From an uncultured Clostridia bacterium (GTDB taxonomy: Bacteria; Aerophobota; Aerophobia; Aerophobales; B3-G15): a DNA stretch of 64,000 nt. The stretch lies in the NCBI GenBank assembly GCA_964482715.1, contig CAYZYX010000003.1, positions 1 through 64,000 on the forward strand. The letters are read 5' to 3'. Positions within the stretch are counted from its first letter, which is position 1; each line of letters begins with the position of its first letter. Below the pieces are notes generated by a model that saw only the letters and a list, made by a program, of their open reading frames with translations, made no database searches and had not been told where the DNA came from. A program made the translations under genes and the position numbers. Shown here piece after piece: positions 1 to 64,000 of the stretch.

Positions 1-1
1 A

Positions 2-58
2 AAGTGTCCCGTCGAAGTAAGAATACTTGGCAAGGGTGAAAGTATAAGTGTAAAATAG
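2..58 (+). CDS. 3' end of an upstream gene (KCPVEVRILGKGESISVK*), possibly a metallo-beta-lactamase-fold hydrolase C-terminus
   Basis: Open frame from the window edge to TAG 56-58; 'V.IL..GESI' resembles the end of MBL-fold hydrolases; only 18 codons visible. Confidence 0.35.
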   Translation, partial: KCPVEVRILGKGESISVK

Positions 59-96
59 AAAAGATATTATAGACTAAGACTCCTATAAACAAAACC

Positions 97-145
97 GTCC
101 CACTTCAGGACCATTTAAAGTTTATGAAATTGGGACACTTTTTTT
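97..145 (+). terminator. Possible intrinsic terminator of the upstream gene
   Basis: GTCCCACTTCA (97-107) pairs imperfectly with TGAAATTGGGAC (125-136), followed by T7 (139-145); the loop is large. Confidence 0.35.
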
Positions 146-323
146 CATGAAGATAAAGGCTCCCGGAGATACCTTGCAAGCAAGCTTTTTTGGCGAGCAG
201 AAGTTTCGCCATAGTAGAAACTTTTGCACCCACAAAAAGGAAAGACCTGCTGCACTAAAATAATAGGTGAGATACCCGGGAGCCTAAAGCAAAAGGTATA
301 GATAAAAACTGTCCTAATGTCAG
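125..323. repeat. Palindromic MITE/REP-like element or structured RNA
   Basis: Imperfect terminal IR TGAAATTGGGACA (125-137) / TGTCCTAATGTCA (310-322); perfect inner IR AGGCTCCCGG (157-166) / CCGGGAGCCT (276-285); innermost GCAGAAGTTTC / GAAACTTTTGC. Confidence 0.5.
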
Positions 324-334
324 ATCTGGAAAAG

Positions 335-362
335 TTGACGCTGAAAGAAAGTTTTGTATAAT
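335..362 (+). promoter_or_regulatory. sigma70-type promoter of ppdK
   Basis: TTGACG (335-340), 16 nt, TATAAT (357-362). Confidence 0.65.
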
Positions 363-419
363 ATTACCCAAAATTCGCTTGAGGGTCAAAATATAAGCGA
401 GAAAAGGGGAGAAAAAAGG

Positions 420-3077
420 ATGAAAAAGTATGTGTATTTTTTTGCTAAAGATAGGGCCGAGGGTTCGGCCAAAATGCGGGATATTTTAGGAGGTAAAGGA
501 GCTAATCTTGCTGAAATGGCCAATTTAGGAATTCGCGTTCCACCAGGGTTCACCATCTCCACGGAAGTTTGTGTCTATTATACTGAAAAGGGAAAGTACC
601 CGGATGGTCTTGAAGAAGAGTTAAAAGAAAATTTAAAAAAATTAGAGGAGATCACCGGTAAGAAGTTTGGGGATATTGAAAATCCCCTTCTTCTTTCAGT
701 TAGATCTGGTGCCCGGGTTTCCATGCCAGGAATGATGGACACCATTCTTAATCTGGGTTTAAATGATAAAAATGTTGAAGGTCTGGCCAAACAAACTAAC
801 AATCCGAGATTTGCTTACGACTGTTATCGCAGACTTATCCAGATGTTTGGGAACGTTGTTCTTGGCGTTTCTGGAGAGAAATTTGAGGAAGCAATAGAGA
901 AAAAGAAAGAACAAAAGGGTGTAAAAGAAGATATTGATCTCACCGCCGAAGACTTAAAAGAACTGGCGGAAGAATTCAAGAAGATTATCAAACAGGAAAC
1001 AGGAAAAGATTTTCCTCAAGATCCATTTGAACAGCTGGCAATGGCCCGGGATGCTGTCTTCAAAAGCTGGAATAACAAAAGGGCCATTGAGTACCGCAGG
1101 CTGCACAAAATTCCCGAACACTGGGGGACTGCTGTTAATGTTCAAACCATGGTTTTTGGAAACATGGGAAATGACTCTGGAACAGGGGTGGGATTTACCA
1201 GGGACCCGGCTACCGGAGAGAAAATCCTTTATGGGGAGTACTTAATGAATGCTCAGGGAGAAGATGTAGTTGCTGGAATAAGAACTCCCAAATATCTTTC
1301 CAGTTTGAAAGAGGAGATGCCCGAGATTTATAAGGAGCTGGAGGAAATCACCGAGAGATTGGAAAAACATTATAAAGATGTTCAAGATTTTGAGTTCACT
1401 ATAGAAAGAGGAACCCTTTATCTTCTCCAAACAAGAACAGGAAAAAGAACAGCTCAGGCAGCAGTTAAAATAGCAACTGACATGGTGAGAGAAGGACTTA
1501 TAACCAAGGAGGAGGCCATACTGAGAGTTGAACCCTCACAACTGGAACAGCTTTTACATCCTCGCATTGATCCTAAAGCTAAAGTAGAAGTTTTAGCTAC
1601 TGGTTTACCTGCTTCGCCTGGAGCTGCTACCGGAGCTGTAGTGTTCAGTGCAGACAAAGCAGTGGAGATGGCCAATGATGGGAGAAGGGTTATTTTGGTT
1701 CGTAGAGAAACCTCTCCCGAGGATATTCATGGTATGGCAGTTGCTCAAGGGATTTTAACCTCAAGAGGTGGGATGACTTCCCATGCAGCTGTGGTTGCCC
1801 GAGGAATGGGAAAACCCTGTGTAGCAGGCTGTGAAGCAATAAAGGTTGAAGAAGAAAAGGGCTTTTTTACTGTGAATGGAATGATCTTTAGGGAAGGTGA
1901 TTACATAACAATTGATGGAAGCTCTGGACGGGTAATAAAAGGAGAAGTACCCACCATTCAACCTCAATTAAGTGGCGATTTTAAAGAGTTACTTGATTGG
2001 GCTGATGAGGTAAGGACTCTTGGAGTAAGAGCCAATGCTGATACTCCACGTGATGCCAGAGTTGCTCGAGAAATGGGAGCCGAAGGTATTGGACTTTGCC
2101 GGACAGAACATATGTTTTTTGGGGAAGATAGACTTCCCCATGTGCAAAAGATGATCCTTGCCCAGGATGAGAAAGAGAGAAAAGAAGCACTGGATAAACT
2201 TGAGCCTATGCAAAGAGGAGATTTTAGGGAGATTCTGAATGAAATGGAGGGTTTACCGGTGATAATTAGACTGTTAGACCCCCCATTGCACGAATTTTTA
2301 CCTAACTATGAAGAGCTTCTTGTAGAGGTAACCAAACTGAAACTCCAGGGTGGGGATCAGAAAGAGATTGAGGAAAAAGAAAGACTCATGCGGCGGATTC
2401 TTGACCTCAAAGAGATGAATCCTATGCTTGGTCACAGAGGGTGTCGCCTGGGAATAACCTTTCCCGAAATTTATGAAATGCAGGCCAGGGCTATTTTTGA
2501 AGCTGCTGCTGAGCTTTATTCGGAAGGGAAAAAAGTTTTACCGGAAGTTATGATTCCTCTGGTTATTGAGGAAAGAGAACTTTCCATTTTAAAAGAAAGA
2601 ATTAAGCAAATTGCCAGGGAGGTTATGCAAGAAAAAGGGGTTGACTTTGAGTATAAAATAGGTACAATGATAGAACTACCAAGAGCTGCACTTTGTGCAG
2701 ATAGAATAGCTAAGGTAGCGGACTTCTTTTCCTTTGGAACCAACGATTTGACACAGACGACCTTTGGCTTTAGCCGGGACGATGCTGAAGGGAAGTTCTT
2801 GCCTGCTTATCTGGAAAAGAAGATTCTCGCGGATGATCCATTTCAAGTTTTAGACCAGGAGGGTGTAGGACAACTTGTGAATATGGGAACAAAAAAGGGT
2901 AAAAGTGCCAATCCTGATCTGGAGGTTGGAATCTGCGGAGAACACGGAGGGGAGCCTTCTTCGGTTAAGTTCTGTTATCGTACAGGGCTTGACTATGTGA
3001 GTTGTTCTCCTTATCGTGTCCCAGTAGCTCGCTTGGCTGCTGCACAAGCCAGATTAGAGGAAAAAGAGAAAAACTAA
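420..3077 (+). CDS. ppdK: Pyruvate, phosphate dikinase
   Basis: LGGKGANLAEM, SVRSGARVSMPGMMDT, GGMTSHAAVVAR (phospho-His), GIGLCRTEHMF, FSFGTNDLTQ, CGEHGG; ATG 420 after a purine-rich RBS. Confidence 0.97.
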   Translation: MKKYVYFFAKDRAEGSAKMRDILGGKGANLAEMANLGIRVPPGFTISTEVCVYYTEKGKYPDGLEEELKENLKKLEEITGKKFGDIENPLLLSVRSGARVSMPGMMDTILNLGLNDKNVEGLAKQTNNPRFAYDCYRRLIQMFGNVVLGVSGEKFEEAIEKKKEQKGVKEDIDLTAEDLKELAEEFKKIIKQETGKDFPQDPFEQLAMARDAVFKSWNNKRAIEYRRLHKIPEHWGTAVNVQTMVFGNMGNDSGTGVGFTRDPATGEKILYGEYLMNAQGEDVVAGIRTPKYLSSLKEEMPEIYKELEEITERLEKHYKDVQDFEFTIERGTLYLLQTRTGKRTAQAAVKIATDMVREGLITKEEAILRVEPSQLEQLLHPRIDPKAKVEVLATGLPASPGAATGAVVFSADKAVEMANDGRRVILVRRETSPEDIHGMAVAQGILTSRGGMTSHAAVVARGMGKPCVAGCEAIKVEEEKGFFTVNGMIFREGDYITIDGSSGRVIKGEVPTIQPQLSGDFKELLDWADEVRTLGVRANADTPRDARVAREMGAEGIGLCRTEHMFFGEDRLPHVQKMILAQDEKERKEALDKLEPMQRGDFREILNEMEGLPVIIRLLDPPLHEFLPNYEELLVEVTKLKLQGGDQKEIEEKERLMRRILDLKEMNPMLGHRGCRLGITFPEIYEMQARAIFEAAAELYSEGKKVLPEVMIPLVIEERELSILKERIKQIAREVMQEKGVDFEYKIGTMIELPRAALCADRIAKVADFFSFGTNDLTQTTFGFSRDDAEGKFLPAYLEKKILADDPFQVLDQEGVGQLVNMGTKKGKSANPDLEVGICGEHGGEPSSVKFCYRTGLDYVSCSPYRVPVARLAAAQARLEEKEKN

Positions 3078-3134
3078 TATCCGGATCGGGAGGCAGGTTA
3101 AAAGCAGGACAGCCTGGCGCCCTGAGGGGAAGGG

Positions 3135-3162
3135 TTGTCATTTTTGATTTATTGGATATAAT
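3135..3162 (+). promoter_or_regulatory. sigma70-type promoter of the tRNA-tuf operon
   Basis: TTGTCA (3135-3140), 16 nt, TATAAT (3157-3162), 17 nt before tRNA-Tyr. Confidence 0.6.
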
Positions 3163-3179
3163 TAATGCTTGACAGGTGA

Positions 3180-3265
3180 GGGGAGGTGCCAGAGTGGCCA
3201 AATGGGGCGGGCTGTAAACCCGTTGGCGATTGCCTACGATGGTTCGAATCCATCCCTCCCCACCA
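3180..3265 (+). tRNA. tRNA-Tyr(GTA)
   Basis: Acceptor GGGGAGG/CCTCCCC, anticodon arm GCGGG-CTGTAAA-CCCGT, long variable arm, GGTTCGAATCC, encoded CCA. Confidence 0.95.
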
Positions 3266-3297
3266 TGAATCTAAAAGTAAGGTGCGGATAACAATTT

Positions 3298-3370
3298 GCC
3301 CACGTGGCTCAGGGGGAAGAGCGCATCCTTGGTAAGGATGAGGTCACCGGTTCGAATCCGGTCGTGGGCT
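3298..3370 (+). tRNA. tRNA-Thr(GGT), CCA not encoded
   Basis: Acceptor GCCCACG/CGTGGGC, anticodon arm CATCC-TTGGTAA-GGATG, GGTTCGAATCC; followed by CTA. Confidence 0.95.
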
Positions 3371-3421
3371 CTACTTTATAATTTTAGTTGAGATTACCCA
3401 TCATTTAAGGAGGAAACAAAG

Positions 3422-4624
3422 ATGGCCAGAGAAAAATTTGTTAGAACAAAGCCACATGTCAACATTGGAACCATAGGACATGTGGATCATGGTAAAAGCA
3501 CTTTAACAGCAGCTATTACTCAAATATTAGCCAAAAGGGAACTGGCTCAGGCTATGACCGTTGATGAGATTGATAAAGCTCCTGAAGAAAAAGAGAGAGG
3601 TTTAACAATTTGTATTGCTCACATCGAGTATGAAACAGAAAAAAGACACTATGCTCATATAGATTGTCCAGGTCACGCTGACTATATCAAGAATATGATT
3701 ACCGGTGCTGCCCAGATGGATGGAGCCATTCTGGTGGTTTCTGCGGCTGATGGGGCAATGCCTCAAACCCGAGAACACATTCTTCTGGCAAGGCAGGTGA
3801 ATGTGCCGGCAATAGTTGTTTTCTTAAACAAAGTAGATCAGGTGGAGGATAAAGAACTCTTAGAACTTGTGGAACTGGAAGTAAGAGAACTTCTGTCAAA
3901 GTATGAATTTCCAGGAGACGATTTACCGGTTATCAAAGGGTCTGCACTTCAATGTTTGGAATGTTTGTGTGGAAAAGAAGATTGCCCCAAATGTGGTCCT
4001 ATTTTAGAGCTTTTGAAGGCTGTTGATGAGTATATTCCCGAGCCGGTCAGAGAGGTTGATAAACCCTTCTTGCTTGCTATAGAAGATATATTCTCCATCA
4101 CCGGTAGAGGTACGGTAGTTACTGGAAGAGTTGAAAGAGGAAGGATCAAGGTGGGAGATTCTGTGGAGATAGTAGGTATGTCCAAGGAAGTGAGGAAAAC
4201 CGTGGCAACCGGTCTGGAGATGTTCAGAAAGACACTGGATGAGGCCCAGGCAGGAGATAATATCGGTGTACTTTTAAGAGGAATTGAAAAGAACGAAGTT
4301 AAAAGAGGAATGGTTCTGGCAGCTCCGGGTACCATCACACCTCATACTAAGTTTGAAGGAGAGGTTTATGTCTTGAGTAAAGAAGAAGGGGGAAGACATA
4401 CTCCTTTCTTTGAAGGATACAGGCCCCAGTTTTACTTCAGGACTACCGACGTTACCGGAGATATTTCTCTACCAGAAGGAGTTGAAATGGTGATGCCTGG
4501 TGATAATGTTCGACTGACAGTGAAGCTCATCACTCCTGTGGCTATGGAAGAAGGACTGAGATTTGCAATTCGTGAGGGAGGTCGAACTGTTGGTGCAGGA
4601 GTTGTTACTAAAATTATAGAATAA
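3422..4624 (+). CDS. tuf: Elongation factor Tu
   Basis: [43 protein letters not shown]. Confidence 0.99.
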
Positions 4625-4636
4625 AAGGATACCTTC

Positions 4637-4777
4637 GTGGCAGAGATAGTAACCCTCATGTGTACTGAGTGTAAGTCCAGAAATTATACTACGACGCGAA
4701 GTAAAAAAACCTCTTCTTTGTCCTTAAAGAAATACTGTAAATTTTGTCGTAAGCATACCCTCCACAAAGAAAAGTAG
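4637..4777 (+). CDS. rpmG: 50S ribosomal protein L33 (zinc type, 46 aa; not in ORF track)
   Basis: GTG start; [46 protein letters not shown]; canonical tuf-rpmG-secE position. Confidence 0.93.
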
Positions 4778-4852
4778 GTCCGTAGCTCAAGTGGCTAGAG
4801 CACCGGATTCCAAATCCGGAGGTTGCGGGTTCGAGTCCTGCCGGGCCTGCCA
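4776..4852 (+). tRNA. tRNA-Trp(CCA)
   Basis: Acceptor AGGTCCG/CGGGCCT, anticodon arm CCGGA-TTCCAAA-TCCGG, GGTTCGAGTCC, G discriminator, CCA. Confidence 0.95.
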
Positions 4853-4933
4853 GTGGGTTTTATTCCTTCCAGAAGAGGAAAGCGTTAGATAAAGAGGAGA
4901 TGAGAATAATTTGTCACCAGGAAGAGGGGCTAA

Positions 4934-5119
4934 ATGGCTAACAAAATAAGCGGTTTTCTTCGTTCGGTGAGGGCAGAGGCAAAGAAAATAACCTGGCCTT
5001 CGCGGTCTGAGATTATAAAGTCTACTATAGTTGTAATTGTAACTATAATTATCTTTGCCATTATTATTGGAGGTATAGATGTATTATTTTTACAGGTTTT
5101 AAAACTCCTTCTGGGATAA
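4934..5119 (+). CDS. secE: Preprotein translocase subunit SecE
   Basis: EAKKITWPSR motif plus one TM helix; precedes nusG. Confidence 0.95.
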   Translation: MANKISGFLRSVRAEAKKITWPSRSEIIKSTIVVIVTIIIFAIIIGGIDVLFLQVLKLLLG

Positions 5120-5122
5120 AAG

Positions 5123-5653
5123 ATGAGTAAAAAGTGGTATGCGATTCATACTTATGCAGGTCAGGAAGATAAGGTCAAAGCTAATTTAGAACAGAGGATC
5201 GAATCCTTTGGTGTGAAGGATAAGATCTCGCGCATACTTATTCCCAAGGAGAAGATAGCTGAGGTTAGAGATGGAAAAAGAAGAATCTATAAAAGGAAAT
5301 TTTTTCCCGGATATATATTGGTTGAAGCCGAGCTTGATGATCAGACTCAGTATATAATAAGAAATACGCCTGGAGTTACCGGATTCGTGGGACCTAAGAA
5401 TAAGCCAGTCCCTCTGGATAAGAAAGAAGTGGATAATATAGAATACCGGATGGGACTTCTGGAAAAGAAGCCTAAACCGGGAGTGGTTTTTGAGGTGGGA
5501 GAAAATATCCGAATTACTAAAGGTCCTTTCACCAACTTTCAGGGTGAGATAATTGAAGTGAACCCACAACAACAAAGACTTAAGGTTCTTGTATCAATTT
5601 TTGGGAGGGAAACTCCAGTAGAATTAGAATACGTTAATGTGGAGAAATTATAA
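5123..5653 (+). CDS. nusG: Transcription antitermination factor NusG
   Basis: [30 protein letters not shown] domain, [12 protein letters not shown]. Confidence 0.98.
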
Positions 5654-6084
5654 TGGCAAAAAAACCAGTTGTAGCTCAAATAAAACTGCAAATACCTGCG
5701 GGAAAGGCTAATCCCGCTCCACCTGTAGGTCCAGCACTGGGCCAGCATGGGGTCAATATCATGGAGTTTTGTAAGGCTTTTAATGAACGGACAAAAAACG
5801 AGGGTGATGTTATTATTCCAGTGGTTATAACTGTGTACAAAGACAGGTCCTTCACGTTTGAGCTAAAAACCCCACCCGCATCATCTCTCTTAAAAATGGC
5901 AGCTAAGATAGAGAAAGGTTCCGGTGAGCCCAACAGGAAAAAGGTAGGCAAGGTTACCAGAAAAGATATTGAGAGAATCGCTAAGATAAAACTTCGGGAC
6001 CTTAACGCTTACGATCTTGAAAAAGCTATGAAGATTATTGAGGGAACAGCAAAAAATATGGGATTAGAGATTGTTGAGGAGTGA
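5653..6084 (+). CDS. rplK: 50S ribosomal protein L11
   Basis: [29 protein letters not shown]. Confidence 0.99.
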
Positions 6085-6088
6085 TTTT

Positions 6089-6772
6089 ATGTCCAGAAGA
6101 GGGAAAAAATATCTGGAGATGCGAAAAAAAGTGGAAGATAGAACCTATTCTCCACAGGAGGCCATAAAACTACTTAAGGAGATTTCCAATCGGAAATTTG
6201 AGGAGACAGTAGAAATAGCTGTTGCTTTAAATATAAGACCCAGAGAGAAGGGAGAACGTGTAAGAGGAACGGTGATTTTACCCCGGGGTTTAGGGAAAAA
6301 GGTCAAGGTTCTGGTTTTCGCTACCGGAGAACAGGCTGAAGAGGCCAGAAAAGCGGGTGCTGAATATGTGGGAGGAGAAGAGCTGATTCAGAAGGTGGAA
6401 AAAGGTTGGTTTGATTTTGATGCTGTTGTTTCCACACCCCAGATGATGAGATTTGTAGCCAGATTGGGAAGAATACTTGGTCCTAAAGGATTAATGCCTT
6501 CTCCCAAGGTAGGAACAGTGACTGACAGTCCTGGAAAAGTGGTGGAGGAGATTAATAAGGGGAAAATTGAATACAGAAACGACGCTACCGGTGTTGTGCA
6601 TGCACCTCTTGGAAAGGTTTCTTTCGAAGAAGAGGCACTTCTGGAGAATTTTCAAACCCTAATGAAAGCTCTGGAAAAAGATAAACCCTCAACCGTTAAG
6701 GGAAGATATATAAAAAGTGTTTACCTTTCATCTACTATGGGGCCAGGAATAAAGATAAATTACACAGGATAA
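6089..6772 (+). CDS. rplA: 50S ribosomal protein L1
   Basis: [29 protein letters not shown] 6089 after GAGGAG. Confidence 0.98.
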
Positions 6773-6782
6773 AAGGGAAAAG

Positions 6783-7724
6783 ATGAAACTCAACGAGAAA
6801 AAAGAGAAAGTAAGGTGGTTACAGGAAAATTTTCTGAATAATGAGGCTATAATTGTTGTGGATTATCAGGGTCTTAAGGTAAGTGAACTTACACAGCTAC
6901 GAAGAATGTTGAGAGAATGCAAGGCTACATTCAAAGTGGTTAAGAATACCTTAGCCCAGAGAGGTGCTGAACAGGTTAATTTGAGAGACCTTATTTCGTT
7001 CTTTATGGGACCCACAGGAATTGTTTTCGTTTCAGAGGAACCGGTTCTTTCGGCTAAGAGGCTTAAGGAGTTCATGGAAGAACACCCGAATTTAAAAATT
7101 AAAGGAGGTTTCTTAGCCGGTGAACTTCTGGATACAGAAGGAGTGATCTCTCTTGCCTCTTTACCGGGCAGAGAAGTTCTGGTGGGTCAGTTTTTAAGCC
7201 AGCTCCAGTCACCTTTAATGTATTTTTTGAGTGCTTTAATATCACCTTTGCAGAATTTTCTCTGGGCAATAAATTCTATTATTGAAGAAAAAAAAGGAGG
7301 ATCATCAATGGCACCTCAGTCTAACCAGGAAGTTAAGGAAAAAAAGGAAAATCGGAAGGAAATCATAATTAAAGCAATTGAGGAGATGAACATTCTTGAA
7401 CTTTCAGAGCTGGTTAAAGAATTGGAGGAGAAATTTGGCATTAAAGCTGCTGTTCCTCAGGTTGCTGTAGCGGCAGCGGCCTCTGGTGCTGAAAAGCCGG
7501 CCGAAGAAGAAAAAACGGAATTCGACGTTATTCTCGCTGAGGTGGGCAGTAAGAAAATTCAGGTAATTAAGGAAGTCAGAAAACTCACCAACCTGGGACT
7601 CAAAGAGGCAAAAGATCTGGTGGAATCTGCCCCCACACCCATAAGAGAAGGAGTCAGTAAGGAGGAGGCTCAAAAAATAAAAGAGACTCTGGAAGCAGTA
7701 GGAGCAAAAGTAGAGATAAAATAA
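6783..7724 (+). CDS. rplJ: 50S ribosomal protein L10 fused in frame to L7/L12 (313 aa)
   Basis: L10 motifs [30 protein letters not shown]; no stop before the L12 part. Confidence 0.88.
7308..7724 (+). CDS. rplL: 50S ribosomal protein L7/L12 (internal in-frame start)
   Basis: AGGAGG 7295-7300 plus in-frame ATG 7308; [43 protein letters not shown]. Confidence 0.9.
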
Positions 7725-7749
7725 AAAAATAAAAAGGAGAAAATAATCC

Positions 7750-10700
7750 ATGGGAATTTCCTTAAAAGAGGAAAAAACCAAAATATGGGATTTTAGCAAG
7801 TACCCGGTTTTAATCGATCTTCCAAATTTACTGGAGATGCAGCGCCACTCTTATGAGGAGTTTCTCCAGCGAGATGTACCACCAGAAAAAAGAAAACCTG
7901 TAGGATTGCAGGCTGTTTTCCTGGATACCTTTCCTGTGGAAAGCTACAATGGAAAAATGGTTCTGGAATTCGTGGAATACCGTTTTGCTGAGCCCCGTTA
8001 CACCATAAAAAAATGTGAGGAGGAAGAACTAACCTACGCTCTTCCTCTTTACGTGAAGTTGAGGTTAAATAAAAAAGAGACCGGGGAAGTGATTGAACAG
8101 GAAGTTTATCTTGGAGATCTACCCTTAATGAATGAGAGATGTAGTTTTGTCATAAATGGAGCTGAGAGAATAGTTGTAAATCAGATCCAGAGGGCTCCTG
8201 GTGTATTCTTTGAAGAAGATACTGCAGGTTCCGGAGGAGGAAAAGTTCTCTACCGGGCCAGAATTATCCCTGAAAGGGGAAACTGGCTTGATTTTGAACT
8301 AAAAGAAGGTTTACTCTACGCACGAATCAACCGTGGAAGAAGGCTTATGGCTACTTTGTTTTTACGAGCCCTTGGGGGTGAGCCAGAAAAGATTTTAGCG
8401 GAAATCGGTCATCCTCAGGATAGGGAGATACTCCGAAAGACCTTTGAACAGGACGGAGCTAATTCCAGTAAAGATGCGCTTCTTAAAATATATCAGCGAC
8501 TCAGACCAGGCAGACCTCCTGTGTTTGAGTCTGTTAAAGAGGTTTTTGAAAGGACTTTTCTTGATCCCAAATACTATAATCTGGAAAAAGTTGGCAGACA
8601 TCAGATTAATATGGAACTGGGCTTGAATTCAGGTTGGGACTGCATGGTTTTGAGACTGGAAGACCTTGTCCAGGTGATAAAGCGCCTTCTTGAGATCAAT
8701 CGAGAGATGATAGAAATTGAAAGTATGGACCATCTTGCTTACAGAAGAGTAAGAAGAGTTGGTGACCTTCTTGGAGAACAGATTCGAATAGGATTGGCTC
8801 ATCTTTCACGGATAATTCAGCAGCGAATGAGTATTCAGGATCCGGAGACTATTACCCCTCGGTCTTTGATAAACACGAGAGCTTTAAGAGGTGCGGTTGA
8901 AAGTTTCTTCCATACCGGAAGGCTTTCTCAATACCTTGATCAGACTAATCCTCTGGCCGAATTGACTCACAAGAGAAGACTATCGGCTTTAGGTCCAGGT
9001 GGACTCACGCGGGTTCAGGCTAAGGAAGAAGTTCGGGATGTTCACTATACGCACTATGGAAGAATATGTCCTATTGAAACACCCGAAGGACAGAACATCG
9101 GATTAATAACTTCACTTGCTACCCATGCCAGGGTTAGTGAGCTTGGTTTTTTGGAAACTCCTTATAGAAAAGTGAAAAATGGGAAAGCCACTAAAGAAAT
9201 AGAGTATCTGACCGCCAGGGAAGAAGATAAATACTATATTGCAGGATGTGATTCTATTGATGAAGAGGGTAATTTTATAAAATCCACAGTTATAGCTCGC
9301 TATCAAGGTGAAATCGTAGTTATTCCTAAAGAGAGAGTGGATTACGTGGATATTTCTCCTAAACAGATAGTTAGTATATCTACTTCCCTTATTCCCTTTT
9401 TAGAGCATAACGATGCAAATCGTGCACTTATGGGCTCCAACATGCAGCGTCAGGCAGTACCACTTGAAATGCCTGAGGAACCTTTGGTTCAGACGGGTAT
9501 GGAGAGAAAGGTAGCCCAAGACTCTCTTATGGCTGTAAGAGCTAAAAGAGATGGTGAAGTAATATATGTTGACGCAAATAAGATAAAGATAAGACATTCA
9601 AGAGGGATTGATACTTATGAGTTGGTTCGATTCAAGCGCTCTAATCAGAGAACCTGTATAGACCAGCGACCAATTGTCAAAAAAGGTGATAAGGTTAAAA
9701 AAGGCGATTTTATCACCGACGGTCCAGCTATTCATAACGGAAAGCTTGCCCTGGGTAGAAATGTCCTGGTGGCCTTTATGCCCTGGGAAGGTTATAACTT
9801 TGAAGATGCCATTTTGATAAGTGAGAGATTAGTAAAACAGGATATTTATACATCCATTCATATTGAAGAATTTCAAGTAGAAGCTAAAGAACTGAGAACC
9901 GGGGTTGAGGAAATAACCGCCGATATCCCTAATGTGGATGAATCGGCCCTTAAAAACCTTGATGAAAAGGGAATTATCAGAATCGGAGCGGAGGTTAAAT
10001 CTGGAGATATCCTGGTGGGTAAAGTTACTCCCCAGGTAGAGGTGAAGTTAACTCCAGAAGAGAGGCTTTTGAGAAGTATCTTTGGAGAGAAAGCTCAAAA
10101 AGTCAAAGATAATTCACTTAGAGTTCCTCATGGAATTGAAGGAAAGGTGATAAAGGTAAAGGTATTTTCCCGTGATAAAGGTGACGATCTTCCTCCTGAT
10201 GTAAGAGAAAGGGTGAAGGTTTATGTGGCTGTTAGAAGAAAAATAGGAGTGGGAGATAAGATGTCTGGACGCCATGGAAATAAGGGGGTTATTTCTAAAG
10301 TTTTACCTGAGGAGGATATGCCTTTTCTTCCCGATGGAACACCGGTGGACATAGTTTTAAATCCTCTGGGTGTGCCTTCTCGAATGAACATAGGGCAGAT
10401 TTTTGAGCTGCACCTGGGATGGGTAGCCAAGGAGCTTGGAGTAACTATGATAGCCCCGGTTTTCGAGGGTCCAAAAGATGAGCAGATTAAAAATTTACTT
10501 AAAGAGGTAAATTTGCCGGAAACCGGTAAGATAACTCTTTACGATGGGCGCACCGGTGAACCTTTTGATCAGCCAGTAGCTGTAGGATACATGTATATGA
10601 TGAAGCTCATTCATATGGCCGAAGAAAAAATCCATGCCCGTTCCACCGGACCCTATGCTCTTATTACTCAACAACCTCTGGGAGGTAGATCAAGACAGGG

Positions 10701-10974
10701 GGGTCAGCGTTTCGGTGAGATGGAAGTGTGGGCTCTGGAAGGCTATGGAGCTGCTTACACTCTTCAGGAAATGCTGACCAGCAAATCTGACGATCTTCAG
10801 GCCCGAACCAGGATTCATGAGAGAATAATAAAGGGAGAGAATTCTTTAGAAACTCAGACCCCGGAGTCATTTAAGGTTTTGGTGAAAGAGCTTCAAGCTC
10901 TGGGGTTATCTCTTGAATTCTGGAAAAACGGTAGGAAATATTCCATTAAAGATATGGAAAAAGAAGAAGAATAG
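7750..10974 (+). CDS. rpoB: RNA polymerase beta subunit (compact, 1074 aa)
   Basis: [61 protein letters not shown]. Confidence 0.99.
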
Positions 10975-10994
10975 CCTGCCTACCGGTGGGCAGG
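10975..10994. repeat. 20-bp REP-like hairpin between rpoB and rpoC
   Basis: CCTGCCTA-CCGG-TGGGCAGG: 8-bp stem with one G-U pair, 4-nt loop. Confidence 0.6.
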
Positions 10995-11008
10995 GAGGTG
11001 TATAAAAA

Positions 11009-14000
11009 TTGTGGAAAACTGATGATATAACCAAGATTAAGATAAAACTGGCTTCTCCGGAAGAGATAAGAGAATGGTCACACGGAGAAGTTAAGAAAAC
11101 AGACACTATTAATTACCGGACTTTCCGTCCGGAAAGAGGGGGCCTCTTCTGTGAGCAGATTTTTGGTCCCAGCAAGAGTTACGAGTGTTACTGTGGAAAG
11201 TACAGAAAAATGAAATACAAAGGAGTAGTTTGTGAACGTTGTGGAGTGGAAGTGACTTCCTCCAAAGTTAGAAGGGAAAGGATGGGACATATTGAGCTTG
11301 CAGCTCCTGTTGCTCATATATGGTATATAAAAAAGTACCTCCCTCTTCTTTTAGGTTTAAAGAGAAACGATTTAGAAAAGGTGATTTACTTTATCTCTTA
11401 CATTGTTATTGATCCGGAGAAAACACCTCTTAAACCTCTGCAGATACTGGAAGAGGAGGAGTATCAACACTACAAAGAGAAATATGGAGAGGACGCTTTC
11501 GAAGCCGGGATTGGAGCAGAGGCTATTTTGCGTATCCTCCAGAGAATAAAACTGGATTCTCTAAAGGAAAGATTGAAAGAACAACTTTTCCAGGGTGGAA
11601 CCAAAGGTGAGAGGATAAAATTGATCAAGAGGCTGGAGGTGGTGGAGAGTTTCTTGAGGTCTGGTAATAAACCTGAATGGATGATCTTACGAGTGTTACC
11701 GGTTATTCCACCTGATTTTAGACCTATGGTTCAACTGGAAAGCGGTATATTTGCCAATTCTGATTTAAACGATCTTTATCGCAGGATAATAAACCGAAAC
11801 AACAGGTTAAAGTATCTTCTGGAAATTGGAGCTCCTCAGATAATTATTCAGAACGAGAAGAAAATGCTCCAGCAGGCAGTGGATGCTCTTTTCGAAAATG
11901 AAAAGCTTCCACAGCCAATTCTTGGAGCAGGAGGAAGACCCCTAAAGTCTCTGGGAGAAATAATAAAGGGTAAGCAGGGAAGATTCCGTCAGAACTTACT
12001 GGGTAAAAGGGTTGACTATTCGGGAAGAGCTGTTATTGTGCCCGGTCCAGAATTAAAGTTTAATCAGTGTGGTCTTCCTGAAAGGATCGCACTTGAACTT
12101 TACAGACCCTTTGTCCTGGCTGAGATTCTGAGACAGGGTAAAGCAGAGACTATAAAAAGAGCCAATGACTTAATTGAAAGAGCTGATCCTTTCGTCTGGG
12201 AAATACTGGAGAAAGTAGTTGAAGATCATCCGGTTCTTTTAAATAGAGCACCCACTTTACATCGTCTTGGTATCCAGGCTTTTCAGCCCGTTTTAATAGA
12301 GGGACCGGCAATTCAGCTTCATCCTCTGACCTGTACGGCTTTTAATGCTGATTTTGATGGAGACCAGATGGCTGTCCATGTTCCTCTGTCCTTAGAGGCT
12401 CAACTTGAGGCCAGACTTCTGATGGCCTCAGAAAATAATATCCTTTCTCCAGCCCATGGAGAACCAATTGTTACTCCTACTCAGGATATAACCTTAGGGT
12501 GTTATTACCTTACCCTGATGCTTGATGAAAATGAAAAACCAGCTCGTGCCTTTTCTTCTCCTGATGAGGTAATGCTGGCCTATGATTCCGGGAAGATAGG
12601 ACTTCACTCAAAGATCAAGCTCCTTGTCGATAACAGGTGGCTTGAAACAACTCCGGGACGAGTTATTTTTAATCAGGTTTTACCTGAAGGGATGGAATTT
12701 CAAAACAAAGTTATGAACAAATCAGCTCTATCTGAACTTATTACTGCTGTTTGGAAAAAATATGGTGATAAGAAAACAGTAGAAGTCCTGGATGAAATTA
12801 AAAAATTGGGATTTAAATTTGCAACCAGATCCGGTTTGACCTTTTCTCTTGCTGATATACCTTCGATCAAAGAAAAGGAAAAACTCCTTCAGGAGATGGA
12901 AGAAGAGGCACAGGGATACAATATGTTAACTGAGGAAGGTGCTATAACTCCAGAAGAGAGATACATAGATATTATTGATCTTGGAATGCGCACTACCGAA
13001 ATGATAGGCGAGAAGGTTTTACAGTATCTGTCTAAGAATCCTTTAAATCCCCTTTATATGATGTGGGATTCAGGAGCAAGAGGTTCCGCAGATCAGCTGC
13101 GACAAATTGTGGGAATGAGAGGACTCATGTCCCGGTCAGTCAGAGAGACCTATCGGCGTGAACTATGGGATGAAGTGTTTCGCCGGGACCTTCCAATTCC
13201 TTCTGATGTTATCAGACAGTATTTTTATCCTGTTTCCGGAGGTAGGTTAAAAGGAAGGATTGGGGAAGAGCCTATTCGCGCCAGTTTTAAGGAAGGGCTT
13301 TCTGCGCCTGAGTACTTTATATCCACCTCTGGAGGAAGAAAGGGTCTTGTAGACACAGCTTTGAAAACAGCCTATGCCGGTTATCTAACCCGGAAGCTGG
13401 TAGCTGTTGCTCAAAATGTAATAATAACTGAGGAGGATTGTGGAACTATAGATGGTTTTAACATGGGTGCTTTAATGGAAGAAGGACAGGAGGTGGAGTC
13501 TCTGGCCGAGAGAATTACGGGAAGAGTGACTGCTGCTCCTGTGATAAATCCAGCAACAGGAGAAGTGATCCTCGAGGCTAACCAGGAGATAGATGCTGAA
13601 ATGGCCAGGAAAATTCAGGATATGGGAATCGAAAAGGTTAAGATTCGCTCCCCATTAACCTGTCAGGCAAAATGGGGTCTCTGTCAGAAATGTTATGGAT
13701 GGGATCTTTCCAGTCACCGGATGGTAAGTTTAGGCGAGGCTGTGGGAGTTATTGCTGCTCAATCAATAGGAGAACCCGGAACTCAGCTTACCTTAAGAAC
13801 TTTCCATACAGGAGGTATATTCAGGAAGGGTGGAGATATTCCTCAGGGTTTACCTCGGGCTACAGAACTCTTTGAACCAAGAAAGCAGTCTTATCCTTCA
13901 AAAGGTGTAATTCGTCAAAAGAAAGGAGAAGAAGCCCTTATAAGTGAGATTGAAGGTGAAGTCAGTTTTATCGAGAAAAAGGGTCGTTCCTTTATCCGAA

Positions 14001-14605
14001 TAAAAGGGGAGAATAATAAGGAAGTAACTTATGAGGCAGAAGGAGAAGTACTTGTTTCTGAGGGAGATATGGTGGAGGCTGGAGATAAACTCATTGAGGG
14101 AGCAATCAATCCGCGTGCTCTGTTAAGAGTAAAGGGTGTGCGAGCAGTTCAAGAGTATCTGGTTAATCAAACACAGCTGGTTTATAGAGCTCAGGGGGTT
14201 AAGATTAATGTTAAACACTTTGAAGTTATTATAAGACAGATGATGAGAAAGGTAGAGGTAGAAGATCCCGGAGATACTGATTATCTCCCTGGGGAACAGG
14301 TTGACCGAATTGAACTTGAGGAGGTTAATGCTAAAATAAAACAGCAGGGGGGGAAACCAGCAACTGCTAAACCCGTTCTTCTTGCAATACCAAAAGCTGC
14401 TCAAGAAGATAAGGATAGTTTTCTTTCTGCCGCCTCTTTTCAGCGGACTAAACAGGTTTTAGCCGATGCAGCTATAAGAGGTCAGGTGGATAACTTGAGA
14501 GGACTGAAGGCTAATGTAATCCTTGGTCGATTAATCCCTGCTGGTACAGGGTTTAGAAATGAGCTTGAAAATAACGAGACCGGAAAATTAAGCATAAATA
14601 ATTAA
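11009..14605 (+). CDS. rpoC: RNA polymerase beta' subunit
   Basis: TTG start after GGGAGGTG; zinc finger, NLLGKRVDYSGR, NRAPTLHRL, catalytic NADFDGD, RTFHTGG, GRLIPAGTG. Confidence 0.99.
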   Translation: MWKTDDITKIKIKLASPEEIREWSHGEVKKTDTINYRTFRPERGGLFCEQIFGPSKSYECYCGKYRKMKYKGVVCERCGVEVTSSKVRRERMGHIELAAPVAHIWYIKKYLPLLLGLKRNDLEKVIYFISYIVIDPEKTPLKPLQILEEEEYQHYKEKYGEDAFEAGIGAEAILRILQRIKLDSLKERLKEQLFQGGTKGERIKLIKRLEVVESFLRSGNKPEWMILRVLPVIPPDFRPMVQLESGIFANSDLNDLYRRIINRNNRLKYLLEIGAPQIIIQNEKKMLQQAVDALFENEKLPQPILGAGGRPLKSLGEIIKGKQGRFRQNLLGKRVDYSGRAVIVPGPELKFNQCGLPERIALELYRPFVLAEILRQGKAETIKRANDLIERADPFVWEILEKVVEDHPVLLNRAPTLHRLGIQAFQPVLIEGPAIQLHPLTCTAFNADFDGDQMAVHVPLSLEAQLEARLLMASENNILSPAHGEPIVTPTQDITLGCYYLTLMLDENEKPARAFSSPDEVMLAYDSGKIGLHSKIKLLVDNRWLETTPGRVIFNQVLPEGMEFQNKVMNKSALSELITAVWKKYGDKKTVEVLDEIKKLGFKFATRSGLTFSLADIPSIKEKEKLLQEMEEEAQGYNMLTEEGAITPEERYIDIIDLGMRTTEMIGEKVLQYLSKNPLNPLYMMWDSGARGSADQLRQIVGMRGLMSRSVRETYRRELWDEVFRRDLPIPSDVIRQYFYPVSGGRLKGRIGEEPIRASFKEGLSAPEYFISTSGGRKGLVDTALKTAYAGYLTRKLVAVAQNVIITEEDCGTIDGFNMGALMEEGQEVESLAERITGRVTAAPVINPATGEVILEANQEIDAEMARKIQDMGIEKVKIRSPLTCQAKWGLCQKCYGWDLSSHRMVSLGEAVGVIAAQSIGEPGTQLTLRTFHTGGIFRKGGDIPQGLPRATELFEPRKQSYPSKGVIRQKKGEEALISEIEGEVSFIEKKGRSFIRIKGENNKEVTYEAEGEVLVSEGDMVEAGDKLIEGAINPRALLRVKGVRAVQEYLVNQTQLVYRAQGVKINVKHFEVIIRQMMRKVEVEDPGDTDYLPGEQVDRIELEEVNAKIKQQGGKPATAKPVLLAIPKAAQEDKDSFLSAASFQRTKQVLADAAIRGQVDNLRGLKANVILGRLIPAGTGFRNELENNETGKLSINN

Positions 14606-14619
14606 AAAAGAGGTAAAGT

Positions 14620-14988
14620 ATGCCTACTATCAATCAACTGGTTAAAAGGGGAAGAAAACCTCCAAAAACTAAGAGGAAGAGTTTAGCCTTAGAGGGCTGT
14701 CCTCAGAAAAAAGGGGTTTGTGTGACAGTTAGAACTTTAACTCCTAAGAAACCCAATTCTGCCTTAAGGAAAATAGCCAGAGTTAGACTTTCCAGTGGAA
14801 AGATGGTTACGGCCTATATCCCGGGAGAAGGACACAATCTACAGGAACATTCGATTGTTCTGGTAAGGGGTGGAAGGGTCAAGGATTTACCAGGGGTTAA
14901 ATACCACATTATTCGGGGGACACTGGATACTGCAGGAGTGGAAGGAAGAAAAAGATCCCGTTCCAAGTACGGACAGAAAAGAAGTTAG
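14620..14988 (+). CDS. rpsL: 30S ribosomal protein S12
   Basis: [28 protein letters not shown]. Confidence 0.99.
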
Positions 14989-15468
<480 letters not shown>

Positions 15469-15474
15469 AGACCT

Positions 15475-17541
15475 ATGAATGGTTTTCCAGTGGAAAAAAT
15501 CAGAAATATTGGTATCGTAGCTCATATTGATGCCGGTAAGACTACAACAACCGAGAGAATCCTTTATTATACTGGTAAGATCCACAAGGTTGGTGAAGTT
15601 CACGAGGGAACAGCGGTAATGGACTGGATGCAACAGGAAAAAGAAAGAGGTATTACTATTACCTCAGCCGCTACAAGTTGTAGTTGGAAGGGATACAGGA
15701 TAAACATTATTGATACCCCTGGACATGTGGACTTTACGGTTGAAGTAGAAAGGGCTCTCAGGGTTCTGGATGGGGCGGTGATTATTTTTTGTGGTGTGGA
15801 AGGAGTTGAACCTCAATCTGAAACTGTTTGGCGACAGGCAAATAAGTACAGGATTCCTCGAATCACTTTCATAAACAAATTAGATAGAGTTGGTTCTAAT
15901 TTTTTCCGGGTAATTGAACAGATAAAAAAGAAATTTGAGCTTGTCCCACTTATAGTTCAACTGCCTATTGGGGAAGAACAGAATTTCTGTGGAATAGTTG
16001 ACCTGGTGAGAATGAAGGCATTTATTTGGGAAAGCGATAAACTGGATGCCAAAATTAAAGAAGAACCTATTCCTCAAGAACTCAGAGATAAGTCTATGGA
16101 GCTTCATCATCAGCTGGTGGAAAAAATTGCCGAGTCTGATGACTACCTCTTAGAGAGATTTCTGGAGGAGGGAGACTTATCTCCAGAAGAGATAAAAAGA
16201 GGTGTAAGACTGCTTACACTAAAACATCAGAGTGTTCCAATTTTTTGTGGAACGGCTTTAAGAAATAAAGGAATAAGACCGCTTTTAGATGGAATAGTTG
16301 ATTATTTGCCTTCTCCCTTAGATGTTCCTCCGATAGAAGGGGTAAATCCTCTAACTGGAAAGAAGGAAACAAGAATGGCCTCAGAGGAGGAACCTCTGTC
16401 TGCTCTTGCTTTCAAAGTAGCAATTGACCCATATGTTGGAAGACTTACCTATTTTAGGATTTACTCGGGAAAATTGCGGTCAAGGTCTTCGGTTTATAAC
16501 GCTACTAAGCAAAAGAAGGAACGTGTGGGCAGAATTTTAGAGATGCACGCTAACTATAGAATAGACAGATCCGAGATGCATGCAGGGGAAATTGGAGCCA
16601 TGGTCGGTCCTCGAAATATAGATACCGGGGACTCTCTGTGTGATGAGCAAAGTCCCATATTGCTTGAACCAATTAAATTTTGTGAACCTGTGATATCCAT
16701 GGCTGTTGAGCCAAAATCCAAAAGTGAACAGGATAAATTGATTCACGCTCTTTCGAGATTAAGTGAGGAGGATCCCACTTTTAAAGTCAAACAGGATGAG
16801 GAAACAGGTCAAACTATAATCTCTGGAATGGGGGAGCTTCATCTGGATATAATGCTTGATAGGTTGCGACGAGAATTTGGTCTTCACGTAAATGCTGGAG
16901 AACCACAGGTTGCTTACAGGGAAAGTATAAAAGGAAAAGCACAAGCACGAGGTCAATACATCCATCAAACAGGTGGGAGGGGACAATACGGAGATGTTGT
17001 TATTGAGGTGGAGCCAAGAAAAGATAGTGAACCTGTTTTTATAGATAAAACCAAGGGTGGAGTAATTCCCAAGGAATATATTCCTGCTATAAAGGCGGGG
17101 ATTGAGCAAGCTTTACTTTCTGGAGTTCTGGCAGGTTATCCTCTTGTTGATGTTAAAGCTACCTTACTTGACGGTTCCTATCATCCGGTTGATTCCTCGG
17201 AGTATGCTTTCAAGACAGCAGCGTTGATTGCTTTTCGTAAGGCAGCGAGAGAAGCTCAGCCTTATCTTTTGGAACCCATAATGAAAGTGGAAATAAGAAC
17301 ACCGGTAGAATTTTTTGGTGACATAATAGCTGATCTTTCTTCCCGGAGGGGACAGATACTATCTACCGATACTATCGGGGAACAAAAAGTTATAGTTGCG
17401 TATGTTCCTCTGGTGGAACTTTTTGGCTATGTTACTCGATTGAGATCCCTGTCCCAGGGAAAAGCTCTGCCCAATATAGAATTTTCTCATTATCAGGAAA
17501 TTCCAGAAGAGAGAGCAAAAAAAATTCTGGGAAAAGAGTAA
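15475..17541 (+). CDS. fusA: Elongation factor G
   Basis: [42 protein letters not shown]. Confidence 0.98.
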
Positions 17542-17559
17542 ATCGAGGAGTGGAAGATT

Positions 17560-17868
17560 ATGCCTAATCAAAGAATCAGAATCAGGTTAAAAGCCTATGA
17601 TCACAAAATTCTGGATCAATCAGTAAGACGCATTGTGGATACAATTGAACGTACAGGTGCCAGAGTGCGAGGTCCTATTCCACTACCCACTAAGATCACC
17701 AGATACACTATTACCCGATCTCCTCATACACACAAGGATTCTCGGGAACAATTTGAGATAAGAATTCACAAGCGGGTTATTGACATTTTGGATTCCAACC
17801 CCAAGACCATAGATGCCCTGATGGGGTTAAATTTGCCCACTGGAGTTCATGTTGAAGTTAAACTATAA
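17560..17868 (+). CDS. rpsJ: 30S ribosomal protein S10
   Basis: [25 protein letters not shown]. Confidence 0.99.
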
Positions 17869-17887
17869 TGAAGTGGGGAGAAAATTA

Positions 17888-18517
17888 ATGAGAGCTATAT
17901 TAGGAAAAAAACTGGGAATGACACAGATTTTTGAGGAAGATAAAGTAGTGCCTGTTACCGTGGTTAAAGCCGGGCCGTGTGTTGTGGTTCAGAAGAAAGA
18001 AAAAGAGAAGGATGGGTATGATTCTCTTCAGCTTGGTTTTGAAGAGATGGAGGAGAAAAAGCTCAATTTACCTTTACTTGGTCATTTTAAAAAGCACAAT
18101 GTTAGCCCAAGACGTTATTTGCGCGAAATAAGGGTTGACAAAGAGACCCTGGCTAAATATAAACCCGGAGATGAAATAAGGGTAAATATCTTCAAGAAAG
18201 GAGATCTGGTTAAGGTGACAGGTGTCTCTAAAGGTAAAGGTTTTGCCGGTGTGATGAAAAGATACGGTTTTGCTGGAGGTCCTGCTTCCCACGGTTCTGG
18301 ACAGTGGCATCGACGACCGGGGTCTATAGGGGCCTCAGCTGATCCCTCTCGTGTTTTCAAAGGAAAAAAAATGCCGGGAAGAATGGGTCAGGATACGGTA
18401 ACTGTGAGAAACCTCGAAATTGTGGAAGTTGATGAAAAAAATGATTTTTTGTTAATTAAAGGAGCTGTCCCTGGGAAGACAGGTGAACTGTTAATCCTGA
18501 GGGAGGAGAAAAAATAA
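17888..18517 (+). CDS. rplC: 50S ribosomal protein L3
   Basis: [37 protein letters not shown] 17888 after GGGGAG. Confidence 0.98.
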
Positions 18518-19156
18518 ATGGAATGGAAAGTTTACAATATGCAAGCTCAAGAGGTTGGAACCGTTGAGTTAGATGATGAGATTTTTCAAGGGGAGATAAA
18601 TCGACCTGTTTTGAGAGAGGCAATTCTTGCCTATCAGAGTAATTTGCGTCAGGGGACAGCCTCTACCAAAACAAGAGGTGAAGTTAGTGGTGGTGGCAGA
18701 AAACCCTGGCCTCAAAAGGGAACCGGTAGGGCGAGAGCAGGAAGTATCAGGTCTCCTCTCTGGGTAGGAGGAGGAACAGTTTTTGGTCCTAAACCACGTG
18801 ACTTTAGTTATTCTCTGCCTAAGAAAAAAAAGAGATTAGCGTTAATTTCCAGCTTAAGATTAAAAGTGAAAGAAGGTAGGCTTTTTGTTCTGGATAAACT
18901 GAGAGTTGAAAAGGGAAAAACCAAAGAGATGGCCACTTTTCTTCAGAGTTTTTCCAGGCAGATGGGAAATTTAAATGGTAAAACACTTATAATTATGGAA
19001 GACAAGGATGAAAAAGTTCACAGAGCCTCCTCCAATATAAAGAACTTGAGATTAATTTTAGCATCCAATGTGTGTGAATATCACGTTGTTTCTCACAATA
19101 ATTTGTTTTTAACCAGAGATTCTCTAATTAAATTAACAGAGAGGCTCAGAAAATGA
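18518..19156 (+). CDS. rplD: 50S ribosomal protein L4
   Basis: RQGTASTKTRGEVSGGGRKPWPQKGTGRARAGS. Confidence 0.99.
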   Translation: MEWKVYNMQAQEVGTVELDDEIFQGEINRPVLREAILAYQSNLRQGTASTKTRGEVSGGGRKPWPQKGTGRARAGSIRSPLWVGGGTVFGPKPRDFSYSLPKKKKRLALISSLRLKVKEGRLFVLDKLRVEKGKTKEMATFLQSFSRQMGNLNGKTLIIMEDKDEKVHRASSNIKNLRLILASNVCEYHVVSHNNLFLTRDSLIKLTERLRK

Positions 19157-19443
19157 GTAAAAGCCCTTACGAAATAATAATAGCTCCTGTTGTTACTGAA
19201 AAGGCCACTGACTTACAGAAAGAAGGTGTTTACATGTTCAAGGTTCCTCTGGATGTTACCAAGATTGAGATAAAAAAGGCAGTCGAGGAACTTTTTAATG
19301 TGAGGGTAGAAAAGGTGAGGACATTGAGAACAAAACCCAAAGCTCGAAGATGGAGAGGGAGAGTTGTGGGAAAGACCTCTTCATGGAAAAAAGCTATTGT
19401 TAAATTAAAACCAGGATATACCATTGAACAATTAGGAGTTTAA
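19153..19443 (+). CDS. rplW: 50S ribosomal protein L23
   Basis: [26 protein letters not shown]. Confidence 0.97.
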
Positions 19444-19445
19444 TT

Positions 19446-20273
19446 ATGCCAATAAAAGTTTATAAACCAACAACTCCGGGAAGAAGACATCAAACAGGTT
19501 CCACCTTTTCCGAGATAACCAGGAAAAAACCAGAAAAAACTTTAACTGTTGATTTGAAGAAAGCTCCAGGTAGAAACAATCAGGGAAGAATCACCTGTCG
19601 TCATCGAGGAGGAGGAGTAAAAAGAAAGTATAGAATTATAGATTTCAAACGAGACAAAGATGGGATACCTGCCAGGGTGGTGGCTATTGAGTACGACCCT
19701 TATCGTTCAGCTCGAATTGCTTTATTGCAATATGTGGATGGAGAAAAAAGATATATAATCTGTCCAGTTGATCTCAAAGTTGGGGACGAGGTGATGTCTG
19801 GCGAAGATGCCCCTTTGAAAGTAGGTAACACCCTTCCTCTGGCTAAGATACCGGAAGGTAGTCTGATATACAATATAGAGTTAAAGAAAGGTAAGGGTGG
19901 ACAGCTCTGTCGAGCGGCAGGAACTTCGGCAGAACTTTTGTCCAAGGAAGGTAAATACGCCCAGATTAAACTTCCTTCAGGAGAAATCCGTCTTATCCCT
20001 CTTGAGTGTCGGGCAACTTTGGGCCAGGTAGGAAATGTTGATCATGAAAACATACAGATAGGAAAAGCTGGTAGGGCTCGTTTAATGGGAAGAAGACCTT
20101 ATGTGCGTGGATCCACGATGAATCCTATTGATCATCCTCACGGCGGAGGTGAAGGTCGAAGTGGTCCAGGAAGACACCCTGTGACTCCATGGGGTAAGCC
20201 AACCAAGGGGAAGAAAACTCGCAAAAAAGGTAAACCCTCTGACAAACTAATAGTTCAAAGGAGAAAAAAATAG
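19446..20273 (+). CDS. rplB: 50S ribosomal protein L2
   Basis: [30 protein letters not shown]. Confidence 0.99.
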
Positions 20274-20283
20274 GAGGTATTTT

Positions 20284-20568
20284 ATGGGTCGTTCGGTAAA
20301 AAAAGGACCGTGGGTTGACCCTTCCTTACTGGAAAAAGTAGAAAAGATGAAAAAAGAGGGTCAGAAGAAACCCATAAAGACCTGGTCCAGAAGATCCACT
20401 ATAATTCCTGAGTTTGTTGGATATACTTTCGCTGTGCATAACGGAAAAGAATTTAAGAATGTATATATTACCGAAGAAATGGTAGGTCATAAACTGGGTG
20501 AATTTGCCCCTACTCGAAGGTTTGACCATCATGGGGCTCACACCAAGCGTGTCATTGCACCTAAATAA
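20284..20568 (+). CDS. rpsS: 30S ribosomal protein S19
   Basis: [23 protein letters not shown]. Confidence 0.99.
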
Positions 20569-20587
20569 ATTTAGTTGAGGTTGAAGT

Positions 20588-20920
20588 ATGGAAGTTCGAG
20601 CGGTAGGAAAATACATAAGAATATCACCCTTTAAAGCTCAAAAAGTTGCTGAACTCATAAGAGGAAAAACAGTTGAGGAGGCTTTGAATATTTTGAAACT
20701 GACTCCCAAAAAGGCCTCCGGGATTATAGAGAAAATTTTAAATTCAGCAATAGCAAATGCTGAGAACAACTTTGATCTTTCCAGGGACAATCTTTTTGTA
20801 AAGATCGCTCAGGTGGACAAAGGTCCAACGCTCAAGAGAATAAAACCAAGAGCGAGGGGTAGAGCTGATTTGATGAGAAGAAGAACCTCCCACATAACCA
20901 TTGTTCTTGACAGTAAGTAA
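20588..20920 (+). CDS. rplV: 50S ribosomal protein L22
   Basis: [23 protein letters not shown]. Confidence 0.98.
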
Positions 20921-20983
20921 AAGTTTTATTTAAATATTACATATTTTAATTACCAGGACTTGAGTTAAACAAAGGAGGAAAGT

Positions 20984-21667
20984 TTGGGGCAAAAAGTAAA
21001 TCCAGAAGGATTGAGACTGGGTGTAATAAAGGACTGGCATGCTCGCTGGTATGCTGAAGGAAAGGAGTATGCCAAAATCTTAGAAAGCGATCTTAAAATT
21101 CGTGAACATCTTATGAAAAAGTTCAAAAGAGCAAGTATTTCTGACGTTCTAATAGAAAGGGCAACCAACAAGCTACGGATTACTATATATGCGGCCAGGC
21201 CAGGTATAATTATTGGAAAGAAGGGAGAGACTATTGAAAAAGTTAAAGAAGAGTTATCCCGATTTGCTCCCGACAGTAAAATATTTTTGAATGTTCAGGA
21301 AGTCACTCGACCAGAACTTGATGCTCAACTTGTGGCTGAGAGGATCGCTTTCCAATTAGAAAGAAGAGTGAGTGCTAAGAGAGCGATGAGAGAGGCGATT
21401 TCAAGAGTGATGGAAATGGGGGCCGAAGGTATAAAGATTATGTGTAAAGGCAGGATAGGAGGAGCAGAAATAGCCAGAAAAGAGTGGATGAAGGAAGGGA
21501 AAATTCCACTACACACATTGAGGGCCGATATTGACTATGGAGTTGCAACTGCCCACACCATTTATGGATGTATCGGAGTGAAAGTCTGGATTTATAAGGG
21601 TGAAGTTTTACCCAGAAAAACTTTTGAGGAGAAATTAGAAGATGCCTTTACAACCCAAAAGAGTTAA
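20984..21667 (+). CDS. rpsC: 30S ribosomal protein S3
   Basis: TTG start after [39 protein letters not shown]. Confidence 0.98.
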
Positions 21668-22064
21668 ATATAGAAAAACACAAAGAGGAAAAGTTAAGGG
21701 AATAGCAAGCAGTGGGGTTGAACTGAGTTTTGGGGAATATGGACTTATTGCTCAGGAGGGAGGATGGATAACAGCAAGGCAGATTGAGGCGACTCGTGTT
21801 ACTATTGTGAGGAATTTGAAACATGAGGGTCGTCTGTGGATCAGAATTTTCCCCGATAAATCGGTTACAAAAAAGCCCTTAGAAACCAGAATGGGCAAAG
21901 GAAAAGGCGAACTCGCTTTCTGGGTAGCTGTGGTTCGCCCTGGTAGGGTCCTTTTTGAAATTGGTGGAGTAGATGAAAGAAAAGCTAAAGATGCTCTAAC
22001 TCTGGCTTCCCATAAGCTGCCCATAAAGACCAAATTTATCTGTGCTGAAGAGGCTTTATTATGA
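21642..22064 (+). CDS. rplP: 50S ribosomal protein L16
   Basis: [23 protein letters not shown]. Confidence 0.98.
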
Positions 22065-22276
22065 GGATGGATGAATTAAGAGAGTTAGAACGAGCAGATC
22101 TTTTAGAGAGACTGAGAAAACTGGAGAAGGAACTTTTAGATATAAGGATACAGGTAGCTCAGGGTAAAATGACCACACCGTCAAAGAAGAGACAGGTAAA
22201 AAAAGAAATAGCACGTATAAAGACTCTCTTAAGAGAAAGAGAATTAGGCATAAACAAAAACAGGAGTGTAAGTTGA
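22061..22276 (+). CDS. rpmC: 50S ribosomal protein L29
   Basis: [13 protein letters not shown]; position between rplP and rpsQ. Confidence 0.93.
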
Positions 22277-22542
22277 GGCGACAGTCTAAAGTTCTGGTGG
22301 GAGAGGTAGTTAGTGATAAGATGGACAAAACTGTAGTGGTGAAAATTGAGCGAAGAATGGCTCATCCTCTTTATGGTAAAACAATTACCAAGCGTAAGAA
22401 AGTAAAGGCACATGATGAGCGAAATGAATGCAAAATAGGTGATTTGGTAAAAATACAGGAAACAAGACCCCTTTCTAAGGAAAAAAGGTGGAGAGTGATT
22501 GAAATATTAAAGAGGGAACAGGTAGGCCATGATTCAACTTAG
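22273..22542 (+). CDS. rpsQ: 30S ribosomal protein S17
   Basis: [32 protein letters not shown] start after AGGAG. Confidence 0.98.
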
Positions 22543-22897
22543 AACACAACTTGTAGTGGCTGATAACTCAGGAGTAAAAAGAATAATGTGTATAGGGATA
22601 CTGGGTGGTTCCTCACGCCGGTATGCCAGTGTGGGGGATGTGATCGTAGCTTCAGTTAAGAAGACCATACCCAATTCCGAGATACCAAAAGGTGAAGTAG
22701 TAAGAGCTGTGGTGGTGAGGACAAAAAAAGAAGTGCGGAGAAAGGATGGGACTTACATCAGATTTGATGAAAACGCTGGTGTAATCATAGACAATGCAGG
22801 TAATCCAAGGGGTACACGTATTTTTGGACCGGTAACCAGAGAATTACGGGAGAAAAATTTTATGAAAATAATATCTCTTGCACCGGAGGTTCTTTAG
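22529..22897 (+). CDS. rplN: 50S ribosomal protein L14
   Basis: [29 protein letters not shown]. Confidence 0.99.
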
Positions 22898-22906
22898 GAG
22901 GCTAAG

Positions 22907-23233
22907 GTGTCTCGTATAAAAGTTGGCGATGAAGTAGTGGTTATATCTGGCAAGGATAAGGGCAAGGTGGGAAGGGTAATAGAGAGGATTCCCAAAGAAG
23001 ATAAGGTGGTAGTGGAAGGAGTCAATATTGTTAAACGTCATATTCGGCCAAGAAGAAGAGGTCAGGAAAGTGGAATTGTAGAAAGGGAAGCTCCCATTCC
23101 TTCTTGCAAGGTAATGTTTGTTTGTCCTCGTTGTGGGAAAAAAACGAGAATTGGGATGAAAATTAACGTTCTTGAAGATGGAGAAAAAGAAAAACTCAGA
23201 ATATGTAAGAAGTGTGGAGAAGTAATAGACTAA
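22907..23233 (+). CDS. rplX: 50S ribosomal protein L24 (two CxxC)
   Basis: [25 protein letters not shown] start after AGGAGG. Confidence 0.98.
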
Positions 23234-23243
23234 GGATTCAGTT

Positions 23244-23786
23244 ATGGCCAGATTAAAAGAGTTATACAAAAAAGAGATCGTTCCTCAGCTAATGAAGGAA
23301 TTGGGATTTGACAATCCCATGAGGGTTCCGAGGGTGGAGAAGGTTTGTGTAAATGTGGGTTTGGGAAGAGCAAAAACCGAGCCTAAGTTAATAGAAGTGG
23401 CAAAAAAGTCCCTTGCTTTAATTACCGGACAGCAACCAATTGTTACAAAAGCAAAAAGGTCTATCGCGGGGTTCAATTTAAGGAAGGGGATGGCTATAGG
23501 TTGTAAAGTCACACTGAGGGGAGACAGGATGTATGAATTTTTGGATCGACTTTTTAATCTGGCAATGCCAAGGATCAGAGACTTTCATGGAATTTCTCCC
23601 AGATTTTTTGATGGACAGGGAAACATCACAATTGGTTTTCGTGATCAGCTTATTTTTCCTGAGGCAGAATATGAAGATGCATCCAGACTTCCGGGTCTTT
23701 CGGTAACAATTGTTACCACGGCCAGGAGTGATGAGGAGGCCATGGAATTACTCAGAAAATTGGGTATGCCTTTCAGCAGTCAGTAA
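23244..23786 (+). CDS. rplE: 50S ribosomal protein L5
   Basis: ITGQQP, KVTLRG, PRIRDF, FDGQGN. Confidence 0.98.
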
Positions 23787-23808
23787 ATGTTAGAATAAAG
23801 GGGCCATC

Positions 23809-23994
23809 ATGGCAAGGAAAGCTTTAATAGAGAAGTGGAAGAGAGAACCTAAGTTTAAGGTAAGAAAGTACAACCGTTGTGGAAGATGTGGAAGGCCGAG
23901 AGCTTATATTCGGCAATTTGGTATATGTCGTCTCTGTTTCCGAGAATTAGCCTATAAGGGGTATCTTCCGGGAGTTAAAAAAGCAAGTTGGTGA
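23809..23994 (+). CDS. rpsZ: 30S ribosomal protein S14, zinc type (61 aa)
   Basis: RCGRCGRPR...[17 protein letters not shown]. Confidence 0.97.
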
Positions 23995-24011
23995 TACAAA
24001 GAGAGGGGTAT

Positions 24012-24404
24012 ATGCAGACTGATCCAATTGCTGATTTTTTAACCAGAATAAGAAACGCTAATATGGTTTACAAGGAAAGTGTGGAAGTCCCGGGTTCTAA
24101 GATGAAGGAAGCTATTGCTGAAGTTTTGAGACGGGAAGGGTTCATTAAAGGCTACAAAGTCAAGGTAAAGGAGGGTAAGAAGTTTTTGGAGATCTTTCTG
24201 AAGTTCTCAGATGGAGAAAGGGTGATAAGAAACCTGGAGAGGGTGAGTAGTCCAGGAAGAAGAATATATGTTTCCAAGGATGAGATTCCTCGCGTCTGCA
24301 GTGGACTTGGAATATGTATTCTTTCTACTTCTAAAGGCATACTTACCGGACAGGAAGCTAAGAGGTTAGGAGTGGGAGGAGAAGTAATTTGTTATGTGTG
24401 GTAA
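24012..24404 (+). CDS. rpsH: 30S ribosomal protein S8
   Basis: [38 protein letters not shown] 24012. Confidence 0.98.
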
Positions 24405-24459
24405 TTCAGTATTTTATTAAATATAAAATAGCCAATCTGAGGTCAGAAAGGAGCTGGTA

Positions 24460-25008
24460 ATGTCCAGAATTGGAAAGAAGCCAATTTCTGTTCCCAAAGG
24501 AGTTGAAGTTTCTATAGAGGAGGGCCAGATCAGAATAAAGGGTCCTAAGGGGGGGTTAACGCAGAAAATTCCTCTTTGCTGTCGAGTTGTACTGGAGAAT
24601 GGTCAGATTCTGGTTCAAAGATTAAGAGATGACAAGAAAGCCAGAGCTCTGCACGGGACCATCAGGAGTTTAATTTTTAATATGGTAAAAGGAGTGCTTG
24701 AGGGATACGAGAAAGAACTTAAGATAGTGGGTATGGGTTATCGTGCCTCCCTTGAGGGTGGTAAATTGACTTTAAACCTTGGATTTTCTCATCCAGTTAC
24801 CTATATTCCACCTCAGGGAATTAAAATTGAAGTTCCAGACCCTACCACTATAAAAGTTTCGGGGTGTGATAAGCAAAAAGTGGGAGAAGTAGCTTCGGAA
24901 ATCAGAAGTATAAAGAAGCCCGATCCTTATAAGGGGAAGGGCATAAGGTATAAAGATGAAGTGGTAAAACTTAAAGTGGGAAAAGCCGCCCTGGGTGGCA
25001 AAGGATAG
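24460..25008 (+). CDS. rplF: 50S ribosomal protein L6
   Basis: MSRIGKKPI, LGFSHP, PDPYKGKGIRY. Confidence 0.99.
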   Translation: MSRIGKKPISVPKGVEVSIEEGQIRIKGPKGGLTQKIPLCCRVVLENGQILVQRLRDDKKARALHGTIRSLIFNMVKGVLEGYEKELKIVGMGYRASLEGGKLTLNLGFSHPVTYIPPQGIKIEVPDPTTIKVSGCDKQKVGEVASEIRSIKKPDPYKGKGIRYKDEVVKLKVGKAALGGKG

Positions 25009-25035
25009 TTAGCTGATTATAAATAGGGTGGAAAA

Positions 25036-25407
25036 ATGAGATCCGTAGAAGAAAAAATCAGACGCAGGGAAAGAAGGAAGAAAGGAATAAGAAAGAAAAT
25101 CTATGGAACCTCAGATAGGCCACGGCTTTGTGTTTACAAAAGTAACCGTTACATTTATGCACAGATTATCGATGATACAAAAGGGATAACCTTGCTTTCC
25201 CTATCCTCCTTAATCTATAAAAAAGATAAACAGGATAAAAGCAATTACAAAAGTATGGAAATTGCCAGGAGATTAGGAGAGGATTTGGGTAAACTGGCAA
25301 TTCAAAAAGGGATAAAAAAAGCGGTTTTTGATCGAAGTGGCTATCCTTATCATGGTAGAATAAAGGCCTTAGCAGATGGTGTAAGAAAACAGGGAGTTGA
25401 ATTTTAG
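25036..25407 (+). CDS. rplR: 50S ribosomal protein L18
   Basis: RPRLCVYKSN, YAQIIDD, FDRSGYPYHGR. Confidence 0.98.
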   Translation: MRSVEEKIRRRERRKKGIRKKIYGTSDRPRLCVYKSNRYIYAQIIDDTKGITLLSLSSLIYKKDKQDKSNYKSMEIARRLGEDLGKLAIQKGIKKAVFDRSGYPYHGRIKALADGVRKQGVEF

Positions 25408-25422
25408 ACTCAGGGAGTAAAG

Positions 25423-25956
25423 ATGCAAAAAGAGATTATAGAAGAACTGGTTGAGACACCAGAGGAAGTTGGTGAATTAGAGGAAAGATTAATAAGGGTC
25501 AGGAGAGTTTTTACGGTTGTTAAGGGGGGCAGGAAGATAGGTTTTAACGCTCTCGTGGTTGTGGGTAATAAAAATGGATGGGTTGGATTGGGTCTGGGTA
25601 AAGCCCGCGAACTTCTCCTTGCCATTAACAAGGGGCGCCGAGAGGCTGAAAAGAACCTTCTTCAGATACCTGTAGTAAACAACACCATTCCCCATGAGGT
25701 AATTGGTAAATACAAAGCATCTAAAGTTTTGCTTAAGCCAGCTTCCCCTGGAACAGGAATTATTGCTGGAACCACAGTAAGAGCAATTGTTGAACTCGCT
25801 GGAATAAAGGATATTTTAACCAAATCCCTTGGTAGTGATAATCCACTTAATTTAGCTAAAGCTACTATTGAAGGTCTAAAGAATTTGCGTTCACCAGAGG
25901 AAGTATTTAGATTAAGAGGTAAAGGAGTTAAAAGTGAACTTAATAGAGATACTTAA
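25423..25956 (+). CDS. rpsE: 30S ribosomal protein S5
   Basis: [29 protein letters not shown]. Confidence 0.98.
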
Positions 25957-26380
25957 AGTTCCCCCCGGAGCGACTCAGCGTAAGAAGAGAGTGGGGAGAG
26001 GTCCAAGTTCAGGTCACGGAAAAACCTGTACTCGGGGAACCAAGGGACAAAAGGCGAGAGGAAGTGGTAAAATTCCGCCCTGGTTTGAAGGGGGTCAAAT
26101 GCCCCTTACCCGCAGGATTCCCAAAAGGGGCTTTTCTGCTTTCCGAAAGAAAGAATACGAGATCGTTAATGTGGGGGAACTGAACGTTTTTGAAGCCGGA
26201 ACTTTAGTGGATCCTGAAGTTTTGAAAAAGAGGGGCTTTATTAAGAAGACGTCTTTCGTAAAGATCCTCGGAAAAGGGACACTGAATAAACCTTTACATG
26301 TGAAAGCTCATTCTTTTTCCAAAAGCGCAGAGAGTAAAATTTCTCAAGCCGGAGGGAAAGTAGAGGTAATAAAATGTTAG
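25934..26380 (+). CDS. rplO: 50S ribosomal protein L15
   Basis: [33 protein letters not shown] start after AAGGAG. Confidence 0.98.
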
Positions 26381-27657
26381 ATAAACTTCAGAGTATTTTT
26401 AAGATTCCTGAGCTCCGGCGAAGAATAATTTTTACTTTATTCATGTTTATTGTTTTCAGATTAGGCTCCTTTATTCCTATTCCAGGAGTTGATATAGAAG
26501 CTCTTGCTCAGTCGACAATTTTTCAAACCGGTGCTTTTGGATTAATGAATATATTCGCTGGAGGTGCACTCAGAAGGATGTCGATTTTCTCTCTGGGGGT
26601 CATGCCTTATATAAGTGCCTCTATCATAATGCAGCTTTTAACCGTGGCCATTCCCAGACTTGAGGAACTGGCTCGTGAGGGGGAAGAGGGTAGAAAGAAA
26701 ATAACCCAATATGCAAGATTTGCCACCATTCCTATAGCTGCCGTTCAGGGGATAGCTCTTTGTTACTGGATTCAGAGTATAAATAATGGCGCTTTTGTTT
26801 ATATGAGAGGTTTCAATTTTCTTTTTCCGGCAGTTTTAACTCTTATAACAGGGACTATATTTATCATGTGGATTGGAGAGAAAATAACCGAAAGAGGAAT
26901 TGGAAATGGTATTTCTTTAATAATTTTTGCCGGGATTGTTGCTCAAATTAGGCCGGCTACTGGAAACATCTTAAGGTTAGCCCAGACCGGGCAATTGGCT
27001 CCATTTATAATTTTTCTGTTTACCGTAATATCTATACTGGTAACTGCTGCTGTGGTTGTTATTTATCAGGCTGAAAGAAGAATTCCCATTCGCTATGCCA
27101 GAAGAATAGTAGGCAGGCGCGCCTATGGGGGACAGACTACCTATCTTCCCATTCGTATAGGTGGAGTGGGAGTGATCGCTATAATTTTTGCCATTTCCGT
27201 TCTTCTTTTCCCCTCGACTCTTGCAAGATTTATAAATCATCCTCTGGCTCAGGAAGTTGCTCGCTGGCTTTCTCCTGGTTCTTTGCTATACTATATTCTA
27301 TATGCTCTGGCAGTAATATTTTTCACTTTTTTCTATACGGCAGTCGTTTTTAATCCTGTTGAAGTAGCCAATAATATGCGAAGGTACGGTGGATTCATAC
27401 CCGGACTGAGACCTGGAAAGCCAACTGCTGAATATGTAACCAGTGTGCTTACCAGAGTTACTTTTATGGGAGCCTTATTTTTTGCTTTCATTGCTATTGT
27501 GCCGGTGCTTATCAATCAGGAACTTCTATACAACAGTTTCCCTTTTGGAGGAACTTCCATACTTATTGCTGTTGGAGTTGCCCTGGATACAGCCCAGCAA
27601 CTCGAATCGCATCTTCTCATGCGACATTACAGGGGATTTATCAGGGGAAGGACGTGA
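26374..27657 (+). CDS. secY: Preprotein translocase subunit SecY
   Basis: [40 protein letters not shown]; multiple TM segments. Confidence 0.99.
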
Positions 27658-27666
27658 GGTTTTACC

Positions 27667-28293
27667 ATGAAAATAGTCATGCTGGGTCCTCCCGGAGCAG
27701 GTAAGGGAACACAGGCAGAGAAATTATCCAGAAAGTTAAATGTGCCACATCTATCGGCCGGTGACCTGCTCAGGGAAGTGGTGGTAAAAGAGACTTCTCT
27801 TGGAAAGGAGGCCAGGTCATATATGGAAAAAGGTGAACTTGTTCCTGATTCAATTATCATGCAGATAATAGAAGAAAAAATTGAGAGTTTAAAAGACGGC
27901 TTTATTCTGGATGGTTTTCCTCGCAATATAAATCAGGCAAAAGCTCTCGACAGATATCTGGAAGACAGAGGAGAAAAGCTGGATCTGGTAATAAATTTAG
28001 AAGTTGATAAAGATACAGTGATAAAAAGACTTACAGGAAGGTTAGTGTGTCAAGAATGCGGTAAAGTTTATCATGTGGAAAATATACCACCCCGGATGAT
28101 CTGTCAGGACTGTGGAAACAGGTTGGTTCAGCGAGCAGATGATAATGAGGAAACTATAAATAACAGACTCAAAGTATATTTTAAACATACTCATCCTTTA
28201 ATTGAGTACTATCAAAAAAAGGGTCTTTTAAGAAGTATTTCGGGAGAGGGAACCCCTCAGGAGGTTTTTGAGAGAATCATTAATCTTATATGA
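27667..28293 (+). CDS. adk: Adenylate kinase (zinc LID)
   Basis: GPPGAGKGTQA, LDGFPR, CxxC...CxxC LID. Confidence 0.98.
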   Translation: MKIVMLGPPGAGKGTQAEKLSRKLNVPHLSAGDLLREVVVKETSLGKEARSYMEKGELVPDSIIMQIIEEKIESLKDGFILDGFPRNINQAKALDRYLEDRGEKLDLVINLEVDKDTVIKRLTGRLVCQECGKVYHVENIPPRMICQDCGNRLVQRADDNEETINNRLKVYFKHTHPLIEYYQKKGLLRSISGEGTPQEVFERIINLI

Positions 28294-29033
28294 TTCGAGT
28301 AAAAACAAAGAATCAAATTTGTCGTATTAGAGAAAGCGGTCTGATAATTGCAGAGATTTTTCAAGAAGTTAAAAATATAATAAAACCAGGAGTCACAACA
28401 CAGGAGATTGATGAATGGATTGGTGAATTTATAAAGAAAAAAGGAGCTCGTTCTGCCTTCAAGGGATACAGAGGTTATCCCAGTAATTGCTGTATTTCCA
28501 TAAATGAGGAGGTGGTTCACGGAATTCCTTCTGCACGGGTTATAAAGGTGGGTGACATTGTTTCCATTGATGTAGGAGTTAACCTGGATGGATTTATAGC
28601 AGATTCGGCTAAAACGTTTGCCGTGAGTGAAATTTCGGAGGAAAAGGCACGGCTTTTGAGAGTTACGGAAGAAGCTCTTTATAAGGGGATTGGACAGATG
28701 AGGGCAGGAAACAGAGTAGGGGATATCAGTAATGCGATTCAAAGACATGTAGAAAAAGCTGGCTTCTCAGTGGTTAAAGTTTTATTTGGACATGGGGTGG
28801 GTTTTTCTCTTCATGAAGACCCGATAGTCCCTAATTTTGGTAAAGCCCACAGGGGCGAGATATTGAGAGAAGGGATGGTTTTAGCTATAGAGCCTATGGT
28901 TAACGCCGGACACGAAGAAGTTAAAGTATTGGATAACCGCTGGACTGTTGTAACTTGTGATGGTAAACCCTCTGCTCATTTTGAACATACGGTGGCCGTG
29001 GTAGATGGAAAACCTAAAATTTTAACCTGTTAA
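28290..29033 (+). CDS. map: Methionine aminopeptidase type I
   Basis: [32 protein letters not shown]. Confidence 0.98.
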
Positions 29034-29053
29034 TTATTAGAAGGAGGGGCAAT

Positions 29054-29281
29054 TTGCCTAAGGAAAAAATGATAAAGGCATCAGGGATTGTGATAGAAAC
29101 CCTCCCTAATGCCACATTTAGAGTGGAACTACCAAATGGCCATCGAGTATTAGCTCATGTTTGTGGAAAGATGAGAATGAAATTTATTCGCATTTTACCT
29201 GGTGATAGGGTAAATCTGGAGATTTCACCTTATGATCCCACCAGGGGTAGAATAATTTACAGAGAAGGAAAGGGGAGATAA
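29054..29281 (+). CDS. infA: Translation initiation factor IF-1
   Basis: [38 protein letters not shown] start after AAGGAGG. Confidence 0.97.
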
Positions 29282-29394
29282 TGAAAGTAAGGTCTTCGGT
29301 TAGAAAAATATGTAAGAAGTGTAAGATTATTAAAAGAAAGGGAGTTATAAGGGTAATTTGCGAAAATCCCAAGCATAAGCAGCGCCAGGGGTAA
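29281..29394 (+). CDS. rpmJ: 50S ribosomal protein L36 (not in ORF track)
   Basis: [37 protein letters not shown]. Confidence 0.98.
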
Positions 29395-29404
29395 GGAGGA
29401 TAAA

Positions 29405-29779
29405 ATGGCCAGAATTGCCGGGGTGGAACTTCCCCCTAATAAAGCAGCAGTAATAGGGCTAACTGCTATATATGGAATAGGACGCAGTCGTTCTGAGAGA
29501 ATACTGCATGAAGCAGGAATAAATCCTAACACTAAAATAAAGGATCTAACTGAAGATGAAATAAACAGATTAAGGCATATCATTGAAGAAAATTACAAAA
29601 TAGAGGGTGATTTAAGACAGGAGATAAAAAGTAACATTTCCCGGCTCATAAGTATTAGCTGCTATAGAGGGATAAGACATAAAAAAGGATTACCGGTTCG
29701 GGGACAGAGGACAAGATGTAATGCAAGAACCCGGAAGGGTCCTCGCCGAACTGTTGGAGCAAAAAAGAAGAAGAAATAA
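29405..29779 (+). CDS. rpsM: 30S ribosomal protein S13
   Basis: [28 protein letters not shown]. Confidence 0.99.
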
Positions 29780-29809
29780 ATCAAGAATAATTTTTAAGGA
29801 GATATAGAA

Positions 29810-30202
29810 GTGGCTTCTAAAAGGAAAAAAGAAAAAAAGAAGAAAAGAGAAAAAGTAGAAGAGGGAATGGCATACATACATTCTACGTTTAACAACACTA
29901 TTGTTACCATTACTAATCTGGAAGGAGATGTTCTTTGCTGGTCCTCTGCAGGGGTGGTAGGGTTTAAGGGAACAAAGAAAGGAACTCCCTTTGCTGCCCA
30001 AAAGGTTGCAGAAGATGCAGCTAAAAAAGCCCAGGAAAATTACGGACTCCAGAGAGTTATAGTGGTGGTCAAGGGTCCTGGATCCGGCCGTGAAACAGCA
30101 ATAAGAACACTTCAGGCAAGCGGGTTAAAGGTGGTGGCTATAAGAGAGGCAACACCCATTCCTCATAATGGATGCCGTCCTCCAAAAAAACGTAAGGTGT
30201 AA
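29810..30202 (+). CDS. rpsK: 30S ribosomal protein S11
   Basis: [35 protein letters not shown]. Confidence 0.99.
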
Positions 30203-30215
30203 GAGGAGATGAAAA

Positions 30216-30830
30216 ATGGGCTTAAAGCTGGAAAGTAAATGTGTTCGCTGCCGTCGATTAAATACCAAGCTATTTTTAAAAGGGGAAAGATGTTTAACCA
30301 ATAAGTGTGCTCTGGAAAGAAGAAGAGTTCCCGTAATTTCCGAGAGACGAATGTCACAATATGCCCGTCAGTTAAGAGAAAAACAAAAACTGCGATTTAA
30401 ATATGGAGTTACAGAGACCCAATTTCGGCGATATTACGAAAGAGCAGAAAAGATGAAGGGTATAACCGGAGAAGAGCTCCTGCGCCTTCTGGAGAGAAGA
30501 CTGGATAATGTTATCTTCAGATTAGGTTTTTGTGCCAGTAGAGCTCAGGCTCGACAGTTGGTTGTACACGGCCATTTTATGGTTAATGACAGAAAGGTGA
30601 AGAGTCCCTCCTATCTTGTAAAAGAAGGAGATGTTATAGAACTTAACAAAAGAAGTAGAAAACTGGAGGTTATTAAACAGAATTTACAGAGCTCAAGTGG
30701 TAGAGCCGTACCTGCCTGGCTGGAAAGAGATGACAAGCTTTTGAAAGGAAAGGTATTGCGGTTTCCCGAAAGGGAAGAACTGGATCAAGAGGTTGATGTT
30801 TCTCTTATTGTGGAGTATTATTCCCGTTAA
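30216..30830 (+). CDS. rpsD: 30S ribosomal protein S4
   Basis: QLREKQK, LERRLDNVIFRLG, ARQLVVHGH, LIVEYYSR. Confidence 0.98.
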   Translation: MGLKLESKCVRCRRLNTKLFLKGERCLTNKCALERRRVPVISERRMSQYARQLREKQKLRFKYGVTETQFRRYYERAEKMKGITGEELLRLLERRLDNVIFRLGFCASRAQARQLVVHGHFMVNDRKVKSPSYLVKEGDVIELNKRSRKLEVIKQNLQSSSGRAVPAWLERDDKLLKGKVLRFPEREELDQEVDVSLIVEYYSR

Positions 30831-30875
30831 CCAGTATTTTATTGTTTAGTAAAAATCTTGATAAAGGAGGAATTG

Positions 30876-31820
30876 GTGAGAGAACTAATAAAGCCAGAAA
30901 AAATAAAAATTGAAAAAGAAACTCTCTCTCCAACTTATGGAAAGTTTGTCATAGAACCTCTGGAAAGAGGTTATGGTATAACACTGGGTAATTCTCTTCG
31001 TCGGATATTACTTTCCTCAATTTCAGGAGCAGCTGTGACGGCCATAAAAATAGATGGGGTAACTCACGAGTTTGCTACTTTGCCGGGAGTTAAAGAAGAT
31101 GTTCTACAGATCATTCAAAATTTGAAAAAACTCAGAGTTAAGCTATATACTGATGAAGAAAAGGAGGTATTAATTGATGAAAAAGGCCCTCTTGAGGTGA
31201 AAGCCGCTCACATTAAAACTGATAAAGAGGTTGAGGTTGTAAATCCAGATCTACACATTGCTACTTTAAACGATGAGAACACAAGATTTACCATGCAGAT
31301 AAGACTGGCCTGGGGAAGAGGTTATGTGGAGGCCAGTGAAAACAGGGGAGAAAATCAACCCATTGGAACTATTCCCATAGATTCTATATTCACTCCTGTT
31401 ACCAAGGTTAAATATGAAGTTCACCCGGCTCGGATTGGAAGAAAGACCAGCTTTGATTCTCTGATTATGGAAATTTTTACTGATGGAACCATAAAACCAG
31501 AGGAGGCATTGACTCAAGCTGCCAGAATTCTTCGTGATTTCGCAAGTTTATGTGTTTTAGAGGAAAAAGAAGAAAAACCAAAGGAAGAAGAAGAATCTAA
31601 GAATGAATTTTTAAAAAATGACGTTGAAGAAATAGGTCTTTCTACTTCAGTCATTAATGCATTGAAAAACGCAGGCATAATGAAGGTCGGCGATCTTGTT
31701 AAAATGGCTCCTAAAGACCTCTTGATGTTACACAACTTTGGGGAAAAGTCCTTAGAGAAATTGAGAAAGAAACTTGCTGAATACAATCTTGAATTAAAGG
31801 GTAATGAAAATGAGACATAA
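30876..31820 (+). CDS. rpoA: RNA polymerase alpha subunit
   Basis: EPLERGYGITLGNSLRRILLSS, IDSIFTPV, NFGEKSL; GTG 30876 after AAGGAGG. Confidence 0.98.
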   Translation: MRELIKPEKIKIEKETLSPTYGKFVIEPLERGYGITLGNSLRRILLSSISGAAVTAIKIDGVTHEFATLPGVKEDVLQIIQNLKKLRVKLYTDEEKEVLIDEKGPLEVKAAHIKTDKEVEVVNPDLHIATLNDENTRFTMQIRLAWGRGYVEASENRGENQPIGTIPIDSIFTPVTKVKYEVHPARIGRKTSFDSLIMEIFTDGTIKPEEALTQAARILRDFASLCVLEEKEEKPKEEEESKNEFLKNDVEEIGLSTSVINALKNAGIMKVGDLVKMAPKDLLMLHNFGEKSLEKLRKKLAEYNLELKGNENET

Positions 31821-32160
31821 GAAAAAAGGAAAAAAGCTCTCACGGGATAGAGACCAGCGTAGAGCTCTTCTCTCCAATCAAGTAAAAGATCTTTTATTTA
31901 AAGAGGAGATTATTACCACCCAGGCTAAAGCCAAAGAAACCGCAAGGCTGGCGGAAAGGATGATAACCTTAGCCAAGGAGAATTCTCTTCACCATCGGAG
32001 GTTGGTGTTAAGAACAGTTAAAAATAAAAAGGTGGTAAGTAAGCTCTTCTCGGTTATTGCTCCTCGGTATCAAAATCAAAATGGTGGTTACACCAAAATA
32101 ATAAAATTAGGTTATCGCAGAGGAGATAATGCTTTAATGTGTAAGGTAAAGTTAGTGTAG
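31810..32160 (+). CDS. rplQ: 50S ribosomal protein L17
   Basis: MRHKK, ITTQAKAKE, GGYTKIIK, RRGDNA. Confidence 0.98.
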   Translation: MRHKKKGKKLSRDRDQRRALLSNQVKDLLFKEEIITTQAKAKETARLAERMITLAKENSLHHRRLVLRTVKNKKVVSKLFSVIAPRYQNQNGGYTKIIKLGYRRGDNALMCKVKLV

Positions 32161-32181
32161 GAAAGATTCTCTTTTAATAGA

Positions 32182-32952
32182 ATGCCCAATATTAAGCTTA
32201 CACTGGCTTACGATGGAACTAATTACTGTGGTTGGCAAATTCAACCTGATGTTCCCACCGTCCAGGGCGAAGTAGAGCGAGCTTTAAGTAAAGTCTTATC
32301 AAAAAAGGTTTCGGTAATTTGTGCCGGGAGAACCGATACTGGAGTACATGCGAGGGGACAGGTTATAAATTTTAAAACTTCTCTTTCTTTTCCTCTTGCT
32401 CAGTTACCATATGCTCTAAATAGCATCTTACCACCTGATATCAGGATAATTCGTGCCTGTTATGTTTCAGACAAGTTTCATGCTCGACACAGTGCTTGCT
32501 ATAAAGTTTACAGATATTTCATTTATAACCATGTTTACCTTCCACCCTGGTTTAAGAATTTCGCCTGGCTGGTTACTTTTCCGTTAAATTGTGACCAGAT
32601 GCAAGAGGCTGCAAATTACCTTATCGGCAGACATGATTTTTCATCTTTTCAAAATCAAGGAAGCCCCTGTAGGACACCTGTCAGATATATGGAAAAGATT
32701 AAAATTACCAGGAAAGGCTTATGGATAAGCGTCTTCATGAAGGCTGATGGGTTTTTGTATAAAATGGCCAGAAATATCACCGGAACACTCGTGGAAGTAG
32801 GAAGGGGAAAAATTCCACCATCAGAGGTTGAGGTTATACTAAAGTCAAGAGATAGAAGAAAAGCCGGACCCACAGCTCCTCCTCAAGGTCTGTTCTTATG
32901 GAAAGCTGGATATCCCTCTCACTATTACATATCTGAGTGTTCGGTGCGGTAG
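32182..32952 (+). CDS. truA: tRNA pseudouridine(38-40) synthase
   Basis: YDGTNYCGWQ, AGRTDTGVHA, HDFSSF, GFLYKMAR, TAPPQGL. Confidence 0.97.
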   Translation: MPNIKLTLAYDGTNYCGWQIQPDVPTVQGEVERALSKVLSKKVSVICAGRTDTGVHARGQVINFKTSLSFPLAQLPYALNSILPPDIRIIRACYVSDKFHARHSACYKVYRYFIYNHVYLPPWFKNFAWLVTFPLNCDQMQEAANYLIGRHDFSSFQNQGSPCRTPVRYMEKIKITRKGLWISVFMKADGFLYKMARNITGTLVEVGRGKIPPSEVEVILKSRDRRKAGPTAPPQGLFLWKAGYPSHYYISECSVR

Positions 32953-32960
32953 TGTAAAGC

Positions 32961-32996
32961 TTGACCTTGAAAATTATCATTTTTGTATTATAAAAT
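32961..32996 (+). promoter_or_regulatory. Probable sigma70-type promoter of mcsA
   Basis: TTGACC (32961) and TTGAAA (32967) with TATAAA (32989) or TAAAAT (32991); register ambiguous. Confidence 0.45.
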
Positions 32997-33038
32997 TTAA
33001 GGAACTTTTTTCACTTTCATTTACATGGGAGAATAGAA

Positions 33039-33584
33039 ATGCTGTGCCAGATGTGCAAAAGCAGAGAGGCTACGGTTCATGTTAAGGAGATAATTAACGG
33101 TGAAAAAAGGGAACTTCATTTATGTTCTGTCTGTGCAGAAAAAAAAGGATTAACCGAATTTCTCCTTTCTCCTGATTCTATCTTTGCCAGTTTAATGGGA
33201 GAACTGAGTCAATTTCTGGAATCGCCATCTCCTGTGACCGAAGAAGAAGAAAAATGCCCCAGTTGCGGGTTATCTTTTGATAGGATAGTGAAAAAAGGAA
33301 AAATGGGGTGTTCCTGCTGCTATGAGACATTCAGACGTCATATTGTCCCTTTATTGGAAAAAATTCATGGAAGAGCCAGCCATAGAGGTAAAATCCCCGA
33401 AAGAGCAGCTGTTGAGAATAAAAAGAGACTGTTGCTTTACAGGTTACGTCACCAGTTGGAAGAAGCGGTTAAGAAAGAAGAATATGAAAAAGCAGCTCAA
33501 ATCCGGGATCAAATAAGAAGAATTCAAAGTGAAGGTAAGCATCTTGGGAGAGAAAATCAAATATCTTCTCAAGACACCAAATGA
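33039..33584 (+). CDS. mcsA: McsA, activator of protein-arginine kinase
   Basis: Four CxxC motifs, HxGKIP, C-terminal UVR domain EEYEKAAQIRD. Confidence 0.93.
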   Translation: MLCQMCKSREATVHVKEIINGEKRELHLCSVCAEKKGLTEFLLSPDSIFASLMGELSQFLESPSPVTEEEEKCPSCGLSFDRIVKKGKMGCSCCYETFRRHIVPLLEKIHGRASHRGKIPERAAVENKKRLLLYRLRHQLEEAVKKEEYEKAAQIRDQIRRIQSEGKHLGRENQISSQDTK

Positions 33585-34608
33585 ATGGATAAAGGCTACA
33601 GGTCCTGAAAGCGAGATAGTTTTTAGTTCTCGTGTTAGATTGGCCAGAAACATGCGAGGATTTTCTTTTCCTCCATGGGGAAAGGATTCACAGCTAAAAG
33701 AAGTGTGCAACCAAGTCCTGGAGGTGATTTGTAAGAGTAACTATTTTAAAAATTGCCTGATTTTAAATATGGACGAACTTTCCTTATTGGAGAAAAAATT
33801 TTTACTGGAGAGACATTTAATCAGTAGAGAATTTATTAAAGGAGGTAGAAATCAGGTCTTAATAATTGTTCCGGGTGAAGTCGTGTCAATTATGGTTAAC
33901 GAAGAAGACCATTTAAGAATCCAGGTCATTCTTTCAGGGCTTCAATTGATGGAAGCCTGGCGAATTGCCGATGGAATTGATACCGAATTAGCCAAGAATT
34001 TAAATTATGCTTTTTCACCACAGGAAGGGTACCTCACATCTTGTCTGACCAATGTAGGAACAGGATTGAGAGCCTCCTGTATGTTGCACCTGCCAGCACT
34101 TACCTATATAGGCAAGATAGACGATGTTTTAAAAACTGTGTCCAAATGGGGTCTTGTTGCTCGTGGATTTTATGGAGAAGGAAGCAAAATTCAGGGTGAT
34201 TTTTTTCAGATTTCCAACCAGGTTACCTTAGGATTAAAGGAGGAGGAAATTATAAACCTGGTGGAAAAAATAGTTCATGAGGTAATAGAACAGGAAAAGA
34301 AGGCTCGAGAATATTTATTAAAACGTGATGGTTTAAGAATTGCCGATGAGGTGGGAAGGGCCTATGGGATCCTCTCTCATGCTTATTTGATTGATTCTGG
34401 AGAGGCAATGAGTTTGCTATCCAAGTTAAGGTTAGGACTGTGTATGGGGTTAATTTCCGAAAACATTCCAATGGCTGTTTTAAATTATCTTTTTATAAGT
34501 GTTGGACCTGCTCAAATTCAGGTCAAAGAGGGAAAGCCTCTAAGACCAATAATGAGAGACAAGATTAGAGCCGGGGTTATTCGTGAAAAACTGAGCCATG
34601 AGAGATGA
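33529..34608 (+). CDS. mcsB: Protein-arginine kinase McsB
   Basis: SSRVRLARN, LLERHLIS, MVNEEDHLRIQ, GYLTSC.TNVGTGLRAS, QISNQVTLG; exact start uncertain. Confidence 0.95.
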   Translation: MKVSILGEKIKYLLKTPNEWIKATGPESEIVFSSRVRLARNMRGFSFPPWGKDSQLKEVCNQVLEVICKSNYFKNCLILNMDELSLLEKKFLLERHLISREFIKGGRNQVLIIVPGEVVSIMVNEEDHLRIQVILSGLQLMEAWRIADGIDTELAKNLNYAFSPQEGYLTSCLTNVGTGLRASCMLHLPALTYIGKIDDVLKTVSKWGLVARGFYGEGSKIQGDFFQISNQVTLGLKEEEIINLVEKIVHEVIEQEKKAREYLLKRDGLRIADEVGRAYGILSHAYLIDSGEAMSLLSKLRLGLCMGLISENIPMAVLNYLFISVGPAQIQVKEGKPLRPIMRDKIRAGVIREKLSHER

Positions 34609-36037
34609 TCCTCTTTTAGAGAAAGTAGAGGAAACTATCCGTAAATTTGACATGTTTTGTATTGGAAGTAAGATAGTGGTGGGAATATCTGGGGGACCAG
34701 ATTCCACTGTTCTTTTGCATGTTCTTTATCATCTTCGGGAAAGATTTAAAATCAAAATCCGAGCTGCTTATCTTAACCATTGTCTGAGAGGAGAAGAAGT
34801 GGAAAGGGAAAAAGAGTGGGTCAAGGATTTTACTCGTAAACTCGGTGTTCCCCTCATATGTGACTGCATAGACGTGGCACTTCTGGCAAAAGAAAAAAGG
34901 ATGAGTTTAGAATCCGCAGCTCGAGAAGCGAGATACGGATTTTTGGAACATGTAGCTAACCAGGTGGGAGCAAGCCGTATTGCTGTGGGACATACAGCCT
35001 CCGATCAAGCAGAAACTCTTTTAATGAGACTCGTAAGAGGTAGCGGGCTGGATGGACTGGCAGGTATCCCTCCAGTGAGAGGTAGGGTTGTACGGCCTAT
35101 GATTGAAGTATTCAGATGGGAAGTGGAAGAATACTGTCAGAGACACAATTTAACTCCCAGAGAGGATTCAACCAACAGAGATGTATCTTTTTTTCGTAAT
35201 TCAATCAGGCTCGAGCTTATTCCTTATCTTACAAAGCGGTACAATCCAAAATTACCGGAAATTTTAGTTCAAACTACCGATATTCTTCGTGTTGATAAGG
35301 AGTTTTTACAAGAACTTGCTTCAAAAGCGGAAGAGAAAGTTCTTAAGAGAAGGAATGATAAAATCTTAATTATGGATATTAAAACTTTATCTCGATTTCA
35401 TCTCTCTCTTAAGCGCAGACTGATACGAAATGCAATTGAGAGGTTAAAAGGAAATCTTCGAGGAATCACCTATGATCACATTAATGATGTTATTAAATTG
35501 CTGGGATGTAAAGGCACAAAGATTTTAAATTTACCCGAAGATGTCAGGGTTATTAAACAATATGATGAGCTTATCCTGAGTCAACAGGGATTTTTTGCAC
35601 CTTCGTTTTTCAGCTTTCTTGAAATTCCCGGCAAAACAGAAATCCCCCAGCTTAACCTCTCTTTTGAGACGGAAATTACAACTGAAGTCCCGGTGGAGTT
35701 TTCATCTGATCCTTTTGAAGTTTACTTTGATTTTGATAAACTTCCTAAACCTTTATTTATACGCCCAAGGAAAGAAGGAGACAGATTTGTGCCTCTGGGA
35801 ATGAAGGAAGAAAAAAAACTGAAAAAGTTTTTCATAGATGCAAAAGTTCCTCTTGTCCAGAGAGATAAAGTGCCCATATTGGTTGGTGGTGATAAAATAT
35901 TATGGGTAGTGGGTTATAGAATAGATGAGAGGTTCAAAGTTGATCCTACCACGAAGAAAGTTTTAAAGACAAGGGTGCTTCGAAATGTCAGAACGTCAAG
36001 CACAGATAAACCGGAAAACAAGGGAAACCGAAGTTAG
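34598..36037 (+). CDS. tilS: tRNA(Ile)-lysidine synthetase
   Basis: SGGPDS PP-loop, AREARY, GHTASDQAET, RNSIR, C-terminal GDRF...KKLKKFFID. Confidence 0.96.
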   Translation: MRDDPLLEKVEETIRKFDMFCIGSKIVVGISGGPDSTVLLHVLYHLRERFKIKIRAAYLNHCLRGEEVEREKEWVKDFTRKLGVPLICDCIDVALLAKEKRMSLESAAREARYGFLEHVANQVGASRIAVGHTASDQAETLLMRLVRGSGLDGLAGIPPVRGRVVRPMIEVFRWEVEEYCQRHNLTPREDSTNRDVSFFRNSIRLELIPYLTKRYNPKLPEILVQTTDILRVDKEFLQELASKAEEKVLKRRNDKILIMDIKTLSRFHLSLKRRLIRNAIERLKGNLRGITYDHINDVIKLLGCKGTKILNLPEDVRVIKQYDELILSQQGFFAPSFFSFLEIPGKTEIPQLNLSFETEITTEVPVEFSSDPFEVYFDFDKLPKPLFIRPRKEGDRFVPLGMKEEKKLKKFFIDAKVPLVQRDKVPILVGGDKILWVVGYRIDERFKVDPTTKKVLKTRVLRNVRTSSTDKPENKGNRS

Positions 36038-36578
36038 CGTCTATCTCAATATTGATGGAAGTGGGTACTCGGAAATTAATACCGGATATCCTTTTTTTGA
36101 CCATATGTTAGAACTTTTTTGCTGGCATGGATTTTTTGATTTGAGGATCAAAGCACAGGGTGACATTGAAGTTGATAAACACCATGTTGTAGAAGATGTA
36201 GGTATATGTCTGGGAAAGGCATTTTCCCGGGCCATCAAGGATAAAAAAGGTATTAAAAGATATGGATACTCCGTAGTTCCTATGGATGAAGTTTTAATTC
36301 AATGTGCAGTTGACATAAGTGGAAGACCACTTTTAGTTTTCAACAGAGAGGAAGAATGGGTTATAGATAAAATAGGAGAGTCCTTTAGAGATTTTTTTAG
36401 AGGTTTTTGTAATCATTCAGGGGTAACCCTGCATATTATTGTTTACTCTGGCCAGGGACGTCATCACATTTTAGAGGGAATTTTTAAATCTTTGGCTCTA
36501 TGTCTTGATCAAGCTACTTCAATTGAGCCCCGAAGAGAAGGTTCTCCTTCCACTAAGGGTAAAATAGAAGAAGTATAG
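35985..36578 (+). CDS. hisB: Imidazoleglycerol-phosphate dehydratase
   Basis: RKTRETE, FFDHML, HHVVEDVG, PMDE, HHILE, PSTKG. Confidence 0.95.
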   Translation: MSERQAQINRKTRETEVSVYLNIDGSGYSEINTGYPFFDHMLELFCWHGFFDLRIKAQGDIEVDKHHVVEDVGICLGKAFSRAIKDKKGIKRYGYSVVPMDEVLIQCAVDISGRPLLVFNREEEWVIDKIGESFRDFFRGFCNHSGVTLHIIVYSGQGRHHILEGIFKSLALCLDQATSIEPRREGSPSTKGKIEEV

Positions 36579-36587
36579 AGGAAAAAG

Positions 36588-37037
36588 GTGCTTGCTGTAG
36601 TTCAGAGAGTAAGTTCAGCTTGTTGCATCGTTGGAGAAGAAATAGTGGGTCGGATAGGTAAAGGAATGGTTGTTTTACTTGCTGTGGGTAGAAATGATGG
36701 TTTAGACCAGGTCCGGTGGATGGCAAAGAAAATAGCCAATTTAAGGATCTTTGAAGATAAAAATGGAAAAATGAACCTCTCTTTACTTCAGATAAGAGGA
36801 GAAATACTACTTGTCCCGCAATTCACTCTTTATGGGGATTGCAGCAAGGGATACCGACCCAGTTTTACTGAAGCAGCTCCCCCTGAGATGGCAGAGAAGC
36901 TCTTTTTACAGGTAAAAAAGTGTTTATTGGATTTCAAGATAAAAATTATCAGTGGAATATTTGGTGCCCGAATGAAAATAAAACTCACAAATGAAGGACC
37001 TGTTACTTTAATTATATCTTCTAAAAACGAAAAATAA
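36588..37037 (+). CDS. dtd: D-aminoacyl-tRNA deacylase
   Basis: AVVQRV, LRIFED, QFTLYGD, RPSF, FGA.M, NEGPVT. Confidence 0.96.
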   Translation: MLAVVQRVSSACCIVGEEIVGRIGKGMVVLLAVGRNDGLDQVRWMAKKIANLRIFEDKNGKMNLSLLQIRGEILLVPQFTLYGDCSKGYRPSFTEAAPPEMAEKLFLQVKKCLLDFKIKIISGIFGARMKIKLTNEGPVTLIISSKNEK

Positions 37038-37048
37038 ATCTCTGGAAG

Positions 37049-38122
37049 ATGACTATGGCTAAAACAACTGTCGGATTAAAGATTGGTTCAACTTCCATAA
37101 AATTTGTTGAACTGGTGCATTTAAGGGATGGTTGTAAGTTGAGGAAAATAGGGATAGAGGAATTTCCTCTTTCAGAGAAAACCCAGGGTTACCTTAACAA
37201 TGTCAATTTTATTGCTGAAAAGTTGAAAGAGATTATTACCACCCATAAGATAAACTCACACAAGATAGTCAGTGGGGTGGAAGGTGAGTCAGTGGTAGTG
37301 AGAATTATAAGGGTTCCTCAAATGAAGGACAGCGAACTTCGAAGAGCAATAAGATGGGAGGCAGAAGAGCAAATCCCTTATCCCATGGATGATGTCTCAC
37401 TTGGATATCACATTTTAAAGAAGAATTTACTGGGGGCTCGAGGTAGAGAAGTAGCTGTACTTATCGTGGGAGTAAAAAAACAAAGCATTGATGAGCATCT
37501 TAATATTTTTCAGCAGATAGGTCTTACTCCCGCAATTGTTGATGTTAATTCTCTTGCTCTTTACAATATAGTTAAAAATAGTAGTATAGAAATATCCGAA
37601 GGAACCGCCCTTTTAAATATAGGTCATCGTGTTACCAATCTGGTTATTACGGCCGAAGATTTTCCTTTCATGGTTAGAGATATTAATTTTGGTGGGGAGA
37701 ACATCACTCAGAATTTGATGAGGAGATGGGGTATATCTTATGTAGAGGCCGAGAAACTCAAAAAAACTCGGGGAATGATCAGGTTTGATTTAGAGACTGC
37801 AAGTATAGAGGAGAAAGAGATGAGTCGAATTATCACGGATTCTCTGGAAGAACTCATTAAGGAAATAGTGCATTCTTTTGAGTATTTTGCTTCCAACAGA
37901 AAAGGTGCTCTTGTTCAAAAGGTGATTCTATCGGGAGGATGTTCTCTCATTAAAAATCTGGATAAATTTTTATCTCAGGAACTTGAAATCCCGGTTCAAA
38001 AAATAAATCCTTTCAGCAATGTAAGCTATTCAAGAGATAAGTTTGCCCAGTTTTTACCTTCTCTGGTCCCGCTTTTTGCTGTACCAGCAGGTTTAGCATT
38101 GAGGGAGATATCCTGGACATGA
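37049..38122 (+). CDS. pilM: Type IV pilus assembly protein PilM (actin-like)
   Basis: GLKIGSTSIK, WEAEEQIPY, LLNIGH, FGGENIT, LSGG, PV..INPF, GLALR. Confidence 0.92.
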   Translation: MTMAKTTVGLKIGSTSIKFVELVHLRDGCKLRKIGIEEFPLSEKTQGYLNNVNFIAEKLKEIITTHKINSHKIVSGVEGESVVVRIIRVPQMKDSELRRAIRWEAEEQIPYPMDDVSLGYHILKKNLLGARGREVAVLIVGVKKQSIDEHLNIFQQIGLTPAIVDVNSLALYNIVKNSSIEISEGTALLNIGHRVTNLVITAEDFPFMVRDINFGGENITQNLMRRWGISYVEAEKLKKTRGMIRFDLETASIEEKEMSRIITDSLEELIKEIVHSFEYFASNRKGALVQKVILSGGCSLIKNLDKFLSQELEIPVQKINPFSNVSYSRDKFAQFLPSLVPLFAVPAGLALREISWT

Positions 38123-38694
38123 TTGAGATTAATCTTTTACCACCAGAGATAATTCAACAGAGAAAAAAAAGAGATTTTATCATATTTGTGGGAATATGTG
38201 TAGCTGTGGCAATAAGTATTTGTTATCTTCTTTATCTTTCTTTAGCTCAAAGCATCTATCCTCTGGAGCAAAAATTAGAAGATATAAAAAGGCAGATTTC
38301 CCAATATCAACCCACCCTTAAAGAAATAGAAGAGACCAAAAAAGAAAATGCCGAGATAATGGCTCGATTTGATGCTTTCAGGCAGGTAGTGGAAAGACAG
38401 TCGTTTTGGCCTCGTCTATTATACGAGATTTATCGGGCACTTCCTGATACTTTATGGTTAAACGAGATTAAAACCAGTCAGGATGGTAAATTCGTAGAGA
38501 TCGAGGGAAATAGTTTAAACGAAACCATAGGTGTTGCACATTTTATCAATAACTTAAAAAAATCCGGGATTTTCTCAGATATTGAGTTTATTAAGTTCTC
38601 TCAGCATAAAATAGCGGATAAGCAGGCTATGCTTTTTAGATTAAGGTGTTTTCTGGGAAAAGAAAGACCAGTACCCGAAGGTTCTGCAAAATGA
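38119..38694 (+). CDS. pilN: Type IV pilus assembly protein PilN
   Basis: N-terminal INLLP motif, TM helix, coiled coil, LP..LWL. Confidence 0.9.
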   Translation: MIEINLLPPEIIQQRKKRDFIIFVGICVAVAISICYLLYLSLAQSIYPLEQKLEDIKRQISQYQPTLKEIEETKKENAEIMARFDAFRQVVERQSFWPRLLYEIYRALPDTLWLNEIKTSQDGKFVEIEGNSLNETIGVAHFINNLKKSGIFSDIEFIKFSQHKIADKQAMLFRLRCFLGKERPVPEGSAK

Positions 38695-39326
38695 GTATTT
38701 TCGATATGAAAGGTCGAGTAATGATAGGGGTGGCAATTTTCCTGGGGTTGTTACTGGTTTTTTATGTCATGGTTTATAAGCCCCAGATAATTCATAAAAA
38801 TAATCTTGAGATTAAAATCTCTCAGCAAAATAGAAGACTTCTTCAACTTAAAGAAAAGTACCGGGAACTTGAGCAGTTAAAAGAGGAAAATAAAAAAATT
38901 AAAAATAACCTTGCCGCTCTGGAAAGCAAGTTGAAGGAAGGAAGAGTGTCTTTCCTTTACGAGCTGGGATTTAGGGGAAAAATCTACGGAGTTGAATACC
39001 TGGAGATAACACCTTTATCTACAATAGAGGAGAAGTATTATCTTCGAACTCCGGTAAAAATGCATCTTTTTAGTAAATATCATAATTTTGGTATGTTGAT
39101 TTCCGACATGGCAAAAAAAGGGGGACTGGGGGCTTTTACCGTGGATAATGTACTTTTAAAATCCACCTCCAGAGAAGGGTACACAATTGAAGCCAGTCTT
39201 ATCCTTTCTCTTTACAGATATAAGGGGCTAACTTTCTATTCCAGTGAAACCGTAGCTACTTCTTTGAGTAATAAGATTTCCGGTTTAAAATCTTCTAAGA
39301 CTGGAGTTTTACGGAGAAAAAGATGA
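38691..39326 (+). CDS. pilO: Type IV pilus assembly protein PilO
   Basis: ATGA overlap with pilN; TM helix plus coiled coil; YY...PV and 'YHNFG' segments. Confidence 0.8.
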   Translation: MSIFDMKGRVMIGVAIFLGLLLVFYVMVYKPQIIHKNNLEIKISQQNRRLLQLKEKYRELEQLKEENKKIKNNLAALESKLKEGRVSFLYELGFRGKIYGVEYLEITPLSTIEEKYYLRTPVKMHLFSKYHNFGMLISDMAKKGGLGAFTVDNVLLKSTSREGYTIEASLILSLYRYKGLTFYSSETVATSLSNKISGLKSSKTGVLRRKR

Positions 39327-39769
39327 AGTTTTTAACGGTTTGTCTTTTGAGTTTATTCTTTTTTTCTTGCCTGGTTGAGACCAAAGTGTTTGCCCAGCCT
39401 GAAGAAGATTTTTCTCTGCCGGAAATATTTGAATACCCTGTAACTAAAGGTAGAGATCCCTTTGCTCCTCTTATAATTGAAAAAAAGAGGGTTGAAGAAA
39501 AAAAAGTAGTTATGCCAAAAGCTGAAGTCAAAGCTCAACCCGGGCCAGAAAAACTCCCTGTTATAACCCATTCTGAGTATAAGCTGATAGGTATTGTCTG
39601 GTATGGAGAAGAAGCTGCAGCTTTGATCAGAAAAAATGAAAAGACCTGGGTAGTAAAAGAAGGAATGGTTTTTAATGGTCTTAGTGTTGCAAGAATTGAG
39701 GGTGAAAAAGGAGAAGTTATTCTTCTGGGAAAAGATAAGATAATCAAATTAAATATGCTGGAGATTTAG
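39323..39769 (+). CDS. pilP: PilP-like protein
   Basis: Signal peptide, GRDPFAPL motif, LIGIVW..ALI..VKEG beta domain; position after pilO. Confidence 0.7.
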   Translation: MKFLTVCLLSLFFFSCLVETKVFAQPEEDFSLPEIFEYPVTKGRDPFAPLIIEKKRVEEKKVVMPKAEVKAQPGPEKLPVITHSEYKLIGIVWYGEEAAALIRKNEKTWVVKEGMVFNGLSVARIEGEKGEVILLGKDKIIKLNMLEI

Positions 39770-39770
39770 C

Positions 39771-40749
39771 ATGAAGATGAAGACCAATATTTTTTTGACT
39801 GGGGGGGCTTTTTTCTTTCTGGCATTTTTTTGCTTTTGCTTGTTAGCCGGAGCAGAAGAAATTCCACTGGAAAAGAAGGTGATATCTCTTGATTTTAAAG
39901 GTATTGATGTTCGAGATGCCCTGCGGCTGATTTCGGTCCAAAGTGGAGTAAACATAGTAGTTGAACCAGAAGTAGAGGGTAAAATCACTGCAAGATTTGA
40001 AGAGCCTGTCCCTTTACTTGAGGCACTTTCCATAATCCTTTCCTCTGTTGACTGCATCTACCAGAAAGAGGACAANNNNNNNNNNNNNNNNNNNNNNNNN
40101 NNNNNNNNNNNNNNNNNNNNNNNNNNNNNNNNNNNNNNNNNNNNNNNNNNNNNNNNNNNNNNNNNNNNNNNNNNNAGAGGATGCTCCCTTTTACCTTGAC
40201 AGGGTAAAAGAGCTTGTAAAAGAGGAAGATGTGCTGGATAAGCAAATTATGACCAAAAGTTATAACTTACTTTATCTATCACCACTTGAGGCTAAAACTC
40301 TTTTAGAGACAAAGCTTTCCAGATATGGAAGGGTGATTATCCCTGTAATCCCTGAAGAAAAAAGTGAAAACAAAGAGGAAATTGTTGTTATTCCTCAGGA
40401 AAATCCTGAGGAAAAGCAAGAAGTTGAAATAAAGTCATCTCAATCCAGTTCTTCTTTAGGCCTTGGACCAGTCATATATGTTACCGAGTTAAAGAAGAAT
40501 TTTCCCCAGATTGACAAGATAATTGAGGATTTTAATTCTGAACAGTGGGCTTCAAAAATGGTTACCCGTACTTTTTACTTAAAGGAGGGTTCCCTGGAAA
40601 GAATAGCTCTTGCCATTGCCAATGTACTAGGTGTACCTCCCGAAAAAATTGAAGGAATCAATTTAAAAAAGGTAAGCTGGATGGAGATGCAACTTACCTC
40701 TCCTTCTATTGATCTGGGAAATATTGGAGCAGTGGGTAAAAAACCCTGA
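39771..40749 (+). CDS. Secretin N-terminal part (signal peptide, N0/STN and NolW-like N-domains), interrupted by the assembly gap; no secretin barrel visible
   Basis: Before the gap ISLDFKGIDVRDALRLISVQSGVNIVV; after it EDAPFYLDRV..MTKSYNLLYLSP..LSRYG and VTRTFYLK; TGA 40747-40749; continuity across the gap is assumed. Confidence 0.7.
40076..40175. other. Assembly gap (100 N, true length unknown)
   Basis: Run of exactly 100 N. Confidence 0.99.
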
Positions 40750-40762
40750 TTGGGAGTGATCC

Positions 40763-43063
40763 ATGAAAAAACCAAAAATTAAAACACTTATTAACTTAAC
40801 AGGTTTTGCCATTTTATTTTTCTGGAGCGTTATGGTTTTTGCCGAGCCTGTTGTCTGGGTTGATCCAGCTACAGGGAGGATTACCATTAAGGCACCCCGG
40901 GAGAAGATCAAAGAAGTTGAAGAGATAATTTCCCGTTTTCCAGCTCAGCCGCGCCAAATCGAAATTGAGGCCAGGATAATAGAAGTAAGCGAAGAGGTGA
41001 CTAAAAAATTTGGAACTTCGCTGGAGAGACTCACAGGTCTTGAAGTTCCTGTGGGAACGACAGGAGAAGGTTCAAAGATTGCTTTTGGCCCCAAAACCTT
41101 AACCGAACTGGAGGAGGGAAAAGGAGCTCTTGAGTTTAATTTTTATCGTCTCACTGCGGAAGAAAGATTTGAAATGATTTTAAACATGCTTTTAACTGAG
41201 GGGAAAGCCAGAGTTTTATCCTCTCCCAGGGTTTCCACACTTTCAGGGGAAGTTGCCGGGATATACGTGACCACAGAGATCCCCTACCTTGCCAGTATTA
41301 CCTACAGAATAGTAGGAGAAAAGGAGATTCCGGAAGAGCATTATGAATATGCCACGGTGGGGATCGTTCTTCAGGTTCTTCCACGAATAGTAGGTGAAGA
41401 TCTGGTGGAAATGTCTGTTATTCCTCTGGTTGGTAATTACGAAATCAGTCCGGAATTTGGCGCTCAACACCCTATATTTAAGCGCCAGATTTCTCCCACC
41501 AATGTAACCGTGAAAGATGGAGAATCTCTGGTCATAGGAGGACTTATAACCAGAGATAAATCAAAAAGAGTAATAGGGCTTCCCGTTCTTTCTCATCTAC
41601 CTGTGCTGGGAGGACTTTTCCGAAGTCAGGTAGAAATCATAAAAGAAAAAAGTCTTCTCATAACAGTTAAACCGCATATACTAAAACCAAGAGAGATAAA
41701 AGGAAGAGTCAAAAGGATTTTTCATTTAAAGTATGGTCTGGCATCTGAAGTTGCGGGGCAGGTAAGAGAGCTTCTCTCTTCACAGGGTTCAATTGAAGTA
41801 AATCCCAAGGAAGCTCCTCCCAATTCCATTCTGGTACGAGACCTTGAAGATAGAATCAGGGTTATTCAATCTTTCCTGAATCAAACAGGGACTTTTCAGG
41901 CTCAGAGACGACAGAAAAAATACCCTCTTGTATATACAACACTTGAAGAGGCTATGGTTACAGTGGAGAAGCTTTTATCTAAACACGGTTCTGTTAGAAT
42001 GGAAGAAGGAAATGTGCTGATAGTGGAAGACGGGGCTTACCAGATTTCCCTGATTGATGAAGCAATACGCGCCCTGGAAAGGCACAATTCTTTTCCTCAG
42101 ATAAAGACTTTTAACCTCAAGTTTGTTGCTGACAAACAGGCTGTAAGAGAGATTCTTCCTCTTCTTTCCCCTCGAGGATCCTGTAAAATTACAAAAGAGC
42201 GAGTTTTACTGGTTGAGGACAACAACTGGGTTATCCAAAAAGTTAGTGAGAAACTTAAGGAACTGGATACGTTTGATAGCCAAAAAGAAACAAAAGTCTA
42301 TTCTTTAAAAAATGAAATTGTCTCGGAACTTTTAAAATCAGCCAGTTTTCAGCAAGTAGTAAAAGCAGAGCTTAGTCCTCAGTGCAAGATAATACCCAGA
42401 GAAGAAACTAATGAACTTTTGATTACAGAGGTAAACTGGAAACAGAAAAAGGTGAAAGAGATTGTTAAGAGTTTTGACACCTACAGAAAGGTAGAAGCTA
42501 CTTATGAGGTAAAATTCTGGTTTGCTTCTTCATTAAAATCCAAGTTAACTCCTCTTCTCACTCCACAAGGCGAGATGGTGGTTGACGAAGACAAAAATTC
42601 ACTTATAATAAAAGACTCACCTTACCGAATAAAGAAGATAGGCGATGAAATAAAAAAATTGGATCGGTTTGAGCTGGTTAAATCGGAAGAAAGGTTGACT
42701 GTTCAGTACTTACCTTTAGAAAAAGCAATACAAATAGCAAGAGAACAGATGTCTTCACAGGGAAAAATTTTAAAGATAGAAAAAAAGAGAAGAAGTTTTA
42801 CAATAGAGGAAGCCCCCTTTCCTTTACGTAAGATACGAGAAAAAATCGAGAAACTGGACACATTTGAGAAAAATAGAGTAGCTGAGTTTTACCTGTTAAA
42901 ACACGTTTCCCCTGAAGAAGCTGCACTGGTGGTAAGATATTTCCTCTCCCCACGGGGGAAAGTATATGCTGGAGAGGATCGTATCCTGGTAATTGATGCT
43001 CCTTACTATCAGAGACAAGTTGGTGAAGTAATAAGACTCATTGATCTTCCCAATTCAAAATAG
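40763..43063 (+). CDS. Atypical PilQ/GspD-family secretin: signal peptide, half N-domain, secretin core, then 7 NolW-like repeats
   Basis: QIEIEARIIEV, ARVLSSPRV, VGIVLQVLPRI, VKDGESLVIGGL, GLPVLSHLPVLGGLFR, LLITVKPHI; repeats of 'x(F/Y)xL...LSxxG...LxVxD'. Confidence 0.88.
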   Translation: MKKPKIKTLINLTGFAILFFWSVMVFAEPVVWVDPATGRITIKAPREKIKEVEEIISRFPAQPRQIEIEARIIEVSEEVTKKFGTSLERLTGLEVPVGTTGEGSKIAFGPKTLTELEEGKGALEFNFYRLTAEERFEMILNMLLTEGKARVLSSPRVSTLSGEVAGIYVTTEIPYLASITYRIVGEKEIPEEHYEYATVGIVLQVLPRIVGEDLVEMSVIPLVGNYEISPEFGAQHPIFKRQISPTNVTVKDGESLVIGGLITRDKSKRVIGLPVLSHLPVLGGLFRSQVEIIKEKSLLITVKPHILKPREIKGRVKRIFHLKYGLASEVAGQVRELLSSQGSIEVNPKEAPPNSILVRDLEDRIRVIQSFLNQTGTFQAQRRQKKYPLVYTTLEEAMVTVEKLLSKHGSVRMEEGNVLIVEDGAYQISLIDEAIRALERHNSFPQIKTFNLKFVADKQAVREILPLLSPRGSCKITKERVLLVEDNNWVIQKVSEKLKELDTFDSQKETKVYSLKNEIVSELLKSASFQQVVKAELSPQCKIIPREETNELLITEVNWKQKKVKEIVKSFDTYRKVEATYEVKFWFASSLKSKLTPLLTPQGEMVVDEDKNSLIIKDSPYRIKKIGDEIKKLDRFELVKSEERLTVQYLPLEKAIQIAREQMSSQGKILKIEKKRRSFTIEEAPFPLRKIREKIEKLDTFEKNRVAEFYLLKHVSPEEAALVVRYFLSPRGKVYAGEDRILVIDAPYYQRQVGEVIRLIDLPNSK

Positions 43064-43072
43064 AGGTTTATA

Positions 43073-43951
43073 ATGGAAATGAAAAAGTTGAAATTTGGTT
43101 TGCCCAAGGGAAGCCTGGAAAAAATGAGTCTTGAGTTATTTGAGCGAGCTGGGTACAAAATTACCCAAGAAGAAAGGTCTTACAATCTCTTTATTGATGA
43201 CGATGAAATTGAGCCCATGCTTATTCGCACTCAAGAAATTCCGCTTTATGTTGGAAAAGGCGTTCTTGATGCAGGTCTGGCTGGAAATGACTGGATTCTG
43301 GAGCGTAAGATCGAGGTGGTAAGGGTGAAGGAACTTCCCTATGCCAAACAGGGTTTGGGAAAAGTAAAGTGGGTACTGGCTGTTCCTCGGAATTCACCTA
43401 TCCAGAAAGTTGAGGATCTTGAAGGTGGAAGGCTGGCTACTGAACTTGTAGAAGTAACTAAAGATTATTTAAAAAAGAAGGGAATAAAAGCAGAAGTTGA
43501 ATTTTCCTGGGGAGCAACTGAAGTTAAGCCTCCTCACCTTGTAGATGCCATAGTTGAACTTACCGAGACGGGAAGATCTCTTCGGGCAAATAACCTTCGA
43601 ATAATAGATGTCGTTCTTGAATCAACCACCTGGCTTATAGCTAATCCCCTGGCCTGGCAGGATGAGTGGAAGAGAGAGAAGGTAAAAGCTCTGGCTATAC
43701 TTCTGGAGGGAGCAATTAATGGTCTCGGGAAAGTTGGTTTAAAATTAAATGTTTCCCAGGAAAATCTAAAGAAGGTCCTGAGGCTTTTACCCGCTCTTCG
43801 TCAGCCAACTATCTCTCAGTTAAGTGAAACGGGATGGTGGGCAGTAGAGACCATAGTAGATGAAAAACAGGCAAGGGAGCTCATTCCTAAGTTAAAAAAA
43901 GCCGGTGGGCAGGGTATAGTTGAATATTCACTACATAAAGTTGTCTATTGA
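43073..43951 (+). CDS. hisG: ATP phosphoribosyltransferase (long form)
   Basis: [36 protein letters not shown]-terminal regulatory domain. Confidence 0.95.
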
Positions 43952-43969
43952 GAATGCGAGGTGTAAGCA

Positions 43970-44341
43970 ATGCGAAGCATTAAAATTTTAGCTCCGGGTT
44001 TTCAAAGGGAAGCAGAGTTAAATGATTCACCCATGGCTTCTGTGTTTTGGGAAGCTCTTCCCATTAAGGGTCAGGCCAATCGGTGGGGAGACGAAATTTA
44101 CTTTCGTATTCCAGTAAATGAAGCTGAAGGGGAAAGGAAAAATGTGGTGAAAGAAGGAGATATTGCATACTGGCCATCAGGGAGTTGTTTTTGTATTTTC
44201 TTTGGCCCAACACCAATAAGTACAGAAAAGGAAATAAGACCTGCAAGTGAAGTGATCATTCTGGGAAGAATAAAGGGGGATCTGGATGCTTTTAAACAAG
44301 TAAGGGATGGTGACGAAATTAAGATAGAAAGGATGGAATGA
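43970..44341 (+). CDS. Cyclophilin-like fold protein (DUF369-like)
   Basis: ALPI...NRWGDEIYF, GDIAYWPSG..FCIFFGPTP, RPAS.V. Confidence 0.8.
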   Translation: MRSIKILAPGFQREAELNDSPMASVFWEALPIKGQANRWGDEIYFRIPVNEAEGERKNVVKEGDIAYWPSGSCFCIFFGPTPISTEKEIRPASEVIILGRIKGDLDAFKQVRDGDEIKIERME

Positions 44342-44345
44342 ATAA

Positions 44346-45656
<1,311 letters not shown>

Positions 45657-45716
45657 TATTCTTTCAATAAAACCTGCCAGCCTTTTACTTAATCTGGAAA
45701 TTTCAGGCTGAGAAAA

Positions 45717-46805
45717 ATGTATAAAGTTACACTGATTCCTGGAGATGGTATAGGCCCCGAGATAACTGAAGTTGCCAGGCGGTGTGTAGAAGCAACAGGA
45801 GTGGACATTAAGTGGGAGGTGGTTCAGGCTGGAGAATCGGTGATGAAAAAATACGGAACGCCTCTACCGCAAGAGGTTATCGATTCAATTAGGGAAACCA
45901 AGATAGCCTGGAAAGGACCTATTACTACTCCTGTTGGTGGCGGATTTAGAAGTGTAAATGTAGCTTTGAGGAAAATACTAAACCTCTATATGTGTCTTAG
46001 ACCATACAGGTATTATCCTGGTGTTAAAAGTAGATTTCCTGAAGTTGATCTGGTGGTGATTAGAGAAAATACAGAGGATCTTTATATGGGTGTTGAGTTT
46101 GAAGAGGGTAAGTCTGAAACCAGAAAGTTAATTGATTTTATTTACCAGACAACCAGTATCAAAATTAGAGAGGATTCAGGAATAAGTATAAAATGTATTT
46201 CTGAGTCAGCCACAAGAAAAATTGTTGAGGCTGCTTTTAAGTATGCCCTGGAGAATAACAGAAAGAAGGTAACTGCCGTACATAAAGCAAACATAATGAA
46301 GTTCAGTGACGGTCTTTTCTCGCGCGTTGCTAAAGAAGTTGCAAAGAGTTATCAGGAAAAGATAGAATTTGAAGAAAGATTGGTAGATAATATGTGCATG
46401 CAACTTGTCCAGAAGCCCCAGAATTATGATGTTCTGGTATTGCCTAACCTTTATGGAGATATTATTTCTGATCTATGTGCCGGATTGGTTGGAGGACTGG
46501 GAGTTGCTCCAGGAGCAAATATAGGTGATGAATATGCCGTATTTGAACCCACTCACGGAAGTGCTCCTAAATATAAAGGACAAAACAAAGTAAATCCTAC
46601 AGGAATGATTTTATCAGGAGTTATGATGTTGAGATGGCTGGGAGAGAAAGAAGCGGCCGATAAACTGGAAAATGCCGTAGCCGAGGTTATAAAAGAAGGA
46701 AGAAATGTAACCTACGATTTTAAGCCTACACCTGATGATCCCGCAGCTGTGGGAACTCGAGAAATGGGAGAGGCGGTGATCAAGAAAATTCTTTACAGTA
46801 CCTAA
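45717..46805 (+). CDS. Isocitrate/isopropylmalate dehydrogenase family protein (likely isocitrate dehydrogenase)
   Basis: [57 protein letters not shown]. Confidence 0.9.
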
Positions 46806-46956
46806 CTGAGCGTTAAATCTGTTTCAGAAAAACTGAAACCAAAAATCAAGATAACAACTTCCTCCAGATATACTTTCCCTGAGATTTATCCGAAACCCGC
46901 AAGAGAAAACTCAAAGAAAACATCAATCCCCTGGAAATATTTGTGAAATTGTTTGG

Positions 46957-46984
46957 TTGCATTTTTCCTTCTTTGTATTAAAAT
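46957..46984 (+). promoter_or_regulatory. Probable sigma70-type promoter of ftsH
   Basis: TTGCAT (46957-46962), 16 nt, TAAAAT (46979-46984); RBS GGAGGAG follows. Confidence 0.5.
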
Positions 46985-47002
46985 TAAGACCGGAGGAGTT
47001 AA

Positions 47003-48961
47003 ATGAATGATAGAGAAAAAGAAAAGTTTAATCGTGAAAGCCCTCCTTCTGGTCCTTCGCCCAGAGGGAAGTTTACAAGAAACCTGTTTTTGCTTTTCAT
47101 AATATTTATAGTAGTTATTTCCATTTTAAATTTCGTCCGGATAAACCCTTCTGGTCAGGAGCAGCAAGTTACCTATACCCAGTTCCTGAAAATGGTTGAA
47201 GACGGTAGAATTAGCAAAGTTATCATCAAAGGGCAATCCATCAAAGGGAAAATAAATGAAAGAACTTACGTAGCAACCTATTCACCTCCTGACCCTGAGT
47301 TGATTAGCATTTTGAGAAATAAAAATGTAGAAATAGAAGCTGTACCTGAAACATCCAGCTGGTGGATGAGTTTTCTGGGAGGGATACTCCCTATAATAAT
47401 TTTTGTAGGTATATGGTTCTGGATATTCAGACAGATGCGAATTACGGGAAACAAGGCTCTCTCTTTCGGAAAAAGTAGAGCAAAGCTGGCTTCCAAAGAA
47501 AAAATAAAGGTTACCTTTGATGATGTGGCAGGGGCAGAAGAAGCCAAAGAGGAGCTGCGAGAAATAATCGAATTTTTGAAAAACCCCCAGAAATTTCAGA
47601 GAATGGGAGCTAAAATTCCCAAAGGGGTACTTTTGGTTGGTCCTCCTGGATGTGGAAAAACTCTCCTGGCAAGAGCTGTAGCTGGCGAAGCTGGTGTTCC
47701 CTTTTTCAGTATAAGTGGCTCGGATTTTGTGGAGATGTTTGTTGGAGTAGGAGCATCAAGAGTGCGGGATCTATTTGAGCAAGCCAGAAGAAATACTCCC
47801 TGTATTGTGTTTATTGATGAATTAGATGCAGTAGGGCGACAGAGATTTGCTGGAATTGGAGGGGGTCATGATGAGAAGGAACAGACTCTTAACCAACTAC
47901 TTGTTGAACTTGATGGTTTTTCTCCCCGTGAAGGGATTATTGTCATGGGTGCCACAAATCGCCCTGACGTGCTTGATGCAGCTTTATTAAGAGCAGGTAG
48001 ATTTGACAGGCGTATAACAATCAATGTCCCGGATATAAGAGAAAGAGAGAAAATACTTCGACTTCACATGCGAAACAAGCCTCTCGACATTGACGTCGAT
48101 GTAAAAGTTCTGGCCCGAAGAACACCTGGATTTGTGGGTTCTGATCTGGAAAATCTGGTAAATGAAGCCTCCCTTCTTGCTGCCAGAAGAAATAAAGACA
48201 GAATAGGGATGGCTGAACTGGAAGAAGCCATAGAGAGAGTTGTAGCCGGTCCAGAGAAAAAATCAAGAGTAATGAGAGCCAAAGAGAAAAAGATCGTTGC
48301 CTATCACGAGAGTGGACATGCCCTGGTAGCAAGTCTGTTGCCCAATGCCGATCCCATACACAAAGTTTCCATAATTCCTCGCGGATCAGCTGCCCTGGGA
48401 TATACGCTGCAACTTCCCCTTGAAGATAGATACCTTGCTACCAGGTCAGAACTTCTGGATAAGCTGACGGTTCTTCTTGCTGGAAGGGCAAGTGAACAGC
48501 TAATCTTTAATGAGATAAGTACCGGGGCTCAGAATGATTTGAATCGTGCTACCCATATAGTGAGAAAGATGGTTTGTGAATATGGGATGAGCGATAAACT
48601 GGGTCCTGTTGCTCTGGGGAGTGGGGCTGAGGAAGTTTTTCTCGGGCGTGACCTTTTAAAAGAGAGAAACTACAGTGAGGAGTTAGCTTACGAGGTGGAT
48701 AAAGAAATTGGACGGATAATCGGGGAATGTTATCAGAGGGCATATGACTTGTTGAAGAAAAACAAGAAAAAGTTGATCGAGCTGGCAGAAGAGTTAGAAG
48801 AAAGGGAGGTTCTGGAAGAGGAGGATGTAAAGCGGATTCTGGGTCATAAGATTACTGAAATTGAACCCGATCAAGAACCAGGATCTTCCAAGACCGCTGG
48901 TAAGCAGGGAGCGAAAAATGCAGTGTCGGGTTCTAGCCTGGCAAGAGATAGAGGAAATTAA
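47003..48961 (+). CDS. ftsH: ATP-dependent zinc metalloprotease FtsH
   Basis: Two TM helices, [30 protein letters not shown]. Confidence 0.98.
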
Positions 48962-50096
48962 GCAGGACCTTATCAGGTTTAATCAGCACGAGGTTAACCT
49001 GATAAACTCACCTGATAAACTCACCTCCTGTAACCTCAAGTTATCTGAGATTTATCCACAAGTTGCATTTCAGCTTAAAGGCATCATCATTAGAAATTTT
49101 CCTGAAATAAGATTCGCATTAAACAGGGGAGAGGTTTTTCTATCTGCCCCTCTTGATTCATACAGGAGATTGTACACCCAACTTAAGAAAAATAGTTTTT
49201 TTACACTGGCTGACAAAATAAAAAGTACCATTGATAATTACAGAAAGAAAGATTTTGTATTGAAACTGCCCCGTAATAAAGATATTGACCTGAGAGAGAA
49301 AGTTGCCATTATGGGTATTTTAAATCTTACCCCGGATTCTTTTTATGATGGCGGTAAATACAGGACAGAAAATGATTTGCTTAAGCGTGTTGAACAGATG
49401 ATCGAAGAGGGAGTAGATATAATTGACGTAGGGGGAGAGTCTACGAGACCCGGTGCTGAAAGGATTGAAGTAGAAGAAGAAATAAGAAGGACGGTTCCCT
49501 ATATTGAAAAGATTACAAACTTATTTGATATTCCCATTTCTATTGATACCTATAAAGCAAAAGTAGCCAGGGAGGCTCTTGAGGCTGGTGCTCAAATGAT
49601 AAATGATATAAGTGGTTTGAGATTTGACCCTGAGATGTCACAGGTAGCATCTTATTACGATGTCCCCCTTGTCATCATGCACATTAAAGGAACACCTAAG
49701 GACATGCAGATTAATCCCCGGTATGATTCCCTGATGGAGGAGATAATTTCTTATCTGGAAGAAGGAATTAAAATAGCCACAATGGCTGGAGTTAAGAGAG
49801 AAAAGCTAATTGTTGATCCTGGAATAGGATTTGGAAAAACTCTGGAACATAATCTTTTCATTTTAAAAAAACTGGAAGAATTGAGGATTCTGGGTTGCCC
49901 AATTCTAATAGGAGTTTCGCGAAAGTCTTTTATAGGGAAGGTTCTCAATTTACCTGTAGAAGAGAGAATGATAGGCAGTCTTGCTGCGACTTGCCTTGCG
50001 GTTTCCAAAGGGGCAAGGATAGTCAGAACTCACGATGTAAAACCCACAAGACAGGTTGTAGATTTAATTGAGGCTATTCTTAAGAGTAACGTATGA
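48918..50096 (+). CDS. folP: Dihydropteroate synthase with N-terminal extension
   Basis: [49 protein letters not shown]; start uncertain (ATG 48918 favoured). Confidence 0.93.
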
Positions 50097-50137
50097 ATGA
50101 TTCGAGTAAAAAACCAGCTTAACTTGAAGATTTTACA

Positions 50138-50623
50138 ATGATAATTTTAGGTGTAGATCCCGGGACAGCAGCGACTGGTTATGGTGTAATTGAGGGGGAA
50201 GTTTGTCCTCGATTACTTGAATATGGTTGCCTGCAAACTTCTAATGAAGAAAGTATGGTTTCTCGACTCAGAAAGATTTACTTTCAGATTAAAAGTATTG
50301 TAAACAAGTTCCTCCCAAGTGAAGTAGCCATAGAAGAGGTTTTTTTCAATCGAAATGTCAAGACAGCACTTCTTGTTGGGCAGGCTCGAGGAGTTATTAT
50401 TCTTGCTGCCTCTGATAGAGGTGCTGGAATTTTTAGTTATACACCACTTGAAATTAAACAGGCTATAACAGGTTACGGAAAAGCGTCAAAAAAACAGGTT
50501 CAGGAGATGATAAAAAGGACTTTGAACATGTCTTTTCTTCCCTCTCCTGATGATGCCGCTGATGCCATAGCTGTAGCTTTGTGCCATTTTTATTCCCGCA
50601 AACTTAAAATCTCCGGAGTTTAA
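50138..50623 (+). CDS. ruvC: Holliday junction resolvase RuvC
   Basis: ILGVDPG, AIEEVFF, GQARG, TGYGKA.K.QV, DDAADA.AVALCH. Confidence 0.97.
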   Translation: MIILGVDPGTAATGYGVIEGEVCPRLLEYGCLQTSNEESMVSRLRKIYFQIKSIVNKFLPSEVAIEEVFFNRNVKTALLVGQARGVIILAASDRGAGIFSYTPLEIKQAITGYGKASKKQVQEMIKRTLNMSFLPSPDDAADAIAVALCHFYSRKLKISGV

Positions 50624-50767
50624 ATTTTTTCTGAATAATCTCCTGTAAATAAAACCCCACATAAAAACCTTAGTAAAGCCAGCAGGGAAATTTCTCTCTT
50701 AATTTACCCTATCCAGGGCACAGAAAAAAGAGCTGTGGAAAAAGGCCTCAATTTCAGGGACTTTAGC

Positions 50768-50797
50768 TTGACAAAAGGGTTTTAGCAGCTATATTAT
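50768..50797 (+). promoter_or_regulatory. sigma70-type promoter of the acyl-CoA dehydrogenase/ETF operon
   Basis: TTGACA (50768-50773) with TATATT (16-nt spacer) or TATTAT (18-nt spacer). Confidence 0.6.
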
Positions 50798-50828
50798 AAA
50801 AAATTAAAATTTTTTTCAGGGGTAAAAG

Positions 50829-51968
50829 ATGAATTTTGATTTATCTGAAGAGCAAAAAACAATTCTTGAACTTGTGGAAGAGGTAAGTGAAAAGGAAATA
50901 GCTCCTGCAGCTGACCAGGTAGCAGAGAAGGGGGAATTTCCCCAAAAAAATGTAGAAAAATTAGCCAGTCTTGACCTTTTTGGAATAACCATTCCTCAGG
51001 AATACGGCGGATTGGGAATGAACTATCTTACCTGGACACTTGTGGCTGAAAGGATTTCCCGGGCCTGTGCAACCACTGGACTTATTTTTGGCGCAAATCT
51101 TCTTTGCACCTTTCCTCTTTTAAACTTTGGCAGTGAAGCTCAAAAGAAAAAGTACCTTCCTCCTCTGGCCAGAGGAGAGGCTTTGGGTGCTTTTGCTTTG
51201 ACCGAACCCGAGGCTGGTTCGGATGCCGGTAATGTTCAGACAACGGCGCGAAAAGAAAAGGGAGGGTATGTTTTAGATGGAAACAAAATATTTATAACCA
51301 ATGGAGAAGTGGCTGATATTTACATCATAATTGCCAATCTTGACAAAAAGAGAAGAGCCAGAGGTCTTGCAGCTTTTATAGTAGAGAAAGGAACAGAGGG
51401 ATTTTCCTTCGGACAACATTTTAAGAAAATGGGACTTGAAGCTTTGCCAAATGTAGAGCTTATTTTTAACAATTGTTGGATTCCAGAGGAAAATCTCCTG
51501 GGAAAAGAAAAACGGGGATTTAGAATAGCTATGCAAACTTTTGCTGCGGGGAGAATTGGGGTTGGAATTGGGGCTCTTGGTATTGCCGAAGCTGCTTTTC
51601 AAAAAGCAAGAGATTATGCAAAAGAGCGCATTCAGTTTGGTCGTCCGATTTCCAGTTTTCAGGCTGTCCAGCATATATTAGCTGAGATGGCTACCAGAAT
51701 TGAAGCTGCCCGTTATCTTCTGTATAAGGCTGCCTGGCTTTTAGATCAGGGGCAGAATTTTGAAAAGTACGCTTCCATGGGAAAACTTTATGCCTCTGAG
51801 GCGGCTATGTGGGTGACCACGAAGGCTGTTCAGGTGTTGGGGGGATACGGTTATATGAAAGACTATCCTGTAGAAAGATATATGAGAGAAGCGAAACTTT
51901 TTGAGATAATAGAGGGGACATCGGAAATTCAGAGAAATATTATAGCTAACATTATCTTGAGGGAGTGA
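50829..51968 (+). CDS. Acyl-CoA dehydrogenase (butyryl-CoA dehydrogenase-like)
   Basis: [46 protein letters not shown]. Confidence 0.93.
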
Positions 51969-51969
51969 A

Positions 51970-52773
51970 ATGCATATAGTAGTTTGCATTAAACAGGTTC
52001 CAGATACAGAAGAGTTGCCAAAAGTAAAAATTGATCCCAAGGATAATACCATTGTAAGAGAAGAAGTAAAAAACATCATAAATCCCTTTGATGAGAACGC
52101 AATAGAAGAGGCATTACGAATAAAGGAAAAAAAATCCGCCTCAGTGACTGCCATTTCCATGGGTCCTCCTCAGGCGGAGGAGGCTTTAAGAAGAGCTCTT
52201 GCCATGGGTGTTGATGAGGCTATTCTTATCTCTGATCCAGTTTTTGCTGGATCAGATACATGGGCAACCTCTTATGTTCTTTCCCGGGCTATAAAAAAAT
52301 TGGAGCATTTTGATCTGATACTTGCAGGAAAACAGGCTATTGATGGAGATACGGCTCAGGTTGGTCCCGGTATTGCTGAATGGTTGGGAATACCTCAACT
52401 CACCTATGTGCGTAAGTTAGAGGTTAAAGATGGTTCAATAGTTGCCGAAAGGGCTCTTGAAGATTACTTTGAAGTCATAGAAACCAGGCTTCCCGCTCTT
52501 GTTACGGTAACAAAGGAGATTAATGAACCACGCTATCCCTCCCTTAGAGGTCTTCTTTTAGCAAAGAAAAAGGAAATACCCATCTGGAACAACGACTACT
52601 TAAAACTACCTGTTGATAAAGTTGGCCTTGATGGGTCGCCCACCCGGGTCATTAAAGTATTTATCCCTAAGCTTCCTTCTAAAGGAGAAATAATTGAGGG
52701 TGATTTAAATCAAAAAGCTGAAAGAGTTATAGAAGAATTAAAGAAAAGGAACCTTTTACGATGGCTAAGATAA
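51970..52773 (+). CDS. etfB: Electron transfer flavoprotein beta subunit
   Basis: VCIKQVPD, NPFDENAIE, AGSDTWATS, GKQAIDGDTAQVGP, NEPRY, GLDGSPT.V. Confidence 0.96.
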   Translation: MHIVVCIKQVPDTEELPKVKIDPKDNTIVREEVKNIINPFDENAIEEALRIKEKKSASVTAISMGPPQAEEALRRALAMGVDEAILISDPVFAGSDTWATSYVLSRAIKKLEHFDLILAGKQAIDGDTAQVGPGIAEWLGIPQLTYVRKLEVKDGSIVAERALEDYFEVIETRLPALVTVTKEINEPRYPSLRGLLLAKKKEIPIWNNDYLKLPVDKVGLDGSPTRVIKVFIPKLPSKGEIIEGDLNQKAERVIEELKKRNLLRWLR

Positions 52774-53963
52774 AAATAATCCTTGATAAATGTACTGGAT
52801 GCGGGAAATGCGTTTCTTCCTGTCCCTTTTCTCTTATCAGTATTGAGGAAGATAAGGCAAAAATTGCTGTGGGATGTACTTTCTGTGGGGCCTGTGTTGA
52901 GGTCTGTCCCTTTGAAGCAATTGAACTTGAAAAAAAAGTAAGGCAGGTGGATCTATCAGAATACAAGGGGGTGTGGATTTTTGCGGAACAGAGAGAAGGA
53001 AATTTTATGCCCGTAACTTTTGAACTTCTGGGAGTGGGAAGAAAACTTGCTGACGAGCTTGGAGATGAACTTTCAGCTGTGGTTTTGGGGTTTAATATTA
53101 AGGATAAGGTGGAGTTTTTGCAAAAATATCCGGTAAATAAAATATACGTTGTTGATGATCCTTTGTTAAAGACCTACAGGACAAACTTTTATGCCAGAGC
53201 CCTCTTTGATCTGGTCACAAATTACAAGCCTCAGATTTTGCTTATGGGAGCTACCACGCTGGGAAGAGACCTTGCTCCACGTGTTGCCACACGTCTTGGG
53301 ACAGGACTCACGGCAGACTGCACTGCTTTTGAAATAGATGGGGAGACCAAAAACCTGGTTCAGATCCGTCCCGCTTTTGGGGGAAACGTAATGGCCAGTA
53401 TTGTAACCCCTTACCATCGGCCTCAGATGGCTACGGTAAGGCCCAAGGTTATGCCCCGAATTTCCCCGGGAACAAGTTCAAAAGGTGAAATCATAGAGTT
53501 TGTGCCTGACTTAGCTGGTGAAGATGAACTGGTAAAGGTTATAGGTCAGATTAGAGAGGAAAGTGACGTCCAGGATTTACAGGAGGCTGAAATAATAGTG
53601 TCAGGAGGAAGAGGTCTTGGGAAAGCTGAGAATTTTAAATTAATAAGAAGACTGGCTGAGCTTCTGGGGGGTGCCGTAGGAGCTTCTCGAGCAGTGGTAG
53701 ATGCAGGATGGATTCCCTCTTATCACCAGGTAGGTCAAACAGGCAAAACAGTTCAGCCCAAGCTTTATATTGCCTGTGGAATATCAGGTGCCATTCAACA
53801 TCAAGTAGGAATGAGAAATTCTGAAACAATAATTGCTATAAACAAGGATCCAGAAGCTCCCATTTTTAATATTGCTACCTATGGAATAGTTGAGGATTTG
53901 CACAAATTCCTGCCAGTCCTTATAAAAAAACTGGAAGATGTTTCTGCTAAAAAGGAGGAGTAG
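52761..53963 (+). CDS. etfA: ETF alpha subunit with N-terminal 2x[4Fe-4S] ferredoxin domain
   Basis: CTGCGKCVSSCP and CTFCGACVEVCP; GLTADCT, RPAFGGN, PQMATVRP, SGGRG, QVGQTGK, GISGAIQH. Confidence 0.95.
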   Translation: MAKIKIILDKCTGCGKCVSSCPFSLISIEEDKAKIAVGCTFCGACVEVCPFEAIELEKKVRQVDLSEYKGVWIFAEQREGNFMPVTFELLGVGRKLADELGDELSAVVLGFNIKDKVEFLQKYPVNKIYVVDDPLLKTYRTNFYARALFDLVTNYKPQILLMGATTLGRDLAPRVATRLGTGLTADCTAFEIDGETKNLVQIRPAFGGNVMASIVTPYHRPQMATVRPKVMPRISPGTSSKGEIIEFVPDLAGEDELVKVIGQIREESDVQDLQEAEIIVSGGRGLGKAENFKLIRRLAELLGGAVGASRAVVDAGWIPSYHQVGQTGKTVQPKLYIACGISGAIQHQVGMRNSETIIAINKDPEAPIFNIATYGIVEDLHKFLPVLIKKLEDVSAKKEE

Positions 53964-54617
53964 ATGTTTTCTCGTGAACTTACCCCGAGAGAGATAAAGT
54001 TAATTAAAAAAATCGTAAATTTTATTCGGGAAAAACACGCTAAATGTGAGGGGCATGACTATTCTCATGTCCTTCAGGTAACCAGGAATGCTATTGAAAT
54101 AGCCAAAAAGGTTTCCTATGAAGTTGACCCCTTTGTTCTTATCTGTGGAGCTCTATTTCACGATCTTGGGAGAGTCGATCAAGCAAGTGGAATTTTACAT
54201 GGATTGAGAGGAGCCGCTCTTGTTGAAGAATTTCTAAAGGCGACATGGGTAGATAAAAAAACTGGAAAAAAAATTGTCCATATTGTGACCCGCCACACTC
54301 CTACCTCTCATATTCCTCCCCAAACTATCGAGGAGAAGATTGTTTATGATGCTGATACTCTTGATCGTTTTGGATGGATTGGCCTGTTACGAGGAATTTT
54401 GGGGAAAAGAGGCTCCCTGGAAGAGATAATCGAAATGGTAATTGCTAAGAGAAGTCAGGATTACGACAAACTGATCTTTGAGGAAAGTAGAGAAATTGGG
54501 CGTAAGGCTCACGAGGAAACAGTTTTGTTTCTCAAAAAGTTAAGAGAGGATATGAAGAAAAGGTTGAAGGAGATTGAGGAAATAGAACTACCCCGGCCTC
54601 ATCTGGTAACAAAATAA
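53964..54617 (+). CDS. HD-domain metal-dependent phosphohydrolase
   Basis: HDYSH..V, ALFHDLG, H..RGA, RH, DADTLD. Confidence 0.88.
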   Translation: MFSRELTPREIKLIKKIVNFIREKHAKCEGHDYSHVLQVTRNAIEIAKKVSYEVDPFVLICGALFHDLGRVDQASGILHGLRGAALVEEFLKATWVDKKTGKKIVHIVTRHTPTSHIPPQTIEEKIVYDADTLDRFGWIGLLRGILGKRGSLEEIIEMVIAKRSQDYDKLIFEESREIGRKAHEETVLFLKKLREDMKKRLKEIEEIELPRPHLVTK

Positions 54618-54626
54618 GGAAAAGAT

Positions 54627-55817
54627 ATGGATCGTGAGGAACTGTTAAAGGAGGCAGAAGACCACATATTTTCCACAGGTCTTGGTGATAGCGGAAGTAA
54701 GCTCTGTAGGTATAATATGAGGTATGGCCTGGCCAAAATTCATTACTGGCAAAGAGAAGCGGGATTTTTCCCTCTTGCTACTTTCATTGCCACACCTGAT
54801 ATGACTATTACACGAAATACAACTCGCTGGATGAGTGGATTTGGATATGGAGGTAAGATATCCTGGGGAGAAGGAAAAGATGAGGTGATTATTTTAGACA
54901 CCAAACCAAATGCCTGTGGAATGCTGGTGGGAGGCCTGGAAAAATTTCCCGATGAAAAGACCCTGCTGGAACGGATCAATAAGTTTCAGAATACGCCTCA
55001 TAAGATTGATGGTATAGAGATTAAATGGGATTTCAGCAAGGGCAACCATTTTATTGACATATTTTCTGTTAAACCACGAAGAGAAGTAAAACTGCTCCCT
55101 TACATTTTTATAATTCACAGTTCAGCTACTGAATTGAAGGAAAAAAGTCCCCGGGGATGGGGACTTTACTGGGATAGATCACCTTTGTTAATGGAGGCTG
55201 CCCGGAAGGTAAATACCCCTTTTGGTTTACTTTACCTGTTGGAAGGAGAAAAAGCACGGCGGTATTTTGAGTTGTATCAGTTTGCTGACGATTTTTCCAG
55301 GAAAAAAAGAGAATTTGTGGCTGAAAGACTATTCGGGGAATTTGAAGTCATCTTCAATGAAAATCACCAAAGGCTTCTAAACTTTAATGAGATTCTGCTG
55401 GGATGCCATTATATTGATGACCTGAATAAACTTTACCCTTTAACTTTGAGATCGGATCTGCCAGCTTATCTTTTAAAGGGCAAGCCTAATTTAAGACCAG
55501 AGGTGATTCAGGCTCTGGGATTTAAGGAACGAGCAACTAAATTAGGAGTTTATGATAGACTGAAAAATGCAAACATAATCCCTCATGGGGGTGGATATAC
55601 CTTTCCTGACCTTTTGGAAGTAGAGGAAATTTTTGAGATAGAAAAGAAGAGATTTTTTAAAGCAGATGTAGCCAACGATAGGGGAAAGCAAATTATCTGT
55701 GATACAAGAGATATTCCTTATAAATACAGAGGGAAAGAGGTTCTTTTGAAACTTATGGAACTTAATATGGCAGAAATTATAGTTAAACTTGTTCCTCTTT
55801 ATGTAGTAAAGGTTTGA
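54627..55817 (+). CDS. Divergent RtcB-fold (RNA ligase-like) protein
   Basis: Collinear RtcB-like motifs TPD..GFGYGG, NACG, GNHFID, IHSS, NHQ, PHGGG, PYKY, C-terminal KLVPLYVVK. Confidence 0.7.
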   Translation: MDREELLKEAEDHIFSTGLGDSGSKLCRYNMRYGLAKIHYWQREAGFFPLATFIATPDMTITRNTTRWMSGFGYGGKISWGEGKDEVIILDTKPNACGMLVGGLEKFPDEKTLLERINKFQNTPHKIDGIEIKWDFSKGNHFIDIFSVKPRREVKLLPYIFIIHSSATELKEKSPRGWGLYWDRSPLLMEAARKVNTPFGLLYLLEGEKARRYFELYQFADDFSRKKREFVAERLFGEFEVIFNENHQRLLNFNEILLGCHYIDDLNKLYPLTLRSDLPAYLLKGKPNLRPEVIQALGFKERATKLGVYDRLKNANIIPHGGGYTFPDLLEVEEIFEIEKKRFFKADVANDRGKQIICDTRDIPYKYRGKEVLLKLMELNMAEIIVKLVPLYVVKV

Positions 55818-55819
55818 TT

Positions 55820-57052
55820 ATGTCCTTTATAGCTGATCTGCACATACATTCAAGGTATAGTAGAGCTACCTCCCGGGATATGAATATTCCCAACCTGGAC
55901 AAGGCTGCCCGGATAAAAGGGGTAAATCTTGTAGGAACAGGGGATTTTACTCATCCTTTCTGGCTTAACCACCTGAAGGAACATCTTTCTCCCTGTGGGG
56001 CAGGTTTGTTTAAATACGGAAAAACGCTTTTTTTGCTGACCGCTGAGGTGAGTAATGTGTTTTATAAAAATGGGAAAATGAGGAAAATTCACAACATCCT
56101 GCTGGCTCCAGATTTTGATATTGTAGAAAAAATAAACAAAAAGCTGGAAAGATTTGGTGACCTTTACGCTGATGGGCGTCCCACTCTAAAATTGAAAGCC
56201 GACGAGCTGGTAAAAATATTAATGGATGTAGACGAAAGGGTGATGGTTATCCCGGCACATATCTGGACTCCCTGGTTTTCCCTTTTTGGTTCCAATTCTG
56301 GATTTGATAGTATAGAGGAATGTTTTGAAGATGTAGCTGATTTTATCATTGCCCTGGAAACCGGTTTAAGTTCTGATCCTGCTATGAACTGGCAGGTTTC
56401 CTCACTGGATAGATTTGTTCTTGTTTCTAATTCTGATGCCCATTCACCTCAAAAACTGGGTAGAGAAGCTAATGTTTTCTCTAATATGCTTGATTACGAA
56501 AAGCTAAGAAAAGTCTTGATGGAGAAAGATAGGAGTAAATTTTTATACACTCTGGAGTTTTTTCCTCAAGAGGGAAAATATCACTGGGATGGTCACAGGA
56601 AATGCCAGGTTTCTTTTCCTCCTGAAGAATCTGTTAAAAGAGGAAATATTTGCCCAAAATGTGGAGAGAAATTAACTATAGGAGTTTTACATCGTGTGAA
56701 AATGTTAGCTGACAGACCGGAGAAAGTAGTTCCACCTTCAACAATACCTTTTAAAAGGATGGTTCCACTAAAGGAAATAATAGCTGAAGCAGTTAATACC
56801 AAGCCTGAAAGTAAATTGGTTAAGCAAATTTATGACCGGATTGTAAATGAGTATCAGGGTGAGATAAAAGCTTTACTGGAAGTTTCTTTAAAAGAATTTT
56901 ATGGATTTGTTCCGGAAAAGGTAATAGAGGGAATAAGTCGAGTTCGGGAAGGTAAGGTAAAAATAACCTGTGGGTATGATGGAGTGTACGGACAGGTCAA
57001 GATTTTTGATAAAGAGCAGGATAGAGAAAATGATCAGTTGAGTTTATTTTGA
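55820..57052 (+). CDS. PHP-domain nuclease of the Endonuclease Q family
   Basis: ADLHIHSRYSRATS, GTGDFTHP, PAHIWTPW, ETGLSSD, SNSDAHS, GREAN, GKYHWDGHRKC, CPKCG, GVLHRV, GYDGVYG. Confidence 0.88.
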   Translation: MSFIADLHIHSRYSRATSRDMNIPNLDKAARIKGVNLVGTGDFTHPFWLNHLKEHLSPCGAGLFKYGKTLFLLTAEVSNVFYKNGKMRKIHNILLAPDFDIVEKINKKLERFGDLYADGRPTLKLKADELVKILMDVDERVMVIPAHIWTPWFSLFGSNSGFDSIEECFEDVADFIIALETGLSSDPAMNWQVSSLDRFVLVSNSDAHSPQKLGREANVFSNMLDYEKLRKVLMEKDRSKFLYTLEFFPQEGKYHWDGHRKCQVSFPPEESVKRGNICPKCGEKLTIGVLHRVKMLADRPEKVVPPSTIPFKRMVPLKEIIAEAVNTKPESKLVKQIYDRIVNEYQGEIKALLEVSLKEFYGFVPEKVIEGISRVREGKVKITCGYDGVYGQVKIFDKEQDRENDQLSLF

Positions 57053-57204
57053 ATTTTTCAAGATTACCTCATACCGGACTTATCTTATCCTGAGTTTCCT
57101 GAGAAATCTTCACTTATAAGACCTCTGCTACCACACTTCCTGCAACGATACACTGGAGTTTATATTTATACAGGAGAATTGCCCCAATTTCAGGGTTACA
57201 AGTA

Positions 57205-57233
57205 TTGACAGTAACAATTTAAATTAATATTAT
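57205..57233 (+). promoter_or_regulatory. sigma70-type promoter of proS
   Basis: TTGACA (57205-57210), 17 nt, TATTAT (57228-57233); RBS GGAGGT. Confidence 0.7.
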
Positions 57234-57260
57234 TAGGAAAGAAAATTATACGGAGGTAAG

Positions 57261-58949
57261 ATGAAACTTTCGCATTGCTTATTTTTTACCAGTAAAGAAA
57301 CTCCAGCAGAGGCAGAGCTGGTAAGTCACAGGCTGATGCTCCGAGGTGGGTTCATAAAACCGGTAGCTTCAGGAGTTTATGCGTTTTTACCCATGGGTTA
57401 TCGTGTGATCAGTAAAATCATATCCATAGTAGAAGAAGAAATGGACAAAACCGGGGCCCAGCAACTTCTTTTGCCTTTTGTTCAACCGGCTGGATTATGG
57501 AAAGAAAGTGGAAGATGGGAAGAGTACGGAGAGGAACTTTTGCGTTTCCAGGACCGTAAGGGAGGCTGGTTTGTTCTTTCTCCGACTCACGAAGAACTTA
57601 TCACTAAAATTGGGGGAGAGATTTTAAATTCCTATAAAAAGTTGCCAGTGGTAGTATATCAGATTCAGATAAAATTCAGAGACGAACTCAGACCCCGAGG
57701 AGGTGTGGTAAGAGCAAGAGAGTTTTTGATGAAAGACGCTTACAGTTTTTGTCAGAATACCGGACAAATGCAGGAAGTTTACGAGAGAATGATGTTAGCC
57801 TACAAAAATATATTTTCACGCTGTGGACTGAGGTATAAAATAGTGGAGGCAGAAAGTGGACCTATAGGAGGCGATGTTTCCCATGAGTTTATAGCTCCCT
57901 GCGGTTCGGGAGAGGATAAATTGATAGAATGCGAAAACTGTGGCTATGCTGCAAAGCCGGAAAGGGCAAAGTCCTTTGTTGAACTCAAAGAAGATCAGGA
58001 AAAGATGGGAGAAATTCAGGAAATTAAAACTCCTGGAATAAGAACCATTGACCAACTTTGCAGTTTTTTGCGTTGTTCTCCATCTAGACTTTTAAAGACC
58101 CTTGTTTACGAGACAGAAAAAGGGTTTGTTGGTGTTTTGATAAGAGGTGATCATGATGTAAATGAAGAAAAGTTAAAAAAAATTCTTGAGGTTAAAAAAC
58201 TTAACCTGGCTTCAGATAAACTTGTAAAAAGTGAGGTGGGAATTGAGCCTGGATTTCTTGGTCCGGTGAATCTGGACAAGGTGTATCTTGTAGCTGATGA
58301 GCTGGTAATGAGAGGTAAAAACTTTGTTGCCGGAGCTAATAAAAAAGATACGCATCTTCTCAATGTTAATCCCGGAAGAGATTTCTTCCCCACTATGGTT
58401 GGTGATGTGAGATACGTTTCGCCGGGAGAGAAATGCTACATTTGCCGAAATCCATTACAGATTAGGAGAGGGATAGAAATTGGGCATCTCTTTCAACTTG
58501 GTCAGAAGTACTCTAAGACACTGGGAGCTTCTTTTTTAGATCAGGAAGGAAAAGCGCATCCATTTTTAATGGGTTGTTATGGTATAGGTATCTCTCGTTT
58601 ACCCGCAGCTATTATTGAACAGAACAATGACAAAGAGGGAATTATCTGGCCAAAAGAAGTAGCTCCTTTTTTAGCTGTAATTATTCCTACCAATGAAAGG
58701 GTTTTTGGGAGTTCTGAAAAGATTTATCTTGAGCTAAAAGAGAACTTTCAGGATGTTATGTGGGATGACCGGGATGTTTCAGCCGGGGTGAAATTTAAAG
58801 ATTCTGATCTTATGGGTATTCCGCTAAAAGTTATTGTGGGCAATGCTTTTTTAAAAGAAAATAAGATTGAAATAAAAAAACGAGCTTCTGGAGAAAAAAT
58901 AAAGGTAAACAGCGGTCAGCTTCTTCAGGCACTAAAGGAGTTGATTTAA
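57261..58949 (+). CDS. proS: Proline--tRNA ligase (bacterial type with editing insertion)
   Basis: SHRLMLRGG, WKESGRW, PTHEE, KFRDELRPRGG, REFLMKDAYSF, EIGHLFQLG, MGCYGIG. Confidence 0.98.
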   Translation: MKLSHCLFFTSKETPAEAELVSHRLMLRGGFIKPVASGVYAFLPMGYRVISKIISIVEEEMDKTGAQQLLLPFVQPAGLWKESGRWEEYGEELLRFQDRKGGWFVLSPTHEELITKIGGEILNSYKKLPVVVYQIQIKFRDELRPRGGVVRAREFLMKDAYSFCQNTGQMQEVYERMMLAYKNIFSRCGLRYKIVEAESGPIGGDVSHEFIAPCGSGEDKLIECENCGYAAKPERAKSFVELKEDQEKMGEIQEIKTPGIRTIDQLCSFLRCSPSRLLKTLVYETEKGFVGVLIRGDHDVNEEKLKKILEVKKLNLASDKLVKSEVGIEPGFLGPVNLDKVYLVADELVMRGKNFVAGANKKDTHLLNVNPGRDFFPTMVGDVRYVSPGEKCYICRNPLQIRRGIEIGHLFQLGQKYSKTLGASFLDQEGKAHPFLMGCYGIGISRLPAAIIEQNNDKEGIIWPKEVAPFLAVIIPTNERVFGSSEKIYLELKENFQDVMWDDRDVSAGVKFKDSDLMGIPLKVIVGNAFLKENKIEIKKRASGEKIKVNSGQLLQALKELI

Positions 58950-58950
58950 T

Positions 58951-60180
58951 ATGGAAAGCAAGGAATTAATTTCTTTAATGGAATCCATAGAAAGAGAAAG
59001 GGGTATCTCTCAAGCAACTTTACTTGAGGGAATAAAAGAGGCCCTTTATTCTGCTTATAAAAAGAAATATTCACGACCCCCTCGCAGTTTAAGAGTTCTT
59101 CTTGACGAGACAAAAGGGGAACTGAAAGTTCTCGTTGAAAAACTGGTGGTTGACCAGGTAAAGGATTCAGCTCGGGAAATTTCACTTGAAGAAGCTCGTA
59201 AGATAAATCCTGATGTCAGGATAGGTGAAGATGTGGAAGTTGAGGTAAATCCACTTGATTTCAGCAGAATTGCTGCCAGTACTGGCAAATATGTTATGAT
59301 GCAGCAGATTGCCGAAAGAGAAAAAGATAAACTTTACCAGGAATTTAAGAAAAAAGAGGGAGAGCTTATAAGCGGGACTGTTCGTTACAAATCGGATCGG
59401 TTTATTCTGGTTGATCTGGGTAAAGTGGAAGGTGTTCTCCCTGAAAAGGAAACCTTACCCAACAAGACCTACAGACAGGGGGAAAGGCTTCTTGCTTATG
59501 TGATGCGTGTTACCCGTGAGCCAAAAGGGCCTCATATTGTTCTTTCTCAAACTCATCCCAATTTTTTACGCCGTCTTTTTGAAATGGAAGTTCCAGAAAT
59601 TGAGGAAGGTATAGTAAAAATAAGACAGATTAAAAGGGACCCGGGCCGCAGGGCAAAAGTTGTGGTAGAATCTAAAGACGAAAAGATCGATCCAGTGGGT
59701 GCCTGTGTAGGATTAAGAGGTTCACGGATAAAGTCTATATTAAAAGAAATAGGAAACGAGAAAATAGATATAATTAAATACAGTACCGATCCTGCCGAAT
59801 TTATAAAAAACGCCCTGAAACCAGCTGAAATTCACGAAGTTAAGGTGAATCCTCAGAAAAAAGAGGCAAAAGTAATAGTTGCTGATGATCAGCTTTCTTT
59901 AACCATAGGTACAAATGGAGAAAATGTAAAGTTAGTGGCTAAACTAACTGGCTGGCAGATAGACATTCGTTCTTTAGGACAGATAGAAAAGGAGACAGCT
60001 CTTCTAAAAGGATTACCAGGAGTGGGCGAAAAGACTATTATGACTTTGAAAGAGCATGGATTTTTAACTTTAAAGGATATTGTGAGAGGGGGCCTGGATA
60101 ATTTGGCTAAAGTTGAAGGGATAGGTCCAAAATTGGCTGAAAAAATACTGAAGAAAGCTCAAGAATTAATCAAAAAATAG
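58951..60180 (+). CDS. nusA: Transcription elongation factor NusA with C-terminal helix-hairpin-helix repeats
   Basis: LFEMEVPEI, DPVGACVGLRGSR, EKIDII, QLSLTIG.NG.NV.L. Confidence 0.97.
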   Translation: MESKELISLMESIERERGISQATLLEGIKEALYSAYKKKYSRPPRSLRVLLDETKGELKVLVEKLVVDQVKDSAREISLEEARKINPDVRIGEDVEVEVNPLDFSRIAASTGKYVMMQQIAEREKDKLYQEFKKKEGELISGTVRYKSDRFILVDLGKVEGVLPEKETLPNKTYRQGERLLAYVMRVTREPKGPHIVLSQTHPNFLRRLFEMEVPEIEEGIVKIRQIKRDPGRRAKVVVESKDEKIDPVGACVGLRGSRIKSILKEIGNEKIDIIKYSTDPAEFIKNALKPAEIHEVKVNPQKKEAKVIVADDQLSLTIGTNGENVKLVAKLTGWQIDIRSLGQIEKETALLKGLPGVGEKTIMTLKEHGFLTLKDIVRGGLDNLAKVEGIGPKLAEKILKKAQELIKK

Positions 60181-60192
60181 TTCCAGGAAAAA

Positions 60193-61866
60193 ATGCGAGT
60201 TTATCAATTAGCAAAAAAACTTAAGATTTCCACAAGACAGTTACTGGATGTTTTGAATCAGTGGGGTATAAAGGGGAAGACCAATCTCAGCAGTTTGACC
60301 TCTGGGGAAATTAAGGAAATCGAAGAACTTGTCAGGGAAGGGTTGATAAAGGCTCCGGAAAAAAAACTTCCCCCTCGAGACCCTGTTGTTACTGTTTTGG
60401 GACATGTAGATCATGGGAAAACCACTTTATTAGATGCAATTCGAAATACCCAGGTAGCCAGGGAAGAGGTGGGAGGTATCACTCAGAAAATCGGTGCATC
60501 GGAGATTTACTACCAGGATAAAAGAATAGTGTTTATTGATACCCCGGGCCATGAAGCTTTCACAGCTATGAGAGCGCAAGGAGCCCGGGTAACAGATATT
60601 GCCGTTTTGGTTGTTGCCGCTGATGATGGGGTTATGCCTCAAACTGAAGAAGCTATAGATCATGCTCGAGCAGCAAAAGTTCCCATAATAGTTGCTATTA
60701 ATAAGATAGATAAAGAAAATGCTCAGCCTGAGAAAATCAAAAGGCAGCTAACCAAGTACGACCTTACACCTGAGGAGTGGGGAGGAGAGACAATTTGCGT
60801 TGAAGTATCAGCATTAAAGAAAAAAGGTCTGGATGAGCTTTTAGAGATGATTCTGCTTCAAGCAGAGATCATGGAATTATCGGCTGATCCCAGGGGAAAA
60901 CTGGAGGCTGTGGTGATAGAAAGTGGAATAGATAGATATAAAGGCCCCGTTGCTACCTTAATTGTAAAGCAGGGTACTCTAAAGATCGGGGATATAATAG
61001 TTGGTGGTGAGGTTTATGGCAGGGTGAGAGCTTTGATTAACTGGAAGGGAGAAAAATTAAAAGAAGCGGGTCCTTCTACTCCTGTCCAGGTTCTGGGTCT
61101 TTCTGATGTTGCTACACCTGGAACGATCTTTAGCAGAGTAGAGAACGAACGAGTGGCTCGTCGCATGGCTGAAGAAGCCAGAGAAAAAGTCCGGGCAAGA
61201 GTTCTGCGAAGAAAAGAAACAGTTACTCTGGAGAGTCTTTTTGGTAGACAGGAAAGGGAAGTTAAGACTCTTAACTTTATCTTAAAGGCTGATTCTCAAG
61301 GTTCTTTAAAGGCTGTAGCTGATACTTTAACGAAAATGGGAGATGAAAATATCAAGGTTGAAATTCTGTCTCAGGGAATAGGAGAGGTTAAAAAGTCTGA
61401 TATTCTTCTTGCTTCCACCTCCAGAGCTGTAATAATTGGTTTTAATGTAGATGTGCCACCGGAAATTCAGTCCCTTGCCAATCAGGAGCAGGTTCAGATA
61501 AGAGAGTATGAAATAATCTATGATATTATTGATGATGTTAAGATGGCCCTTAAAGGAATGCTTGAACCTGTTTACACCGAGGAGGTTATAGCAAAGGCTG
61601 AAATAAGGGATACTTTCAAAATTCCCCGTATTGGTATGGTAGCAGGGTGTTTTGTTAGGGAGGGAAGAGTGGTTCGGGGGGCTAAGGCAAAAGTATTAAG
61701 GCAAGATAAAGTTGTAGCAGAGGGGACAGTTATTAGTCTGAAGAGATTTGACCGGGATGTAAATGAGGTATCTGCGGGACTCGAATGCGGAGTTAAAATA
61801 GAAGGAGTAGAGGACATTCAAAAAGGGGATCTCATAGAGGTCTGTCAGTACCGGAAGGTGAGATAG
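60193..61866 (+). CDS. infB: Translation initiation factor IF-2 (short, 557 aa)
   Basis: RVYQLAK N-domain, [33 protein letters not shown]. Confidence 0.98.
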
Positions 61867-61907
61867 GAAGATAATAAACCGGTATTTATGTTCAGTCCTG
61901 CTTTAGA

Positions 61908-62189
61908 ATGATAATAGGTGTATTAGAGGTAGATATTCGTCTTTTTGCATGTAATTCATTAAAAGATAAAAGAAGGGTCTTAAAAAGTCTAATTTCCCGT
62001 ATTCGTAACAATTTTAATGTTTCCGTTGCCGAAGTCGGGAATCATACCCTCTGGCAACGTGCCCAGCTTGGTATAGCTTTTTTGTCGTCGGATACGGCCT
62101 ATTCCAGTAAAGTTCTGGATAAGATTTTAGATTTTTTAAAAAAGGAGAAGGAAATCCTGATAATTGATTGTAAGAAAGAAATATTTTAG
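61908..62189 (+). CDS. DUF503 (YlxP-like) protein
   Basis: SLKDKR, FNVSVAEV, WQRA.LG; typical position after infB. Confidence 0.9.
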   Translation: MIIGVLEVDIRLFACNSLKDKRRVLKSLISRIRNNFNVSVAEVGNHTLWQRAQLGIAFLSSDTAYSSKVLDKILDFLKKEKEILIIDCKKEIF

Positions 62190-62200
62190 TCAATCTTAAA

Positions 62201-63130
62201 ATGGATGGCTTGCTTTTAATCAAAAAACCTAAGGGAATGACCTCTCACGATATAGTAAAGAGGGTAAGAAAAATACTTAAAGTGGAAAAGGTTGGGCATG
62301 TGGGCACTTTAGATCCGGTAGCGGAGGGATTGCTTCCTGTTTGTATGGGAAAAGCAACAAAACTTACCCCCTTCTTGCAGGAACTTGATAAGACTTATCG
62401 AGGTACAATGGTTTTTGGAGTTACCACCAGTACTCTGGACGAAGAAGGCGAGGTTGTAAGAGAAGTGGATGCTTCTTGCCTAACCCAAAAACAGGTGGAA
62501 GAGGTCTTTGAGAAATTTAAAGGGAAAATTTTACAGACCCCGCCTGCTTACTCTGCCATTCACTGGCAGGGAAGGCGTCTTTATCAGCTGGCCAGAAGTG
62601 GGGTTAAGGTTGAACCACCTCCAAGAGAGGTAGAAATATACGAATTTAAGCTGCTGAATTTTAATCCAGGAGTTCATCCGGAAGTTGATTTCGAACTTTG
62701 TTGTTCAAAAGGAACTTATATTAGAAGCCTGTGCAGGGATATCGGTGAGATCTTGGGATATGGTGCCTATCAGAAGTATTTGTGTCGAATAAAAGTAGGT
62801 CCTTTTCGTCTATCTGAGGCTAAAGATACAAAAGAAGTTGAGCTTATTAAAGAAAGAGGACAGGTGGAAAAAATCTTATATCCACTCAGTGAGGCTTTAC
62901 CTCATTTCCCCAAAGTTGTTGTCAAGAAAAATGTGGAGAAAATTATAAAGTGGGGTAGACCTCTTTACCTTGATCACTTTTTGCACCTTCCTGATAATTT
63001 AGAAAAGGGTGACAGAGTGAGAGTCTGTTCTCTGGATGATCGACTTTTGGCTATCGCAAAGAGCTGTCAGAGTCGATCTCACTTTGTGAAAGACCAGATA
63101 GGGTTTAAATATCTTAGAGTATTAATCTAA
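62201..63130 (+). CDS. truB: tRNA pseudouridine(55) synthase
   Basis: KPKGMTSHD, GHVGTLDP, QTPPAYSA, CSKGTYIRSL. Confidence 0.97.
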   Translation: MDGLLLIKKPKGMTSHDIVKRVRKILKVEKVGHVGTLDPVAEGLLPVCMGKATKLTPFLQELDKTYRGTMVFGVTTSTLDEEGEVVREVDASCLTQKQVEEVFEKFKGKILQTPPAYSAIHWQGRRLYQLARSGVKVEPPPREVEIYEFKLLNFNPGVHPEVDFELCCSKGTYIRSLCRDIGEILGYGAYQKYLCRIKVGPFRLSEAKDTKEVELIKERGQVEKILYPLSEALPHFPKVVVKKNVEKIIKWGRPLYLDHFLHLPDNLEKGDRVRVCSLDDRLLAIAKSCQSRSHFVKDQIGFKYLRVLI

Positions 63131-63159
63131 AATCCTTTACCTTCATAAACCGATCAGAA

Positions 63160-64000
63160 ATGATAATCAGAAAAAACTTCCAAGGAGAGAAAGTTCCTTG
63201 CATTTTAACCATAGGTTTTTTTGATGGAGTTCATCTGGGTCACCAGAGAATAATAAGAAAAGTGGTAGAGAAAGCCAGATCAAGTAATATTTACTCCTGT
63301 GTTGTTACTTTTGATCGGCATCCATCCGAGCTTTTTTCCTCCTATAAGGTGAAACTTTTAACCTGTTGGGAAGAAAAAAAGGAAATTTTTGGTAGTCTTG
63401 GTATAGATGTAATACAGGTGTTTACCTTTGATCACGATTTTGCCAGCCTTTCTCCCGATAAATTTTTAGAAAAGCTAAACGAGCATTTTTTTATAAAAGA
63501 GATCCTGGTCGGAAATGACTTTACCTTTGGACACAAGAGAAAAGGAAATGTTACCTTTTTAAAGAAAATACGATCCAAACTTGATTTTGAACTGGAGGTT
63601 GTAGCTCCTGTAAAAATGGAAAATCAAAAAATAAGTAGTTCTGTTTTGAGGGCCTGGTTAGAAAATGGAAAAGTTGAGAAGGTTGCTGCGGGAATGGGTC
63701 GACCACCTACAATCTGGGGAAAGGTAATCCCCGGTAAAGGAAGAGGTAGGCAAATTGGATTTCCTACTGCTAATCTGTTACCTCACTCTGACAAGTTGCT
63801 TCCCTCAAGTGGAGTTTATGCAGGAAGTTGTGAGGTTAAAAATAAGATTTATGAGGCTACTGTTAATGTGGGTAACAAGCCAACTTTTGATGATTTTTCC
63901 CCGGGGATAGAGGTTCATATAATAGGTTTTGAAGGAGAACTCTATGGTGAAACTCTAAAAGTAAGTTTAGTAAAAAAAATTCGTGATATACAGGCATTTC
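63160..64000 (+). CDS. ribF: Bifunctional FAD synthetase/riboflavin kinase (runs off the window; not in ORF track)
   Basis: ATG 63160: MIIRKNFQGEKVPCILTIGFFDGVHLGHQ...TFDRHP...ISSS...GRGRQIGFPTAN...GVYA...NVGNKPTF...EVHI. Confidence 0.95.
   Translation, partial: MIIRKNFQGEKVPCILTIGFFDGVHLGHQRIIRKVVEKARSSNIYSCVVTFDRHPSELFSSYKVKLLTCWEEKKEIFGSLGIDVIQVFTFDHDFASLSPDKFLEKLNEHFFIKEILVGNDFTFGHKRKGNVTFLKKIRSKLDFELEVVAPVKMENQKISSSVLRAWLENGKVEKVAAGMGRPPTIWGKVIPGKGRGRQIGFPTANLLPHSDKLLPSSGVYAGSCEVKNKIYEATVNVGNKPTFDDFSPGIEVHIIGFEGELYGETLKVSLVKKIRDIQAF

What the first reader, a model, noticed from the sequence alone, without database searches (positions are those of the whole stretch)
39771..41000. PilQ secretin split into two separately exported proteins, apparently inside one N-domain
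Seen: after pilMNOP, gene A has a signal peptide, an N0/STN domain and NolW-like repeats, and ends with only the first half of a repeat (VTRTFYLKEGSLERIALAIANVLG) plus a short tail. Gene B has its own RBS (GGGAG) and signal peptide (..SVMVFA/EP), and begins with the second half of such a domain (VWVDPATGRITIKAPREKIKEVEEIISRF) leading into the secretin core. Established: secretins are normally single chains N0..N3-barrel, and N3 has a variable loop at about this point. A second signal peptide argues against a simple frameshift error. Inference: a two-chain secretin whose N3 ring forms by fragment complementation. Caveat: the gap in gene A hides an unknown length of sequence.
Basis: partly seen in the sequence, partly recalled or inferred. 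Interest (0 to 1): 0.8.

Follow-up and report, generated by a model that had tools for sequence, protein, structure and literature searches.

The report
Two-chain pilus secretin with expandable stalk
In a group of uncultured sediment bacteria (Aerophobetes), the outer-membrane pore of the type IV pilus is encoded as two separately exported proteins cut inside one small ring domain: a pore protein, and a long stalk protein built from repeated blocks whose number seems to vary; the two probably rejoin by pairing their half-domains, which has not been shown.

Summary
The split is real and conserved. All 65 related loci with enough upstream DNA show gene A's stop followed by a separately exported gene B. 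No fused form turned up among 39 long A homologues. B is the genome's only secretin. B's mature start matches the second half of N3 (probability 96%). A's end matches the first half weakly but in register (P 0.008). Both halves are under purifying selection and fold poorly alone. Co-folding could not be run, so complementation is inferred (about 0.7). B carries seven N-domain repeats after the barrel (0 of 92 other secretins checked). The gap hides no barrel. It hides a 393-residue N0+5-repeat module that read depth and a loop contig put at about four tandem copies in two runs and about two in another, so A is about 1,770 residues. Two-gene secretins are in print (RhcC1/RhcC2), but cut differently. 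This scan earlier noted mid-domain secretin splits on other DNA (unchecked). Verdict: new variant of a known kind.

The parts
37049..39769 (+). pilM, pilN, pilO, pilP: alignment-complex genes directly upstream, touching or overlapping
   Evidence: Pfam PilM_2 3e-55, PilN 2e-12, PilO 2e-11, PilP 0.003 (under cut-off); ORFs
39771..40749 (+). Gene A (stalk chain): signal peptide, [N0 + 5 N repeats] x n, one further repeat with an acidic loop, half N3, tail. 595 aa if n=1 (L093); about 1,770 aa if n=4
39771..39854 (+). Signal-peptide-like leader of A (about 28 aa)
   Evidence: sequence inspection; similar leaders in full-length homologues; no SignalP run
39879..40075 (+). First N0 domain of A
   Evidence: PF21305 E 6.9e-8; TIGR02515 N-terminal match E 1.9e-11
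40076..40175 (+). 100-N scaffold gap: at least 909 in-frame bases (5 N repeats), most likely about 4 tandem copies of a 1,179-nt module
   Evidence: L093 closure; depth about 4x and a 220-nt loop contig in runs X1 and X2; period 1,173-1,185 nt in relatives
40243..40536 (+). Last whole N repeat of A, with a ~40-aa acidic, disordered insertion (40345-40467)
   Evidence: AF2 pLDDT 83-94 for the folded parts and 24-27 for the loop; dN/dS of loop 0.46
40558..40632 (+). First half (beta1-alpha1) of N3, at the end of A
   Evidence: hhalign to whole repeats: columns 2-24 of 62, P 0.008, 2 of 100 column shuffles as high; most conserved segment of A's C-terminal region (0.65); dN/dS 0.20; pLDDT 46-64 alone
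40633..40746 (+). Conserved tail of A (W-x-x-M ... G-x-x-G pattern), where the variable N3 loop normally lies
   Evidence: invariant G160, W168, G184 in 52 sequences; dN/dS 0.15; pLDDT under 50 for residues 165-190 alone
40752..40756 (+). Ribosome-binding site GGGAG of gene B, in a 13-nt intergenic stretch
   Evidence: sequence
40763..43063 (+). Gene B (pore chain), 766 aa: signal peptide, half N3, secretin domain, 7 C-terminal N repeats
40763..40843 (+). Signal peptide of B (27 aa, ends VFA)
   Evidence: hydrophobic leader before the head in 58 of 59 family members (56 by pattern, 2 by eye; 1 is a truncated gene call), 11-residue hydropathy 2.5-3.5
40844..40942 (+). Second half (beta2-beta3-alpha2) of N3, at the mature N-terminus of B
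   Evidence: hhalign to unsplit N3: probability 95.7%, E 9e-9; aligns to N3 of ExeD 6i1x; dN/dS 0.11 from 4 pairs; pLDDT 42-63 alone
40943..41695 (+). Secretin (double beta-barrel) domain
   Evidence: PF00263 119 bits against cut-off 27.5; Foldseek hits to GspD, InvG and PilQ at E about 1e-10 to 1e-11
41699..43048 (+). Seven whole N-domain (NolW-like) repeats after the barrel
   Evidence: PF03958 98 bits, 5 stretches; AF2 seven beta-alpha-beta-beta-alpha units, pLDDT about 83-94; 3, 5, 6 or 7 repeats in 58 homologues

Best explanation
This is the type IVa pilus secretin of Candidatus Aerophobetes, made as two Sec-exported chains. SHOWN: gene A encodes the periplasmic N-domain stack and ends in beta1-alpha1 of N3 plus a conserved tail. 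Gene B begins with beta2-beta3-alpha2 of N3 and carries the barrel and C-terminal N repeats. Both are conserved and under selection. INFERRED: in the periplasm A's half folds onto B's half and rebuilds N3, the ring under the barrel. This ties one stalk chain to each pore subunit. The tail sits where the N3 loop normally lies and probably adds a contact to B or lines the lumen. A's N0 domains dock on PilP/PilMNO, as in other PilQ systems (established knowledge, recalled). The stalk lengthens or shortens by recombination among near-identical 393-aa modules, without touching the pore chain. B's own repeats emerge at the periplasmic foot of the barrel and probably brace the junction from outside (weakest step).
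For: 65 of 65 loci with upstream DNA are split, out of 74 fetched; the other 9 were 3 distant Chitinimonas hits and 6 contigs starting in or just before B. Stops are TAG 36, TGA 19, TAA 10; spacing 63-384 nt; frame varies. 0 of 39 long A homologues carry a secretin domain. 0 of 59 B homologues carry N0. A's end covers repeat-profile columns 2-24 and B's head columns 28-57 of 62, so together they make one domain. Each half is low-confidence alone while whole repeats fold at pLDDT about 90. dN/dS: half 0.20, tail 0.15, head 0.11. B is the only secretin in a 94.7% complete genome that has a PilB/GspE-type ATPase, two PilT-like ATPases, PilC, 4 pilin-leader genes, ComEC, Omp85 and LpxC. Tandem modules.
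Against: A's half matches an N domain only weakly: P 0.037 against unsplit N3, P 0.008 against own repeats, and 2 of 100 shuffles score as high. Pfam does not call it. No unsplit close relative was found to show the ancestral join. Low pLDDT alone is also expected of a disordered or vestigial segment. The loci are related and partly redundant (52 distinct at <95%), so they record one origin, not 65 events.
Confidence: 0.72

Rival explanations
1. A is a separate periplasmic adaptor, like rhizobial RhcC1. It binds the pore or the alignment complex through its tail or its whole repeats. The two half-domains are conserved binding motifs that do not rebuild a canonical N3.
For: A's half has diverged from the repeat consensus (weak match). 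The tail is about as conserved as the half (0.56 against 0.65) and could be the real interface. A barrel-less N-domain chain acting as a linker is proposed for RhcC1 (PMC3459982, passages).
Against: The two remnants cover complementary, non-overlapping parts of one domain profile. A beta2-beta3-alpha2 fragment lacks a core by itself and is low-confidence alone. Both keep amphipathic patterns under selection.
Confidence: 0.18
2. B completes its own N3 in cis or by domain swap: beta1-alpha1 of its first C-terminal repeat pairs with the N-terminal head (a circular permutation), and A docks on the displaced half.
For: The secretin domain's C-terminus returns to the periplasmic foot near N3 (established structure, recalled). 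B's first C-terminal repeat is its most conserved (0.63).
Against: AF2 folds all seven C-terminal repeats as whole domains and leaves the head low-confidence. All counted members have whole numbers of repeats. The model's pTM is only 0.39, so inter-domain packing is not resolved.
Confidence: 0.07
3. Assembly error, a decaying gene, or one protein made by readthrough or frameshifting.
For: The window's gene A contains an assembly gap. The organism is known only from metagenomes, and no expression data were found.
Against: Single contigs span the junction without indels in runs X1 and X2 (X1 may be the source sample). The split is present in 65 of 65 loci with three stop codons and mixed frames. 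A new signal peptide intervenes. 11 of 13 strain-level changes in B are synonymous.
Confidence: 0.03

Closest known systems
Type IVa pilus secretin PilQ (TIGR02515; PDB 6w6m, 6ve2, 4av2, 3jc8)
   Same: Last gene(s) of a pilMNOP operon. N0, N-type ring domains and the secretin barrel are all present across A+B. PilT-like ATPases are in the genome.
   Different: Two chains cut inside N3. No AMIN hit in the Pfam scans. N0 is repeated inside the stalk, with 4 to about 20 N repeats. There are N repeats after the barrel. B scores 180 against the TIGR02515 cut-off of 284.
Thermus thermophilus PilQ (N0-N5, ~35 nm channel in a ~70 nm periplasm; PMC4463427, passages seen)
   Same: Extra N-domain rings lengthen the periplasmic channel.
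   Different: One chain with six domains. Here the stack is a separate chain with tandem modules of variable number.
Rhizobial T3SS split secretin RhcC1 (NolW) + RhcC2 (PMC3459982, PMC3574062; passages seen)
   Same: N-domain part and barrel part are on two genes.
   Different: RhcC1 and RhcC2 have different origins (RhcC2 is Tad-derived with a BON domain), are not adjacent, and the passages describe no cut within a domain. Here the genes are 13 nt apart and the cut leaves complementary halves of N3.
EPEC BfpB-BfpG (T4bP; PMC12531336, abstract, passages and section 7 seen)
   Same: A separate N0-like protein binds the secretin 1:1 near the N3 ring. An insertion in N3 (residues 198-235) forms a functional extra barrel, a possible model for A's tail.
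   Different: BfpB is a whole lipoprotein secretin with intact N3. BfpG is an accessory single domain, not the missing part of the secretin. I did not test whether A's tail is in register with the BfpB insertion.
Giant multi-repeat secretins of 1,200-5,300 aa (P0182-P0225, unnamed; similar long hits are named Planctomycetaceae)
   Same: Very long N-repeat stacks.
   Different: Single chains with the barrel at the C-terminus. None of 92 barrel-bearing non-family secretins examined had repeats after the barrel.

Membership tests
Secretin superfamily | Secretin domain (PF00263) over cut-off | tested here: met
   B: 119.1 bits against 27.5; Foldseek hits to solved secretins
Secretin superfamily | Exported by a signal peptide, in a two-membrane cell | tested here: met
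   Leader judged by hydropathy and conserved cleavage pattern (no SignalP); Omp85 and LpxC in the genome
Secretin superfamily | Forms a gated multimeric outer-membrane ring | not testable with these tools
   Needs expression and EM
Canonical single-chain PilQ/GspD | Whole N3 directly before the barrel in the same chain | tested here: not met
   B holds only beta2-beta3-alpha2
Canonical single-chain PilQ/GspD | N0 in the same chain as the barrel | tested here: not met
   0 of 59 B-family proteins have PF21305 or PF07660; N0 is in A
Type IVa PilQ (TIGR02515) | Score over the curated cut-off | tested here: not met
   180.4 against 284.35; GspD model 234.6 against 351.35
Type IVa PilQ (TIGR02515) | Encoded after pilMNOP, with PilB, PilC, PilT and pilins in the genome | tested here: met
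   (one PilT stretch over cut-off; the second, partial stretch under; the extension ATPase scores about equally as PilB and GspE)
RhcC1/RhcC2-type split secretin | N part and barrel on two genes | tested here: met
RhcC1/RhcC2-type split secretin | Barrel gene Tad-derived with a BON domain, in a T3SS locus, away from the N gene | tested here: not met
   No BON hit; adjacent genes in a pilMNOP operon; RcpA is a weaker match than GspD/PilQ
Split domain rebuilt by fragment complementation | Fragments cover complementary parts of one fold | tested here: met
   Columns 2-24 and 28-57 of 62; A side weak
Split domain rebuilt by fragment complementation | Fragments bind and fold together | not tested

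The most novel reading that the evidence does not exclude
A two-part secretin in which a constant pore chain is clipped, through a rebuilt N3, to an exchangeable stalk chain. The stalk's length is set by the copy number of a 393-residue N0+5N module (about 2 to 4 copies among populations of one species). The pilus channel could then be retuned to envelope width by recombination, with each internal N0 offering another docking level for PilP. The pore chain's own C-terminal repeats would form a second, outer wall.
Probability: 0.3. Interest if true: 0.8.

Novelty: new variant of a known kind. Interest (0 to 1): 0.62.

Why it matters
N3 is the ring that sits under the secretin barrel and is held to be central to its assembly (recalled). 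A lineage-wide natural cut through it shows that the periplasmic stack and the pore can be made and exported separately and joined afterwards. That makes testable how N3 templates oligomerisation and how channel length is matched to the periplasm. N-domain repeats after the barrel, and tandem N0-containing modules, are architectures I did not find in the other secretins examined or in my paper searches. It also predicts a wide or variable periplasm in an uncultured phylum. A practical point: collapsed assemblies understate the length of gene A.

Tried and rejected
Co-folding of A's end with B: the complex predictor was not available, so binding is untested. The search for related loci with the single window protein found nothing; alignment queries worked. 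Pfam and NCBIfam do not recognise A's last 190 aa (the GRHL1_C hit at E 0.02 is taken as chance). Foldseek of that model gave no hit at E<=0.001, though the top ten rows are secretin N domains. 'The gap hides a barrel or gene boundary': rejected. 'A is 595 aa', as L093 suggests: rejected as a probable collapse. Run X3 has uneven flank depth (6-37) and gives no clean copy number. Readthrough or frameshift: rejected. Promoter and terminator scan: counts at chance level (19 against 15.9; 7 against 8.3), nothing between A and B. Search for an unsplit ancestor through P0174: only itself found among proteins of 388-1238 aa. The tree gave no close unsplit sister; it is the quick tree, because the careful search did not finish. 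The N3 split was not seen in the secretins examined from 14 loci of 10 outside genomes. ESM Atlas gave only generic secretin clusters. No RNA holder listed. Covariation between the halves was not computed (too few independent sequences). Paper searches for Aerophobetes/Aerophobota with secretin or pili found nothing relevant (listings only); subscription papers are not covered and no supplements were read.
Full report
Observation. The window shows pilM, pilN, pilO and pilP followed by two secretin-related ORFs. Gene A (39771-40749) has a hydrophobic leader, an N0 domain (PF21305, E 7e-8) and a 100-N gap. Gene B starts 13 nt after A's TGA, behind GGGAG, and is 766 aa long (40763-43063). It has a 27-residue leader, a short beta-beta-alpha head, the secretin domain (PF00263, 119 bits) and about 450 further residues matching Secretin_N.

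The split is a lineage trait. B orthologues (41-62% identity, E<=1e-64) were found in 23 of the 30 same-family or same-order genomes searched, plus a C-terminal piece in a 24th. The six without a match are 57-84% complete. The C-terminal 190 aa of A matched in full at 22 places in 21 genomes (own plus 20 of 30) and in 0 of 10 outside genomes. Named records are Candidatus Aerophobetes or loosely labelled MAGs. Of 74 loci fetched with the B alignment, 65 carry A's tail ending in a stop upstream of B. The other nine are three distant Chitinimonas secretins and six contigs that begin in or just before B. These loci overlap with the genomes above and reduce to 52 distinct sequences. The stop is TAG in 36, TGA in 19 and TAA in 10. 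The distance to B's mature start is 63-384 nt and the frame varies (63 of 66 loci scored by pattern). This excludes a shared sequencing error or recoding. None of 39 A homologues of 364-2000 aa has a secretin domain. None of 59 B homologues has N0, and 58 of them start with a signal-peptide-like leader directly before the head. Sixteen sampled B cores form one clade (SH-aLRT 100, quick tree) with no close unsplit sister, so there was one origin.

It is functional by sequence criteria. B is the only secretin found in this 94.7% complete genome. The genome also has a PilB/GspE-type ATPase next to PilC, two PilT-like ATPases, four pilin-leader genes, ComEC, Omp85 and LpxC. dN/dS is 0.20 for A's half-domain and 0.15 for its tail (17 disjoint pairs). 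It is 0.11 for B's head and 0.19 for its core (4 pairs), against 0.46 for the acidic loop. Single contigs span the junction without indels in two runs, one of which may be the source sample.

Where the cut lies. B's head matches the second half of N3 from 38 unsplit secretins (probability 95.7%, E 9e-9) and aligns to N3 of ExeD. A's last segment follows directly on the final helix of a whole repeat, where the next beta1 belongs. It aligns to the first half of the repeat profile (columns 2-24 of 62; B's head takes 28-57). That match is weak: P 0.008, with 2 of 100 column shuffles as high, and P 0.037 against unsplit N3. AlphaFold2 gives whole repeats pLDDT near 90 but B's head 42-63 and A's half and tail 32-64. 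Yet A's half is the most conserved part of its C-terminal region (0.65 against 0.45-0.52). Segments that are conserved, complementary in register and poorly folded alone are what fragment complementation predicts. The direct test, co-folding, was not available, so this step is inference.

The gap. A contig 99.87% identical to the window (L093) bridges it with 909 in-frame bases encoding five N repeats and no barrel, giving a 595-aa A. Laying four runs on L093 showed that this is a collapse. Depth over L093 1-1019 is 47-59 against 12 on the flanks in X1, 32-39 against 8.5 in X2, and 12-16 against 6 in X5; X3 is uneven. A 220-nt contig at about three times flank depth joins position 1019 back to position 1 in X1 and X2. 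The implied period is 1,179 nt (393 codons), with about four copies in X1 and X2 and about two in X5. Contig depth is a rough measure, and related strains may add to it. Relatives assembled through the array confirm the unit: N0 recurs every 391-395 aa, with DNA periods of 1,173-1,185 nt at 80-99.5% identity and at least three copies in L083. With four copies A would be about 1,770 aa, with 4 N0 and 21 whole N domains (my arithmetic). Database lengths of about 460-1,200 aa may often be collapsed too.

B's tail. AlphaFold2 builds seven whole beta-alpha-beta-beta-alpha repeats after the barrel. Homologues have 3 (30 of 58), 5 (6), 6 (3) or 7 (19); some may be cut by contig ends.

Mechanism. Both chains are exported by Sec. 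A's beta1-alpha1 and B's beta2-beta3-alpha2 most likely rebuild N3, attaching a long ring stack to the pore (0.72). The conserved tail lies where N3's variable loop is. In BfpB an N3 insertion forms an essential extra barrel (PMC12531336, section 7 read), a possible analogy that I did not test for register. Extra N rings lengthen the channel in Thermus, whose periplasm is about 70 nm (PMC4463427, passages). A's modules may do the same on a larger and adjustable scale; that is inference. Rivals: A as an RhcC1-like adaptor without a rebuilt N3 (0.18), completion of N3 within B (0.07), artefact (0.03).

Known relatives and novelty. It works like a type IVa PilQ but is not a canonical member: N0 and a whole N3 are not in the barrel chain, and the TIGR02515 cut-off is missed. 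Two-gene secretins are in print for rhizobial T3SS (PMC3459982, PMC3574062; passages read), but those parts have separate origins and are not adjacent. Passages of a survey of type IV filament systems (PMC6668835) mention no such split. My searches found no paper on this architecture (listings only; no supplements seen). This scan's earlier notes report secretins cut inside an N domain in other lineages and cut at the gate in Verrucomicrobiota. I did not verify them, and nothing was on record for this sequence. If they hold, the mid-domain cut is a recurring solution rather than unique. What is particular here is its fixation in the core pilus operon of this lineage, the repeats after the barrel, and the tandem N0 modules. 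Verdict: new variant of a known kind, interest 0.62.

Noticed in passing
L053:4692-5471, L054:1894-2676, L055:2350-3078, L056:2436-3227, L057:5180-5965, L059:4854-5642, L060:3872-4765: A second pil-like locus in several Aerophobetes genomes has a ~260-aa gene upstream of an unsplit secretin. It encodes N0 + one N domain + a C-terminal T2SSB/PilP-like piece (Pfam run on two of them): N domains fused to a PilP-like domain.
   Followed up: partly
L050, L051, L052, L058: Two whole secretin genes lie in tandem, overlapping or a few bases apart. The first has two N0 domains (Pfam, L052) and the second a long C-terminal extension; possibly a hetero-oligomeric secretin.
   Followed up: partly
P0174 (707 aa, one 8.4-kb contig): A-like protein (N0 + 8 repeats + half repeat) ending in a Gly-rich stretch instead of the conserved tail. 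It may be a truncated unsplit relative or a variant; no homologues of its C-terminus were found.
   Followed up: partly
L154:3847-4638 (G038, outside the phylum): A 264-aa secretin with a signal peptide followed directly by the barrel domain and no N domain at all.
   Followed up: no
window:39323-39769: PilP-like protein whose relatives lack a conserved cysteine after the leader, so it is probably not a lipoprotein, unlike typical PilP (recalled); seen.
   Followed up: no
G027:C30 and G027:C97: One genome holds two A-B pairs (4% contamination, so possibly two strains).
   Followed up: no
window:35985-37037 and 43073-43951: The pilMNOP-A-B block sits between hisB/dtd-like and hisG-like housekeeping genes (names recalled from sequence) in most relatives inspected, which suggests a core, vertically inherited locus.
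   Followed up: partly
L133:1-612 and L139:3-611: Two loci have altered A tails (a shortened one, and one with a different Gly-rich middle) yet keep the Trp and the split.
   Followed up: no

Follow-up and report, generated by a model that had tools for sequence, protein, structure and literature searches.

Canonical secretins carry N0 and N-type domains ahead of the barrel on the same polypeptide and end at the barrel or in a short S domain. The secretin encoded in the window, a stretch of 64,000 nucleotides from an uncultured deep-sea sediment bacterium of the Candidatus Aerophobetes, departs from this plan on both sides of the barrel: the pore protein does not follow the canonical order, and the barrel is followed by seven N-type domains in a stretch of about 450 residues. 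This raises the question of whether the repeats are genuine secretin domains genuinely joined to the barrel, where the usual N-terminal domains are encoded, and how a protein of this kind might be built into a pilus machine.

A two-gene secretin in a pilus cluster

The secretin gene is the last of a pilM-N-O-P-Q cluster, with pilMNOP (the PilP match being weak) immediately 5' on the same strand (Table 1); its neighborhood consists of these and housekeeping genes, with neither gsp genes nor a type III secretion cluster. The ORF at 40763-43063 yields the only Secretin match in this 94.7%-complete genome, which also contains matches to pilus ATPases, one of them PilB-like and two PilT-like. On these sequence grounds we predict that it encodes the single outer-membrane secretin of a type IVa pilus machine in this member of the Candidatus Aerophobetes. 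Its barrel belongs to the secretin superfamily (Pfam PF00263, 119.1 bits against a cut-off of 27.5) and matches the folds of GspD, InvG, PilQ and pIV in Foldseek and VIA searches (E down to 1.9e-11, Z 10-11.7). The protein scores below the cut-offs of both the PilQ model TIGR02515 (180.4 bits against 284.35, over model positions 137-428 only) and the GspD model TIGR02517 (234.6 bits against 351.35), and Pfam detects no AMIN domain in it. What precedes the barrel is a vestigial N3, which covers only positions 37-69 of the Secretin_N profile (Pfam, E 0.0053) and which, in an AlphaFold2 (AF2) model of the secretin built on a 61-row alignment, forms strands at residues 30-33 and 40-43 and a helix at 46-56 with low pLDDT.

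N0 is detected only in the ORF upstream and is absent from the pore protein in searches with Pfam and TIGR02515; the 5' part of the upstream gene aligns with positions 3-64 of the latter model (E 1.9e-11). The upstream stop codon at 40749 and the secretin start at 40763 are 13 nt apart and lie in different frames, and the secretin has a signal peptide of its own. The secretin of this machine is bipartite, with N0 and the main N-domain array on a separate exported protein.

The separate upstream gene for N0 and the main N-domain array had gone unnoticed in the initial annotation. It is interrupted by a scaffold gap, and in the closest relative (G018) a run of Ns occurs at the identical spot of the same gene. 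Just 3' of the gap, contig depth exceeds that of neighboring sequence by a factor of about 4-12, and the contigs contain an alternative continuation at 40230; the excess depth and the alternative continuation are together consistent with collapsed tandem modules. In relatives, an N0/N-array gene at the same position encodes one to at least three tandem modules, each of an N0 and five N-domains, followed by a conserved tail. Its product has as few as about 7 domains and as many as more than 19, a spread seen even between members of a single genus (G028 versus G029); the complete G028 form is 605 aa long. The 3' part of the gene in the window is modeled by AF2 as a b-a-b-insert-b-a unit (pLDDT 72-89) followed by the tail (pLDDT 34-63). 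The tail, which ends in SP[ST]I[DN]LGxIG, recurs in conserved form at 12 distinct loci, among which 16 columns are invariant. Searches of NCBIfam and Pfam gave no direct match between the tail and the first half of an N3, and a complex prediction that combined secretin residues 27-64 with the 75-aa upstream tail (score 0.26, mark 0.32) speaks neither for nor against a split N3.

Table 1. Features of the pilus cluster and domains of the two secretin proteins (positions in the window)
Feature	Positions	Strand	Evidence and remarks
pilM	37049..38122	+	Pfam PilM_2, E 3.1e-55
pilN	38119..38694	+	Pfam PilN, E 2.4e-12
pilO	38646..39326	+	Pfam PilO, E 2.3e-11
pilP-like gene	39323..39769	+	weak Pfam PilP, E 0.0028, 18 bits, below cut-off of 25.6; operon position fits
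Upstream gene, 5' part	39771..40075	+	signal peptide and N0; Pfam type_II_gspD_N0, E 6.9e-8
Scaffold gap in upstream gene	40076..40175	.	100 Ns; reading frame differs between flanks
Upstream gene, 3' part	40177..40749	+	one N-type domain with disordered insert, then conserved tail of about 60 aa
Secretin ORF	40763..43063	+	766 aa: signal peptide, half N-type domain, barrel, seven repeats
Signal peptide	40763..40846	+	residues 1-28; MKKPKIKTLINLTGFAILFFWSVMVFA/EP, assigned by eye; helix 4-24 in AF2 model
Vestigial N3	40847..40954	+	residues 29-64; only b-b-a C-terminal half of an N-type domain
Secretin barrel domain	40955..41698	+	residues 65-312; Pfam Secretin 144-308, E 2e-34
Linker end, last barrel strand to R1	41699..41713	+	whole linker about residues 307-315
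R1	41714..41914	+	Secretin_N, E 1.7e-5; best conserved repeat, conserved NPKEAPPNS loop
R2	41915..42103	+	Secretin_N, E 2e-3
R3	42104..42292	+	b-a-b-b-a, pLDDT about 84-90; last of the core three
R4	42293..42496	+	Secretin_N, E 0.042; AF2; extended first helix region; accessory
R5	42497..42688	+	Secretin_N, E 6.2e-7, 30.0 bits; accessory
R6	42689..42883	+	b-a-b-b-a, pLDDT > 90; accessory
R7 and stop codon	42884..43063	+	Secretin_N, E 7.2e-5; AF2

Identity of the repeats and integrity of the junction

The segment LLITVKPHILK starts at residue 298 of the secretin, and the seven repeats recognized in the initial annotation start at residues 318, 385, 448, 511, 579, 643 and 708 (nt 41714-43060). 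Each unit comprises 59-68 aa, and the motifs LSxxG, LxVxD and IxxLD can be seen in the repeat alignment. With the whole protein as query, Secretin_N (PF03958) is recovered at E 3.3e-28 (98.1 bits against a cut-off of 28.2) in five stretches, all of which lie after the barrel. When the repeats are scanned singly with Pfam, five of the seven match this family, R5 being the only one above the gathering score by itself, and R3 and R6 give no Secretin_N match. In the AF2 model all seven form b-a-b-b-a units with pLDDT of about 85-94; the monomer model (pTM 0.40) does not predict the mutual placement of the domains. Structural comparisons with VIA superposed R2 (residues 379-445) on EscC (3gr5) and Neisseria PilQ (4av2), both at Z 9.6, with Z 9.0-9.6 in VIA-align against the N domains of EscC, InvG and Neisseria PilQ, and matched R2-R3 to N1-N2 of GspD (3ezj residues 100-235, Z 9.9). 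R5 superposes on N2 of XcpQ (4e9j_B; VIA-align Z 12.1, rmsd 0.9 A over 61 aa, 30% identity) and is also similar to HofQ, a DNA-uptake secretin, in the extramembranous domain of the latter (2y3m, Z 8.9, 36% identity). The fold matches listed span R2, R3 and R5 at Z 9-12, and the range 444-636 also includes R4. The seven repeats are true secretin domains of the N1-N3 type, with the ring-building fold, located C-terminal to the barrel. This is what the initial annotation had proposed, and the contrary outcome that it had allowed for, namely repeats with some other fold, is contradicted by the seven predicted units and by the superposition of R2, R3 and R5 on solved domains.

It had also allowed for a misassembly near position 41700, where a chimera or a fusion of the reading frames of two genes might have placed the repeats behind the barrel. 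The assembly is of the metagenome type and has a scaffold gap just 1.5 kb upstream, which makes this a natural suspicion. However, contigs from all four of four independent runs bridge the junction with no joints reported, and one contig of 11,075 nt spans 40201-43100 with 4 differences. Further, barrel and repeats share a single continuous frame in 69 of 69 homolog clusters (44-71% identity) and lie within one stop-terminated ORF at 17 distinct genome loci. An artifact is refuted by these observations, and we consider its probability to be vanishingly small. In the AF2 model the last barrel strand (residues 288-306) and the next strand (316-321) are separated by a gap of about 9 residues, and the alignment with P. 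aeruginosa PilQ (6ve4_A) stops at its residue 304 (of 304), equivalent to model residue 313. Going by this modeled alignment, canonical secretin chains stop where the repeat array starts.

Phyletic spread and variation in copy number

A contig search with the secretin alone recovered 2 loci, and a genome search was used instead. Those clusters of the family that carry a name belong to the Candidatus Aerophobetes, and at least two repeats follow the barrel in all 69 clusters. Verified genes have 2, 3, 5, 6 or 7 copies. R1-R3 are regarded as universal and R4-R7 as accessory; forms with 3 or 5 repeats lack R4. Position by position, conservation is strong across R1-R3, and R1, with its invariant and near-invariant columns, is the most conserved of all (85 bits to R1 of G028); R6 scores 48 bits against its positional counterpart in the same genome. 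In the tree, genes with seven and with three repeats emerge as sisters (support 100/99 and 100/100), and at least 5-6 copy-number changes are forced on the 19 loci with verified stops from which they were counted. A tree of 61 database proteins was not used for this count because some of its apparent 3-repeat entries, such as P0047, are contig-end fragments.

R4-R7 were thus lost repeatedly between sister genomes, and this repeated loss shows them to be dispensable. The initial annotation had linked repeat number to structural length, but copy numbers that switch between sister genomes argue against any such fixed length. Among the few complete pairs no pattern connects the number of repeats with the number of upstream modules: G028 has 7 repeats and 1 module, G029 has 7 and at least 3, and G008 has 3 and 2. 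An unusual envelope, which had likewise been read out of the repeats, is not indicated by gene content, as the genome has matches to the Omp85 family (BamA-type) and to LpxC as in an ordinary LPS diderm.

Possible arrangements of the two proteins

As the C-terminal strand of the barrel ends at the periplasmic rim and is followed by a short linker, R1 would have to lie at the barrel base, from which the array would reach into the periplasm. There R1-R3 would most likely oligomerize as ordinary N domains do, giving rise to ring tiers that may encircle or cap the upper end of the periplasmic channel as a collar. Such a collar could stabilize the non-covalent contact that links the barrel protein to the N0/N-array protein from the other gene, a contact that might itself be a split N3 rebuilt from the upstream tail and the N-terminal half-domain of the secretin. 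R4-R7 would then represent an optional extension of the collar, gained or lost without abolishing function, although on sequence grounds they could also lack any structural role. We tentatively favor a bipartite, partly inverted pilus secretin in which an R1-R3 collar braces the two-protein joint, and rate its chances as somewhat short of even. Against a collar, it may be observed that both arrays vary, the post-barrel one having 2-7 domains and the upstream one from about 7 to more than 19. The initial annotation had suggested that the repeats might form a second stack of rings, for a double-walled or extra-long channel; the variable length of both arrays is hard to reconcile with any double wall that is rigid and length-matched.

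In canonical machines N0 docks onto the inner-membrane platform via PilP. It is conceivable, if doubtful, that the Aerophobetes build a two-protein, topologically inverted secretin, with the periplasmic wall made of the post-barrel domains, the chain directed from the outer toward the inner membrane, the N0 array supplied in trans via a split N3, and the reach tuned over short evolutionary times as whole ring domains are gained or lost in either protein. We consider about equally doubtful a serial channel, in which the C-terminal domains would replace the missing N1-N3 rings and be stacked directly under the barrel, from R1 at the top down to the last repeat. On this serial reading the polypeptide would proceed from the barrel toward the inner membrane, opposite to the direction in all known secretins, and the upstream N0/N-array protein would be attached beneath the last repeat and extend to PilP. 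The presence of just half an N domain before the barrel, the tethering of R1 to the barrel rim by about 9 residues and the ring-building fold of the repeats all fit such a stack, as does the resemblance, weak at 43-47 bits, of R5-R7 to upstream repeats 3-5 in the same order. However, two arrays placed in series would add up, in related genomes, to totals between about 10 and more than 26 tiers, which is too variable for one periplasmic width, and the loss of four tiers between sisters would shorten the machine by an estimated 10 nm or more, a loss for which no compensating change was found.

Alternatively, the repeats might form no rings at all and constitute a flexible arm, like beads on a string, whose partner might be peptidoglycan, DNA being taken up, an assembly factor resembling a pilotin, or neighboring secretin complexes. 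The labile copy number and the dispensable R4-R7 would be easily accommodated by such an arm, the match of R5 to HofQ would agree with it, and other secretins bear non-ring C-terminal arms, for example TPR arrays. The array is also mildly basic (net +11, pI 9.2), a charge that is not diagnostic for DNA binding. Against this, the Pfam scans found no binding motif and, apart from Secretin_N, no domain in the array, the same fold makes rings in every solved secretin among the matches listed, and the position-by-position conservation of R1-R3 is strong, all of which make a ringless arm unlikely in our estimate.

Relationship to known secretins

The PilQ of Thermus thermophilus likewise has many ring-type domains in one pilus/DNA-uptake secretin, but these are all N-terminal to the barrel on a single polypeptide. 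More generally, PilQ proteins (V. cholerae 6w6m, P. aeruginosa 6ve2/6ve4; barrel fold Z 9.4-10.4) resemble the Aerophobetes secretin in following pilMNOP and in belonging to a system with N0 and N-type domains, whereas the latter has N0 on a separate polypeptide, half an N3 before the barrel, seven N-type domains after it and no AMIN. Ring domains precede the barrel in every solved secretin matched here, and the same holds for the dominant order, AMIN(n)-N0-N3-secretin, in a survey of 197 proteobacterial T4aP secretins (PMC7545093).

Division of a secretin between two genes has precedents. In rhizobial-type T3SS, RhcC1/RhcC2 (HrcIIC1/HrcIIC2) place the N- and C-terminal parts of the secretin on two ORFs (PMC3574062), and the N-terminal and barrel parts are on separate ORFs here as well. 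That pair is part of a type III system, whereas the Aerophobetes pair consists of adjacent genes (13 nt apart) of a pilus machine in a locus with no type III cluster; the accessible portion of that account does not mention N-type domains after the barrel. In the mitochondrial T2SS, N-type domains are similarly encoded apart from the pore, as separate GspDN1-3 proteins, and two of these correspond to the two halves, N-terminal and C-terminal, of a single N domain (PMC8134430). This system differs in being that of a eukaryotic organelle, and no C-terminal array on the pore is mentioned in those sections of the source that were available.

The literature searched, in which few subscription journals were covered, yielded no account of a secretin barrel followed by N-type domains and none of pilus genes in Aerophobetes; to this extent the impression in the initial annotation that the architecture is undescribed holds. 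Models of how secretins assemble, gate and couple to the inner-membrane platform presuppose the order of rings before barrel. The Aerophobetes, whose pore protein retains half of N3, bears its ring domains after the barrel and obtains N0 from a second protein, provide a natural experiment on which covalent connections a secretin really needs and on how a periplasmic conduit can lengthen or shorten. Given the modest size of the two proteins, heterologous expression and cryo-EM are within reach, and the arrangement is therefore testable even though the organisms are uncultured.

Large extensions behind the barrel are also found in the Omnitrophota secretins P0183, P0213 and P0197, but these are made of TPRs, which have a different fold. 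P0239 and P0220 are closer to the Aerophobetes secretin in having N0-like and Secretin_N-like domains after the barrel; they differ in possessing a full N0-N1-N2-N3 before it and only one or two N-type domains, together with extra N0-like copies, behind it. Taken alone, the tail of P0239 scores 25.1 bits with Secretin_N, which is below the cut-off, and 27.6 bits with N0 against a cut-off of 27, with no single stretch passing by itself, and a protein search for homologs of this tail returned only P0239 itself. As P0239 and P0220 illustrate, N-type domains behind the barrel are not strictly unique to the Aerophobetes secretin.

Architecture and fold of the secretin

The secretin is bipartite and phylum-wide, and the array of ring-type domains at its C-terminus is evolutionarily labile. 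All landmarks that the initial annotation had read in its 766-aa ORF are present, including the motif LLITVKPHILK at residue 298 and the starts of seven repeats (residues 318, 385, 448, 511, 579, 643 and 708). These repeats (R1-R7, 59-68 aa each) share LSxxG, LxVxD and IxxLD motifs in their alignment. In Pfam searches with the whole protein the Secretin domain occupies residues 144-308 (E = 2e-34), and Secretin_N (E = 3.3e-28) is matched in five stretches, every one of them behind the barrel. Taken one at a time, R1, R2, R4, R5 and R7 match Secretin_N (E = 6e-7 to 0.04), with R5 alone above the gathering score and R3 and R6 without a match to this profile. Ahead of the barrel there is just a signal peptide of its own and a β-β-α piece, here termed half-N3, which corresponds to Secretin_N profile positions 37-69 and from which the alignment to the PilQ model begins at position 137.

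Coordinates of the two secretin-related genes and the repeat array in the window
Feature	Position (nt)	Strand	Remarks
Upstream N0/N-array ORF	39771-40749		own signal peptide and N0; between pilP and the secretin
Secretin ORF	40763-43063	+	766 aa
Repeats R1-R7	41714-43060		within the secretin ORF, behind the barrel

An AlphaFold2 model of the secretin, built on a 61-row family alignment (mean pLDDT 79.8), folds the entire C-terminal region into seven β-α-β-β-α units at a pLDDT of about 85-94; with a pTM of only 0.40, it does not predict how the domains lie relative to one another. In Foldseek searches the model matched solved secretins (E as low as 1.9e-11) as well as crystal structures of the barrel-less N-terminal regions of XcpQ and GspD. 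In VIA-align superpositions R5 (residues 575-635) fits XcpQ N2 with Z 12.1 (rmsd 0.9 Å over 61 residues, 30% identity), R2 (about 379-445) fits N domains of EscC, InvG and Neisseria PilQ with Z 9.0-9.6, and R2-R3 fit GspD residues 100-235 with Z 9.9; R3-R5 align to V. cholerae GspD residues 99-316 with Z 10.9, but with an rmsd of 11.7 Å. Together, the modelled units and these superpositions establish that the repeats adopt the N1-N3 fold. The last barrel strand (288-306) is separated from R1, which begins at 316, by a linker of about 9 residues. Canonical PilQ chains stop where the array begins, 6ve4_A aligning through its final residue.

The architecture is no artefact. When contigs of four independent public runs were compared with 40176-43100, the junction between barrel and repeats was bridged in all four, with no joints reported, and one contig of 11,075 nt spans 40201-43100 with four differences; the misassembly at about 41700 that the initial annotation had considered is thus ruled out. 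A database search recovered 69 homologue clusters at E < 1e-130, with nothing further until E 1e-26, and a local HMM made from the seven repeats detects 2-7 of them behind the barrel in every cluster. The named clusters are Candidatus Aerophobetes, save one labelled as a Patescibacteria group, and 28 of 31 genomes of the phylum have a match to the secretin.

Evolution of the repeat array

In comparison with a relative of 46% identity, R1-R3 and R5-R7 are each matched best by their positional counterpart (R4 is weak in this respect), from which it follows that the seven-domain array is, as judged from sequence, old. Repeat number varies: genes with a verified stop codon have 7, 6, 5, 3 or 2 repeats. 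A tree calculated from the barrel regions of 19 such loci places 7-repeat genes beside 3-repeat genes as sisters (support 100/99 and 100/100), and well-supported branches force at least 5-6 changes in repeat number. One protein with three repeats shares about 90% identity with a seven-repeat protein exactly up to the end of R3, 5-repeat forms miss R4 and R5, and R1 is the best conserved repeat, with a near-invariant NPKEAPPNS loop. R1-R3 (R1-R2 in one genus) thus constitute the core, and R4-R7 are dispensable. The shortest verified array, of two repeats, is that of locus L023 (genome G011, 1492-4332), where the secretin stops at a TAG, as also in G009 of the same genus; hisG follows directly, in the same frame, and is the neighbour in the window as well. 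A 72-aa open frame that matches R7 (G005:C115:2482-2667; residues 701-762) lies downstream of a secretin gene with three repeats and resembles what a recent internal deletion would leave behind.

The upstream N0/N-array gene

The ORF preceding the secretin is in a different frame and ends 13 nt ahead of the secretin gene; its N0 domain is recognized by Pfam (E = 6.9e-8; PilQ model positions 3-64). In relatives the corresponding protein comprises a signal peptide, one to three or more tandem modules of N0 plus five N-type domains, a single N domain with a low-complexity insert, and a conserved tail whose last residues read SP[ST]I[DN]LGxIG. It is 605 aa long where complete in G028, and up to 1,100 aa or more elsewhere. 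Genes of this kind are those at L025 in G008, L026 in G001, L027 in G029 and L029 in G028; one polypeptide can contain several N0 domains, and in several genomes the modules are near-identical to one another. Internal N0 repeats are not known to us from any other secretin-related protein. A scaffold gap of 100 N interrupts the window's copy of the gene. The closest relative has an N-run at this spot too, and contig depth about 4-12x that of the flank right after the gap and an alternative continuation of contigs there join it in indicating collapsed tandem modules. Modelled alone, the 3' fragment yields a single N domain at good confidence, with an insert that is disordered, and a tail of low confidence (pLDDT 34-63).

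Genomic setting and possible arrangement of the array

Immediately upstream of both genes lie pilM, pilN, pilO and a weak Pfam match to pilP, in an operon bordered by housekeeping genes. The window's genome (94.7% complete) has a single Secretin match, one match to a PilB-like ATPase and two to PilT-like ones, and matches to Omp85-family (BamA-type) proteins and LpxC. This gene content is that of a normal LPS diderm equipped with type IVa pilus machinery. The initial interpretation holds in part: the repeats are N1-N3-type domains, the ring stack it had proposed would be one possible arrangement of them, and the unusual envelope it had envisaged is not indicated. Many relatives possess an additional secretin match (E about 1e-30; e.g. 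G007:C28:5217-7131, G008:C18 and G001:C130) which is absent from the window's own genome; it aligns only to half-N3 and barrel of the query (about residues 29-310), and in G007:C28, where neighbouring matches are listed, N-type matches precede the barrel. A UVR-motif protein adjoins an ATP:guanido phosphotransferase (33039-34608) a few genes ahead of the pil operon, a pair that we take to be McsA/McsB-like.

Judged by established secretin structures, the last barrel strand would end at the periplasmic rim, which would place R1 at the base of the barrel and the array in the periplasm. We tentatively favor a proposal in which R1-R3 assemble into tiers of rings; these would surround the upper end of the channel as a collar and brace the non-covalent joint between the secretin and the N0/N-array protein; the tail of the latter may complete half-N3, and R4-R7 would be an optional extension of the collar. 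The main rival, a serial, inverted channel whose wall is made by the C-terminal domains, seems rather unlikely: both arrays vary widely between close relatives, which argues against a simple serial stack and also against a rigid, length-matched double wall. Somewhat less probable still is that the repeats are a binding arm that does not form rings.

Comparison with known secretins

AMIN(n)-N0-N3-secretin is given as the dominant order in a survey of 197 proteobacterial T4aP secretins (PMC7545093). Split secretin genes are described for Rhc-type T3SS (PMC3574062), and separate N-domain proteins, two of them halves of one N domain, for the mitochondrial T2SS (PMC8134430). In the literature searched, no secretin is described whose barrel is followed by N-type domains. 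An exhaustive HMMER search with the whole secretin provided the best 150 representatives, and a scan of 289 proteins, the secretin family's own members left out, detected N-type matches behind the barrel in only four. P0145 and P0146 are fragments of the Aerophobetes family. P0220 (1099 aa) and P0239 (940 aa) are unnamed secretins of another, GC-richer lineage, in which the barrel is followed by two or three N0-like domains and by one or two that are Secretin_N-like, supported by Pfam, partly below cut-off; unlike the Aerophobetes secretin, they retain a full N0-N1-N2-N3 in front. The long tails behind the barrel of Omnitrophota secretins are, in contrast, TPR arrays. Seven further proteins of 3,300-4,000 aa (P0151, P0169, P0210, P0211, P0223, P0230 and P0250), each with 6-10 matched stretches and a secretin-like match at the extreme C-terminus, look like giant secretins.
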